Positions 1 through 64,000 of a DNA stretch of 64,000 nucleotides are shown here, one piece after another. A program made the position numbers and the translations under genes. Every line of letters begins with the position of its first letter. The first letter of the stretch is position 1. The notes under the pieces are model-generated. The model did no database searches. It had not been told where the DNA came from and saw only the letters and a program-made list of their open reading frames with translations. Origin of the DNA: Adineta vaga (taxonomy: Eukaryota > Animalia > Rotifera); contig CP075493.1 in NCBI GenBank assembly GCA_021613535.1, positions 2,232,001-2,296,000 on the forward strand. The letters are read 5' to 3'.

Positions 1-51
1 TTTCCATTGATTGATCCATATCTTTCGTTTTTTATTGTTGTTGTTTTTCAG

Positions 52-1139
52 TTTGAACAACAATTAAATCAAAATAAACTTTTAAATGATGATCTTCGTC
101 ATTCAAAACTAGAAACAAGTAATTTACAACGAACTTTGAATGATTATCAAATCATTAGTCGAGATCGTGATCGTCTACAAGGCATTGTTGCTGAATTAGA
201 AGTTCGTATTTCTTCAAAATTTGATTCTCTATATATTCAGTTTTTCTTCTGTAGAAAGAAATGAAAATACTTCGACACGACTCGAAAACACAAGAAGTTC
301 GATTTAATGAAGTTCAACTTCTTCGTAATAAAGTAATGTTTAATATTCATTGAAATTCGTCTTGTTTTATGACATTTCATTTTAGTTAACGGATGAAAAA
401 GGTGTTTTATTAAAAGAATTAACACGTTTAGAAGCTTTATCAAAAGAATATGAACGCGAATTGGATGAACTTCGTCTTGCACTACGTGAACGAACGGATG
501 TATTACAATTAAAAGATCAAGAATTAACTGCTTTACGAAAGAAAGAACAAACTTTTCGAAGTACAGCTGATAATTTACAAATCAAATTGGATACAGAATT
601 ACTTCGTAATCAAGATCTTGATGGACAAGTAAGATGCAACTATCGAATGAGATCTTCTATGAAGAATATTCCTTTCTAGCTTAAACAATTACAACGACAA
701 TTAAATATTGAAATTCAAACTGCAGTGACTGCTAAACGTGAATCAAATGAATATGAAATTCGTAATGTTCGTTTACAAGATGAAATCAATGCACTTTTAC
801 GTGAAAAAGATCAATTAACAAGTCGTATTAATACATTACAACAACAAGTATAACTATTCATTGATTGGATTTTTTTCGTTCGATTCATTCATTATTCTTA
901 TTTCTTTTCATTAGTTACTCAATGAAGAACATTTAACAAATAAATTGCGAATTGAAATGCAAGAACTTGAAGATCGAGTTAAAGAAATTGATCGTTTGAA
1001 ATCCTTAGAAGATTTAATTCAATCACAACGTTGGGATGATATGTCACAAATGGCTCAAACTATGCAAACAGTTAGTCGAACAATGGCACGAGCAACAAGT
1101 CCAACACCTCTACGCAAAAAACGAGTTGAATTACCGTGA
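52..1139 (+). CDS. 3' part of a long coiled-coil protein (5' end lies outside the window)
   Basis: Exons 52-201, 255-332, 386-628, 680-847 and 915-1139 join in frame across GT-AG introns. The product is heptad-rich in E/L/Q/R/K and ends ...QSQRWDDMSQMAQTMQTVSRTMARATSPTPLRKKRVELP*. Confidence 0.8.
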
Positions 1140-4100
1140 AATATTTCTCAGAAACAACTTCATCGTTTACTTTTTATATCTTTTTTAATTTGTATTCATG
1201 TGTGTGTGTGTTTTCAAATTAGTTTCAATTTAGTTTTTAAAGTCATTTCACACCTATAAACTAGTTTAAATAATAATTCATTAAAATTTTATAGACACAT
1301 CGCTTTTTTTTCTCACATTGATTCTATATGTTCTTATGCATGTTCATAGAAAAATACATCTACAAAACGATCATCTGTGCCTTTCTTTCATCTGCATTTA
1401 GTATAACAAATAATCATGAATAAACCATTTGGTGTCGACATGTGCATGTGTGTATCGAATAGCAATTGTGTGTGTGTGTTTCTTATCCATCTATGAATAG
1501 AACAACAATAAAAAAGATTGTTGCATGTCACTTGTCGTCTTCATTGCCTGTTATTTTTTAGTCTAACTCTTTTCTTTCTTTTTTCTTCGTACTCTATGCT
1601 CAGGAGAACATTCATCAGCAATCGAACTGTCATGGTAATCCGCGCTCATTTTACTCTCTCAAGAGACTCAAGTCTTACATGACATGCGCACCAATATTAC
1701 ATCCTATACTCAACCCAATCAATCAGCTGAATAGAGATGAAGACTTGAATATATATGAGATGTCTCTTCATCAAATGATGATGATGAGGATGAGGATGAG
1801 GATGATAATACAGTAAGAAAGAGAAAAAGGCGGAGTATTTCTCTATCGCAGATAAATTGAAATAAGTGTCGAGAATTGTCATAACTAATGAGTTGTTTAT
1901 TGAGGAGAAACAATCGAAAAAGGATTTACTCAATGTATAGATATTTAATCTGTACATGATGGAAGATAAAAAAGAAAAAGAAGAAAAGACCGAACGGTAT
2001 ACATTTTTCTATGTATTCTATTGATGGAAACGATCAATTTCCTTTTCTATCACCTTCATCATATGCACTTCATTTCTCTAACAAATAACTACAAAGTGTG
2101 CGAATACATTCAAGTCGGAAACGTTTGTCAAATATGATTTGCTCATTCTGGCACAAACTATTCACACACGTATTTTTAGTCTAGGTCAATGAAAATAAGG
2201 TATATTTATATGTGAATTGAACGGATATTCTTAGCATGATTCGATATTAATATATAAAAGTGAACGACACCTTTCTCATTTCCTTTTTTAATGATCGAAA
2301 GAAAAGACAATTTCTGGTAGATACCTATGAATTTTTTTATTAATTCGATTTCCAACCGTGTTACGACTCATGTGTTGCTCTTTTACACAGTTAGATATTT
2401 GCCAAGAAGAAAGTCAATTGAAAATTAGTTCATTTTGTCAATGAGAAAAATGTTATGACATTGAGTCTCACTCACAGCAGTCGCACATACAATTGCTATT
2501 GAGAGTTCATTATACCAAAAAGAAAAAAAAAGTACACCTCCCTTCTAGCTCCTAATGAGATACTCAACAACATGCGTTCAAACATCTGTCTATCATATTT
2601 ATGTCAAAATCAAATTCAAAAAATATCCATATGAGAAATGCCAAACAAAACCTTGTATGTTGTTATTCGAGTATTGATTCATTCGAGCATTTCTTATACA
2701 AATAATTCTCTACTAGATTACCACATTGTTCACATCGTTTACGCTTGAAAGATACATAAAAAGCACTCACACTTATCAAATAGATTATCATAATTAATCT
2801 TTGAAAATATCATTTCAAAGCTCAAATATAGAATTAAACGATTGAATGTTGTAGCTAAGAAAATGAAGGATCTTTCGTTTTATTATTGTAATAAACATTT
2901 GTTGATTATATAAAGAAATAATCCTTGATCATTATTCTTTTAACTGTTAAATAGATTAAGCGAAAGAAAAGCTAACAGTAGCTTGCGGCTATCTCATCCA
3001 TTATGCAGACAAACAGAATCCCTTTTTTCCACTTGTCAATGTTCAATACCGATTGTTAACCGTCAAACTAAACATATACATATAATACATTTATAAGATA
3101 ATATTTGTCATTCGCCTTAAATAGAAACTGTCGACAATACTTGAATTGCATTAAGCCGTCCCCTTCTTCTTCTTCTCAATCGACATAGACTTGTCAATAT
3201 TTTTATTCTCTGTCATTTTCAGTTTCTTTTTTTTTTAGTTTTTTTCTTCTGAATGAGAAAATTCCCTGAAGGCTGATCCAACAATGACAAAATCAAGGAT
3301 TAAACATGAATGAAATGCGAAAAGAGAAGATACAAAACAAAATATTTGTCAATTGGCGTCTATATTTTCAATCTATTAATGATGATGATCATTGATTAAA
3401 AGTGCACACATTTCACACCTGTTCATTGTTGAATATTCAAGACATAACTTACAATTAGTCTTATTTAAAAATCAACAAGTCGTAAAAACGAAGAGAAACT
3501 TCTTCATTCATTCATCAAGACAAATGATGTTATATGTATTGATTAGTCTATTTATTTAAACGCATGCTGAGATGAACTGCTGTTCTGATTGAATACAATC
3601 GAACGATGATCAAAACTGACTTTAATACAATGTTTGTCATTGCATAGAGAGAGAGAAAGAAAGAAAGAAAGAAACTTGTAGAATTTTAGAAAGATGTTTC
3701 GTAGTAAGTAACATGATCGATGATTGACAAATTTTTTCTTTGAACATCTGGACACGGAAATCAATCTGTCGCTTCACACTGTTGCTTGATGATGATAATG
3801 ATCGGTTGATGTAGTCTAACAAGATTATCATTCATTTCCTTCTATCGCATTCAACGGCACTACAATTTAACACCCAGTGAACGAAGATTTGCGTTCATCT
3901 ATGTCGTTAATCATCCATATATAATAAGACGAAGATCATTCATACAAGTTGTTTTTTTTCTCTCTTTTTCCATCATCTTCAAGATCGAGAGCGTAACAAG
4001 TTCTGCAATGTTCACATTCATCTAATGAAATCTGATTCTCTATTCTGTCTGCCTAGCGGCATATCGTTCTCCTTCTCGTCGACTGATTTATAATCAATTC

Positions 4101-5246
4101 GATTACTTGGAAATTTACCACAGATTAATGCCTTTAGCAGACATACACTCTTGTCTTAGTTAGATAGATGATGAGTTCTTTTTCTTATTCTTTTCTTTAC
4201 TTGTTCAGACATTAGTACTTGTTCTTCTTTCTTACACGCCGGATAATTATCTCTGTCAGCGTCGTTTTTTTCTTATTCGCTCAGATCTTATACCAGTTGT
4301 TCGTTGAATTCTTCAACAATAACACAATCTTCATTATCTCATCATACACGCCCCGAGGAGATGAAACATGAACACGATAGATGTTTCTCTTTCTCTCTCT
4401 CTCTCGCTCTTGTTCTAGAAAATATCACTTTTCTTCGACTGACAAAAACCTAAAGTGATAGACATCATGATAATAATGTCAATCATTATTTTATCGAAAC
4501 ATACGTTTATTCACGTAATTAATCGATTTCATCAAAAGACATGACAGCTGTATAAAAAACTCTATTGTTAGATTTTGAAGAAAATATATTCATCGAAACA
4601 AACTGTTTACAATTAAGATATGTCGATTGATCTTATCCTTGATTGCACGCTATATCATCAACAATCTGATTCGATGTACCAATCGGTTGACTAAACATGT
4701 GTCTTTTCTTTCTCTCTGTCTGTCTCGAACCAATCATCAATTAAAGATTTGAAATAGATGTTAAAGAAAACAATGAAGAGTACTTTCCTTTTAATCGCAT
4801 ATCATTGATAAATATTCAGTAGATCATCTGGTTATCGACATGTTTATTCGTGCGAATCGGATAATTACAAAAAAGCAAAAGAAACAAGCCGCATATTGGA
4901 AGATCTAATACAAACATATGTTTATATATGTCTATCAACTGGCATTCGAGAGTAATGATAACATTGAGGGTTTTTGTTTCTTTTGCGCATCATAATTGAT
5001 ATTTTATTATTTTGTTCAAAAGACAGAAAAAGAAAGAAAAAAAAATGAGAGAAAAGCTAAGGTATATGAATAGCAAACAACAACAACAACAATAAGTAGA
5101 ACAACAACAGCAGCAGCAGCAACAACAACAAAACGAAAAATCACTGAACAAAAAGAAAAATAATTAAATACAAAGTTCTCCGCTACCGAGAGAGCACCGG
5201 GAGATGATTTTTTCTTCTGTTTTCTCTTCAAAAGATTTATGTCTCT

Positions 5247-6216
5247 TTAGTTTGTTGAAGAGTCAGGTGAGGAGGGCGGAGAATAACTACCAGCACCTAA
5301 TCCATATTGTTGTCGATTCTTGGCTTGTGCTGCTCGATCACGTTGTCGACGATTTTTAAACCAATTACCAACTTGTGTTGGTGTTAAGCTTGTTGCTTGG
5401 GCAAGTTCACGTTTTTTGGCCGGATTTGGATATGGATCTTGTAAATACCATTCTCTTAATAATGAACGTGTTCGTTCTTTGAAACAATGTGTTTTCTGTT
5501 CACCATCCCAAATAGTTCGTGGTAATGGATATTTCTTTCGTACACGATATTTATCGACCTAAATAAAAAATATTTATTTAATGAATCAAACTAAAACAAA
5601 AACGTATTCTTACTGGTCCAAGCGGTCTGCCACGTAATTTTTCTGCTTCTTGATAATGTGCCTCCATCCACATTGCTTGTAGTTTTGCATGTGAATCACG
5701 TGTATATTTATGATTTTCTAATAAATGATACAGTTCGCGATAATTACCCAAATGAAATGCTACTAATGCCCGTGCCCGAAGTATACTTTCATGTTGTCCT
5801 AGTAAATTTGCTGAACCAGGTGCAATTTGTAATGACCAAAGAAATCTTCCTAGTCGGTCAATATCACCACTTTCTTCTAATGATTCACATACACGAGCAA
5901 TTTGTTCAGTAGAAAAATTGACTGCTGGTAAAATAGGTGGTGGTGGAGGAATAGGAAATAAACCCATACTATACATTGGTAATAGAGAACTCAGAGAACT
6001 ATTGGAGAAAAGTGCAGCTGCAGCTGCAGCATGTTGCTGTAAAAATGACGGAGATAGATGAGACGTATTATTGGTTATTGGTGTTGTCGATGATGATGGT
6101 GTTGGTGATCGTGAGCGACGAGATATCGGTGAACGAGAACGAGATCGAGATCTTGTTGAACCGGCTGAGGAAGATTTTGATGATGTAGAGGAAGATCGAC
6201 TGATTGTTGTTTTCAT
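5247..6216 (-). CDS. SIX3: Six3/6 (optix-class) SIX homeobox transcription factor
   Basis: Exon 6216-5614 encodes the SIX domain ([30 protein letters not shown]...[15 protein letters not shown]). After a 55-nt intron (5613-5559), exon 5558-5247 gives [79 protein letters not shown] is diagnostic for the Six3/6 subfamily. The start codon (MKTTISRS) is the most likely choice but is not certain. Confidence 0.96.
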
Positions 6217-9200
6217 TTTACGTTGTTTAGGCGATGATGATGATGAAGATGATGTTGGAACAACGTCCGCATTCGCTAATAGCGAATGTGGAGTTGGTAA
6301 GAAACTCTTGAAGGATAACGTTTTGATAATTTTCGATAACAGTAAGAGAAGAAAAATGAAACTATAAAGCAAAAAGAAAGAAATAAGTTTGTTTATAAAA
6401 AAAAGAAACGAAATAAAAAGAAAGAAAAAATGAAACAAACCTGTTTTAATTTATTTGATGGTTATCTTCTTTTTTGTTTGGGAAATCAATTAAACATTGC
6501 AATAGAAAAAAACGATACGATTATCAACTATTAGTATCACTTGTCGTATGTATATCGATGAATCCCTCTCTATGGCCTTTCTCTCTGCTTTTTAATGCAA
6601 TGTACCGTTAAACGTTGAGCGAGGTAGTGAATATATATTTTTTCTCTTTTCTTTCTCTCTTCTTCTCTTTTTTTTCGAACTCGCACGCAGGTTGGATGTA
6701 TATCATTTTCTTCAATAATGTATAGAGTGTCTCTATGTCTTAATGTTGTTCTTTCTCGCTTCTCTTTTTCTCTCGATTTTTTTTCTCTTCTTCTCGTTCG
6801 TCGTCGAATTGAGTTTCAGTATCATTTCTTTTCATCACACTGTTTTCTTTTCTCTTCTCTCTATTTGCCTTTGCATTATAATATAAACTGTAAGACAGTC
6901 ATCGCCTAATCAACGCATAGACGAAACGAGACGATTCTCTTTTTTTTCTGTCTTACTTACGATTGGTGCTCGATTACCAATTTTCTTTCTTTCTCTCCTT
7001 CTCCCTCTCTTTCTTTTTCTTCCTTTTTCTTTACTCGAACTCGACTATTACAAGTAACAACATTCTAGATCAGAACAGAAAAGGTTAATTAAGGTACGAA
7101 TCAATACTTCTTTCTTTTTCATCACAACGTTCTTGTCTTCTAGCGTTGTCGTTGAAAGGAATGAATAATTAGAATGGTCACGATTGGTGGTATAATGAAA
7201 TAAATAGGACAACCAATGAAAAATAAGAATGAATATAAAGAAAAAAAAAGACGAAGACGAAGAAATAGAAATAGATCTCGTTTTCCTTCTGTGATAATCT
7301 ATATGTAAAATAACGAGCAGAAAATGATCATGACAAATAAATATATGTACATATACAATATTATTATAGATCGAATGAGTAGATCATGCTGATTGGGAAA
7401 GAAAAGGGAGAGTTCTCTTTCTCAATTAGTCCTATGAACTGATCAACACAGCAAGTTCCCTTCACACCTCACTACATATTTGTCTATTTTCTTGGTTCAA
7501 CTTTGACACTTGTCAGTATACAATTTACACTAATTGCAATCTTGCTTTTGTCATCATCTTCTTATTCGACTTAAATCTTCTCGTCACTTGACAAATTTTA
7601 TATGCTCTATTTGATTGAAATAGCATCGGTCTAGAACAGATTGTCTATGCTTTAAATCTTTGATGAGAATTTCTAGCGGTACCTTTCGTCATTCTTTGTT
7701 TAAGTAAAAACGAGAGAAAGAAGGAAAAAAATCAAGTGTTGTGTTTGTTTCGTCAACATTATGTGAGTGAATTATGAATTAAGACAATTACTTGCCGTCA
7801 ATACACAAAAGACAAACGGACAATGTCATCTGTCGTTCAAACATACATCTTTCTTCTTTCACTTTTAAACGTTCTCAGCATTAAAAAAGTAAGCAATAAG
7901 AAAAGGCTTCTTTCATCGAAACAATAACTTAAATAAAAACTATCAAATAGCATTTCTAATTCTTTCTCTCTTTCTCGTTGTCGTTCTTTTTTTTGTTACT
8001 TCAAAAAGTTTCCTTCAACAAACAAATACTCCGTATCTGTACACAAGAAAAGAAAAAAAATTTTTTTCTTGTCTAAGTCAAGTGTGTCTTTTGCCTAAAT
8101 ATATTCATTCATACAAATCATCCGAGTTCATATAAACGTTAATTACACACATCCTGACATTTGATTATGTCGTGCGTGTATGTTATCTTATGGACAATCA
8201 CCTCTCTCCTTTCGTCTCATAGGCTATAATTTACTATATTCATCTATATTGATTGGCCACGTATATATATGCCGAACAATTGAAGTTTGATTCGTGTAAC
8301 AAATTGCCCATACTTCTCTCGTTTTTTTCTTTGCTTTCTTCAATCAATCGTTTTATAGTATTCGATATGCATGTCACCTTCGAAGAAATATTTCTAAGGA
8401 CGCATGACATCGAATCTATCAACTAGTTATAAATAGAATAATATCCGATTAAAGAAGCTTATCAAATCAGTCGTTTAGTTGTCATGTTTGAAGAAAATGT
8501 TCCTTTTTTTTCTCTCCACAATCGAAGAAATTTGAAACGTTGATAAGGAAAAAGAAAGAGAGGTTATTTGAAAATTCAGCAAAAAGAAAAATCAAGTTGA
8601 GGAGTAATGTTGATTTTAAACGATATTCTAAACAGAGAAAATTGAAGACAATCACTTCAGTTTAGTCGAAAGAAAAGCTGTTTGAAATAATAACAAGTGT
8701 GAGACGTGAAAGCGCACAGCATGAGGGAGAGAAAATATAATCATTTTAAAAGCGTCAATTTCTTTATTTTCACGAGAAATATCTACATTGATCAATTAAC
8801 ATTACTCAACAAAACTTTTCTAATGAGTTCAAATAAAAATAATAATAATTATTATTATTATTGTATACTCAATAGCATCAAAAGAAATGTTAGTAGTTTG
8901 ATTCTAACGATTCAAGGAAAGATTTATTATTGATATCTTGAAAGAGTGTAGTACAATGGTTTGTTATAATTGATGAAACTTTGATTCAATGCTTAGACTA
9001 CCTAAAATACGATGGCCAATTGTAAAGATCTGGTTCAAATCTTGTCAAGAAAAGCAATAGAAATTCTTTGTGAACGAACATTCGAACGCAAGTTTCAGGA
9101 AATGACAGTTACTCCCGATTATTTTTAACATCAACATTTCCATTCATAAATTCGCCAGTCACTGCCTGTCAAATTACTTATATTATGATAGACATTTTGC

Positions 9201-11473
9201 TAATTGTTCCCTGATGTGACAGAACATGTCGATCAGATGTTCGTCTGTTATTTGTCAATAAATCAAGTTTAGAACAATCAATACTTGAATAATATCATTA
9301 AACAATTAAAAATAATGTCAATCGTCTTTTAATAAACTGAGAATATTCATAAATTGATTGAATACTACTGATTTGTATTTTCACTAATTTCTCTCAATTA
9401 CAACATGGATGCAGTACATTTCAAAAAGACTTTACTTTGTTGCATTAAAAATTAGAATAGGAATAGTTTCTTTAGAACAGATTTGTGCATATTTTTAGTT
9501 TACTTGATCAATTGTAATCGAAGATGGTATTTACAATATGTAAACGAGATTTCTGATGATAAATTATATTGATCAATTTAATATTAAGTGAAATATAGTT
9601 TTTTTAATAATATTCAATCCATCGGAATATATTGACACAGAATTCATTATAAAAAATAATTATGGAAAAAAAAACAGTTTCAATATTTCGCATGTATATT
9701 TCTTTTTTGTATAATGAATGAACAAAGTAAGAATATTTGTCTTCAATTTAATAAAATTACATGAAGTTTATATGACATTCAAATCAGCAACAAAACAAAA
9801 GGAGATTTTTCAATATCGATTAATTTCAAAATACATATTGAAGGAATGATTGGAGAAAATAAAAGAAGCTTAGTATTCAAAAGCCCTAGGAACACTTTTG
9901 AGCACACTTCACGGGCTATCAATTGTTTCGAAAAACAGTAATTTTGTTGTATAAATCTGTTTCTATCCCTAAGCAATAGATGTTTTGGTGATGCACTGCA
10001 TGATTCACATTAAAAATAGTGTCTACTAGTCGATTATATAGGTTTCAGAGATTTCAAAAGGCTTTGATGGCTAAGCTATGTTGAGATACAGAATGATGAC
10101 TAAAGGTATCTACGAAATCAAAGCTTAGACTTTTCTGTTATTTTTGACCAAACCACATCCGTTTTGTAGGATGCCTAGGAGAATTTCTCTAAATTTCTTC
10201 CCTATTCGCCCTCAACAAAACATCGTAAAACAAAAGCAAGCTTCTGATCGATCTGTCCATTATTTTGGTTTATTTAAGGCATCAATACTCTACTCCAACG
10301 GTTGTTTGATCAGGAGCTCATCAGAAACCACTATCGGAGACGAAGAGTTAACAAAGAGACAAATTCAACAATATATTTTTTACAAATCTAACTTAATAGT
10401 TTATCAATATCTTGAAGAAAATTCTTCTAAACTTCAGATTAAAATATGTCCTACATTATTTTTACTTTCTACTGTAAAAGCTTTCTTTTGTATCAAATAA
10501 AAAGCACATGAGAATCTCTTATCGATTGTAAACTTTGAAATAATAGATGAAGTAGTATATTTTAAAAAGCGATATCTTATCATCATTGTAACAGTGCAGT
10601 TTGCCACGTGATGACGGTAATAACTGACGAAGAATCTAGTAAAAACAATAAGAGATTTTTTTGTATTTTATTGGTATCATGAAAAGTAAATCATAGACAT
10701 CAATCATAAAAGATTCACTTTATGTAACATGTGCAATTCGTTCTAATCATCAATTTTCATTTCTCTCTATCATTTGTGAATTTGTTTCAAGACATCGAGT
10801 AAATCGTATATGTATATACAGTTTTCATCAATAGCAAATAAATCGAAATTTTTATTTATATTAACATCAGTACGAATTCTTTCTGTAACTCTTACGTCAA
10901 TAAAAGTCGAACTATATTGAAAGAACGATCATTTCTTGACCTTTTTAATGTGTTATTCATGATTTTGATGGAATCATATAAAAAAACAACTATTAAAAGT
11001 ATGAATAGTACAAAAGATTTTTTTAATATAAATCAACTTGTTTGTTTCTTTTTGCGTTCTTTATATGCGAAGTAATCTCGTCATTTATATTAAAAAAAAC
11101 AACAACATTACAATCCTCTTATTAATATTTCTAATTTTTCCTTCATTCTGTCTTCTTTTATTTATTTAAGTTATTGCAACAACATTAAAAAAAACCTTCG
11201 ACATCGAACATCAATTGATTAATATGTTAATTTAAACAATGTTTAAAGTATATATATATATATATATACAACCACAACAAGATTTCAAAGACATACATAC
11301 AAAAACGTATACAGAATGTTTTTTTCGAATCATTTTTGAACTTTTAATTTTATATATATATATAGCGAGAATAACATACAACGAGAAAAAAAATCAACTA
11401 CGAAATGAATTATTCAACAAAGAATCTTTGCCAATTTGTATTTCGATGAAGACAAAAACAAATTGTGCTTTGT

Positions 11474-12229
11474 TTATAAATTTTGCTTATGAGCTTCAGC
11501 TTTAACTTCGCTTGTTTTTTCTTGAACTTTGTCTTTAACAGCATCAACAGCAGCACCTGCACGAGTACCAATGGATTGATCGGAATCCTTGGCTACTTCT
11601 TTATTTGCATCACCGCTTACAGCATGTGTTGCTTCGCTAACTTTTTCCGCAACATAATTGTAACTAAAATTAAAACAAAATGTATGAGAAAAGAAAGAAA
11701 AGTATGAATACGTACGCTTCACTAGCTTTTTCTTTGACAGTTTCAACGATACCTTTACCATCTTCGCCACCAGCAACGTAGTTATATCTATAAGGAAGAG
11801 GAAAAAAAGGATTTTTTTAGATTGAAGAGAGAAAACAACTTACGCTTCAGCAGCTTTTTCTTTGACGGTTTCGACAATACCTTTAGCTTCTTGTTCAGCA
11901 CTTTCCTTGTTGGCTTCTTTTGAAAGTTCATTTTTTTTTTCATCAACTTTGTCTTTTACAGCATCAACACCTATTTAAACATAACGAACAGTTTTATGTT
12001 TAATTCTTTGAAACGAAAAAAAAACAAATTTCTTACCATGACTAATACGATCTCCAACAGATCGATCCGAATCTTTAGCAGCAGCTTTGTTTGCTTCATG
12101 GCTAGCTCCAGAAGTTACTTCTGTAAATTAAACATTCAATTTATATTGATTTTCGACATAGAAATTTCGTTCATTACCTGCAACTTTGTCCTTAGCAGCT
12201 TCGGCACCTTTCTTAATAGCATCAGCCAT
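11474..12229 (-). CDS. Tandem Grg1 (fungal glucose-repressible/ccg-1)-like, LEA-like hydrophilin, 174 aa
   Basis: Five exons (12229-12178, 12120-12037, 11970-11844, 11787-11716, 11663-11474; 525 nt) splice in frame. There are two copies of the motif 'S.(E/D)ANK..AKDSD.S.G.R....DAVKDKV.EK', and the protein ends KAEAHKQNL, as recalled for fungal Grg1. It is rich in A/K/E/D and has no W or C. Confidence 0.82.
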
Positions 12230-12481
12230 ATTGTATATTTCTTTCTATTTCTTTAAAGATAAGTAAAAAAGTAAAATTGTATGCGTGTACGTGGCGCGTG
12301 AGTAGAGTATAAAATGAATACAGAACGGTTAATATAGCTTCGACTCATACCCTTGTTTGAATTAGCCGAGAAAGAAATAGATGAATTTTTGCAAAAAATG
12401 GAGAGAGGCTCAACAATAACATTCATGGCTGCAATGAACAACTCTGTATATGATAATGAGTCCGTGTGCACAGATTGCGAT

Positions 12482-12499
12482 ACACGTGTAGACACGTGT
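12482..12499. promoter_or_regulatory. Tandem palindromic E-box/G-box (ACACGTGT x2) upstream of the Grg1-like gene
   Basis: ACACGTGT at 12482-12489 and 12492-12499 (10-bp period), about 250 bp upstream of the ATG. A further TACGTGGC lies at about 12288. Confidence 0.4.
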
Positions 12500-13055
12500 A
12501 TGGTTAAACTATCAGATCAAGCAAGAGGAGAAAAAAAAGAAAAGAAAAATAGCTATGCAACTGTCATCATTAATCATTGGTAAATAGAAAGGAAAGAAAA
12601 ATTGATGAATTAAAAGATATATATCGAATCAAGTGCATTTATAGAAAATGATTAGTAGATTTGTATTTTGATGTTGTTTTTTAAAGAAAATATTTCATTT
12701 TGAATGACATACATACATATTTATTTATTGATTTATTGATTCATTCAATGTTGATTTTCATCTAGACATTTTATGCTAACAAGATACAAGAATAGTAACA
12801 AACATAGAAGAAAGAAAGAAAGAGAAGAAGAAAAAAATACAAGCGATAGATAATCGATTTCTATCATTTATATCTGTCCAATATATACATGAACATTGAA
12901 CATGTTTTGTCGTGAATTTTGTTGAAGATATATATATATATATTCGAAGAAAATAATATTATCTGACGTGTTGAAAGAGAAGATATCTGAGAGAGAAGAG
13001 AAGAAAAAGAAATCACACATACACATAGGTATTCATCGAGATTGAAAAATGTTAT

Positions 13056-15177
13056 TCAAAGGAAATATGCTTGTGTTTGATCGAGATAAGTTGCATCGGT
13101 AAATGTTTCTGATAATGGTTTGCTTGATTTGAGTTCTCGGAGCCAATTTTGAAGTTCCTCTTTGATTACTGGAAAGTGTCCTAATGTACGACGTGTTAAT
13201 TTCAATGTTCGACGTGATAAATACCAGTGACCTTGTGTTTTCCAAAATGTTTGAAATAAACGTTCTGCAAAAAAGGAACAAAATATTATTTAAAAAAAAA
13301 GAAATGAAATATGGAACAAACCTTTTGCCCAACCAGGGATACGACTTTCATCTTCATCTTCATTATCCGAATCTTGATCTGAACGTACATCTTCAATACC
13401 ATAATCACCATCAGTTGAATCATGAGTTGTATCACTAAAAAAAGAAAAGATTTTTAGATTAAAGATGTGCTCTGAAATCAACTAACGTCATTGTTGTATC
13501 AAGTTCAAGTTCATCATGATCATGTCCTGGTGTTGGTAGAATTGTCCAATCTGCTTTATGTTGTGCACTTGGTTGTGCTAATGAACTCGATGGTAATGTA
13601 ATATCATTTCTTTGTGTATTATTTTTATCGACCACGAATGTATATTCAGCATTTGCTAATGCTGTTGGTTTTTTCAAGCCAGTATTGATGGGTTGTTTGA
13701 ATATTTTATTTTGACCAAGAATCTTATTGCTTGTTGTATCGAGAACAACTGGTTTATATTGTTGTTGTTGTTGTTGATTGGTTTTTGGAAGATTAGTTGA
13801 TTCATTCATTGAATTATTAAATGTTGTTGAAGCATTAAAATTTGTACCTGGACCTTTTTTATTTGCTACAGCAGCGGTTTTCGCTTGATTATCGGATACA
13901 CGTAATTGATTTTTCTGTTCTTTATCTTGTTGAATTTGTTTAGCACGATGAAGAACTTCTTCACGTTTTTTTGCTTGTTCATGTACTAAACAATAGTAGA
14001 AGAAACAGAATTGATTGAATATATCATCAAAATATGAAAGATATTTTTCTCTTACATCTTTCAACTTTACGTTTACGTTCTTCTTGTTTTCGTTCTTCAA
14101 CAGCTCGTGCTAATTGTTCACGTTGTTCTTGACTAAGACGAGAAGTATTACCAGTTACCGATGGTTTACTACGAAATAATGTACGAGAATCAGGACGCTG
14201 TTGACGATCATTTGATGGACGAGCAAACTAATATTTTCAAAGAAACAAATTCGTTCTTGTCTTTTTCATTTTCAATTGATCTTACTTTACGAATTGCACT
14301 TGTTTTACCAGTACCAAATGCTGATATACGTTTGCCAGCGGACCATTTGGATGATAGTTTTTGCTGTAAAAGAAATTCAGAGTTATATTGACGAATAAAA
14401 GACTTGAGAGGATATTTACTGGTAGTTTTTGACCTGTCGTCGATGTTCGATTGGATGATGTGTTTAATTGTATCGATGTATCTTCATTATTTTCAATCAT
14501 TTTAGCTTGTTTTTTCTTTTTCGCTTTTTTCTTGATTATTTTTGGTGCTTCGTTTTCTTCATCACCAATGGCATCGACATAATTTTGATCATCATTATCA
14601 TCGAGAAGAATTGTATTGATTTGTTCATTTGTATTTGGTTCATTTCGAGGTTGTAATATTCGACTCGGTGACGAAGGTTGAACAATAAAACGCGATGGTG
14701 CTGGTGGATCAGGTTGCCATTGAATAGGTTCATATTCTATTGGTTGATCACCACGAAACGGAAGATAAAGTGGTCGATCAGAGAGTTTAGGATGATCTGT
14801 TGATGAAGAACCCAGACAAGCATCTAAGATTGTTGTAAATGATCTATGAAAATCAAACGAACTGAAATTTGTCCGAAAAATAATCAGTTATATAGTTCTT
14901 ACATGATTTCATTATTATTTTCAAGCCATTCATGTTCAATATCTTTTTGTATTTGTGTAATATCTGATGATCTAAAATAAATGAAGTTTCGTCATCATAT
15001 TTTTAAGAGATCTACATACTCATTTTCATATAATAATTTCAATGCATCGATATTTGCCGATGGATCATCATTATAATCTTGTATTGATTTGGCAATTAAT
15101 GCTGATGCAGCCGCAAAAGCACGTATATCATTAAATTCTAATTTATCAAATGCATCAATGGTATCAATAACCGACAT
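13056..15177 (-). CDS. INCENP: Divergent INCENP (inner centromere protein)-like, multi-exon
   Basis: N-terminal helical region (...EHEWLENN), then a low-complexity basic region, a charged EERKQEERKRK helix, and a C-terminal IN-box-like motif DYGIEDVRSDQDSDNEDEDESRIPGWAK. The last exon (13264-13056) ends ...QTQAYFL*. Confidence 0.6.
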
Positions 15178-15539
15178 CTACATTAGCAAAAAAAAAGGAG
15201 AAAATTTTTATCTTTGCAATTGAAATGCAACACAAAAGACAAAATCTAAACAAAATTTCAACCACTTCAATATATTTCTCTTTGTTCTCACACATACACA
15301 CAAATACAGATAGCAAAAGAAAAAAGGAAGTAAATACGTAGACATATAGACATATTTTTTTTGTCTTGTAACAAATACACAAAGAAAGTAGAGGTTACAT
15401 AGATACAAACAACAACATATTCAAATTGTCTCAATTTAAAATCGAGATTTTATATGGATATGAGCAGATAGAAAATGATCACTTGTTCTTATATTTGTTT
15501 TTCAAATGTATATGTACACCAGGCAGAAATTCAGGAAAG

Positions 15540-18500
15540 TTATTTATTATTACTACCAGGAGGTGCTACAGCACCATTGGTTGAACCAGCTCCTGCAGTT
15601 GCAGCCGCCACTGCTGCGGCTTGTTGTTGAGCAGCAGCTAATTGAGCATAATATGCTTGATAATACAAAGCAGTCGCATCAGGCATTTGAGTTTGTTGTT
15701 GTTGAGTGTCTGGTTGTTGGACTGTTAGTTGCGGTTGTTGTTGCTGCTGTTGTTGAGCTGCTTGACTCTAGAAGAAGACGAAAAAAATCGATTTTTATTA
15801 TGAAAAGAAATAAAGTTTTTAAGGAAATTAACCATTTGAGCCGTTTTTAACCATTGTGTCCATTGTTGAGTTATGGAATTTGCATCTTGTTGTGGTTGAA
15901 TTTGTTGTTGCTGAGGTTGTTGTTGCTGTTGTTGAGTTGCTTGTGGATTGAGTGCAGCTGCATATAATGCAAACCATGAGTCGAGTGAATTAGATTGTTG
16001 AACACCGGTTGGATTGAGACCTAATGCATTTTGTGGTTGTAAAGATAAACTAGCAGCTGGATTGTTCAGAGTTGGTTGTTGAGAAGTAAATTGTTGTTGT
16101 TGATGTGATGGTGGGTTTTGCAGTAGTGGTTGCGGACGTTGTTGTTGTTGTTGTTGATTTTGAAATGGATTTTGTTGTTGCTGCTGCTGTTGCATCGATG
16201 ACTAAAATATACAATAGTCGTATCAATTTAAATAAAATATTCTTCTAGTAGAATATTCCTCTTCTGATATATGTATAGAAAAAGATGGCTGAGTTACTTA
16301 CTCGATTTCCAAATCCTTGTCGATCATGATGTTGATTAAAATTATTGTTAGTATTATTATTATTATTTTGCACATAACCACCACCACCACTACCACCTTG
16401 GTGTTGAGAACTTTTATCATAATCATTAAACTGACGACCACGTTGTTGATTATTATAATCTGATCGGAAACCACCACCACCGCCGCCACCGCTACCACCT
16501 CGTTTATTGTCATGATATGATCCTCGACTATTAAATTGATTTCCACCTCGAAAATCTCCACGACCACGATGACCACCACTACCGCCACCACCACCACTAC
16601 CTCCGCTCCCATAGTCATTTCTTTGTTGTCCATGGAATCCACCGCGCCATCCATCATTCGATTGATTATTATTGTAATTATTGCCACCTCTTCCATGATA
16701 ACCTCCTTCATGAAATCCACCACGTTGATTATAATTATTATTCCTTGAATCTTGTCGATAATCAGAATAACCACCACCACCGCCGCCGCCGCCACGTGAG
16801 TAACCACCGCCACGATAATTATTATTATGACCACCACCACCGCCATAGTTGTCATTACGACGTGATGATGATGAATAACGTGAATCATCGCGAGATGTTC
16901 GACGATCACGATCACGATCTCTGTCTCGACTTCCACGTTCTCGTGAACGTGATCGATTATGCCGGTCACGATCACGATCGCGATCTCGACTACCATGATC
17001 ACGATCATCATAACGATTTCGGTCATTTCGTGAGGAACGATAATCATCATGTCGATCATAACGTGACGACGATGAACGATGTTGATCATAATCTCGACGA
17101 GCTTTATCATATAATGTTTTAGCATCTTCATAAGATAATTCAGGATAGATTACATCTTCTAATGATGAACTTTTTTGTGGAAAATGAAATTTAGCTAAAT
17201 TATATAAACTGAATAGATAACCGATAAACAATAATAGTTATTTTACCTTTTGCTTCGCGAATCCATTGAGATGGTATAGAAATATTTTCAGATCTTTCAA
17301 CTTTTTCAATACGTGTTCTTAATTCTTCATCATCTGGAACAATAACAGCACCTATACGCTGATATCCAGTAAATAATCGTTGACGTTTCGACTGAGTTTC
17401 TCGACTTAGATTTATCTAAAGAAATCAATTCAATAATACAAATCAGAAAAAAAAATAATTTCTTACATGATCGATAATATAATTTCGTCGACGTTGTGCA
17501 GCTATTTCGATTAACTTTTGTAAACAAACATTAATACGTAACATTAAACTATCATTACGATCTTTGATCGTCGGTAGTTTACCATCAATCTATAAGGAAA
17601 AAGAGAGAAATCCATTATATCTATGATGATATGAACACATCTCGAACAAAATTCCTTCTCTTCGCATATCATAGAACAGTTTTCAATCAAAAGAAAAGAG
17701 ACATACCGCCATTTTACTGAGAACATATTCCACATTGATTAAATTAAAATTTTTAGTTGGATTTTCTTCAATATATTTCTTAGCCCATGTTGTTTTTCCC
17801 GATCCATTCAAACCAGATAATAAAATAACTTGACAATCACTTTTTTCTACAATTGCTTCAGATGATCGTATTCGTTCATCTAATGGAATATTTTGTAAAA
17901 ATGTATATTCATTCTTCATTTCTGACCAAGGACTCTCCTAAACGAAGAACAATCAAAACATTAGTATCAAACAATTTTGTTCTAACTTACTAGTTGTCCA
18001 AAATTACATTCAAATTTAACATTTTTAACTAAAATATGAGGATAAAATACCAAACGATTTTCATTATTTTCATCCGAAAAATTCTTTCTATCGACTTCAA
18101 ATGCTTGACCATAATCTTGTCCATTTTTAGTAAATGATATACGAATTTTAACCTCCTCTTCTTCATTACCATCAAAATCAATATAACATCCAAGAATATC
18201 TGACAGACCAAATGATTCTCCATATGTATCTTCAGATAATTCATCATTTAATTTACTCATCTTCTTTCCACCATATGTATATGCAAAAGAATCATTAAAT
18301 TCACCTATATGAAATACATTTCATTTCAATAATAAAACTTGATCGCATTTCTTACCTAATTGTAGTGTATGAAGACCAGAATATAAATTTGACCATCCAA
18401 CACGAATACCAAATTTCTCTTTTTCACCATCAGGCATATGTGGACAATCAATAATCTCAGTAATCTAATAAGAAAGAATACGTATGCAAATTAAAAACTA

Positions 18501-19652
18501 CACTTAGTAAAAGTACATACTCGAATCTCATAACAAATCTTTCCTCGTTTAAAACCATAAGTTGCACGTGTACCAGCCCATAAGAAACATAAAGCATCGT
18601 TAGTTTTGTTTGACGCTGATAAACAATCTGTGGCAAATGTAAGATTTAAATCAGATGTATCTATATCGAGAAAAAAATTCAACGATCAAGTAGAATGCTT
18701 GAATATATGTATCACTTACAAAAATCCAGTACAACATCCTCTGGATTAAATTGTACTATTTCTTCTTCTGGAAGTGGAATTTCTTTTTCGGATGATCTAT
18801 TTAAATCAACAGATACATAAACAATTCTATTGTTTAACAAGTATTTGTGCACATACCTTTCCGAACGTCGACTACTATAATGTCGATCATCGTCATGTCT
18901 TGATGATCGATGATGATCTCGATCTCGATGTCTACTACTACTTGTGGTACTACTATTATCAAGATTATCATCATCATCAGATGTACGTTTTGTTGTTATT
19001 TGTTTTTCTGGTGATTCGTCTTCATCTTGTTCGGAACCCCAACGACTTTTTTTCTTTCGTCGTTGTTTCGATAATTCATCGTTTTCAATATCTTCATCTT
19101 GCATTTTTTCTAATTTCGATTCTTCACCTTCATCATTTTCTTTCTCTTCTTGCTCCTCCTGCTCCTCTTCTTCTTCTTCTTCGGTTAGTCGACGTTTTTT
19201 ACTACTGGTTGTATCCATTTCTTCCGTTGGTGGATTTTCTGATTCTATAGTATTTGGAATTGGTTCTGGTAATGGTTGTTCTTGTACATCATCATCTTCG
19301 TCTTCATCTTCAATAGCCTAAATTCAAAATAAATTCAAAATACAGAAGAAAAATGAAATGGATCAACGAACACTCGATGGAGATGATGTATCATCTTTGA
19401 CAACAGGTGGAGCTGATTCTTCATCGCTAGGATCTGGATTGCCAGTTGATGTTTCACTAACTAAAACAATCAATATGAACTTATTCTTGAACGATAAATT
19501 TGATCATTCTTACCTTCAGTATTATTATTCATAGCTTCACGTAAACGTGTGATTAATTCTGCTTTTCGTCCTTTTGTGTCAAGACCACGTTTTTTCAATT
19601 CATTTTGTAATTCAGTGACTTTCAATGCTTCCAAATCTTCAGTTTCTGACAT
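15540..19652 (-). CDS. HNRNPU: hnRNP U / SAF-A (HNRNPU/HNRNPUL1 family)
   Basis: SAP domain (LKVTELQNELKKRGLDTKGRKAELITRL), an acidic linker, SPRY domain (LWAGTRATYG...RVGWS), P-loop NTPase (GLNGSGKTTWA), and RD-, RGG- and Q-rich C-terminal regions. Many short introns; the last exon ends ...VAPPGSNNK*. Confidence 0.92.
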
Positions 19653-20511
19653 CTAAAATTAATCGATTTTTTACTTCAAATTAAGCCAGCTAGATGAAAG
19701 AAATGAAGAAAACAAAACAAATTTTTTCTTTCTTTCTTTCAACGTTGGTGCACTCCTTTGTTTGATCGACAATCGCATGAACCAATCCAATATCAAAGTA
19801 TAGAGGGCACCACAATACAGATCATTTCGTCTAAAATTTTAAATCGAAGGTTTTTTTTGATGTCGATGTATATATGTATGTCATATGCTATATGGATCTA
19901 CAAGACGATGTTTTCCACTACAGCTTTTGTATCATTATTGAATATATTCAACGATGAAATCTATTCATGAAATTTGGTTTTACAAAACGATATTAACTAT
20001 TTAATTCGTGTAGCAATTATACTGACTCAATTGAATTTATCTATTGAAAATAATGACTTTTTTCTTTTACTCTTCAGACAATCGTCATTCTATTGTTATT
20101 TATATTCAATATTCTAATTATATGATCTCCCTTTCCATGGATTCCTTAGTAATAATAATAATAAAAATGGGTCGTCATATCTCTTGATAGATTATCATAT
20201 ATGTCTCTTAGATAAAATTATTATAATCACTTATTTCTCCTTATAATAAAAAATAGTCTATTTTAATCCTTCTTGTTTCTAAGTGACACTTCACTTTTGC
20301 TTATTTTCTTTTTTAGAAATGCACTCAAAATGAAATCGTTGATATTCTTATCATGTTTTTCGTTTACTTAATTATCTAAACAACCTAGAAATGATTCTAT
20401 TTCTTCTATTCAATTCACATGAGATTTCTCTTAAGATATGAACTCATATTCTTCATTTTCTTTTTATTAATCATTGACGACTGTATACGAATAACGATCT
20501 AGATTAAAACT

Positions 20512-21831
20512 ATGTCAGAAACATTTTGTGAAAAATTTAACCGACATTTTTCATTGATAGTCTATGCCTTTAGTCCATCTCATATTAAAGATGTTTTTAT
20601 CAGTATGGCAACAACCTATGAAAGTAAAGTTCATCAATTAATTGTTCTCTCTAATAGTGTTAATTTCTTTTGATTAGCACCAAAAATTATATCAATTACT
20701 TCATTACCAATTGCAATTACTTGTCGTATTGTACAATTACTTATTTTAATCTATGCATTTGCTTATATTTTATGGTATAAACGTGGTTATCAAGATCGTG
20801 ATGCATCATTATTATCATCTGTAACACTTGAAGCAAATGGAATTGGTGTTTATATGAGTCATCCGCAAATGACAGTAGATAATGCGGATTATGTAGTTCC
20901 ACCCGAAGAAAATAATGCTCTATTTATTATGACAAATTATATTCAAACAGATCAACAACGAGGTTTGTGTGCTGAAGGAACGGACATTCGAGATTCCAAC
21001 TGTAATGTTGATTCGGAATGTGAAATTAAACGTAAAAATCGTATCATATGGAGTGGACGTTGGACAGGTAAATGTCGTCAACCTGAAGGTCGATGTGAAA
21101 TGGAAGGTTGGTGTCCTGTTGAAAATGATACCGTCATACCTAAACCAATTATTGGTACATTAAATTATACAATACATCTGAAAAATTTTATTGAATTTAC
21201 ACGTTTTAGTATTACACGAAGAAATATTCTTAATGATACAAGTTATTTTCGTACATGTATTTATCATCCAATTCATGATAAACTTTGTCCAATATTTCGT
21301 ATTGATGATATATTGAATATGGTTGAAGATGATGAAGAAGAACGGGAAAAAATGTTAATGAATGGTGCTGTTTTACGTATTAAAATTGATTGGATGTGTA
21401 ATTTAGATTTAGGTGAACAAGAATGTAAACCATGTTATTCATTTGGTCGATTAGATAGTCGATCGAAAGATGAACATTTTTCTTTTGGTTTTAATTTTCG
21501 TCATGCATCACATTGGAGAGTAAATAAAACATCCTATCGAACATTGCAAAAAGCATTTGGATTGAGATTTATCGTTTCTGTGAATGGTGATGCAGGAAAA
21601 TTTAGTTTATTAGTTTTAACATTAAATATTGGTTCAATTATTGGTGTACTTGGTTTAGCAACATTTATTTGTGATATTGTTGCATTATATTTTAGTGAAC
21701 AAGGTTATATTTATCGACGACAAAAGTTTCAATCAGTTCATTTGAAAACTATATCAATTAATTCATCATTTTCAACACCATCTTCCCTGCATAAGAGAAA
21801 AATGGCAAGAAAAATAAAACGACGAACATAA
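20512..21831 (+). CDS. P2RX: P2X purinoceptor-family trimeric ion channel
   Basis: Exon 20512-20623 plus exon 20678-21831. Motifs: YETPK, TM1 followed by KRGYQ, DYVVPPEE, CEMEGWCPVE, LCPIFRIDDI, WMCNLD, GFNFRHA, RTLQKAFGLRF, TM2 GSIIGVLGLATFICD, and YRRQK (YxxxK). Confidence 0.95.
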
Positions 21832-21941
21832 ATTCATATAACTCTTCATATGAGTACAAAAGAAAAAACTCGATTTTGTTTTTGCGAAGATAAAAGTCAT
21901 TTTCATAATAAAAGTCAATTGATTTGGCGCTAAATCAATCG

Positions 21942-23552
21942 ATGATGCATCGTTCATTACAAGAATTACTTCTGAATGATTATCTTGATTTTGATAATCA
22001 TACAAATGATGATGATATTTCCATATCATTTGATAATGAACGACATATACGTTATAATATAATTCATAATGAAAAATCTAATCGAGAATATTTTCGAAAA
22101 CTAATTCATCATCGAATTTATGATTATTTCATGGCATTTGTTGTTATATCATGTTCAATTACACTTGGATTAAGTTTAGAAACCGATAATGAATATATTC
22201 GAAATGAATATCGACAAAAATTTATTTATATTCTTGATGAAATTTTAATTGCAATACTTTTTGTCGAATTTATTATAAAATTATATTTAGAATCCAATCA
22301 TTATTGGCAAAATTGGACAAATATTTATGATTTTACAATTATTCTTTTTGGTTGTATTGAAATTTTTTGGAGTTTATTCTTTCAAAAATATAATTCAACT
22401 ATTACAAACTTACTCAAAGGTTTTCGTTTATTACAATTAATACGTTTATATCGAATCATTAAATTTTCTGAAGGTTTACAAGTATTAACAAAAGCATTAA
22501 TTAAAACTGTAATAACATACACATTCAGTGTTGGAATATTAGTTTTTCTTTTAATTTATGTCATTGCAGTTATTGGACAAATGCTCTACGGTAAATCAGA
22601 AGATAGGTAAATTTAATAGTGTTTTATTGTATTTTAAGAGAGTGCAGATATCGATTTTTAAATAACTTCGAACCCTTTTAGTTTTGTTTAGTCCATGGCA
22701 TCAGTTTTCTACATCATTAACTGTTGTAACAAGATTAATTTTTGTTGATAATTGGAATTTAATTGGACCAGATCTTGAAGAAAATGGTAGTCCACCTATA
22801 TCACGATGGTTTCTAGTAATTATTGTTTTTATTGGTAATCGAATTGTTACGAATGTACTTGTTGGAATTATGATTGAAAGTGTTTCATCAGTTAATGAAG
22901 ATTATATGAAAGAAAAACGCGAGAAGAAAGTTTTACGTAATCAACAAAAACGTGAAGAATTAAGTAAACGTATGAGAAAATTAGAAAGACAGACATTCTT
23001 TTCTTTTTTTTCCTATAAGTTTAACAATTTGAATTATTGTTTAGGAACAATTCAAGTCTTAAATACACGTTCTTCCGATACGAATAATAAAATAAATAGA
23101 ACAGAAAATACAATTGAACAAATTAAATCGAAATTAAAATTAATTCAAAATGAAACAATTTCACCGAAAGATTTTATCTTTTCCATTGATTGGTTAGACA
23201 AATTAATCACATGCAGGTAATAATCTATCATCATATTCATAAATCAAAAATGATTATATTTATTGACATTTCTCTAATTCAATGAATTTATTCTGTCTGA
23301 ATTGATAAAACTAAATAGAATTAATTGAATTAGTTTTAGAAAAAGTGCAAAGGTCTTCTTCTTTTTTTTTAGGTAGGAAATTAACGATCATAATTCTATT
23401 CTTATCGGTAAATTTCTAGTGAAAAATCTCAAATTGAAGCTCAATCAGTTCGTCATCTACTTATTCATCTTGTTCAATCATTATCGGATATAACTGAAGA
23501 AAATATGCGAAGATTTCGACATGAACAACATCACATTAGTTTAAACGAATGA
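21942..23552 (+). CDS. CATSPER3: CatSper3-like single-domain 6TM cation channel subunit
   Basis: Exons 21942-22606, 22692-22969, 23045-23216 and 23420-23552 join in frame. S1-S6 are present with a basic S4 (KGFRLLQLIRLYRIIK), pore FVDNW, S6 TNVLVGIMI and a C-terminal coiled coil. KLYLESNHYWQNWTNIYD and FSEGLQVLTKALIKTV parallel recalled CatSper3 segments (KVYVDPINYWKNGYNLLD; YSQGIRTLITAVGQTV). AATAAA follows the stop. Confidence 0.78.
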
Positions 23553-23590
23553 ATAAAGAAAATGACAAGATAAAAACAAATAAAATCAGT

Positions 23591-25692
23591 TCATTTTTCT
23601 ACTAAAGTATGCCATCGTGTAATTGTTTCACCTTTTGCTGCAAGCATTGCTTCCCAATGTGAACTTTGACCAGCACCAGTCGCATTATGACCTAAATAAG
23701 AAAAAGTTAACTCTATAGTCGAATGGATTGAGTAGAATAATTCTCTACCAAACGAAATCGAACCAAAATCTTGATCAATTGAATTAATTGCTTTTTTATT
23801 CAGAACAATTATCACAATTGTAATTTGTTCGAGAAAACTTTCTTGAATATTAAATGGATAACGTTCAGCAAAGATTGGATGATATTGTACATGTCGTATA
23901 ATTGTTTCATTTGTTGTTATAGTTTCTCCAGCTGTATTTCTTAGTAAGATTTGTACAGAAGTATCTAAAGAAAATTCATCAAACTGATTTATATTGTTCA
24001 TCATCATTATGACAACTTTTACCAGGTGCTCGACCATGTGTGGCTATTCCGAAATTAATTCCTTTTCCAATTTCAAGAATAAGCATCGATTGATTTCGAT
24101 CATAAGCTAGACCAATTTCTAATTCAGGTACAAGTGAATTCATAGATTTATCACCATTACGAATCAAAGAATTCTGTCGTGAATGAGAAGCACTACTTCC
24201 ATAAGAACGACTGCCAATATCCGAATCTTGTGAAGGCTAAAAATATGAGAAATTGATTATGATTATTACATCTATTATATACTAACATAAGCTCGTTCTA
24301 AAGGAACAATTTTACACATATCTTCATCGAGATTAACCATGGCAAACATAACTGTTGCTTCCGCCAGAAGTTTTTCACGTTTAAATCGTTCATATGTATA
24401 CAAACGAAATCGAATACCTTGGGTTTGAATAGTTTCTAAGAAATAAAAAGCAATGAAATGAAAGAAGAAACAACAACACAAGTTTCAAGAGAACACAAAC
24501 CAGATGAAACTTTGCAAAAGAATTCTTCAGCAAACATTGCATTATCAATAGGTTTAACACGTGTACGAAATCGGATACGTTTATTTGGTAGAAGAGTTAA
24601 ATGTACTTGAACAAGAGTTTGTTTCGATGAATTTTGAGTCATTTCTAAATTTGCTTTGATAACAAAGACCCACATTCGACTATTTTTTGCATCAAGTTTT
24701 AATCGAACTTCTAATGTTCCCCAGGAGAAACTATTCCATGGGCCATTTGCTGTTAATGAAGAATATTCACTCGAAGCAGATTTTGTATCCTAAATCAAGT
24801 AGAAAAATATCATTTTATTCTCTAAATCATTCAATTGGAAAATTTCTCATCATTTTGTACAAATTAACCGATATTCATTCATTATTACAAATATTTTCTC
24901 TCGGAAAAAGTTCATAAAACATCTTTATAATCTTGAAATGAATAAGTCTTCTTCTTACAATAGTTTTTTCCATGAACATGTGCATTAAAGTGCATCTAGT
25001 GACATGTATTATCGAGGGAAAAAAACGGTTTCTCTTGTGACATTATAGATGATGATCTACATGAATTCTAATAGAACTTTTTTTACTAGACCGAATATAG
25101 TATTCATCGCTGAAAGTTGTCATACCATACGATCTATTGGATATATTTATCTAAAAATAACCTCCATTCTTTTCTCTAAACTTCATTATTCTTGATGAGC
25201 TATGATATTCAAAACAGCACTTGAAATATTGTACTCATAATTATATCTAAGTGTTACCATAACAAAATCTTTTTCTTCTCTAAAAATTTTAGTTTAACAA
25301 AAACCGTACGATATCAGCTGGATCCATGGAAATATGATGACGACTTTTTCTCGATTTAACATTATGATTTAAAGATGGTGATGCAGGTGCTGAACATGTT
25401 TGATCAATAGAATCATTGTCAGTTGTTGAATTTCGTCTAGTTATTGCCATAATCGTTGTTCTTTGTCGATCGATATGTTTTCTAGCTAACGAATCCACTA
25501 AAATATCAAGAAAGAAATCTATACAACACGTTTCTTGAATGTTTTCTTATCTAAAACCTTTTTTTTCTACGGATTCATTTTCCTTATTTTCAATAATAAT
25601 TGGTATTTGAGTAGAATTTCGATTGTTTACATTGGGTGTTTTTGCTAGTGGCATTAATGTTCTATAATCATCATCAGGTAATTCTGTTCCAG
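23591..25692 (-). CDS. SYT14: Synaptotagmin-14/16-like tandem C2 protein (5' end uncertain)
   Basis: C2A: QVHLTLLPNKRIRFRTRVKP...FAEEF and IRFRLY. C2B: VPELEIGLAY...GRAPDTSVQILL. The C-terminal HWEAMLAAKGETITRWHTLVEK matches the SYT14/16 pattern. Multiple short introns; the start exon was not resolved. Confidence 0.82.
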
Positions 25693-27410
25693 CTAAAAAG
25701 AAAAAAAAACGACATATTTTTTTTGGACATTTCTATTAATATAAAGATTAAAGATAAACATATTCAATTTTGTATTCTATTGTTTATTAAAATTCGAATC
25801 TTTGCTCATTATTCAGTTGCGACAAGTTAGATTTTCAACTTACAAAAAAACGGATAATAACACATGTTTTCTGCGTATTAATATTGAATAGATTAACCAC
25901 AAATATGTATTTAAATGGTTTCTTTCATTGATCTCTGTGAAAGTTTTTCTATGAAATAAATAGTATAAATATCTGATGAGTATGTTCAAACCGACTTACA
26001 TAGCGTGTTTGTTAAAATAGATATTTGAAACAAATTTGTTAATGATTGAATCTGAAGATTAATAAAAATGACGAATAAAAAAACCTATTCAAGCAAAAAA
26101 TAAGTTAATATTGTATTTTTCTTGAATATTAATCAAACTAAAAAGAAATTACTTTTTTTTTCACTTATTAGAAAATTCTACATAAAAGGAAAAAAAAGAA
26201 GAATATGCAGTTCACACACACATACACATACTAAATGTAGAAAAAGAAAGAAATTGACTTAAGTGTATCATGCTTTGAAATTATTCATGAATTAGATATA
26301 GGAAATGAGAAAGAGAAAAAGGAGAGAAAAGTAAAGATAGATAGACTTGTATAGAGTTCTGTTTTTCCTATTTCTTCTTTGTTTATCAGCAACAAAGACG
26401 AAGAAAAAAACAGAGAATGAGACTAGAAAGCTCACAAATTACACTAAACTATAGGAGAGATGTAGTCAACTTATGACAGATACTGTTAGGAAAAAAAAAG
26501 ATGAGTGTAATGGAGCGACTAATAAATGAAAATAGAAGACGAACTCTTATTCAAAATCATAATAAAGAAAAACACTATTAATAAACCGATCAACAGGATT
26601 AAAGAAAGTCTTTTCACGAATTTTAAGAATTAGATTTTCTAATGACTAACTTGAGCATTCACAAAAGCTATGTTTATATATTTGCTTTGAAAAAGTTTAT
26701 TTTCGACAATAATTATATTGCAAAATTTGTAATCATTGATGATTTTATGCGGATTGTAATTTGGAATAATGAAAGATTGTTTTATACTGTTATAAGATAT
26801 ATCAAACAAAATCCGACAAGGTCTTTTTATTTTATTTCATAATGAATCTTTTTCTTGCCCTGAAAAGATTTGTAAGTATTTATTAGTCGATTATTGATTC
26901 ATAAATCCGGTTGACATCATCATCATATATAAATATTAATTCTTTTTTTGTGACACGTAAAGGTTAGTTTATCATGCCGGATTATACTTATGTTTCTAGG
27001 GTTGAGCTTTTCAGTTCTCGAGAAAAGAAATCAAGATTATGTTAATCAGAATTTGATAATCAATTTCTATGTTTTACAGATCATCTTTATATGATATGAT
27101 GGATTCAACTGTAAAGAAAAGCGTTAATGAGTAAATAGAATCATACAAAAGAATGAGAAACTCAACTAGGTGTATTATTATTCATAACAAAAAAGGAGTA
27201 GTTAAACACACTCGTCGTTTGAACTAATTTAGTGTTGATGTTTATTCTTGTATGAAGAATTTTTTTGATCGAATTCCTAATAGAATCATTTTTCACAAGA
27301 GACTAAACAATAATATTTGCTAATTTTATCTATGATGATGATGATAATAGATTTTTTTTTCTATCAGAACAAACAAACAAACAGACAGAGGAAAAAGAAA
27401 TTCATATTGA

Positions 27411-28255
27411 CTACATTTTTGATAGCAGATCAATTTTAACAATTTATTCATGTAAAGAACGTATTTACATACTTTGTGCTGGTGGTAATTGAGCTAATTG
27501 TGCATCATCTAATTGTAATAGAAGTAAAGCAGCATTCTCATCAAGATTGGGAGCACGTATCGGTGGTGCTAAAGGATTGAGTTGAGGTTGAAATGAAGGT
27601 TGAACAGGTGGTAGAAGTAATAGACCAGGAAACATGCCAGCACCGGAAAGTAGAGCAGCTTGGAAAAGAGCAGCAGCTGCAGCTTGTTGAGCATTAGCAG
27701 GATTAGAAGGTATCATTGGCATTGAAAATGGTACACCAGGAATAACTGGAAATGGAAATGGACCAGCTGCATTGCCTCCCACAGGAAGAGGAAATGAAAC
27801 AGTGACTACTGCTGTTGGTTATGTCGTTGTTGTAAGTAGTTTTTTTTCAATATCTGCAGGTGCCGGAATGATATCTTTATCAGCACGATTAAGTAATGCC
27901 ATAGCGACTTGAGGATCGACAATTCTCATGACAACTTGAGCTTGTAAAAGTGCATAAGCTAATTGAGGATTAGTTGATAGAAGTGTTTTAGCTTCGTTTG
28001 GATTGGCTTCAATACATTGTTTCATTTGTTTCATCAATTCAAACATCTATTATAAAAACAATCAAATAATTCTTATTCATTTGACATGAGGGAATCTATG
28101 TAAGAATAAATTAGTCTTCGTTCTTTCCTATGTCTATAACAGTAGATGTCGAAAGGTCTCAATTAGTGCATAACTTCTTCGATATTCTTTCACCGAGTGA
28201 ATTTACGAATCTGGGCTGGTGGTAAAGACGCCACAGCATTAGAAATTGATTCACG
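27411..28255 (-). pseudogene. Partial, disabled duplicate of CstF-64 (hinge and C-terminal domain, no RRM)
   Basis: Aligns to 33173-34042, intron included. Lesions: splice donor GT>AT at 28210-28209, a 1-nt frameshift near 27850, a 27-nt deletion, and CAA>TAA at 27467-27465. Downstream flank similarity extends to about 26890. Confidence 0.9.
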
Positions 28256-29222
28256 TCTTGTTAATATTTGAATTACCAGTTGATGTAAGAGTATGATAGG
28301 ATAAGGTTATAATTTTGATATGCATATACACACAGAATGCTCGAATATCTCTTAATAAGCTGAAATTAAAACAGATATAGAACTTTACTTAAAAGATAAA
28401 TAATATCTAAAGTTGAATTCTTTTTTTACGACGATATGTATCAAAATTGAGACGTGATTGCCTTTATCAATTGATGTATAGAATAATTAAGAAAGAAAAA
28501 ATAATAACATTCTCTGAATGATTGATCATTTCGACTAGAATAGTCTTGAAGTTCTTTATTCTTTTTATGGTAACAATCAACGATCATCTTATAAACTTAT
28601 ATTTTATTGAATTTCTTCACAAATTTTACCTGAAATCTATAAAAAAATCAAATGATTTGATCTTTAAGAATCATGTACTAGTCGTATTTTATGAAAACTG
28701 AATTTATACAACGTCAGCGAAGAAATAAACGAAAAAATTCATTCATCTCTTATTAAATTGATGTTTTCACCCTCAAGCATTCGTTTTTAATCTCCTTTAT
28801 ACCGAGGATTCATGCGTTCTGTTATCAGTCTGAATCTGAAGACGGCGGTATTCAAAAGTAAAATGAACATTGGCATGTATAACATGACTTTAACAAATAA
28901 GAATTCTTTACTATTCCATAAGCTTAGTTTTAATTGATGAGAATAAATATCTTCAATATTATTTCCAAAAATATATCAACGAGAAAGGCTGTTACATGAA
29001 CAAAGACTATTGTCTACGACACTTTTTCGAATAATTTTTTTGTTTTGTTCTATGAAATAATGTGGACCAAAGATCGTGAGCAGCATTCACTCTGAATTCA
29101 TTGATAATTCATTGGACAGAAGATATTATTCCTTATCTTTGAAACTCTTTGATATATAAGATTCTAAGTGATTCTCAACCTCAATTTTATTATATCACAG
29201 GTCTATCAATACATCACAGTAC

Positions 29223-30218
29223 TCATTGAATGGTCACACGATTAGCGACCATACGCGCACCAGTGAAATTGGTTGGACGAATAATACGTCGTTGTCGGTA
29301 ATACTGTAAAGTTTTCTTGAGTTTCGCTCGTAGCTCCGGTAATGATCCAATGGTGAATATTGGAAAAAAGAGAAAAGTATAATAACTGACAAATAACATA
29401 CGCGATGAAAATTCAGCTCCTATGTAAGATGGCATACCACATAGATGAAGAAAAGAGATAAATATAGAAGGAAATGGTAAGATCAAATAGAGAAATGAAA
29501 TAATTAGCACTTGAAGTGCCATCTTTCGATACCGTCGCCAGTGAATCTGCCGTTGCACATGATATTTTTGCCATAAAATGCGTATCAGAAGAACAATACT
29601 CGAAATAATAATAGTAAAGGTAGGCAAAATTCCATGGGCTATTATATCATATAGAAAGAGATTTGTGCTTTTGAATGCACAAGGGAAAAAACCTGGCCGA
29701 CTTAAATAATTGAAATTATTGACGCATTGCGAAGCAAAAAATATTAAAGTATAATACATCAGGCAGTAAAAAATGATTATAAATGGTGGAAAGTAATGAA
29801 AATATATTCGCCTGTTTCTAGATGACGTTAGTTGATCATAAAAAATTAGAATATGTCTTTCAATTGTGATCCAAGCGTATAACAAAAACTGTAGAACATA
29901 AATTTGCCAATCAATATATCCCCAAACAAGACGAAACATCGGTGTTGTGGTAAAGGTTTTAAAAGTACGAAAATAGTGAATAAAGCAAAGTATATTTGTC
30001 AGACTGTAAAATAGGTTAATAATGAGAAGAATAATCATAACATCATTGTGCAGTTCTCGACGAAGATTGCGATCAACAATAAAATAATACAGAGTCAACG
30101 AACACGCTAGAATCGATGGGATAACTAGGAAAAGAAAGAGCCAGAACTGAATCGAATAAAATCGTTGTGTATCGACATCAAATATTGGTAAGTCTTCAAT
30201 GGAATCGTTGTTTGCCAT
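29223..30218 (-). CDS. Intronless orphan rhodopsin-like (class A) GPCR
   Basis: Seven hydrophobic segments, TM3 end AWITIERHILIF (ERH in place of DRY), TM6 RKMALQVLIISFLY..P, and a TM7/helix-8 region FFPIFTIGSLPELR. Confidence 0.85.
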   Translation of the reverse strand: MANNDSIEDLPIFDVDTQRFYSIQFWLFLFLVIPSILACSLTLYYFIVDRNLRRELHNDVMIILLIINLFYSLTNILCFIHYFRTFKTFTTTPMFRLVWGYIDWQIYVLQFLLYAWITIERHILIFYDQLTSSRNRRIYFHYFPPFIIIFYCLMYYTLIFFASQCVNNFNYLSRPGFFPCAFKSTNLFLYDIIAHGILPTFTIIISSIVLLIRILWQKYHVQRQIHWRRYRKMALQVLIISFLYLILPFPSIFISFLHLCGMPSYIGAEFSSRMLFVSYYTFLFFPIFTIGSLPELRAKLKKTLQYYRQRRIIRPTNFTGARMVANRVTIQ

Positions 30219-31467
30219 CAATACTGTTGAGTAGAAATGAAACTATTATCACTTATAGAACTATTATAGTAGTAATATGGATGAAGAAAGATTGTCATAA
30301 AGTGTGCATTACATTTTCTTGCATTTTTAATTATCAATCTAACATATGAGGATCTTTTTGAAATATAATTACCAGCCTGTCAGAGCAACTCCAGTGGGAT
30401 TAATATGTGAAATACGATGTAGCAATATCGAACCTCGAAGACATCATTTAATTTAATTTATATATATCAATTTCTTTCTTTTGTCTCTGTTACCTGTGAT
30501 AGTTAACGCTTGCTATTTCATTGCTGTCAAGATAAGGCATATAATATGTACTCTTAATGACGAACAACGAAACTAGAACTTACTGAATGTTTACAAAGTC
30601 TGATAGTTTCAACTGCTCATTTCTCTCACGGTAGGATTCGTCTAATTAGAATCTGGAAATTCCATCAAATTTTGTATGCGGTAGTTGGCATTGATATTTG
30701 ATAACTACAGTGATACCTCTGTTGAGAACATTTCCCTACTCTGAACATTGAAGACTTCTTGTGGTCCCTTCTATATAAGAAAACCTCTGCATAATGAACG
30801 TGCACCGAGTAAACACGCTTTCTTGTATGCAATGAGAAGCAGAAGTTGTCTGGCTGAAGTTCATGGACACTATTCAAATGAACTAAAAAGACGTTTTCAA
30901 CAATTCGTCCAAACAAACTCAACTTATTGTTCACCTAATATAGAATACAAAGGAGAGACTCTTGAAATCAAACGTTTTAACAAAATTCAAAAGTCGATCA
31001 CGAAAAAAAAGAGCAAAACTAAACGACAGGTATACTACCCTGGAAAAGAGACTCTACAGATTAAAAACATAAAATACAATGTCGATATTCTTCTGAATAT
31101 TTTGTAGGTTTTCAGATTTGCTTTAACAAATCTATTTGAAATAGAATATGTTTGTGAAATTGTTGGGTGAAGTACGTTTCATACCTTCCTTTCCGAACTC
31201 CCTGTTTTTCCTTATGAAGTCCGTTCCGAACACGCTCAAGATTTTATGGATACAAATTGAAACTAATCGATAATATATTAGTGGTTATATTGATAATATG
31301 TTTAGATGTGTGAAAACTAGTTATAATCAGATTCCATAAAGTCCTATTATCACTTTCTGATAAGTCGCAAAAGGTGATAGTATTCACTCTTAGATAATGC
31401 CTAAAAATCTATTCTCGTTTATTCTGATTTTGTAGTATTTGAACAAAAATGATGTTATTGAATATCA

Positions 31468-31501
31468 ACTTTAACTTTTAAAGTAAAGTTAAAGTGCCGG
31501 C
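31468..31501. repeat. Perfect 11-bp inverted repeat (hairpin) followed by GCCGGC; possible MITE relic
   Basis: ACTTTAACTTT-taaagt-AAAGTTAAAGT-GCCGGC. Confidence 0.5.
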
Positions 31502-31945
31502 CTTCCTTTCAGTCAACGAGATAATAAAAACTAAATTTTTATTTATTTATTTATTTATTTCTATTTCTATTTCACTTCAAAACAAAAGTCAAACAACGTA
31601 AATTATAATTTATTGCCGTGCTGGTGTTCAACTTAATCACACCAGAGCTGCGTGCGATCGAACAAACATTTTTGAATAAATTCTTCATTTTGTTGAGGAA
31701 AATTTGTTTTCATCTGAGCACTTTCGGTATTTATTCAAATAAAATAACTAGAATAATACTTTTTGGAAATGCTCTTGAAGTTGTAGTAATAGCCATGTGC
31801 AGGGGAAAAAAATTAGATTTATAGAAACTTTTGAATTTCGTGACCCTAACACTTTCTGAAACATGGATCTATGTATCAGTCTCTTATTTTGCTCTCATCT
31901 TTATTGAAGTGACGAGTTTGTTGTTAGATGTTAGTATCGAAAGTC

Positions 31946-32038
31946 ATGGGATGGAACAAAAGATTTGATGTCCTGTCCCATTGCATGTAGCTACTCTTCG
32001 AAAACTACACTCCCATCCCATCTCAAGCGGAGCCCTGA
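31946..32038. mobile_element. Probable degenerate MITE end with ATGGG/CCCAT sub-terminal repeats
   Basis: Imperfect inverted repeat ATGGGATGGAACA...TGTCCTGTCCCAT, then TCCCATCCCAT and a GC-rich CGGAGCCCTG terminus, all in AT-rich intergenic DNA. Confidence 0.4.
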
Positions 32039-32634
32039 CGTCAATTATTCAAAGACAGGTAACAAGTGATTAATAACTTTTCATATCCAAATAATCTGCG
32101 TAGAGAAAGGGTAAGTTCGCATCAGTTTAAAATACTATTCAATCGCACTCAGATATCTCTACTTGAAACCGTAAACATGCATGAGATAGATGGAACAATA
32201 TTTTTATGTTGTGTGATCTGTGATCCTGATAAAGACAGACAGACTGTTTGTTTCATATGATTATCCTATTAGTCGAGGAAACTACAAACAACATCAGAAA
32301 CTCAAATGAATTCATCTTAAAAAAATAATCAAACTTATAAAACAAAAACTGATTATTTTCATATGTGTGTGATGACTGTAGCTTGCTTTGATTGAAACTG
32401 TTCGATTTGATCATAATTACGTTTCTACATTCGTAAAAAGATACTTCAAAATGACTTCAATTTCTTCTTTTTTTCTATACCATATACGAAATTAAAAAAA
32501 ATACTTATTCTCAATGCACAATTGTGTATTTACATCTATGTATTAGTAAAACCATAAATAGAAGGATTCCATGAAATGTGATCTTTTTATATTTTCTTTT
32601 TGTTCAATATTCCCCCATCGTTTGTCATGAACAA

Positions 32635-32963
32635 ATGAAGGTGAAAGTTACTATTATTCTTCTAATCATCGTTTTATCGTTCGTCATCGTCCAGGTATTT
32701 TTTGTTTATTATGAAGAAGAAGAAATTGCTGACAAAGAATTGTAGATGGATTCATTTAAAAATCATTTTAATAAGTACACTTGAAAAAGAAGAAAAAATT
32801 TCACGTCTAAAATAAATAAAATTGAGAACCACATGACGAAGTGTTTCTTGTGTTCTTATGAGTTTATGAAATGTTGCAGAACTTTATCTGATGTAATCTT
32901 TAACTTAAAATGTTCAGATCAAAAAGATCTCAAAGTATCTACTGTTTAATCATCGATTCATAA
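32635..32963 (+). CDS. Candidate small secreted Cys-rich peptide (may be disrupted)
   Basis: A 60-nt exon encodes a signal peptide (MKVKVTIILLIIVLSFVIVQ), followed by a canonical 51-nt intron (32695-32745). The same frame continues MDSFKNHFNKYT*KRRKNF...KCFLCSYEFMKCCRTLSDVIFNLKCSDQKRSQSIYCLIIDS*. Confidence 0.4.
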
Positions 32964-33172
32964 ATCCGCTTGACATTATTAAATGTAAATATTAGTTTTT
33001 CTCGAACTTACAATCAGTTTATCGTGAATGTTTATTCTTGCATGACAAACTCTTTTAATAAATTCACAGTAGAATCATTTTTTTCATTTTATCTATGATG
33101 ATGATGATAGATTTTTTTATTTCTATCAGAGCAAACAAACAAACAGACAGAGGAAAAAGAAATTCATATTGA

Positions 33173-34586
33173 CTACATTTTTGGTAATAGACCGGTTTTA
33201 GCAATTTGTTCACGTAAAGAACGAATTTGCATACTTTGTGCTGGTGGTAATTGAGCTAATTGTGCATCATCTAATTGTAATAGAAGTAAAGCAGCATTCT
33301 CATCAAGATTGGGAGCACGTATTGGTGGTGCTAAAGGATTGAGTTGAGGTTGAAATGAAGGTTGAACAGGCGGAAATGGTGTGACATGTGGCATAGGTGG
33401 TGGAATTAATGAGCCAGGAAACATGCCAGCGCCCGAAAGAAGAGCTGCTTGAAAAAGAGCAGCGGCTGCAGCTTGTTGAGCATTAGCAGGATTAGACGGT
33501 ATCATTGGCATTGAAAATGGTACACCAGGAATAACTGGAAATGGAAATGGACCAGCTGCATTGCCTCCCACAGGATGAGGAAGTGGAGCAGTGACTGATG
33601 TTGTTGATTGTGTCGTTGTTGTAAGTAGTTTTTTCATATCTGCAGGTGCAGGAATGATATCTTTATCAGCACGATTAAGTAATGCCATAGCGACTTGAGG
33701 ATCGACAATTCTCATGACAACTTGAGCTTGTAAAAGTGCATAAGCTAATTGAGGATTAGTTGATAGAAGTGTTTTAGCTTCGTTTGGATTGGCTTCAATA
33801 CATTGTTTCATTTGTTTCATCAATTCAAACATCTATTATAAAAACAATCAAATAATTCTTATTCATTTGACATAAGAGAATCTATGTAAGAATAAATTAT
33901 TCTTCGTTCTTTCCTATGTCTATAACAGTAGATGTCGAAAGATCTCAATTAGTTATAACTTCTTCGATATTCTTTCACCGAGTGAATTTACGAACCTGGG
34001 CTGGTGGTAAAGACGCAACAGCATTAGAAATTGATTCACGTTCTTCTTTATTATTAGAATTAGCACTCGTGGTTGTCGAAGTATTTGGTGATTCCATTGT
34101 TGAAGTAGATGCTGATGGTTGTGATGCTGTTGCATTTGCTAGACGAGGATCATTCTTATTCAATGATGTAACAGTCGTTGTTGTTGTTGTACATAATTGT
34201 TCAAATAAATTTATAATTGGTTCAGCTTGATTCGAAAGTAGATCAACAACAAGACGAAAGTCACCAAGATCAAGACCATTCAATCTATTGATAACTGTTT
34301 GAGCAATTTCATTCGATGCAAACTAAAATCATGAAGATTCCATAAAATGAAACACAACCTATGTCAAAATAACAAATAAACTTACTTCAGCAAAAGCATA
34401 ACCTCTAGCTGTTTGTGCATTGGAATCATTCGTATTATTTGTTCCCGAAGGATCAAGAAACATATGAAAATGAATAAGTACTCCAAATTGACTTAACATT
34501 TGTCGAAAAAGATCTTCTGTTATACCAGCTGGTATATTTTGTACAAATATAGAACGCAAATATCGTTCAATATGTGCTGGTGGCAT
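33173..34586 (-). CDS. CSTF2: Cleavage stimulation factor 64 kDa subunit (CstF-64)
   Basis: Exons 34586-34386, 34322-33996 and 33832-33173. RRM (RSIFVQNIP...RGYAFAEF), hinge domain (ISNAVASLPPAQMFELMKQMK...NPQLAYALLQAQVVMRIVDP) and C-terminal domain (QLAQLPPAQSMQIRSLREQI). Confidence 0.93.
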
Positions 34587-34782
34587 AGTTTATTTTTTTC
34601 TAGAAAAAAAATATTTGTTTTTCTTTTCTTAATAAGGACGCATTTTTCTTCGAATATTGTTTTTTTGATTTTTACGCGCAATGAAAACTCTTAATCAATA
34701 GAAAAAAAAGGTAAAAAGAAAAAGAATATGATTCGAATCTTGATTAATAGCTTGTTTTGAATGTAATAAATTGAACACAGCT

Positions 34783-37700
34783 TTAACGAGCAAAATCCCA
34801 ACGTGATTGATCCTTTGTATCATTAGTTTCATCGGTTGATGTTTTTGGCCACCATGATGTTGTTGAATTCGATGGAGTCATTGGATTCCAAAACTAAAAG
34901 AAAAAAGAAAAGTCAATTTCATTTACTAAGGTCCAAAGTAAACAATTATAGAACATACTGAATTATTTCCTTCATTTTCTTGTTTATTTTCTGCTACATT
35001 ATCAACTGAAGGCGAATCAGTTACTGGTAAAAACTTTGGCCAATTATTGTCTGATGATTTTGTTGAATCAACAGATGAAGCAGCTACTGATGGAAATATT
35101 TCATTCCATTCGTTTCTTTGTTTTGTATGTGTAGTTAATGGTGTTGAACGTGGTGTGGCAGTTCCTAAAGCGGTTGGCCAAACTGTTGTTTCTTCTTTAG
35201 ATACTTGTCGTAATGCGAATGGATTTTGCATTCGTGTTGTTGATGGAACATTTGAACTTTGCATAGTGGTCATTGGCCATGTTGAATCATATTTTGTCGA
35301 CCAATCATTTGTTGAAAATGGTGTCCAAGGTACATTTGGTGTCGGAAAATCTTGTATCAATGTCGATGTTGCTGTAGTTGTTGTTGTTGAATTCGAAACA
35401 TTAGGCATTGGTGGTACTGTTGTAATACTGTTTTGATGATGAAGAAGATGATTAATTTGAACGAGCACATCTGGTGTACTTGGTGATTGAATTGTATCAG
35501 AAAAGAACGCTGAAGATTGTGCATTTGGTTGGTACGCAAGTTTATTAGGACGTTGTATTGGACCAGGTGAATGTTGTGGAAATGTTATTGGTTCAATACT
35601 ATAAAAGAGAGAAAAACGTTTTGTAACTTTTGGCATGATTTTATAGTATCTTTGAATCTCAAATAACTGAAATGTAAATGACGTTCGTTATATCACAAAT
35701 CAATCTTAAATACTTGCTTGCAGAACAACTGTTGGTCTTAATTTCTTCCCAGTTCAGTTAACTTTCAAATCCGTGAGTCAAAAAAAGCTGTAATTTCAAC
35801 AGAGAGAATTCCAACTTACAAACAATTTCTTCTTTCCTTCTGTCAACTGTCACTTGAAAGAAAAAACGATTTCATCCTTCTTCATTCTTATACATGCTGC
35901 TCACGTGAAGAATATTATACGCTGTTATGTGTGTGATAATCAAAAGTATCCTTTTCTCTCTCTGATAGGTTTTTTAATTTCATACTTTTCTTTAATGACA
36001 GATGTCGGTGTTGTTGATTTTTCTTGTGCACTTGTTGTCATTGCCGGTGATGATACTGATAATGACATTAACGGTGGTATATTGTTTGGTGTCGTTTTCT
36101 GTTGTGTTTGTGTTCGTTCATTCGTATCCAATTCATTTTGTAAAGCATATCGACCAAAATCTGAAAAAGAAAATCATTTCCAATATTTCATCAACAATTT
36201 CAACTCACTCGAAGGTGTAACGTAAGTTAAATCAAGCATTTTAAATTTAATTAAATGTAAGTTAAAATATTTAGGAAATAGCAGAGAATTAAAAGTTAAA
36301 TCGAGTTCTTAATTTGCGTCACTCTCTGGATGTTTTCAATTTGCTCTCATAAAAATCCCTGCCTTATATACTTTGAGATTGAGTAATGACGTAGACAGAA
36401 CGAGTAAAAACAACATTAAAAAAATATACAACACGCGTATACCAATCAACAAAATCATCGTTTTTTGAATCGTTGCCAAAGAAAAAACGAAAAAAATGTA
36501 TTCTCCCGTTCTTTCTTCCTCTTATGATTAATTTTTCACTCAACGAAAAGAAAACGGAATGTATACGTACTCTTCATTTTGATAGGTGTATATTAGCCAG
36601 CAGAGCAAGTGTTATATAGGCGATAGAAAAACTTAGAGCAAATTTTATTACCATCATCAGGAATATCAGGCTCATCCCAATCGAGATTTTCTTCGAGATC
36701 ATCGTCATCAGATCGTATTCTTTCATCTTCTCCATCACCACCAGCACCACCACGCTCCGATGGTGGTGCTGAGGAACAACGCGAACGTATGGACATTGAA
36801 CATGCTGTAGCTGCTGTTGGTAAACCGGCTGCCCATAATTGTTCTGTTAATTGACGGAAGGCTAATTCGCGATTCGTACTAAACAAAGGTGTACTATCCT
36901 GTAAACTATTTCTTTTTACTAAATTAGGAGTAGGTATAGGAGATGCATTTTTAGGAGCGGGAGGACGACGATGACGACGACGCGATGGTTTTGATGTATT
37001 TGTTGTAGGTTGAGGTGGAATTGATACCGATGACGGTGGTGTTTGATTTTCTAAAAGAAAATTCGATATAGATCATTTGTTTGCAAAGAAAAATAGCAAG
37101 TTTATGCGAACCAGGTGTTTCGGTTGTTGTTTTTTTCACTACTTGAGATTCAACAGTTGGTTCTCGACGAGAAGAAGTTCTACTTTTACCTTGCCCTTTA
37201 CTTGTCTGAACCATTTTCCATTGTCGATCTTCAATAGAATTATCTATTTCAGATGGATTTATTCGATCATAATGAGGGGAAGATTGATGTTTAGATTGAA
37301 TAGGATTAGTATCTACAACTGCTGTCGGAGTAACGTTTGATGATGTTTTCTTCGTTTTACTCGAGAGACGTCTCGATCTTGGAGCCTAGATATAAATATT
37401 TTTTGTCCTGAATTGAACGATCATATTGTTTAATGCAACATACGACAAAGGGTTCTGATTCTTCATCGGATACGGTAGATGATGAGACACCTTTTGGTGG
37501 AGCTGGAGGCTTTCGTTGATCTGATTTTTTTCTGCGTTGTTGCGGTTCTGATTGAACACTAATTCATGTTGATTCTTCGATGACTAAAGAATGTTTTATC
37601 TCTATTCCGATTCCTTTCATATTTATCATAAAAACTTACTTTCGATGGGCCGCTACTATCAGTCGTTGCTCGTCGAACTTTCTCTGGTGCTGGTTTCGGT

Positions 37701-40700
37701 TCGATTAATGTCGATCCAGTTGATGTTCGAGGTTTTCCTAATATTTCTTTCTTATCATTAACTGGTGTTGTTGAACGTTTCGATTTCAATTGATTCTTTG
37801 ATGATTCAGTTGTTTTCTCTTTTCTTATATCGTTGATCACAAGTGATTCAATTCGTTCGCTAAAATTGTTATCATATCAAACAGATTTTCTTGTTTAACT
37901 AAGTTTTTACCGAGTTTTTTCTTCATCTTGTACTGCTAAAGATAAATCACTAAGATCAAAGATTTTATTATTAGTCGTTTGCATGAGTTCACGCCATTCT
38001 GCACGAGTTAAATACTATTCAAATAAAAAGACAAGATATCAATCATAGAAAACAAAATCTATTAACTTACATTGTCGAATATTCGCCGTGCATCATGTCC
38101 AGCCACAAAAAATATCAGTATAAACATGATAACTAATGAACATAAACATAAATAATACGTTCGCAATTCCCAAGGAGGACGTGGAACTATTTGATAACAT
38201 GATGATAAAATACGTTGTGGAATTCGAACATGAATTGGAAATGTCATAAGACCGATATTCGTATTTAAAGTTAATGTTCGATTGACTTCATCAGTTGTAT
38301 AATCTGGTTGATAACTATTGACAAAACATCAAATTTGATGAGAAAAACTTCTTTCTTTTTTCTCGGTTTCTTACATAATTTGAAGATTATGTTTTTCATT
38401 CGATTCAATTTCGATATTAACACATATTGGAGTAGTAAAACCATATCCAAAACATCGTTCTTGATCAAATGATATATCATAGATGATTGTTTTCATATTT
38501 CCTGTATTATAAAGTGTAATCACTTTTCGTAATAATAGATTTCGATTTGAATCTAGAGGAGACATCTGTATAGAATTGAAAACGACAAAGATATATTCTA
38601 TCTACTCGAACAAAGTTTATGTTGTTTCTCATCGATAGCGATTACAATTGGAGTTATTGGAGAACTTGTTTGACGATGGCCAACTTGTAAACTACCAATG
38701 CCACCTTCGCCACGTAAGTGTATAGATTCCATAACTGTGAAATTATTTCTAATAATAAAATACATATCGTGTTTAATCGTTTGTGTTGGTCGATATGAAA
38801 CAGTAAATATCATCTGTTCTGATGGTTGAAGATAAAAATTATAAAGACCATTGATTAAATCTACTCGTTTTGACGTCTAAAAACAAGAGAATATATGCTT
38901 TTCTTCCTAAATAACTTGTCTTAGTTGAATTACTTACGGTGGAAATAGTAAAGATTTGATCGTCAATAATTTGTTTTGAACTCACTGAATCATTACTAAG
39001 AAGTTCTACTGTATAAATCACAGGATTTAATGACGGATTTGTTATAATGATATTTTGTGTCTATACAAAGATCGAATGAAACAGAGAATTTACATATAGA
39101 TATCAATATACTTTAGTGATATTAATGAATATAACTTGAAAATCAAGAATAATCGGTGCACGAGAAATTGAAGAAAACATCTGTTCTAGTACAGATGGCC
39201 AAAAGAAACCGATGGAGATTGGCAATGATATATTAGCTCGATCGGTATAGATCCATATATTTGTTTGAATTCTTTTGAACGAGAAAAAGTGATATTTGTT
39301 GTATATCGAAAATTAATAAATTTCTTCTCGATTTTCTTACTTTTGTTTTCGTACAAGTAATGTCCATTCTTTCCAAAGATTTCGAAATTGTGTAACCAAT
39401 GTATAATCCAGTTCATATGTATTCAATGCTAATACATGTTCATCCCATTGTTGTTTGAATGCAGCATGATGATTTAGACCACAAAAAACCGTCGATTCCG
39501 ATGGAACATTTTTACATAATGCTGTCATATCAAAACTAAGTTTACCAAGCTAAAATAAGTGATCAGAGGAAAACTTCTTTATCAATAATCTAGAAATGCT
39601 ACATAAATTATGCATACACGTTGTGTTCTATTTGGTTGAAGTTTAACACGAGTAGTCGATGCAACAGGCCAAGTGAATGCAAAACAAGATTGATGTGTTT
39701 GAAAATCCATTTGTAATACATTAACAGGTACAGAGAATTTGTTATGTAGGAATATATCTATTGTTTCAATATGATACTATAACAGATAAACGAAATAATA
39801 AAACAATAGTAAATTAATAGTTCAATACTAGAGATGCATCGATATGTAATAATGTTTTATTTGCAAATTCCAATGATCCATCGACGATTTGATAATTGAC
39901 ATTCATTCTAATAGTCTACATAAAAGGGTAAGATATTCAATAAATCAATATGAAATTGATTTTACTTGATAATTCGTTTGAAAAGTAATTGATTCATTGT
40001 GTGTTCTTGCTTGATTTCTTCCATTAATTGTCAATAAAAATACAGCACGATGTTGTTCAGGAATCACCAACTTTAAACAAACAAACAAACAAAAGATTTC
40101 ATTTATTATCATCTATTTATAATCTTACTTGAGAAATATTCTCATTTATATAGATATTATCTGGTTTAATTATTAGTTTATTATCGTTCAATGATTCCAA
40201 ATAATTCAGTTGAATGTCCGCATTCGGTAAAGTTGAATCAAACTTGTCAATATTTATATCAATTGGATTTGGATTTGTTAATACAAATGTTACTGTACGA
40301 GTTGTATTAATAGGTATACTAACAACATAAAATTCCCATGAATTATTTTCATCTTGTCGAATGCCACCATTTGTATGATCTTGTATGATATTCAACTAAA
40401 GAAAAAATAAACCAATGTTTCATATTTTTAGAGAATGAACATATGGATTAGTAAGGTTTTGTAATTGTTGAGATCATGCATACATCCTTACAGTGAGAAA
40501 TCCATTGTAGAGATAGATATCAACTGGAAAAGACGATAAATTGGTATGCACATTCATTACGGCTTGGATATTATCAAATGGGATCGATGATAACGGTTGT
40601 TGGCGGAGATTGATACATAATAATTCAATCCATTGATCAGGATATAAATATATAATAGATGAGAAATAGATAATCTACATGAATAAGTTAATTCCAAATG

Positions 40701-42734
40701 TGAAACAAACATGATTGTTATTTTTATTCTTACTTCGATATAGGGAGAAAGAAATTCTGAATTGTTCACTGTGATATTATATACAGAAAGTGGAATATTG
40801 TATCGATTGATAAATTTAATTGATTGACATTCTGTTTTGTTGGATGATGGAAGATAAAAACGTGTATGTTCTTTCTCATAATCCAAGGAGCCATGATAAA
40901 TAATTTCATCATATGGAATTTGTAATCTAGGTTCTTCATTATTCGATAATGTGTATATTTGAATGAAGCCCATCAAATGTTGAATATCAGTAGGAATTAA
41001 TGTTGGATGAATAGTAATTTCGGCAATTCGATTTAAACGATCGATATCAGATGGAATTGGAAGAGATTTATAAGATACGGTAAAATAGTTTTTATGTTCT
41101 TCTATCACATGTACATCCTGAAAGAGAAAAGATCAATAAATCCTATTACAATACTCGAAGCATCAATGAAATTAGCTAAGACAATATTTTGTAACAGTTC
41201 GAATAGTACAAATCGTTTATTTAACCTTCTCTATCTGATTATATCTTATTATTTAACATTGATATCAAACTAAATATGTCCTTGAAACGTCAAATATATA
41301 CATAGTCAGTAAATTATCTATTTAACTTAACAACAAACAAAACATGAATTTTTTTTGAGATGGAAAAATAGCTTTTAACAACGGTAGGTAGTACAATTGA
41401 ATAAGTTTGTCTATATGGTAAACTTACTGAAATTATCAATGGATCTAAACCATAATTGAATACATAGATTGGTATTGTTATTGGTTTCATGGTCGAATGT
41501 ATGAAACTATTTGTAGTGAATTCTAAGACATCGACATTTGAATACAGTCCATGATGCTTGGAAACATTGATTTTTACTGGTAGAATTATCAATTCAGTAA
41601 AATTCGTTTTAATAAAAACAAATCCATAAAATCGATTTAATTCAGATGCCCAATATTTGATTTTAATCACAGATTTGATTTCAAATGGTTCTAAATGCCA
41701 TTGTTCATAAAATTCAAGATTTTTTGTAATTTTATTTTTAATATTTCTCTTAGATAATAATTCGATATTTAAATTTTCGTCACTCGTATAAATTTCATTG
41801 ATATCTAACGAAGAATTGAACGGATTATAAAATCCAATGGTATATTCAAATGTAGAGTTCAATGGAATCGTAGCACTAATCAATGGATGTAAACGATGTG
41901 GATTTGATTTACTTTGACCATGCACCTTGAAATAATCGGAAGTTATCATTTGAAGAAAAAAAAACAAAAACAAAGATCAAATGTTTATTTACATTAAAAT
42001 GAACTTGTCCATGATTGGTTTTCATAGTAAATATACTTTGTGTAGTACCAATAGTTCTTGGTAGATAATAGATATCTATTGATGTATGACCACCATAAGG
42101 TTGAAGGATAGTTTGTTGAAAGAATGATGAGAATAATTGAGTTGTATTTCCTGATATTGAATGTAATTCAAGTGGTTTAGAATCATCGTTGATAATCATG
42201 ACAGTTTGCATTCGTGGAATTGCAATTGGCCTGAATTCGATATATATACAAATCCTGTGATCAATGTAACGTAACTTACTGTTCAGAAAAATGAAGATCA
42301 GGAGGATCAAATCGAATGGATAAGGATGAATCGATTGATGGCCTTGTATAATCCTGTTGTTCAATGATTCTGATTTTGTCATTATAAGATTGTAGCAAAG
42401 TTACAAGCAATTCTTTTTCTACATCATCGTTTTCTTCAAGATTCTTCAGTGATAAAGAAAAAAGACAATTTAGATAGTTTCGATTAAAATGAATAACATA
42501 CTACTATACGAAGATTTGAAGGTTCAGCTTCATGAATTGGTAATCGAATAATTTCTAAACGAAATATGAACAATCTACAAACTTTTCAAATTGATTTATC
42601 AAACCTTCAGTATTGTTAAACGCACTGATTATCGTTAAAAATGCTGTACATATATGTAATAGAAAGATGTAGTGTAAGATATAACAACTACTCCTTGAAG
42701 ATTGTCCATAAGTTTGAAATGTTATTGAAAACAT
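34783..42734 (-). CDS. TMEM131: Transmembrane protein 131, multi-exon
   Basis: An exon with a signal-peptide-like sequence begins at 42734. The N-terminal domain PIAIPRMQTV...LHSISGNTTQLFSSFFQ...YYLPRTIG...VHGQSKSNPHRLHP is TMEM131-like. It is followed by Ig-like repeats, a TM segment (PRPPWELRTYYLCLCSLVIMFILIFFVA) and a long low-complexity tail ending SRWDFAR*. Confidence 0.88.
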
Positions 42735-43084
42735 TGTTTATTTATAGATACAATCAGTAAAAATTATCACAGATAGTTTATATTATCTAAAGAAGAAATT
42801 CATATATAATCGTGTGAAATTTTATTTCATAAGGTTTCTTTTTCCTACACAATGATAAAGGTAAGCCAAAGTACTGTAGAAGAAATAAGAGTATTGAAGC
42901 GTAACACATTTTATACATATATACGTATTCTGTTCTTTTATACATACATATACACGTTTGTTAAGGAAAACTTTTTATTTAGCTTGGATTGGAGTGTTAC
43001 AAACGACCAATTATATATCAATGTTTGACAGGTGTGCTATGATGAGGGCGCTAGGTTATCAGTATTTTATTTCATGAATACTAT

Positions 43085-44066
43085 CTAAAAATCACTAGAC
43101 AAAATGGTCAACATTGATTTCGATCTTGCTCGAGGGTCTCACAAAGTGATTAAAAGTTAATCAGCACTATTGGTTGACCAGTATCAAGATGAATTTTAAA
43201 AATCATCGATACAAGACAAGGATCATCGTCTAATCTTGGTCCAACAAAACCTTGAGCAATTTTATGATTTAGTGTCGTAGACAGACAAAAAGAAGCGATA
43301 AGTCCACTAACGTTGTTTTTCATACTTTCAAGTTCGAATAGAGTCATCTCTAACCTTCAAAGAATATTAATGAAACACTCTCGTTTTCTGATAATATCGA
43401 TAATCACATACCAATATTGAGTCACGCACGACGATACAATACAGTTGAGAATGACTAAAGTAATTTTTGTAGAATAACGTTTGACGAATGGAGACTGTAC
43501 ATAAGAATAGTAGTAAAAACACAAATATTTAGGCAAGGATATGTTACGGATCTATTATTGCTATATTTGTTCATTATCTCATCGTATGGATTAGAATTTG
43601 TTATTGACAATAGATAATTTCCCAGAAACATACAGTTGCAGTAATGTTGACTGAAAAGTTGTGATTTTCTTCATGTTGATTCAAGTCAAAACTAGATTGA
43701 ATCAATTACTAGTCGGAAAATTTGATTGAAAATGCAATGGAATTAATGTACCTCGAAAACAACAATAATAATATGGTCAAATACAATACTCGTCTTCATA
43801 TATTGTCACGAAAGTTATCCATGTAAGAAATTCTAATTAATCATTGAGAATCGTGCACAGCTGGTGATTTTATTATCATTTTGATACAATAGCATTCTCG
43901 ATGTATTCTGTGGATTTCTATTCCTGATTACCTTTTTTGTATGCAATCTGATACCGTTTTCAATGCTGAAAATATAATTTATTGCACGTACTTGCTCAAT
44001 AACTATGCGCTGAAACACGCGCAATTCGTTGTGATCTTTTTCCCAACATAAAACTTGCTTTGTCAA
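43085..44066 (-). pseudogene. Decayed ADP-ribosyltransferase (ART)-family gene
   Basis: The fragment IL*RLEMTLFELESMKNNVSGLIASFCLSTTLNHKIAQGF...DPCLVSMIFKIHLD parallels the ART core of the neighbouring gene (VFRGQGLSKTDFDQLMKTKDGFILFNNFLFANTNSKIALDF...NPDLIGVLFNMSIN). It is broken by stops, and its boundaries are approximate. Confidence 0.6.
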
Positions 44067-44916
44067 TAGATTTATGACTCATTGAATAATCGTAACAAAA
44101 CCAAGACGTAAATATATAACGTGTAAATTTCAATTGCATCACTATATACACATCAATGATGTATAATCGAAAAAAAATGAAACATCATATTTCCTTCAAC
44201 GTTAGGAAAAAAGACTTCAGTTTTTCAAAACAATATTTGCATTGTTGGTTTATAAAATTCAAGATACTCTTACGAAACTTTTTGCAAAAAATTTAATAAT
44301 CATGATACATATGACACATGTAATTCGAATGGATAAAACGAACGAACTTGAATGACAGGATATATAATCGATTGATAAAAGAATAAGGGTGTGGATCTAC
44401 GACTTATCTTACAGTTAAATGTTTCTAAAACGAATTTATTTATCATGTTTTTTTGTTTATATTCTGTACGTAATTTATCGGCGAAACCATCTTGATGTCT
44501 CTTTTTTTTATATCTATAATTGATAGTTGACATACGAAAAAATTGCTCATTGCAAAAGTCACTGATGTTGTCAATTACCATTACCTATAAACATATACCT
44601 AGCAGAATGTTTGAGAAAGAAAGGGGGAAAAAAACATGAATATTATATATAATATGATCGTATATTAAAGGATCAAAATAGCTTGATTGACGAAGCGTTA
44701 CCGTACATCAAAATATAGAGATAGAAAGAAAAAACATATTTTGCTTCAAAATAAACTGATTAGAAACTAGTACTATCACACAAGTAAAGTATTTCAGTCA
44801 TTACTGATAGACAAAATCGCTAACGCAAGCAACTGAAATCTTTATTTACCTATTCATCGATGTAATTTCTCCAAACATTTGACATTATACATTGAAAACA
44901 ATATTCAATACACATA

Positions 44917-46764
44917 ATGAGCAAGCAAAAATTAACTTCATCGTCCAGTAGTACGGATGTCTCGAAAAGCCAAAGCAAGAAAACGGTCAACTCGTCGAAG
45001 TCGACTACTCAACGTCGATCAACTGATTTACCTATGGTTCAAAATGTTCTTCTTGTTTGGCTAGATGAGAAAATCGATGAGAAAGGCAATCATTTTTGGC
45101 GTGATGCTATTGCCGAATTCCGTCGTGAGATAAATAATATTTATACATTTAAAGAAGCTGATCAATGTGTTTTATTTTTATCGAAACATAACGATGAGAA
45201 AATTTGTCTCATTGTTTCTGGTTCACTCAGTCAAAAAGTGATTCCAACAATCTATAATTTGTCTCAAGTATATTCTATATTGATCTTTTGTGATAATAAG
45301 AAACAATATAAACATTGGGCAAAGAATTGGACGAAAATTTTTGGTATCTTTACTCATTCAGCTGATATTGCAGAAGTTCTTAAAGACATGGTGGAAATGT
45401 TTGAACATGATTCGATTGGTATTAATTTCTTATCAATGAATGATGCCGATGCAGCAAAGAGAGGTGTTAATCAATTACCTTTTTCGTTTATATATCCTTC
45501 TATATTAAAAGAAATTTTATTAACCGTTCAGTTCGATGATCAATGTATCAATCAATTTGTTGATTATTGTCGTGATGTATTCGTTAAGAATGAACAAGCA
45601 TTGAATAATATGAAAGAATTTCAACGAATATATCGAGAAAAAACACCTATTTCATGGTTTACGCATAATGCATTTTTATATTCAATGCTCAATCGTGCAC
45701 TACGAATTCTTGATTTACAAATGATAATGAAATTAGATTTCTTTATTGCTGATTTACATCGTCATATTGAACAATTATATATAGAACAATATCGAACACA
45801 TCGTTCCGAAGAATTAGTAACTGTTTTTCGTGGACAAGGTCTCTCGAAAACAGACTTCGATCAATTAATGAAAACGAAAGATGGTTTTATCTTATTTAAT
45901 AACTTTCTATTCGCTAATACAAATTCTAAAATAGCTCTTGATTTTGCTCGTGATGCTGTCGAAAATCCTGATTTAATTGGAGTTTTATTTAATATGTCGA
46001 TCAATCCTTCGAAAGCATCAACACCTTTCGCTTCCATTAGTAAAGTTAGTTCGAGCCAAAACACAGAAGGTGATATTCTCGTTTCTATGTTCTCAATCTT
46101 TCGTATTCGTGATATGAAACAAATAAATGGAAATAATCGACTATGGCAAATAAATTTAATACTTCTTACGAACGATGATCCTGAACTTCGTATACCTATC
46201 GAACATGTGCACTCAGAAACGAATCCAAATTCGAAAGGATGGGGACAACTTGGCATAGCATTGATTAAAATGAACGAATTTGAAAAGGCTCGACAAGTGT
46301 ACAAAACCATGTTAGAACAAATGCCAGATGGTGAACAAAAAGCTGGTATATATCATCAACTTGGATGGATTGAAGATCAACAAGGACATCAAGATCAATC
46401 GATTGCTTATTATAAGAAATCTTTAGAAGTCTCTCAAAAGGCACTTCCTTCAGATCATCCTGACGTAGCTATGTCCTATAATAATATTGGTTTAGTATAT
46501 TATAACAAAGGCGAGTACACAAAAGCTCTTTCAGCACATCAAAAAGCACTTGCTATTCGACAAAAAGCTCTACCTGCCAATCATCCTGATTTAGCTATGT
46601 CTAATAATAATATCGGTATGGTTCATGTGAATATGGAAAACTATTCGAAAGCTGCACCATTTTGTCAACGTGCAGTACAAATCGGATTACAATCATTACC
46701 ATCAAATCATATGCATCTTCAACAGTATCGAGAACATTTTGATTTAGTTAAAAAGAAACTATAA
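44917..46764 (+). CDS. Intronless protein with N-terminal alpha/beta domain, ART-like domain and TPR repeats
   Basis: N-terminal domain LLVWLDEKID...; PISWFTHNAFLYSMLNRALR; VFRGQG; C-terminal kinesin-light-chain-type TPRs (HPDVAMSYNNIGLVY, HPDLAMSNNNIGMVH). Confidence 0.9.
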   Translation: MSKQKLTSSSSSTDVSKSQSKKTVNSSKSTTQRRSTDLPMVQNVLLVWLDEKIDEKGNHFWRDAIAEFRREINNIYTFKEADQCVLFLSKHNDEKICLIVSGSLSQKVIPTIYNLSQVYSILIFCDNKKQYKHWAKNWTKIFGIFTHSADIAEVLKDMVEMFEHDSIGINFLSMNDADAAKRGVNQLPFSFIYPSILKEILLTVQFDDQCINQFVDYCRDVFVKNEQALNNMKEFQRIYREKTPISWFTHNAFLYSMLNRALRILDLQMIMKLDFFIADLHRHIEQLYIEQYRTHRSEELVTVFRGQGLSKTDFDQLMKTKDGFILFNNFLFANTNSKIALDFARDAVENPDLIGVLFNMSINPSKASTPFASISKVSSSQNTEGDILVSMFSIFRIRDMKQINGNNRLWQINLILLTNDDPELRIPIEHVHSETNPNSKGWGQLGIALIKMNEFEKARQVYKTMLEQMPDGEQKAGIYHQLGWIEDQQGHQDQSIAYYKKSLEVSQKALPSDHPDVAMSYNNIGLVYYNKGEYTKALSAHQKALAIRQKALPANHPDLAMSNNNIGMVHVNMENYSKAAPFCQRAVQIGLQSLPSNHMHLQQYREHFDLVKKKL

Positions 46765-47493
46765 GTTTTAGTTATCGTTTGACGAAAATAAAAATCAGTT
46801 AGGATAAATGATAGAACATGCGCTGCAAACATGCATGTAGAAAAGATCTAGCTTATTGACTAGTGCAAATAAATAAGAACTTCTATCTGTGAATGTATGT
46901 TATGATACGTTAAACAAGCAATGATATTTAGAGTTGTAGACATAGTTGTTTATATTGAATATGAAAGATGAAGAGAATGATGAGGATTATATGAGTGAAG
47001 AGGTTAAACATGTGGTGCTGATATGCGAATCATTCATAGGTTATATTGTGCCGCTTAACTAGTGTGAAGAGCAAAACGATGTGTGCTTTGTAGAAAAACA
47101 TTGATGGTAGTAAATGGGACTCTTATAAACAATGAGCTTTCTATATTTCTCTAAAAGGCATATATTAGCTGATTATTCTTTATTTCTATGGTTATAGTGA
47201 GACACTGTCATGATCACGTGTAACCTAATCCATCCCTTTTTTGTGATGAAAAAATGATAAACTAAGCGAGAACAACATGATCATTCGTTCTTTAACAAAA
47301 ATGAAATCATTTGTAGATATTACATCAATTCAATAGATGTCAAGAATTGATTAAAACCGATCTGTCTTGTTTTCATAGTCGTTTATTTTAAATTTAGATT
47401 CAAGGAATAAAAGTGCAAGTTAGGTAATTAAACAATTGAAAAGAGAAAGAAAATTTGTTTTATTTTTCCATCGATGTCGATCAGTTGTTTCGA

Positions 47494-47920
47494 TTACGAT
47501 GGCTACAGTAAATTGAAAATAAGAATGAAATTATAATTTATCATGTAAACTTACCTTAAAATTCATGATTATACGAATTTCTCCATGAGATGATAAACCA
47601 AACATTGCTGGTAATTTCACCCATTCATCAAATTTTCCATCATCAAAAACGTGTTTCAATTTTACTTTACAACTACCAATTGAATCTTTATCGGCAATAT
47701 CAGCATCGTAGACATCGAAATGAATGGCATCTTCACCGTGAATATTGAAAGTAAATCGTTCATCCCAAACTGGATCGTTGGAATTTGAAATCGTTTTTGT
47801 ACGTTGTTTATATTTTTTATCTAAATACACTTCGACATATGCATCGTTCTTTCCAATTGTATCTTCATCTTTCAAACGACGTCCTGCAGCAACAATAACT
47901 TCGAGTGTACCGTTTGGCAT
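47494..47920 (-). CDS. Small single C2-domain Ca2+/lipid-binding protein
   Basis: Exon 47920-47555 plus a 9-nt last exon 47502-47494 (PS*). Sequence GTLEVIVAAGRRLKDEDTIGKNDAYV...DPVWDERFTF...FDVYDADIADKDSIG, with the Ca2+-binding Asp residues retained. A TATA-like sequence lies near 48000. Confidence 0.9.
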
Positions 47921-48597
47921 TGTATGTTTTTTGAATGTAGATATCAAATGCTTTACCTTTTTTTTCTGTATAGAATAAAAAGAATCGTTTGTGCTCCCTT
48001 TATATATACCTTATCGTTTGATTTACTGCACTGATCGTGCCTCTTTTTCTTTTTTTTTAAAGAAATAATTCAAGTTTACGAGCAAATGTCTCGTATTTGT
48101 CTTAAACAAATATTATTGTGTTTGTGAAGCATGTATAGAATATCATCAGAATAGTTAATAGAAATAGACAAGAAAAAGTGCAAATGCAATCGCGTTTTCA
48201 GTTTTATCAAAAGAAAATAGCAATGATTTAAAAGTGAAAAGTATTGTGTTTTACTTACATGTCAAAGGGACATTGCTTCTTTTGAGTTACATCAAAAAAA
48301 TCAAACGAAGCCATATAAAAGGACAGCGAAAATTTCGTCAAATATTGATTCTGTTCTATCTAAAAAAAGTGTAGGTAAATAACAAATAACCTTTCGAATT
48401 GAAAATACCAGAATTTTATAGAAGATAATCAAATCCATGAAGGCATAGTACTATGACAATGAGTATCAAGTTGTTTAATTATATTTTATGTGACCATCCT
48501 CATTTAATTATCTATTCATCTCATACATAGTGTGTGTGATGACCATCTAGAGATATGTATCATTATCGAACGTATGGCGTGATCTGATCTATATTCA

Positions 48598-48618
48598 CAT
48601 ATATATATATATATATAT
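48598..48618. repeat. (AT)n microsatellite
   Basis: Direct run of AT dinucleotides. Confidence 0.8.
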
Positions 48619-49620
48619 GTATATGTTCTCGTTAATTAAGTAAAAGATAAATGTTAATAGCATTTAGGCATAAAACTGCCGTTAGTCAACATTTCACCTG
48701 ATTTATTGACATAAATTTAATGAAAAAACGAAGAAGAATTTTCTCATGATAGTGTTAATCTCAATCCGAGAAGAAACATTCTCAAGTTTTATAATTGTTC
48801 TTTGAATCAACTTTTTCTCTCGTCATGGTTATTTATTCGTCAATAAATATTGATCATCACTTGTTCTTGACGTGACTATTTCAATGCATATTCTTTGATC
48901 ATGAATATATTGATTTTGACAGTTTTATGACAAATGCTTTGAACATTTTGATTTTCATTCATTTCTAATCAATCACGTCTACTCAACGACATAACTTGTG
49001 ATAAATTTATTTCTCATTCAGACATTCATTATCATTGTTTTTTCTTTTTGGTCATGCATTTGATACGAAACAGAAACAATACTTGAAAACTAAGAAAAAA
49101 TCATATCATCTATAATTAACCATTTGAAATACTCCATATGTATCTCGAAGAAGTCGTTTTCTTTTTGTGTCTCTTTCTATTATGTAGTCTTATCATCCTG
49201 TCATCAATGATTATCATATTTTTCATTGATATTTATTCATCACCTTCAAGTAATTATAATCAAGGACATGAAAACATACAATTCAGCTTTTGTATGATCC
49301 ACGTTTAATTTTACTAGTTAGAAGAAGAAGAAGAAGAAAAACAACTAGGAAAACAAAAAAACTTTAAAAAAGAAAAACACAACAATAATAGGTAAAGAAG
49401 AAAAAGATGGTGAAGCTAGAATTTCTATTTGAAAGGAAAATCAGATTGTTCATATGTGCTCAATAAAATGTATGATTTGCTTCTTCTTCTTCCTATTGGT
49501 ACAAGAAAAACAATATCTTGAATATTCAATATCAAAAAAGAGAAGACAGAAAAGAAAACACTACGACAAATTTTTTACACATAAAGCAACAAATTTCAAA
49601 AAACAATTTCGAGTTTTCTT

Positions 49621-51664
49621 TCATTTGAGTGTAACTATCTTTTCGGCAACGACCTAAATCAATGAAAGAATGTCAGAAAATTGAACAAATAATAAAATTA
49701 ATCTTTCACTTACACGTCCATCTGTATCTTCTAGAATAGTCTTTTTACTTTCATTTCCTGTTGTAAACCATTTATTTGTACGTAGTTTTAAATTTGTTGG
49801 TGGATCAACAGAAATATCATTAACATCCGAACTCCAGATCTAGAAAATAAATTTGAATTCAATTGAAAAAGAAAAAATGAAATTTTGTCTTACTGTCGTT
49901 GTTGCACCAGCTTTTAAAAGCATTCCTCTTGGAAATTTAAATTCATAAGATTGAGATCCAACTTTACGTTTAAGTATCCAACCAGCAAGTGTTATTTCTT
50001 GTGAAGTATTATTGATTAATTTCACAAATTTTGGATGCGCACTTTCATCATCAACAATATTTATTCCATCGACTAATTGAGTATTAACAAATGGACGTTC
50101 AGTCGATTCATTACGTGGACGTTTACGCGATTGTTGTGAACGACTGTCATATGCTCGATTGGATGTAGTTGTTGTAGTAGCAACATCCAAATAGGAGTGA
50201 TCACCACCACTACTCAAACGGGATGAATTACCAGATATATTAAGTCTAAAATGAAAATGAATATTTCTACAATAAAAATTCTGGAAAAAATTTGTTACCG
50301 TTCTTCTTCAGATTCAAGTAGTTTTCTATATGTTGCAATTTCTCTATCGAGACCAATTTTGATGTCTAACAAATTCTGATAATCAATTTGCATTTGTTCA
50401 ATTTGTTGTTTCAAACGTTGTAATTCATCATCTCGTTCAGTAAGTAATGCATCTTGTCGTTGTTGTGCATTATGAAGACGAGTTTCTAAATCTCGACAAC
50501 GTTGTTCTAAGTATGCAACTTTATCATTTAATGCATCACGAGATTTTGTTATATCATCAATACGTTCACGATAAGAAGTTATATCCGTTCTATATGCACC
50601 AACTTGATCAGCATTACGACGAATGGTATTCTCTAAATTCTCGATTTTCTTTTCATATTGAGAAGCAATATCATCACGTAATGCTTGCATTTCTTCTTCA
50701 GTTTGGGTACGTAATTGTTGTAATTCATGTAACAATCGATCATCGTATTGTTGACGAAGATTATCATCATAAGATCGTACCTCTACACGTTTATGTTGAC
50801 GAATTTCATCAATTGCCTTCAATGAAGAAAAACAAAAGTAATTCAATACTTATCTTATTTTAACTTACGGTGTCATGAACTTGTTGTTTAAACTGTAATT
50901 CTTCACGTAATGTTTTATTCTTATTTTCCAAATCAATGCGGAGAAGTGTTTCAGATTCAAGTTGTCGTTTCAATGCATTCACTTGCTTCTCAAGATCACC
51001 ATTAAGACTACGGAGATTCTATAGAAAATAATAATTTCTGTATGTGGAGCTGGAAAAAAAAGTAACATCTACTTACCACATTGTCATCGGTTTTACGATT
51101 ATTATCGTAAACTAATGCTTCATTTCGTGCTTTCAAGTCAGCTATTTCGGTTTCATACTGTTTAAGACGAGCTTCTGCCGCACGTAAATCACGTTCCTTT
51201 CGAGCAAGTCTAAAACATAAGATTTCATAACGATACTTGGAAGAATGCTCAAGAAAATTACTTGGTAGTTGCATCTTGTGCTTCAGCATCTGCTCTTTCT
51301 GCTTCGATTTCTAAACGTGTTTTCTCTCGTGCTAATTCTTCAATTAATCTTTTGGCATCATCAAGTTCACGTTCATATAATTGTTTTACTTTGGATGTTT
51401 CCGTTTGATAGGTATCCGTATATGAAGCAATAACACTCTAACAACAAATAAAATGAAATAAGTAATTATTTACTATTGAAATAATTTATTTACTTTTAAT
51501 TCTCTATTGTCATGTTCTAAACGTCGAACAGTATCAATATAAACAGCCAAACGATTATTGAGTGTTTCTAATTGTTCTTTTTCTTGTGCACGAGAGATGT
51601 TTAATCCACTAGAATTTGGTGAAGCATTCCGCGTACGTGAGTTTGATGCTGATCGACTAGCCAT
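49621..51664 (-). CDS. LMN: Lamin-type intermediate filament protein
   Basis: Coil 1A (EKEQLETLNNRLAVYIDTVRRLE), coil 2 end (LDIKIGLDREIATYRKLLESEEER), NLS RKRPR and a lamin-tail domain (KFVKLINNTSQEITLAGWILKR...FKFP). The final exon (49653-49621) is VVAEKIVTLK*. Confidence 0.92.
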
Positions 51665-52784
51665 AGTTTAAAAATTAACTAAGTAAAATAGAAAGTCTAT
51701 TCAAACGACGTAGATTGCCTAAAAAAGGTAAATAGAAACAAATTAACGTTCGTTTGTTATTATGTTATTGATGAAGAGAAAGAGTGGGGTGAAAAAAAAG
51801 CGTGCCCTTGGGTAATGATGAAATATAGATACTGTATTTTCATAATCAGAATATAAAGAAAAAGAAAGAAAGAAAGGAAATTTATTACTCCGTCTTTTCT
51901 ATTTTGTTTTTCGATGATTTTGTTTTCTCCATTATCAATAGGTCAGTGTTCTCATCTATTATTCACGACTCTCATTTCATCTCTCTCTCTCTCATTTCTC
52001 TTCTCTCTATAGAAGAGCAGAGCATTAGTGTTGATGTGGCTTGAAGAGACAAATCTTATTGGTGGTGGTTTCATTGATGAATAACATATTGATTACAGCG
52101 AGTCATTTCGTTCGCTTTAGATCATCGAATTGATTAAGAAACCTCTAACAACACGGAAGTACTTAGTTATATTCATTATTTATCAAGTGCAAGAATCAGT
52201 TTAAATAACAATCGTATTCAATATGAGATTTCAATGAATTGATATTGAAAAGCAGATGTCGTTAACATATAGTAGTACTGTCGTTCGAGATTGATCACTC
52301 GATCGATAACACTTGATCATAGTAATTTATCTAGAGGATATAGAGCAATTAAACTGAAAGAATAGAGAATGTATTTAAGCGATACTTTAATGTGTAGGAT
52401 AGTAATGAATGTATGCTATGATTGAAAAGTAAACAATACTATATATTGAACCATTACTGAAATCTCGTGTCATCGATCTATCGAAATAAAAATTGACAAT
52501 TATCGTAAGCATGTACGGCACGAGATGTTTTAAAGTATGTCCTCAGTTAAATATTGACCTCATAAAAAAATAACAGAGATGAAAACAATATCGATACTCA
52601 TTTTCTTTTCAGGCAAAAAAAAGATTTCAATTGACAGCTGTTATATATATATATATTATTCTAGAAATGATGATTTTGATTGTACATATTAGGTATACAA
52701 AGAAAGAAAGAAATAGAGAGAAGAATCGTCTTATGTTGAGAATGAATATCTCTTATCTGACAAAATAAAATAAAATAGGCTTGA

Positions 52785-53891
52785 TTAAGATTTTATAGGT
52801 GCTTCAATAAGTAACAATGGTTGTTCGATTTGTGCACGTTCTGCTGCGATAACAAGAATTGTTGCACCACAAACACCAGCTGGTAGAAGAAGAAGAAAAG
52901 CTCCTGGTATAAGAAAAATAAGTTCCATAGCTAAACCAAAACCAATTGTTGCCCATCGGTAACGTTTAAACCATGGTGTTCTTTCTCGGACACCAAATAA
53001 ATGTAATGATAAAGGATAATCAATAATATCATAAGCAATTATAATACCAGTGATAAGAAATTTCAATGGCATTGTTACAATAACAGCTGGCGGAAAGAAA
53101 AATTCTGTCAATGTTAAAACAAGAAATATTGCTAATGAAGCAAATATTGAAACAAGAGCAACACGAATACTTCTCCATATGCTTGCACAAAATGATTCTT
53201 CTGGTCGATTCGGATATTTAAGTTCACGTTCTTGTGCTCGAACAAGACTTTCGAGAGCAGGTGCACTCAATGGTTGGGCAGTTAGAAATGCCAAAAGAAA
53301 TGAAAGAAATACGGCAACAGCATAAAGAAGAAAACGAAGTATCCAGATGCCATATTGAATCCAACGTGCTTGATATCGATGAATTAAACGATCCGTAAAT
53401 AAATGCATTCCCCAGACGCTTGGAATTGAAAAAGTGAAAAGTAGAATAGTAAAAATAATTGCTGGTACAAGTGCACGTGTCCATGTTGATGGATGTTTAA
53501 GAATAAAGTAAAAACCTTGAAATGGTGCCTTAAATCCATCAAAAAAACTTGGTGGTAACGATTTTGTTCGGTTTAAATCAGTAACAATTTGATCAATTAA
53601 TGATTGACGATCATGAAAGATTCCATGAATTTTCGATGAAATTTTCATTGGAGATTTCGATGTTGAAAGAATATAAATTGTTGAAATTTGTTTTAATTTT
53701 AATAAGCGATCAATTGATATTGTTGAATCAGTTATAACAAGAGTTAAACCACGTAATGTTGGTGGCAATGAAGATATAAATTGGTAGCAAACATCTTCAC
53801 TTGTAAAAAGAGCCGTATAGGAACGTAATTCATTTGGAATAGGTTCATCTTGTTCATTTTGTAACCAAACAATATTCGTTGTTGTACCCAT
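52785..53891 (-). CDS. Intronless EI24/CysZ-like membrane protein with an extra N-terminal alpha/beta domain
   Basis: GFKAPFQGFYFILKHPSTW..ALVP, LSAPALESLVRAQE and DYPLSLH...GFG.....FLIPG..LLLLPAGVCGAT are typical of bacterial EI24/CysZ proteins. The first ~105 aa resemble the N-terminus of the ART-TPR protein. Confidence 0.8.
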   Translation of the reverse strand: MGTTTNIVWLQNEQDEPIPNELRSYTALFTSEDVCYQFISSLPPTLRGLTLVITDSTISIDRLLKLKQISTIYILSTSKSPMKISSKIHGIFHDRQSLIDQIVTDLNRTKSLPPSFFDGFKAPFQGFYFILKHPSTWTRALVPAIIFTILLFTFSIPSVWGMHLFTDRLIHRYQARWIQYGIWILRFLLYAVAVFLSFLLAFLTAQPLSAPALESLVRAQERELKYPNRPEESFCASIWRSIRVALVSIFASLAIFLVLTLTEFFFPPAVIVTMPLKFLITGIIIAYDIIDYPLSLHLFGVRERTPWFKRYRWATIGFGLAMELIFLIPGAFLLLLPAGVCGATILVIAAERAQIEQPLLLIEAPIKS

Positions 53892-54412
53892 TTGTTGTTT
53901 TGAAGATGAGAATATGACAAATATGATAGTTTATTCTAGTTCATTGGACATTTTTTTTGTTCCTACCAATCAGAATAAAGAACGACATTCTTGTTAGAGA
54001 ACATAGAATAAATAAGCATATTATATGGTATTATATATACGTACGTGACAAAACGGTGCGCCACATGTTCAACGTGCGATGATAGAGAGTGCTACATATT
54101 TCGAAAAGAAATAGTTTTACAAAATTTCAATATATGATATCAATTAGATTGATTCCGATTGATAAATCTCTCACGGATTAGATTTTTGTATTGGAGTAAG
54201 AAAAAGAGAAAGATATTAACTATAGTTATCCACGAAAGATTTATTATAGAAAAATATGACCTTTTATACATTGATGTATGTGCTTTTTGAATACTTTGAG
54301 ATATTTTCATATTCATGAAACTGTATCGGTGATGATGACGAAGAAGAAAAATATATAAATATTTCATTATGTGAAATTAACAAAGAAAAACGAATACAAG
54401 AAGAATTCAATT

Positions 54413-57400
54413 TCAAAAACACGAATAATTAGTTTCTTTTGTTCGAGTCTCAGGATTAAGGCCAACACCATAGATTGTCAAATATCGACAAAAACATCTA
54501 GAGATTGAAGTAATTATTTAGTTAAAAAATATTTCACTTGTACATAATCTTACTTGATTCTTACTAATGGAGAATTATACGGAGTAAAATCAAGATTCCA
54601 TAGACATGGTTTTTTCTTATTTCGTAATGAATCATTAATTTCTGATGTTTGTGGATTGTCCATTGTTGATGATCGACTAATCACTGATGGTCGACGAGCT
54701 TGATTAGTAGAAGAGGAATTATTTGTTTTTCCTGTTGGTAAATTTCCAGAAGTGAAAAGATTGAGCAATGACTAAAGTATATTTCATTGAAATAGAAATC
54801 TGATAAGTTATCAACGACTTACTCGTGCTGGTCGAAGAGTTCCACCATTTGTTTTATGATTTTTTCTTTGTTGTTTATCATTATCATGTTCGTCTTTTTG
54901 AGCACTTGATGGTCGTGGTAAAGGAATTTTATTTTTCTTTAATTTCAATGATTGAAAGATTCCACTACGACGACGTGTTGTTGTAGAATTATATTGATCA
55001 ATTTGTGGACTATCCATTTCACTTTCTGATTGTTGTGATTGACGATTTTTGAAATAAAGTGCCGATGTATCGACACCGTTCGATGCTTGTAGAGTAGCTG
55101 GAGTTGATTCTTGTATATGTTGATGAGCACGACGACGACGACGTCGAATATCATCTGATATTGGTTCACTTGGTGGATGTGGTTGATGTCTTTGTAGATG
55201 ATTGGGTTTATTTTCATTATCAGACATGTCTTCATTTGATGAATTATCTGACGGTGTTGAGTCATATGGATTATCAGCATTTATTATCTCATTATTATAA
55301 TTATCATTGAGAAATTTTACTTCAATTTCGATTTCTTTTGCTTTAATTAAATGTGTAAATGGAAGTTCATGCTGAAATGAAAGAAAATCGAATAAAACTT
55401 CTTTCATCGAATGAATTTTCATACTTGATTTTTTGAATTTCCATTTCGTTTAATATAGCGTAAGAATTCTTTTCGATTAACAGCTTCAACAACAACTAAA
55501 TCAAGTAATCCATCAGCTAAATGACCAAATTTTGATAAACCTTGTGGTGCAAATGACCAAAGATTTGCATTGGTAAAAATCGCTGCTTGTAAATAATTTT
55601 GTTGTAAAATTTTCCAATTCTTTTCTTCATCATACTGTTGAATGAAACTTCTTCTACTAGCTGATGTTATTCGTTGATTATTATCTGTATTCATTGTTAA
55701 AGATTTTCGTCGTCGAGTTATTTCTTGTATATGTGTATTATCAAAAGCTTTAACTTGATCATCACTTTTCTCTTCGACAACAGGAGTACATGTTGGGCAA
55801 CTAGAATAGAAAGATGATGTGTGCAAGGAGCTTACTGATGGAATTATATTACCCTTGAAAACAACGACTGATATATGAATTTGTTTGAGGTGCTGGAATA
55901 TATCGAATTACCATTTGAAATGGTCTAAAAACAAGATATTTATATCTTTTTCTTTCTAATTATTACAATTAATATTCAGATTTGAGATCTTTCCAAGGCA
56001 TATCAGTCTATGTTGAAAAGTAATTTAGTACCCAAAAATATCAGATATTAATAATTATTTCAATCTGATAAAAGCACCTTGAGTAATTATTCGTAAGATT
56101 AAAATACAATTTCTGTTTCTATTCGAACGAATCTTACTGTAAATTTTTCTTTGACGCAGCTTTTGCAAATGACTTTTTAACAACAGTTTTTGGACTATGT
56201 AAACTATAACGTGGAAAATATTTCAAAACATTTGCAGGATAACCAGCACCAGCACCGAAATTAGCCGTTACAAATCTATAATCAATATCGAAAACTGCTG
56301 ACATATCAATTTTCATTGTTCGATCTAAAAAATTATTTCAATGAATTTCAATCAAAAAACGAGTCAATTTTCTTACTAAAAATTAAATGTAAAATAGGTG
56401 TGCAATGATCAATATTTCCATGAATTGTATGAGAAATGATATTGGTTGTACCTCAAGAAATGAAAGAATTGATTCTAATTGAAAGAAAATTCATTTTGAA
56501 AAATGTTACCATCAGGGACAATACAAATCGGAAAAGGTATTGTTGGTAGATCAGCTTTTATATCTAATCTATATGTACGAATAGATCAATAATCAGTATT
56601 CAATTTTAGTCTTTTATTATACCTAGTATGATTTTGTTTTGCTAAATAATGTATTAATGCATTGATAACATTGATAACTGATCCATCACCACCAATAATC
56701 ACTAAACTAATAAAACAACGAAGAACAGATGTATGTCGATTAGAAATCAAATTTTCTCTCTACCTGTCTATAGAATCTAAATCACCTTCGAAATTTTCGA
56801 ATGCTTCACTAGCACTGAATTGATCACTAATCTCTAAAAAGAAGACATCGAAAACAATAAACTTCATTTTCGAAATTCATACGAATTGTTTTTCATGAAA
56901 ATTTACCCATATAGGTTATCTTATAACGTCGTGTGTCTAGCATGGGTTTTATTTTTGTATTATATACATGTCGACTATGTCTTGGACCAGCATATGGATT
57001 ACAAAGAACAAATACATGTCGTGATGGTGTCACTAAGAAGATGCCGAACTAATCGATTCTTCTTTAATGTTATATAAAACTTACAACCAGTGATGATTTT
57101 CAATAGAAAATGATACCATCGATCGATTAGATTTGGATCATCACTTTGAAAAACAATGAGAATTTCTTGTAAAATATTGTTTGGTAAAGTCTGATAGGAA
57201 TGTAATTGAAAACCACGTAGAACAGAATTTTGAGGTAAAGCTAGCGAGGAAGAAGCCATTGGTGCACTGATACTATTTGATGTTGTAATCGTTGTACCAG
57301 CAATATTTTCATTAACATTTAATGACCAATTCCAATTGGAATTAATTGGCGTAATACCAAAAACATCATGTAAATTTATTGAATTTTGATCATTTCGATC

Positions 57401-57831
57401 GGCTGATGTTTGTCGATTGATCTCATCACCAATAGCTAAGAAACAAAATAAAATAAATCGGCATAATTTATAAAATCTTGATGTAAATTTTCAATACATA
57501 CGTTCACCAGTGACATCCGCCCAACTTAAGACATCATTTTGTAATATAACTTCGACAGTTTTATTTTGAACAGCAAAAAATGCACTTTCATAAGTTACAT
57601 CTGCATGTGTATCAAAATGATTTCTATCGAAATGAGAATGAGGGGGAGTAATATCGTTGTTTTCTAATACTTCAACATTATTTCTTCTTTCATTCCCATT
57701 ATCATCCTCGTCACTTTCGAATGCAACTTTAACTTTAACTAAATCACAAGGAAGTTCGACTTTGAAAAATAAAACAGATTTCAAAACAAACCTGGAGGTG
57801 CTGTTCGACGTCGACGTGCTCGCTCAGACAT
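54413..57831 (-). CDS. CERKL: Ceramide kinase-like (CERKL/CERK) DAGK-family lipid kinase
   Basis: N-terminal PH-like exons, LVIIGGDGSV, PICIVPDGTTNII and FAPQGLSKFGHLADGLLDLVVV...EFLRYIKR..NSKNQ..LPF. The last exon ends IYGVG...NYSCF*. The start codon is uncertain. Confidence 0.82.
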
Positions 57832-58592
57832 CGATTTAGTTCGCACTTTCTATAAATAAAAAAAAACAAGATTATTTTTCATTTCTTTTCTTTCGAAACA
57901 TAAACACAAAATATCAACGATGATGACGATCATCATCAATACTTTGAAACTACTCATTACTTATATCCGAATATGATAAGTGTACTTATCAATGTCCACG
58001 AAGAATGAAAAACAACGAAGATGAAGAAGAAGTTGTCATAGGAGACAACAATGCGGTACTCTTATTTGTTCGTTCGTTCGTCCACTGATGTATATACATA
58101 CATACTAACCGACGAGTACCACCAAAGCAACAACAGACAAGTTTAAAGAAATAAAAGAAGAAAAAAAAGAAAAGAAAACTGAATGCGAGAAATTACAATT
58201 CTTTCGATGTTGTCGGAGAGAAGGTTATTCATAGAAGTTTTTTTTTCAAATAAAGAAAAGAGTAAGAAGAAGAAGAAGAAAAAAAGGAAGAACAAAATAC
58301 ATTGAAAATTGTTGCTAGAAGATTGCTGATGACTACGTTTTGTCAAGGTCATTGTAAAAATGAAGTTCGATGAATAGGTTATATTTTTCTATTTTCTTGT
58401 TTAATGTTTATTAAAAAAAGAAACATATCTTTGGAAAAACTCAATTTCACAAGTATTTGATATGAACGTCATCTTACCGTTATTCAAAGAAATGATAGTT
58501 GACTACAAGTTGTTTGTTCACACATACTAATAGTTTGCAATGTAGAAAGATATTTTACTTTGTTGCATTTATTACAGTTAGAGTTTATTCAA

Positions 58593-58611
58593 AGAGAGAG
58601 AGAGAGAGAGA
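58593..58611. repeat. (AG)n microsatellite
   Basis: Direct run of AG dinucleotides. Confidence 0.8.
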
Positions 58612-59520
58612 AAGAAGAGGACGATATTTTTCTTTTTGAAATATATGATGTAAATGTAAGCAAAGTTAAAGTGTACGCATATTATTTTAAGGATATTCGG
58701 TGTAATGTATGCACTACAAAATCAGCTTGTTAATCAAAGAAAGTTTTATATAAGAAGGATGAAGTATCAGTTGTGAAGACATACCCAAATTGTTTGATTT
58801 GTTTTTGCTTTGAGAAAAAATGGCTTCATGGAAAGAGCTACATCATCGTATAACGCTTTCTTTCGGCGATGAATGAAGAAAAACGTAAAGAAGGATTTTT
58901 ATTGATATGATGAATGGAACTGATAATATTTTAGTTTAATAACTTTAAATATGATCTATTGTTCTTAATTTCCGTTCTATCTTCTTATTAAGTCGTTCAT
59001 TGATTTCTATTCATTAAAATAAGCTATTCTTTCAGATTCTTATCAAGTACGAGTGGGTGTAATTAATCCGATAACATGCAAACGTCATTGAATCTGTCGT
59101 TTCAATATACATGTTTGATAAAAGTATTGTCAATTCTTTGGATAGCATTAATTCGTGTTCTAACGTTGTGAAAGCAGATCATATTAATATAAATTAAAAA
59201 TTAACAGTCGCATAGTTACAGATTGAATAAGATTTTATCATCTTTAAAAATCGTAATATATTGACTTCACCTTAAGGATTAAATAACAATGTAAGGTAAT
59301 GTGATTAATGTATTGTTTGTGATCAATATTTGATCAAACGATTCTATTTCATAGAAAACTCTTTTAATGTTATGTTTATTTTTGATGAATAATAATGAAT
59401 TGTATACAAATGCATTCACTAATGATAAAAAGGATATTATTCTTAGGAAACTCTTGTAAACTATTCTTGATTTTATACCAATAATATTTATTATATTCAA
59501 TATAAAATAAAAATCTAGTT

Positions 59521-60978
59521 TTAGTTTATTTCAAACTTTTGTATTCGATGGTTATCATGATCGACAACATAAAGATTTTCTTGCAAATCAAATGATAAAT
59601 GAATTGGTAAATTGAATTGATTCGATTCGATTCCTCTTCCATTGCCACCGACAACAATTGTTCCTTCGTTTGAATCAGGTGACCAACGCATAATTCGATG
59701 ATTATCTCGATCTGCAACATAAACTCGACCTAATTGATCAACGATCACTCCTTGAGGAAAAGATAATTGTCTTAAACTATTTCCTTGACCATTTCCTTCT
59801 GCAACAACAATTCCTTCTTTTGCATCTTTGAACCATTTCATCACTCGATGATTTTTTTCATCTGAAATATATATTGATTGTTCATCATCAACGAAAATAA
59901 AATTTGGACCGTTAAGTTGATTGAGTTGACCACCTACACCATTTCCACCTGCGACAACTCTTTCTTCGTTTTCTTCATTTATCCATCGTATTATTGCATT
60001 ACTTTCACAATCCGAAACATAAAGAACTCCATAACTATCGATTGTTAAACCAAGACAATAAATATCTGAAATAATGTGTTCACTGGAATGATTTTGGAAA
60101 GACCATTGAACTACTCGTCTATTTCCACATTCAGCTACAATTAATGTATCATTTTTCTTATCAACTAGAAAATCTGTAGGATCAAATAATCGATCTTTAT
60201 TTCCATTTCTAGGGAGAACAATTCGACCATTTTGTTGGCTAGATTCCCATTGAACGATACGATCATTTCCATTATCACTAATTAAAATCGTTTCATCATT
60301 AATAATAACCATGCTGAACGGATAACTTAATTGATTCAATGCATTTCCAGAACCATTTCCTCCAGCAATTGTACTTCCATGTTGATTCCATTGTTTAACT
60401 AAATTTATATGAAATAAATGAAAACAAAAGTTTCAAAGCTCTTTCAAATAGTTACCTTGATGAAATGGTATATTGACAATGATTTTGTTAAGAAACGGTG
60501 TTGATGGTTGTTGAATAGTGAAATTTAAGGTTCTGTTGAGTTCTTCTTGTAATTTATCGAATTTCTCTTTGAAATCATTTAGATCGATCTCATTAAATTG
60601 ATTTTCTTGACGAATTATCTTCAGTTCCCTTCCAATATTAACTAATTTATTTTCAACACCACGAAAAACTTGTTTTGTATGATTGATTACTCTTTTTCTA
60701 CATTCTTCTCCTGTCTCTTTGATTTTCTTAATTGAATCTTCTTCCCATTGATCAATTTCCTTTATCACCTGATTATATACTTGTTGATCTTTTCGATCAT
60801 TCAACAATTGTCGAAATAGATCATGATTATATTCAATTTCATCTAATTCTTTACTGAGCATTTGTAGATGATTTGGTAAACAATTCATACAGAAATCTTT
60901 GAAACATCCTGCACAATTTAATGTTCTTGTAAATTTACTATACGAAAAACACTGGATCTTCTTCTCTATTGCTGACAT
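59521..60978 (-). CDS. B-box-like Zn finger, coiled coil and NHL-repeat (TRIM-NHL-like) protein
   Basis: Exon 60978-60456 (CAGCFKDFCMNCLPNH, then coiled coil) and exon 60398-59521 with NHL repeats (VAGGNG.G..LNQL..P..IFVD...IYISD..NHRVMKW). Confidence 0.9.
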
Positions 60979-61950
60979 TACTTAAATTGTTCTTTTTTCT
61001 AAAGTAAAAATATTCACTGATGTTGATGAGTGTTGCGATGAAATTACAACTAAGATAAGGAAAAGGGTTACTTAACAGAAGTCTGTATGAGACAGATAAA
61101 AGATGCTAGGTAATAAATTAATGTGGATAAAAATAGTTAAAATGAAATTAACAAAGAAAATCAAAGAGAAATCCATGTTTCATCGTCGAATTGTTTCGAT
61201 AGTGTACATCCTGAAGCTTTACTTTAATGATCACTAGCGGGGAAGTACCCGATGTTAGTTTAGTACTTTCTAGAGTAAAAAGCTCATATGTCAGAAAACG
61301 ACAGGGAATGTAGAGAGGGTTGTGCTTGAAATGTTTCATCTATGATCATGACGTATCCCGCCATGGATATCTAAGATAGAACAACTTATACTATATAGTA
61401 TTCCAAATCCATCGATTTTCTAGCAGATCCCGCTCCAACTCTGTCTCAACTTCACTTTCAACCTAAAAAGCCGTAGACTTCGAGTTAAAGTTTCATCTAT
61501 CGCGAATGCACACACGTCCACGATAAAGCTCGGTAGCTCAACGCATATTGTGTGGGGGTGATCATATTACTTCTGAATCGCTCTCATTTTCGTGTAAGAC
61601 AATCAGACCTAAATGAAAACGTAGTCATAGATGTATACTCTAAAGATCAATCCAATGAGTTAATCGAAAATGGATTAGATTTCAACCAGCTTCCGTCTCC
61701 CACCTTCCTTCGACTTTTCCCTGTACGTACGAAAGTGTCATGGAAAGTTTGGTGACCGCAGCTATTACAGGGACTGAATACATGACGAATAAACAGACAA
61801 ACATTATTATTTATATATAGACGAAGATTATAGTCTTACTAAATAGAATATTTATAGAGGAGATCAGTGCTTTACACATTTGCGCTGCTTGTGTTGTGTA
61901 CAGTATCATACTAAGCTGATAAGAGCTATCTCTTGTATCTTTCGGAGAAT

Positions 61951-63255
61951 ATGACAAGTAAGATATTATGATACTTGTCCTCAGTTTAACATTCGACTAC
62001 TAAAAATGCAGGTATGTAAAAAACACAACATATCTGATAAAAACATCCTTTTCCGAATGTTCCAATAGAAAAGATAAATACATGCAACACACAGAAATTA
62101 ATTTCGAGAATATTTTTTATCATATTGTTCACATCGACCAGAACTATTCGCACACTTAGAAATAATATTGAATCAATGACTCTGACTTTTTTTAATTTTG
62201 ATTGTTTTCTTTTTGATATTGTCAATCGAACTTTTAATAATATTCGTTTCCTAGGAAGCTGATACCATCGTAAACAAGATGCAGCATGAGCTGACTAACT
62301 TTGTTACTTCTCTTCGAAATGGACATAAATCGATTCGGCAAATTAACAAAATGATGGATTCATTAATCAATGAGATAGAAAGTGCTAATTCAGCCGAACT
62401 GAAAACTATTTTAAAAAGCGTCAAAGAAATAGCCAAACGCTATCGTTCATTGGAGTCCGATACTGTTTCTCTCGTGAAGAGTACAAGTGTAGTATGTGAA
62501 GATGTACGAATGGCAGTGCAAGGTGCTCTTGATGATGAACTTACAACAACAGAAGCATTCGAAAGTATGAGTAAAGACTTTGAAGGACTATCAAATAGTA
62601 TGACAAAGGCAATTGATCATCATTCGGAGGTTGCTAAAGAGCTGAGAGATCAAGCAGACGACGCGAAAAAAGCAAAAGAAAGAAAGAAATGATCAACTGC
62701 AAGCCACTGCTTTAGAACGAAAAGAAGACGCGGAATTGTTTGGTATTTTAGCGGTACCCGGAGCGTGTTTGGTTGCTTCCTCTCTTTGTCGTATTGCGAG
62801 CAGCTGAAAGTGTTGACAATAAATCCTTCAAAGTCATGGCTGGCTTTGGTGGTGCTATTGGATGTCTACTTTGAGGGACTCTTCTTACTGTTGTGACGCC
62901 TCTTTTTGCTGCATGGGCGGTACGCTGTGCCATACTTGGTAGCGGCTGGTCAGAGACCTTTCAAGACCTTAGTGATCAAATTCTCAGTGTTGAAGCTGCT
63001 ATCAATGATTCTGCGTTACATTTGATGAGCATCAGAAGCATGTTAGATCAACTCGATGAAAAAGTATCAAAATGTGACGTATCAAAATCAACGGGTTTGT
63101 TAAGGATACAGTTCAATAAGATTCTTAGTAGTTGCGTTGAATTGAAGAAAAGCTGTATTCAATATTTAGAAAGTCTTCAATCAGCAGGAAATAGTCAAGA
63201 CAGATTTTTAATGGTCACAGGCAATAATCACGAACAACAAAAATCAGCACAATAA
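61951..63255 (+). pseudogene. Disrupted helical protein with a central hydrophobic hairpin (alpha-pore-forming-toxin-like layout)
   Basis: After the acceptor at 62254, three segments in different frames join into one plausible protein, with frameshifts near 62690 and 62785 and an in-frame TGA at 62872. Amphipathic helices flank Gly/Ala-rich hydrophobic stretches. The putative first exon (61951-62011) is also frameshifted. Confidence 0.6.
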
Positions 63256-64000
63256 TCTCCTCTATTAATCGAACTTTGATTATTGTCTTGTGAAAATCGC
63301 ACACTATAAAAAATGTATTTTTCTTGATTTTAGACAATTTATCAATAATAAAACTAAAAGTATGAGAGCTTATACATTAATTCAGAATTTGCTGTTTTCA
63401 ATTCAACTATATATCACCAAATGCGAAGATATCGAATGTATAAATATGTTGAGCAACCATAAAACCAAATTCTGAAACTATTCACGTCGTTTTACTAGAC
63501 TATTCATAGTGCAAGGATAAAAGTATTAGTACTGGAATACCTAATATCATATCATGAGAGCATGTTATAAAACTTAATAATGATCACTACACTCGAATCT
63601 GCTAACAAATGGACGAAATACATCGTATAATCTAAATTTAATTATTTTCTTCGTATGTATCAGCGTTTAGTAAAACAAGTTCGATAATGGTCTTTATTAA
63701 AAACAAGCAAAATAGCAATAACAATAATTTCAAGATAGATTCTCATTGAAATACATAAATACATATATGTGTTTGATCAAAAAAAATTTATAACAAAATT
63801 TAATTATATAATTGTAATAGTTATTTTTGTGCGTAGAATTTAAGTATCTGATTTTTTAGTAGATATTAACTGTTCGTTTTTTCTAGACGACGTGACTTTT
63901 CTTCAGCAATTAGTTTCTGTCGAATATGAGCCGGTAAAGAAATATTGATGTTGAAAATGAAAGAAAGCATTGAACGTGGCGTATTTTCATCGAAATCGAT

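Follow-up and report, generated by a model that had tools for sequence, protein, structure and literature searches.

The locus described here resembles two kinds of known systems, the spliced-leader operons of nematodes, tunicates and chaetognaths, and the conserved microsynteny of compact bdelloid rotifer genomes (Nowell et al. 2018, PMC5916493). According to a passage of PMC1925144 that cites Pouchkina-Stantcheva and Tunnacliffe 2005, trans-splicing affects over half of bdelloid mRNAs. Rotifers have no reported operons (PMC7986045), our literature search found no report of polycistronic transcripts in Adineta, and in chaetognaths, the nearest group studied, operons are depleted of signalling and nervous-system genes (PMC12460157). 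The intergenic distance in Adineta vaga has a median of 0.8 kb and a mean of 1.4 kb (PMC5916493, Table 1), which makes 110 nt a short gap; by our rough estimate, about one in ten gene pairs may lie as close together as 110 nt, and in the annotated bdelloid loci that we examined, 4 of 11 CDS-to-CDS gaps were shorter than 250 nt.

The window analysed is a stretch of 64,000 nucleotides from chromosome 1 of A. vaga, in which a sequence-only reading had singled out a P2X receptor gene, a CatSper3-like channel gene and a synaptotagmin-14/16-like gene as a compact and possibly co-transcribed module of membrane and Ca2+ signalling. The identities of the three genes and most of their geometry were borne out, whereas the proposed module was not: the three are probably separate, intact and selectively constrained genes that belong to an ancient stretch of conserved gene order within a compact genome, and not a dedicated co-transcribed unit. 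The features are compiled in Table 1.

Table 1 Features of the P2X–CatSper3-like–SYT14/16-like locus, in positions of the window.
Feature	Position	Strand	Basis or details
hnRNPU-like gene, upstream neighbour, divergent from P2X	16416..19652	-	tblastn of Rotaria sp. Silwood1 upstream gene against the window
P2X receptor gene, 421 aa	20512..21831	+	exons 20512-20623, 20678-21831; ATG 20512, TAA ending 21831
P2X codons E-A-N replacing the K-x-K ATP-binding lysines	20830..20838	+	HMMER alignment to P2X4
P2X-to-CatSper3 intergenic stretch, 110-113 nt	21832..21944	+	AATAAA 21907-21912, AG 21913-21914, TGGCGC box 21925-21930
CatSper3-like single-repeat 6-TM cation channel gene, 414 aa	21945..23552	+	exons 21945-22606, 22692-22969, 23045-23216, 23420-23552
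Gap between convergent stops, 38 nt	23553..23590	.	AATAAA at 23552-23557 overlaps the CatSper stop
Synaptotagmin-14/16-like double-C2 gene, ~438 aa	23591..25865	-	stop codon 23591-23593
SYT14/16-like exons	25865-25844, 25692-25558, 25497-25310, 24789-24501, 24435-24287, 24236-24023, 23964-23749, 23691-23591	-	
CSTF2-like gene, downstream neighbour	27414..28046	-	tblastn of Rotaria downstream gene against the window; second copy 33176-34586

The P2X and CatSper3-like genes lie on the same strand, and the gap between them depends on which of the tandem ATGs at 21942 and 21945 is taken as the start of the latter; the second is the start in the NCBI model and in all orthologues. The SYT14/16-like gene converges on the CatSper3-like gene, as had been read from the sequence. 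The span assigned to the trio, 20512-25692, was right at its P2X end, but 25692 marks an exon boundary inside the SYT14/16-like gene and not its start, since the ATG of this gene is located at 25865 within a 22-nt first exon. Spliced models were searched exon by exon or via the database proteins P0088 and P0029, and joined coding sequences were used for local model checks only. The four-exon CatSper3-like model translates exactly to P0088 (NCBI I4U23_000629, Adineta vaga), the splice join of the P2X gene re-forms the canonical YETPK motif, and the SYT14/16-like model, which has GT-AG boundaries at every intron, aligns over its full length with P0029, the protein of a spliced transcript. For the neighbours, the domains SAP, SPRY and AAA_33 (hnRNPU-like) are Pfam labels on orthologous genes, with a SAP-motif ORF at 19470-19652 in the window itself, and CSTF2_hinge and RRM are Pfam labels at the orthologous loci. 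An Rfam scan of 19500-27000 gave no matches.

Similarity scores and cluster matches support CatSper3 as the closest characterised relative of the predicted channel. Mouse CatSper3 (7eeb_C) was the top single-repeat PDB match with 81.7 bits over one stretch (residues 40-398), and NaChBac (45 bits) and CatSper1 (41 bits) matched more weakly; four-repeat channels reached higher whole-chain totals, which in most cases were summed from more than one matched stretch. In the ESM-Atlas, CatSper3 clusters made up 20 of the nearest 30 matches, with a top score of 0.96, and the Pfam domain Ion_trans was found in the protein. Like mammalian CatSper3 (7eeb chain C), the bdelloid protein of about 400 aa has a single 6-TM repeat, a charged S4 with Lys or Arg at every third position (here K-x-x-R-x-x-Q-x-x-R-x-x-R-x-x-K) and a pore with an acidic filter residue, Asp, followed by Trp, and the alignment extends through the C-terminal helical region. 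It differs from mammalian CatSper3 in its overall sequence (about 25-30% identity) and in its filter, which reads F/L-V-D-N-W; CatSper filters generally read T-x-D-x-W. The pore residues VDNW are invariant across seven bdelloid species, and the dN/dS values of the gene range from 0.05 to 0.12. Besides bdelloid sequences, two profile searches for relatives returned only a few weak matches to bacterial-type channels. Mammalian CatSper3 is a pore subunit of the sperm CatSper complex, together with CatSper1, 2 and 4 and the auxiliary subunits beta, gamma, delta and epsilon. Profile and protein searches of the genome for other CatSper subunits, which are weak for intron-split distant paralogues, retrieved the CatSper3-like gene itself and nothing else. 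The profiles of the auxiliary subunits, CATSPERB_C and Beta-prop_CATSPERD, found nothing in a six-frame search of the genome, and the control genomes were equally silent. The protein collection that we searched contained no assembled spliced CatSper3-like transcript, none of the matches of about 410 aa, the size expected of the complete spliced protein, coming from Logan run assemblies, and we found no paper linking CatSper to rotifers.

The assignment of the first gene to the P2X family was confirmed by a match to Pfam PF00864 over profile positions 6-360 of 361 (353 bits, E 1.9e-105), and its best PDB match was P2X4 (E 1.1e-74). It shares with vertebrate P2X4 and ATP-gated P2X receptors the full-length fold match, two TM segments, a cysteine-rich ectodomain and the ATP-site motifs NFR and K-x-x-G-x-R-F, and its dN/dS between A. 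vaga and A. ricciae is 0.12. Unlike these receptors, it lacks the two N-terminal ATP-binding lysines: HMMER aligned SSVTLEANG of A. vaga with SSVTTKVKG of P2X4 (chain 9bqh_A), so that the K-x-K-G motif after TM1, T-K-V-K-G in P2X4, reads L-E-A-N-G and both K67 and K69 of P2X4 are replaced. The same replacement by Glu and Asn is found in A. ricciae, and the first lysine is lost in most other CatSper-linked P2X orthologues; the ohnologue on A. vaga chromosome 4 retains KVKG. Because both conserved lysines are replaced, it is doubtful that this P2X acts as an ordinary ATP-gated Ca2+ channel, which the proposed module had taken as a premise.

For the third gene, every named non-rotifer match was synaptotagmin-14 or -16, and the identity to a mollusc SYT14-like protein was 37% across both C2 domains. 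P0029 contains two C2 stretches in the tandem C2A-C2B arrangement, and the exons taken alone score below the Pfam C2 thresholds. Synaptotagmin-14/16 are Ca2+-independent double-C2 proteins. The rotifer protein resembles them in its two C2 domains, which reach the extreme C-terminus with a WH-x-L ending, and departs from them in its short N-terminus, which starts with MCYYPFF and has no obvious transmembrane segment.

In order to assess the conservation of the trio, we compared the locus with 11 orthologous loci from other bdelloids. The gene order hnRNPU-like, P2X, CatSper3-like, SYT14-like and CSTF2 is syntenic in most of them, and the five-gene block is present in A. ricciae, Rotaria sp. Silwood1 and five metagenomic bdelloid contigs; the unrelated RNA-binding neighbours are therefore retained as well as the trio. 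The short spacing is not conserved along with the order. The distances from the P2X stop to the CatSper ATG are 59, 74, 113, 118, 166, 358, 633, 1368 and about 2610 nt, and those between the convergent CatSper and SYT stops in the other bdelloids are about 37, 51, 90, 117, 128 and 285 nt. In A. steineri, a His_Phos_2 gene takes the place of P2X upstream of the CatSper3-like gene, in Didymodactylos carnosus no SYT gene lies within 8 kb, and in Rotaria magnacalcarata the neighbours are entirely different, with neither P2X nor SYT, even though its CatSper3-like protein groups with the other Rotaria orthologues; the CatSper3-like gene is intact in all three. An ohnologous block on A. vaga chromosome 4 carries convergent P2X and SYT genes with 1.8 kb of non-coding DNA between them, in which tblastn and six-frame HMM searches found no CatSper remnant although the positive control worked. 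Sharing of P2X and SYT between chromosomes 1 and 4 with CatSper missing from one of them is as in the bdelloid ohnologous blocks with gene loss (PMC5916493), and the short intergenic distances likewise correspond to bdelloid microsynteny blocks, from which the locus differs in nothing material: the trio behaves as unrelated neighbours do and is conserved no better than these.

These data also bear on the idea that the three genes are co-regulated without being co-transcribed, a shared enhancer or chromatin domain placing them in one ciliated, sensory or gamete-like cell type for joint Ca2+ signalling. Their products are thematically similar, and the same-strand adjacency of P2X and CatSper dates to the deepest bdelloid split sampled, that of D. 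carnosus. Moreover, CatSper and a P2X2 current are reportedly both present in mouse sperm. However, the adjacency decays as ordinary synteny does, being lost in two to three lineages with the genes intact, the chromosome 4 block has no CatSper, the P2X has lost two ATP-binding lysines, and no upstream motif is common to the three genes. In addition, with eight or more P2X loci in A. vaga, a P2X gene beside another channel gene is not a rare event. We thus regard such a functional module as very unlikely, and nothing requires joint action of the three products.

The upstream motif that is conserved belongs to the CatSper3-like gene, which speaks against shared control of the trio. Nine of the 11 orthologous loci, including loci without P2X upstream, carry GGCGC at a distance of 15-40 nt upstream of the CatSper ATG, against a background chance of 1.3% per 60 nt; the longer TGGCGC occurs four times in the window. 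The box was absent before P2X in all eight loci checked and before SYT in seven of nine. With a synonymous divergence of about 1.0 between A. vaga and A. ricciae, unconstrained intergenic sequence is expected to be randomised. In most species, a TAATTA box lies shortly before the CatSper ATG. The pattern is compatible with an autonomous regulatory region of the CatSper3-like gene.

The intergenic stretch was also considered as the junction of a bicistron resolved by spliced-leader trans-splicing, in A. vaga as well as in the other lineages with a tight gap. Such an operon-like unit would yield a single primary transcript, which would be cut and given a poly(A) tail downstream of the P2X AATAAA, with the bdelloid spliced leader added to the downstream cistron. 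As in the operons of nematodes, tunicates and chaetognaths, the two genes lie about 100 nt apart on the same strand of a trans-splicing host, the gaps being 59-166 nt in A. vaga, A. ricciae and three metagenomic lineages, and the P2X poly(A) signal is near the CatSper start. In A. vaga and two of the metagenomic lineages, AATAAA occurs only once between the P2X stop and the CatSper ATG, 30-32 nt short of the latter, so that P2X transcription must enter the CatSper leader, and in A. ricciae an acceptor-like pyrimidine tract and AG abut the CatSper ATG. Against this, the stretch from the GGCGC box to the CatSper ATG contains no AG in A. vaga; the nearest one, at 21913-21914, directly follows the AATAAA and has a weak pyrimidine tract. 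Furthermore, Rotaria and Didymodactylos have gaps of 1.4-2.6 kb, and two species have lost the link altogether, which shows that the CatSper3-like gene does not depend on P2X transcription. The rotifer pair also departs from the described operons in its variable gap and, with regard to chaetognaths, in belonging to the depleted class of signalling genes. Taken together, we consider a bicistron unlikely, and we give still less credence to its extended form, in which the lysine-less P2X and the CatSper3-like channel of Adineta and other tight-gap bdelloids would derive from one trans-spliced precursor, possibly in ciliated or relict germline cells. If true, this would be a two-channel operon and the first published for the rotifer phylum; if spliced-leader operons were confirmed in A. 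vaga, the pair would make a cheap extra test case.

The AG at 21913-21914 had been put forward as the acceptor of a spliced P2X-CatSper3 fusion protein. It is indeed present, shares the reading frame of the CatSper ATG and is separated from it by nine codons without a stop. Yet the P2X frame differs from the CatSper frame, the C-terminal tails of P2X vary in length and sequence, so that no conserved donor is apparent, and in orthologues the CatSper frame is closed by stops 3-6 codons upstream of the ATG. The initiator Met is kept in 33 of 33 CatSper3-like sequences and every NCBI model shows two separate genes, which makes a fusion extremely improbable.

Under the preferred reading of three separate genes, a short promoter or leader region of its own, marked by GGCGC and mostly TAATTA, would drive the CatSper3-like gene. 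The 110-nt gap of A. vaga would be a lineage-specific compaction that pushed the 3' end of P2X against this region. Since 38 nt separate the convergent stops, the 3' UTRs of the CatSper3-like and SYT14-like genes probably abut or overlap, as is common in the A. vaga genome.

As a module, the trio matters little; it illustrates that thematic neighbours in compact genomes are easily over-read, and equally conserved unrelated neighbours serve as the negative control. What retains some interest is the CatSper3-like gene itself. It mostly lies next to a P2X paralogue that has lost ATP-binding lysines, and its conserved GGCGC and TAATTA signature may be used to find its regulator and co-regulated genes. 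It is a single-copy gene under strong purifying selection and kept in every bdelloid sampled, in a lineage in which, to our knowledge, no males are known.

The three genes for which the sequence-only reading had proposed a Ca2+ signalling module were modelled in a genome of 100.8 Mb in 6 contigs, in which the window corresponds to contig 1, 2232001-2296000, on chromosome 1 of the bdelloid rotifer Adineta vaga, and all three assignments could be confirmed. The P2X product matched Pfam PF00864 (E 1.9e-105) and P2X4 in the PDB (E 1e-74), and its splice join restored the canonical YETPK motif before TM1. The CatSper3-like product is identical to 'hypothetical protein I4U23_000629 [Adineta vaga]' (P0088, 414 aa) and matched Pfam Ion_trans. 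Mouse CatSper3 (7eeb_C) was its top match among single-repeat channels in the PDB, with 81.7 bits (query 40-398 against chain 33-382) compared to 41 bits for CatSper1 and 45 bits for NaChBac; four-repeat Nav/Cav chains reached slightly higher totals, mostly by summing more than one matched stretch. The nearest named clusters in the ESM-Atlas were likewise CatSper3 (score 0.96, 20 of 30 hits). S4 is charged, the pore motif VDNW is invariant in seven bdelloid species, and all 33 orthologous sequences start at the second of two in-frame methionines.

Features of the P2X, CatSper3-like and SYT-like genes and their surroundings in the window
Feature	Coordinates	Strand	Remark
P2X	exons 20512-20623, 20678-21831		421 aa
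E-A-N codons in P2X	20830-20838		
AATAAA, P2X-CatSper intergenic	21907-21912		
AG, P2X-CatSper intergenic	21913-21914		
TGGCGC, P2X-CatSper intergenic	21925-21930		
Additional in-frame ATG	21942		
CatSper3-like	exons 21945-22606, 22692-22969, 23045-23216, 23420-23552		translation exactly P0088
SYT-like	ATG 25865 to stop 23591-23593	minus	8 GT-AG exons
SYT-like intron in last coding part	23692-23748	minus	57 nt
Conserved sequence upstream of SYT ATG	~25870-26060	minus	several genera
CSTF2-like, two copies	27414-28046, 33176-34586	minus	~6 kb apart, downstream of SYT

Searched singly, the SYT-like exons gave no Pfam match. With the last exon as query, an exhaustive HMMER search listed rotifer homologues first, followed by proteins carrying the name synaptotagmin-14 or -16, and P0029, the protein of a related spliced rotifer transcript, has two C2 stretches and aligns with a Haliotis SYT14-like protein at 37% identity over 325 residues, reaching the very C-terminus. 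Position 25692, where the trio had been taken to end, proved to be an internal SYT exon boundary. For the SYT ohnologue, a spliced transcript from another Adineta-like species was present; in contrast, Logan run assemblies gave no CatSper3-like match of about 410 aa, the full spliced length, and every Logan match was exon-1-sized. The intron in the last coding part is in-frame and stop-free and, if retained, would add 19 residues inside C2B that are absent from the orthologues and from P0029. Upstream of the SYT ATG, a conserved AACACGC-N-GTAAGT donor-like site and a TTGACATAAATCTC-like motif suggest a candidate non-coding first exon with a 5' UTR intron.

In the alignment of the window P2X to P2X4, L-E-A-N-G lies opposite T-K-V-K-G, and thus both N-terminal ATP-binding lysines are missing, with NFR and the later lysine motifs kept. 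The CatSper-linked P2X paralogue has lost these lysines stepwise. Its motif is EAN in both A. vaga and A. ricciae; Rotaria and metagenomic lineages show AVK, EVK, DVK or QVR, and KVK is present in D. carnosus, in the metagenomic contig L025 and also in the chromosome 4 ohnologue of A. vaga. Between A. vaga and A. ricciae, dN/dS was 0.12 for P2X, 0.12 for CatSper exon 1 and 0.05 for the CatSper pore-S6 exon; both channel genes are functional, among them the lysine-less P2X, which remains under purifying selection.

The spacing of the genes was as described before: the P2X stop precedes the CatSper ATG on the same strand by 110-113 nt, depending on which of the two tandem ATGs is used, and the stops of the convergent CatSper and SYT genes are 38 nt apart. 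Genes of A. vaga are separated by 1.4 kb on average, with a median of 0.8 kb (PMC5916493), and the 110-nt gap is short yet unexceptional; by rough inference about one gene pair in ten would lie that close. With at least eight P2X loci in A. vaga, a P2X gene next to another channel gene is not improbable either. Compared over nine loci, the P2X-CatSper gap measured 59, 74, 118, 358 and 633 nt in the metagenomic contigs L020, L021, L024, L019 and L025, respectively, 113 nt in A. vaga, 166 nt in A. ricciae, 1368 nt in Rotaria sp. Silwood1 and about 2610 nt in D. carnosus; its length is not conserved among bdelloids. The CatSper-SYT stop-to-stop distances vary as well (38, ~37, 51, 90, 117, 128 and 285 nt).

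For synteny, the A. vaga exons were mapped onto orthologous loci of A. ricciae, A. steineri, Rotaria sp. Silwood1, R. magnacalcarata, Didymodactylos carnosus and five metagenomic bdelloid contigs. The gene order is kept at most loci, and the block hnRNPU-like (SAP, SPRY)-P2X-CatSper3-like-SYT14-like-CSTF2 is common to A. vaga, A. ricciae (whose short contig ends inside the SYT gene), Rotaria sp. Silwood1 and the five metagenomic contigs. The unrelated RNA-binding genes flanking the trio are therefore retained to the same degree as the trio itself. The P2X or SYT link is broken in three species, in all of which CatSper3-like is intact: a His_Phos_2 gene replaces P2X upstream in A. steineri, no SYT was found within 8 kb in D. 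carnosus, and the neighbours in R. magnacalcarata are wholly different. There (L033, 6532-11077), a prok_STING-like gene lies 339 nt upstream and CFAP298, a cilia/flagella protein gene, 325 nt downstream, both on the same strand, with Ank and ART genes farther upstream. The replacement neighbours are all absent from the 64-kb A. vaga window. The CatSper3-like sequences track species relationships in a maximum-likelihood tree, in which A. vaga and A. ricciae have A. steineri as their sister, D. carnosus is outermost, and R. magnacalcarata, on a long branch, is nested with moderate support among the Rotaria orthologues; the broken links are thus derived rearrangements of a single-copy gene. A functional module of the trio finds no support in these results, and one held together by a shared enhancer, for which the thematic similarity of the products is the sole positive point, is very unlikely. 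Because the stretch compared from Rotaria sp. Silwood1 has a single CSTF2-like copy, the two in A. vaga seem to stem from a local duplication.

On A. vaga chromosome 4, an ohnologous P2X (65% identical, KVKG intact) and SYT are convergent around 1.8 kb of non-coding sequence (L018 2125-3932; G000:C4, ~12253124-12254931; 23% GC, without ORFs), in the exact place of CatSper3-like on chromosome 1. No CatSper remnant was detectable in this gap with a working positive control, so that the gene may equally have been lost from chromosome 4 or gained on chromosome 1.

At a synonymous divergence of ~1.0, the intergenic sequences of A. vaga and A. ricciae are otherwise unalignable. Nevertheless, 9 of the 11 loci have GGCGC, usually as TGGCGC, at a distance of 15-40 nt upstream of the CatSper ATG, and in most species a TAATTA-type box comes after it; the loci without GGCGC there are D. 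carnosus (GGCGG at -50) and one contig with a degenerate form. The background chance of GGCGC is ~1.3% per 60-nt window of these loci, and TGGCGC occurs only 4 times across the 64 kb. The box travels with CatSper3-like, being present without an upstream P2X in A. steineri and R. magnacalcarata. Upstream of P2X it was absent in all eight loci checked, and upstream of SYT in seven of nine, the other two, GC-richer contigs, holding copies at other positions. We take it to resemble an E2F-type site. It may belong to an autonomous promoter or leader region and is a candidate gene-specific element.

An operon-like P2X-CatSper unit in A. vaga seems rather unlikely: the single AATAAA that follows the P2X stop lies 30 nt before the CatSper ATG, and more than half of bdelloid mRNAs are trans-spliced (PMC1925144), but there is no AG between box and ATG, the AG at 21913 is weak, and relatives can do without the gap and even without the adjacency. 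In addition, rotifers have no reported operons (PMC7986045), and those of chaetognaths are depleted of signalling genes (PMC12460157). The suggested spliced fusion through that AG is extremely unlikely, as the P2X and CatSper frames differ, orthologues carry in-frame stops 3-6 codons ahead of the CatSper ATG, the initiator methionine is conserved and the NCBI models are two separate genes.

The comparative data lend no support to co-transcription or a module, and the arrangement is an ordinary genomic one, if with some points of side interest. Judged from these comparisons, P2X, CatSper3-like and SYT are probably three independently regulated genes in an inherited order, in which compaction of the Adineta genome would have pushed the P2X 3' end up to the CatSper leader and made the convergent CatSper and SYT 3' UTRs abut.

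Follow-up and report, generated by a model that had tools for sequence, protein, structure and literature searches.

The window, a 64,000-nucleotide stretch of Adineta vaga contig CP075493.1, carries a CatSper3-like gene on the forward strand at 21942-23552, corresponding to 2,253,942-2,255,552 of chromosome 1, made up of four exons joined by GT-AG introns and free of stops and frameshifts. Exon 1 (21942..22606) opens with two in-frame ATGs, at 21942 and 21945, the second of which is used by the NCBI model; it codes for an acidic N-terminus followed by S1-S5, and its end, at a GT donor, is in phase 2. After an intron of 85 nt (intron 1, 22607..22691, GTAAAT…TTTAG), exon 2 (22692..22969) encodes the pore helices, the selectivity filter, S6, and the beginning of the cytoplasmic tail, and matches Pfam Ion_trans positions 172-239. 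Intron 2 (22970..23044, 75 nt) is in frame and without stops in the A. vaga copy; its counterpart in related contigs is 46 or 49 nt long, so splicing is required there. The helical tail is continued in exon 3 (23045..23216), with a conserved …NE.I.P.D..F…W L… block aligning to the CatSper3 tail, and intron 3 (23217..23419, 203 nt, GTAATA…TTCTAG) leads to exon 4 (23420..23552), encoding the last helix and a TGA stop (23550-23552). An AATAAA at 23552-23557 overlaps this stop. Upstream on the same strand is a P2X-receptor gene, whose last large exon (20854..21831) ends 110 bp before the CatSper3 start and is not part of the channel gene.

The A. vaga database protein I4U23_000629 (414 aa) contains all four exon peptides in order, with one junction residue between each, and is therefore taken as the spliced product. 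Both the coordinates and the intactness of the four-exon ORF in the original prediction are correct, and the host, which the prediction had treated as a bdelloid only conditionally, is indeed one. The public name of this protein is only "hypothetical protein," and records of the gene otherwise read "Ion transport domain-containing protein." I4U23_000629 (P0179, second-ATG start) was the reference for all full-length analyses, while the exons were searched one by one. The genome searched consists of six contigs (100,824,805 bases), and the CatSper3-like gene is single-copy in this haploid assembly; the AV20 haploid assembly of A. vaga is described as six chromosome-scale scaffolds (PMC8494291).

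The product is a single-repeat, six-transmembrane (6TM) channel of the voltage-gated type. Ion_trans (PF00520) is the only Pfam family matched by its exons, at 72 bits (E 5.8e-20) for exon 1 and 26.5 bits for exon 2. An AlphaFold2 model built from a 20-row alignment (mean pLDDT 71.8) has S1-S4, an S4-S5 linker, S5, two pore helices, an S6 extended as a long helix to about residue 344, and a second helix at 361-413. The basic S4 residues expected from the first reading of the sequence are present in the alignments (22416..22463, forward strand): K158, R161, R167, R170, and K173 keep a spacing of three residues, and the slot at 164 is taken by Gln. They are invariant or nearly so among 27 bdelloid-type sequences, and R167 is invariant in the bdelloids and 13 CatSper3 representatives alike. 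The counter-charges E79, D98, E108, and D129 are also conserved.

The selectivity filter is F238-V239-D240-N241-W242 (22741..22755, forward strand). It reads [F/L]VDNW in all bdelloid copies, compared with T-[V/A/L]-D-G-W in the CatSper3 of other animals, so that Asp240 and Trp242 are kept and Phe or Leu stands in place of the canonical Thr. The pore Asp was thus rightly picked out by the original prediction, which made no mention of the loss of the filter Thr across all bdelloids. A C-terminal coiled coil had also been proposed. For the mammalian CatSper3 tail, such a coiled coil is reported. The A. vaga tail is modeled as helical by AlphaFold2 and aligns with that of CatSper3, but a crude heptad test for a coiled coil was not significant, 148 of 500 shuffles scoring at least as high as the observed sequence.

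Several comparisons point to CatSper3 as the closest known relative. In a phmmer search of the PDB with I4U23_000629, mouse CatSper3 (7eeb_C) scores 81.7 bits in a single alignment that joins residues 40-398 to residues 33-382 of the mouse protein (395 aa), compared with 44.9 bits for NaChBac and 41 for mouse CatSper1; CatSper4 and CatSper2 are not among the 60 matches listed. Domain II of the four-domain channel CaV2.1 does no worse than mouse CatSper3 in this search, at 89.8 bits. With exon 1 alone the PDB match to CatSper3 is 47 bits and that to CatSper4 is 25, and a profile of 27 bdelloid exon-1 sequences gives 60 bits for CatSper3 and 37-40 for NavAb. In structural comparison by Foldseek, 7eeb_C comes first (E 3.3e-10) and 7eeb_B next, with bacterial NaVs from rank 3. 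The tail by itself, compared with CatSper3 by hhalign, gives E 0.0013 and a probability of 19%, in the same register.

Of the best 150 matches in a phmmer search of 1.84 billion representative proteins, about a dozen are single-repeat relatives from outside the bdelloids, all belonging to one family. Three members spanning this family, P0038, P0145, and P0066, align with 7eeb_C from one end to the other and score 184, 160, and 219 bits; CatSper4, where it is among the matches listed, scores 73. Another (P0174) is named cation channel sperm-associated protein 3 of Protopterus annectens; on the basis of these scores and this name, the nearest non-bdelloid proteins are identified as CatSper3. In the other direction, a profile of the CatSper3 family run against the A. 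vaga genome finds the gene at 21942-23552 as its best match (133 bits for exon 1 and 56 for exon 2, with the next locus at 84), and the exon 2 match extends past the channel domain. Identity between the A. vaga protein and CatSper3 representatives is only 20-26%. There is no non-bdelloid protein at E < 1e-30 in the representative library, and no monogonont orthologue is visible there, the distant matches carrying no taxon names.

A maximum-likelihood (ML) tree was built with IQ-TREE (LG+C20+F+G4, PMSF) from 56 rows and 311 columns; it covers CatSper3, CatSper1-like, and four-domain channel sequences, without CatSper2, CatSper4, or BacNav. The seven bdelloid proteins form one clade (support 100/100) within the CatSper3 representatives (98/96). 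Next to this CatSper3 clade is a CatSper1-like one, and a split with support of 100/99 separates the two from the domains of four-domain channels (32 domains, eight channels). The bdelloid stem branch is very long, at 2.03 changes per site, and long-branch effects on the placement are possible. In approximately unbiased (AU) tests, neither a grouping of the bdelloids with the CatSper1-like clade (p 0.18) nor a position outside CatSper3 and CatSper1 together (p 0.23) was rejected. The position expected from the original prediction, within CatSper3, is therefore the one recovered, with nearby placements left standing. The same is true of the assignment as a whole, where CatSper3 is the best single-repeat match by sequence, profile, and fold but the AU tests are not decisive. 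The evidence is convergent, but each line of it is moderate; from these sequence comparisons, CatSper3 orthology is quite likely, not proven.

Within the bdelloids, the gene is widespread and undamaged. Rotifer assemblies and moss or soil-type metagenomes contain 26 close relatives of exon 1 (57-80% identity), and all 26 of these bdelloid-type ORFs share the same donor site (…GK.E.|R*). In five longer related contigs all four exons are intact, in the same order, and with conserved boundaries, and a P2X-receptor gene (PF00864) lies directly upstream in L032, L034, L035, L036, and L037, as in the A. vaga window. Annotated full-length orthologues of 407-416 aa are found in Adineta ricciae, A. steineri, Rotaria sordida, R. 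sp. Silwood1, R. magnacalcarata, and Didymodactylos carnosus. In more than 10 independent bdelloid lineages, there is no lesion. Substitution rates were estimated by the Nei-Gojobori method, exon by exon, and pooled. For the closest pair, where dS is an unsaturated 0.57, dN/dS is 0.167, far from the value of about 1 that would go with the absence of constraint; it is 0.11-0.21 wherever dS could be estimated, the other pairs being saturated, and every pair has a pN much lower than its pS. The CatSper3-like gene is under purifying selection across Bdelloidea.

A search for the remaining channel subunits, as proposed in the original prediction, was positive for one of them. A CatSper1-like gene (L011) is found on contig 2 at about 3,940,400-3,941,700, on the minus strand. 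It is a single-repeat channel whose best single-repeat PDB match is CatSper1 (82 bits for human and 79 for mouse, against 65 or less for NavAb-type channels), with six Arg in S4, a canonical T-L-D-D-W pore, and a charged helical tail, and it groups with the CatSper1-like clade in the ML tree. A third single-repeat channel gene (L087), also on contig 2 (about 9,097,950-9,099,670), has the pore sequence I-T-L-E-G-V, without the Trp; it matches CatSper3 at only 21 bits and has an end branch of 4.38, and judged by its sequence it is too divergent for placement.

CatSper2 and CatSper4 were sought through the whole genome with PF00520, CatSper3, CatSper1-like, and bdelloid exon-1 profiles and with the CatSper1-like exon, about 60 isolated loci being inspected by eye and by tblastn. 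Neither was found among these Ion_trans loci, which are Kv, KCNQ, EAG, HCN/CNG, PKD2-like, TRP, IP3R/RyR, TPC, NALCN, and Hv1 channels; since the PF00520 scan scored 150 of 273 candidates, this does not imply their absence. The auxiliary-subunit families PF15149, PF15064, PF15020, PF22850, PF22849, and PF22851 gave no six-frame match at E <= 0.1, a weak result in that the search was run exon by exon, without a positive control, and with models built mostly from vertebrates.

Taken together, the A. vaga gene is probably a CatSper3 orthologue encoding a pore-forming Ca2+ channel subunit, one likeliest to be at work in female tissue and not an idle sperm gene. By analogy with known CatSper channels, the protein would assemble with other single-repeat subunits into a heteromeric (heterotetrameric), Ca2+-permeable channel, with the CatSper1-like protein, encoded in the same genome, as its probable partner. 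Such a channel would be voltage-sensitive and probably pH-sensitive, and would lie in the membrane of a cilium or flagellum; Asp240 would form part of the acidic ring of its filter. It may serve female tissue, for example the motile cilia of the corona or flame cells. The original prediction had offered cryptic sperm production or repurposing as the two ways to account for retention; this is a fair dichotomy, and both readings stand.

A non-sperm role in females is somewhat favored here. The constraint is strong and uniform in a clade without observed males, and expression of many "spermatogenesis" genes has been recorded both in A. ricciae and in Brachionus cultures free of males, which the authors took as a sign of functions beyond sperm (PMC3701536). 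A functional shift is suggested by the length of the stem, the loss of the filter Thr, and the neutralized S4 slot; the original prediction noted neither the very long stem nor the loss of this Thr in all bdelloids. The auxiliary subunits were also undetected, in what was a weak search of six Pfam families. Some of the same observations can be turned toward the other reading, that bdelloids still make sperm, and that rare unseen males, male-phase individuals, or male gametes use CatSper for flagellar control. Wherever it has been examined, CatSper is confined to sperm, and a lineage with no need of it tends to lose the entire complex (PMC2572835, PMC5553355). Here every bdelloid sampled has an intact copy under constraint, and the genome holds a second, CatSper1-like pore subunit. 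Rare sex can sustain purifying selection, which alone does not exclude a rare-male role, and cryptic sex is among the explanations that the A. vaga genome paper leaves open for allele sharing (PMC8494291). However, males, sperm, and fertilization have never been observed (PMC8494291), and where 22 of 39 "male gametogenesis" genes were found to be expressed in A. ricciae, the authors' reading was that their roles are not exclusive to sperm (PMC3701536). With a long stem branch and an altered filter that suggest changed function, and six auxiliary-subunit Pfam families undetected, persisting sperm are considered an unlikely explanation.

Two further readings concern the gene itself. It might belong to a separate, fast-evolving, single-repeat lineage of the CaV/NaV type (another CatSper paralogue or a rotifer-specific channel), its CatSper3 likeness coming from shared superfamily ancestry and long-branch placement. 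The non-significant AU tests (p 0.18 and 0.23), the stem branch of 2.03, the low identity (20-26%), and the non-canonical filter would all fit this, as would a match to CaV2.1 domain II as strong as that to mouse CatSper3 and the presence of the third, unclassifiable single-repeat gene (L087). Against it, CatSper3 is the best single-repeat match by every approach used (sequence, profile, and fold); the match continues through a paralogue-specific tail; the CatSper3 profile and the A. vaga gene are reciprocal best matches; the CatSper3 placement has ML support of 98/96; and a separate CatSper1-like gene is present in the genome. A non-orthologous origin is thus seen as distinctly improbable. 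A bacterial-type or horizontally acquired channel, with which the protein might have been expected to group had the CatSper3 identification been wrong, is rejected on the strength of the PDB scores (81.7 bits for CatSper3 against 45 for NaChBac), the tree, the spliceosomal introns, and the conserved animal synteny. That the gene could be the functionless, decaying remnant of an ancestral sperm gene has nothing in its favor beyond the absence of known sperm. This pseudogene reading is contradicted by the intact exons in related contigs and by the substitution rates, dN/dS being 0.17 and pN much lower than pS whichever pair is compared; more than 10 independent bdelloid lineages are free of lesions, and exon boundaries and the P2X neighbor are conserved. 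It is regarded as extremely improbable.

CatSper is the textbook example of an ion channel restricted to sperm, and loss of the whole complex in many animal lineages has been read as tracking sperm biology. An early survey found CatSper absent from the protostomes sampled (PMC2572835). Romero and Nishigaki (2019) include Brachiopoda among the holders of CatSper, with rotifers unmentioned (PMC6660944), and rotifers are likewise unmentioned by Cooper and Phadnis (2017). Full-text literature searches for CatSper together with rotifers returned passing mentions only and nothing on a rotifer CatSper, and the locus tag I4U23_000629 is not mentioned in the literature searched. The gene model is already known; its CatSper3 identity and its retention across Bdelloidea appear to be unreported in that literature.

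Bdelloids are a class without observed males, sperm, or fertilization (PMC8494291). A gene, probably for CatSper3, kept in A. vaga and in the other bdelloids sampled means either that it has a non-sperm job or that sperm still exist. A constrained CatSper3 and a CatSper1-like gene in a male-less clade therefore give a concrete handle on bdelloid asexuality, namely where and when the CatSper3 gene is expressed. Expression in ordinary ciliated cells would make this the first clear case of CatSper at work outside sperm; expression in a rare germline cell type would be a pointer to cryptic sperm, and if that reading were true, the CatSper3 gene would be a molecular marker for finding unseen males or male-phase individuals.

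Among known channels, the closest counterpart is CatSper3 itself (PDB 7EEB chain C and 9UBW chain C), a pore subunit of the CatSpermasome. Like the A. vaga protein, it is a single-repeat 6TM channel with spaced basic residues in S4 and a pore Asp and Trp, and it is of similar length (395 aa, against 414 in A. vaga), the two aligning nearly end to end with the helical cytoplasmic tail included. The A. vaga protein differs from the CatSper3 of other animals in its filter ([F/L]-V-D-N-W in place of T-x-D-G-W), in having Gln at one S4 slot, and in its acidic N-terminal extension, very long stem branch, and host without known sperm. CatSper1 and the A. vaga CatSper1-like protein belong to the same single-repeat subfamily, as a sister clade that, together with CatSper3, is separated from the four-domain channels at 100/99. 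The resemblance of the window protein to mouse CatSper1 (41 bits) is well short of that to CatSper3 (81.7 bits), and the A. vaga CatSper1-like gene is set apart from it by a canonical T-L-D-D-W pore and a six-Arg S4. The bacterial channels NaChBac, NavAb, and NavMs share the fold and the homotetramer-type single-repeat architecture, but match the A. vaga protein at 45 bits or less and the bdelloid profile at 37-40, without a long C-terminal tail alignment; unlike those of the bacterial NaV/CaV channels, the A. vaga gene is interrupted by spliceosomal introns and lies in an animal genomic context. The domains of four-domain CaV and NaV channels are of the same superfamily and have high per-domain similarity (89.8 bits for CaV2.1 domain II), but the A. 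vaga gene is single-repeat, and all 32 of the four-domain-channel domains sampled fall in a separate clade (100/99).

The P2X-receptor gene upstream of the CatSper3 gene lies on the same (+) strand, its last part occupying positions 20854–21831 of the window, and only 110 bp separate its end from the CatSper3 start at 21942. The same order, P2X and then channel, is also present in five other bdelloid-type contigs. Spacing this close could mean that the pair shares transcription or is trans-spliced, both candidate readings. On the other side, 39 bp past the CatSper3 stop, an ORF of 148 aa begins on the minus strand (23591–24037); it is probably the last exon of the converging neighbor gene.

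Within the gene, intron 2 (22970–23044, +) is 75 nt long in A. vaga, in frame and free of stop codons, so that its retention would add 25 residues and leave the protein unbroken. The matching introns in related contigs are 46 or 49 nt long, and splicing there is obligatory.

A whole-genome search of the haploid assembly (G000) gave one match at E ≤ 0.001, so the CatSper3 gene is single there. A. vaga is a degenerate tetraploid, with an ohnologue retained for many genes; despite this, CatSper3 has no second copy in the assembly.

Two other single-repeat channel genes are found on contig C2 of the assembly. One, CatSper1-like, is at about 3,940,400–3,941,700 (-; locus L011, 1130–2412), with six Arg in S4, a TLDDW pore, and CatSper1 as its top single-repeat PDB match (82 bits); its product is the probable partner subunit. 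The other, of CaV/NaV type, is at about 9,097,950–9,099,670 (+; L087 1949–3668), and combines an ITLEGV pore, in which the Trp is missing, with a long helical tail. At 21 bits to CatSper3 and with an end branch of 4.38 in the tree, it is too divergent to be classified.

The genome also encodes two Hv1-type voltage-gated proton channels, one on C6 at about 1,451,400–1,452,500 (+; L078 1900–2996) and one on C3 at about 13,317,600–13,318,640 (-; L080 3112–4142). Both have …VLRLWKIVRAIHA… in S4, and they are probably an ohnologue pair. In human sperm, Hv1 acts as an alkalinizing partner of CatSper.
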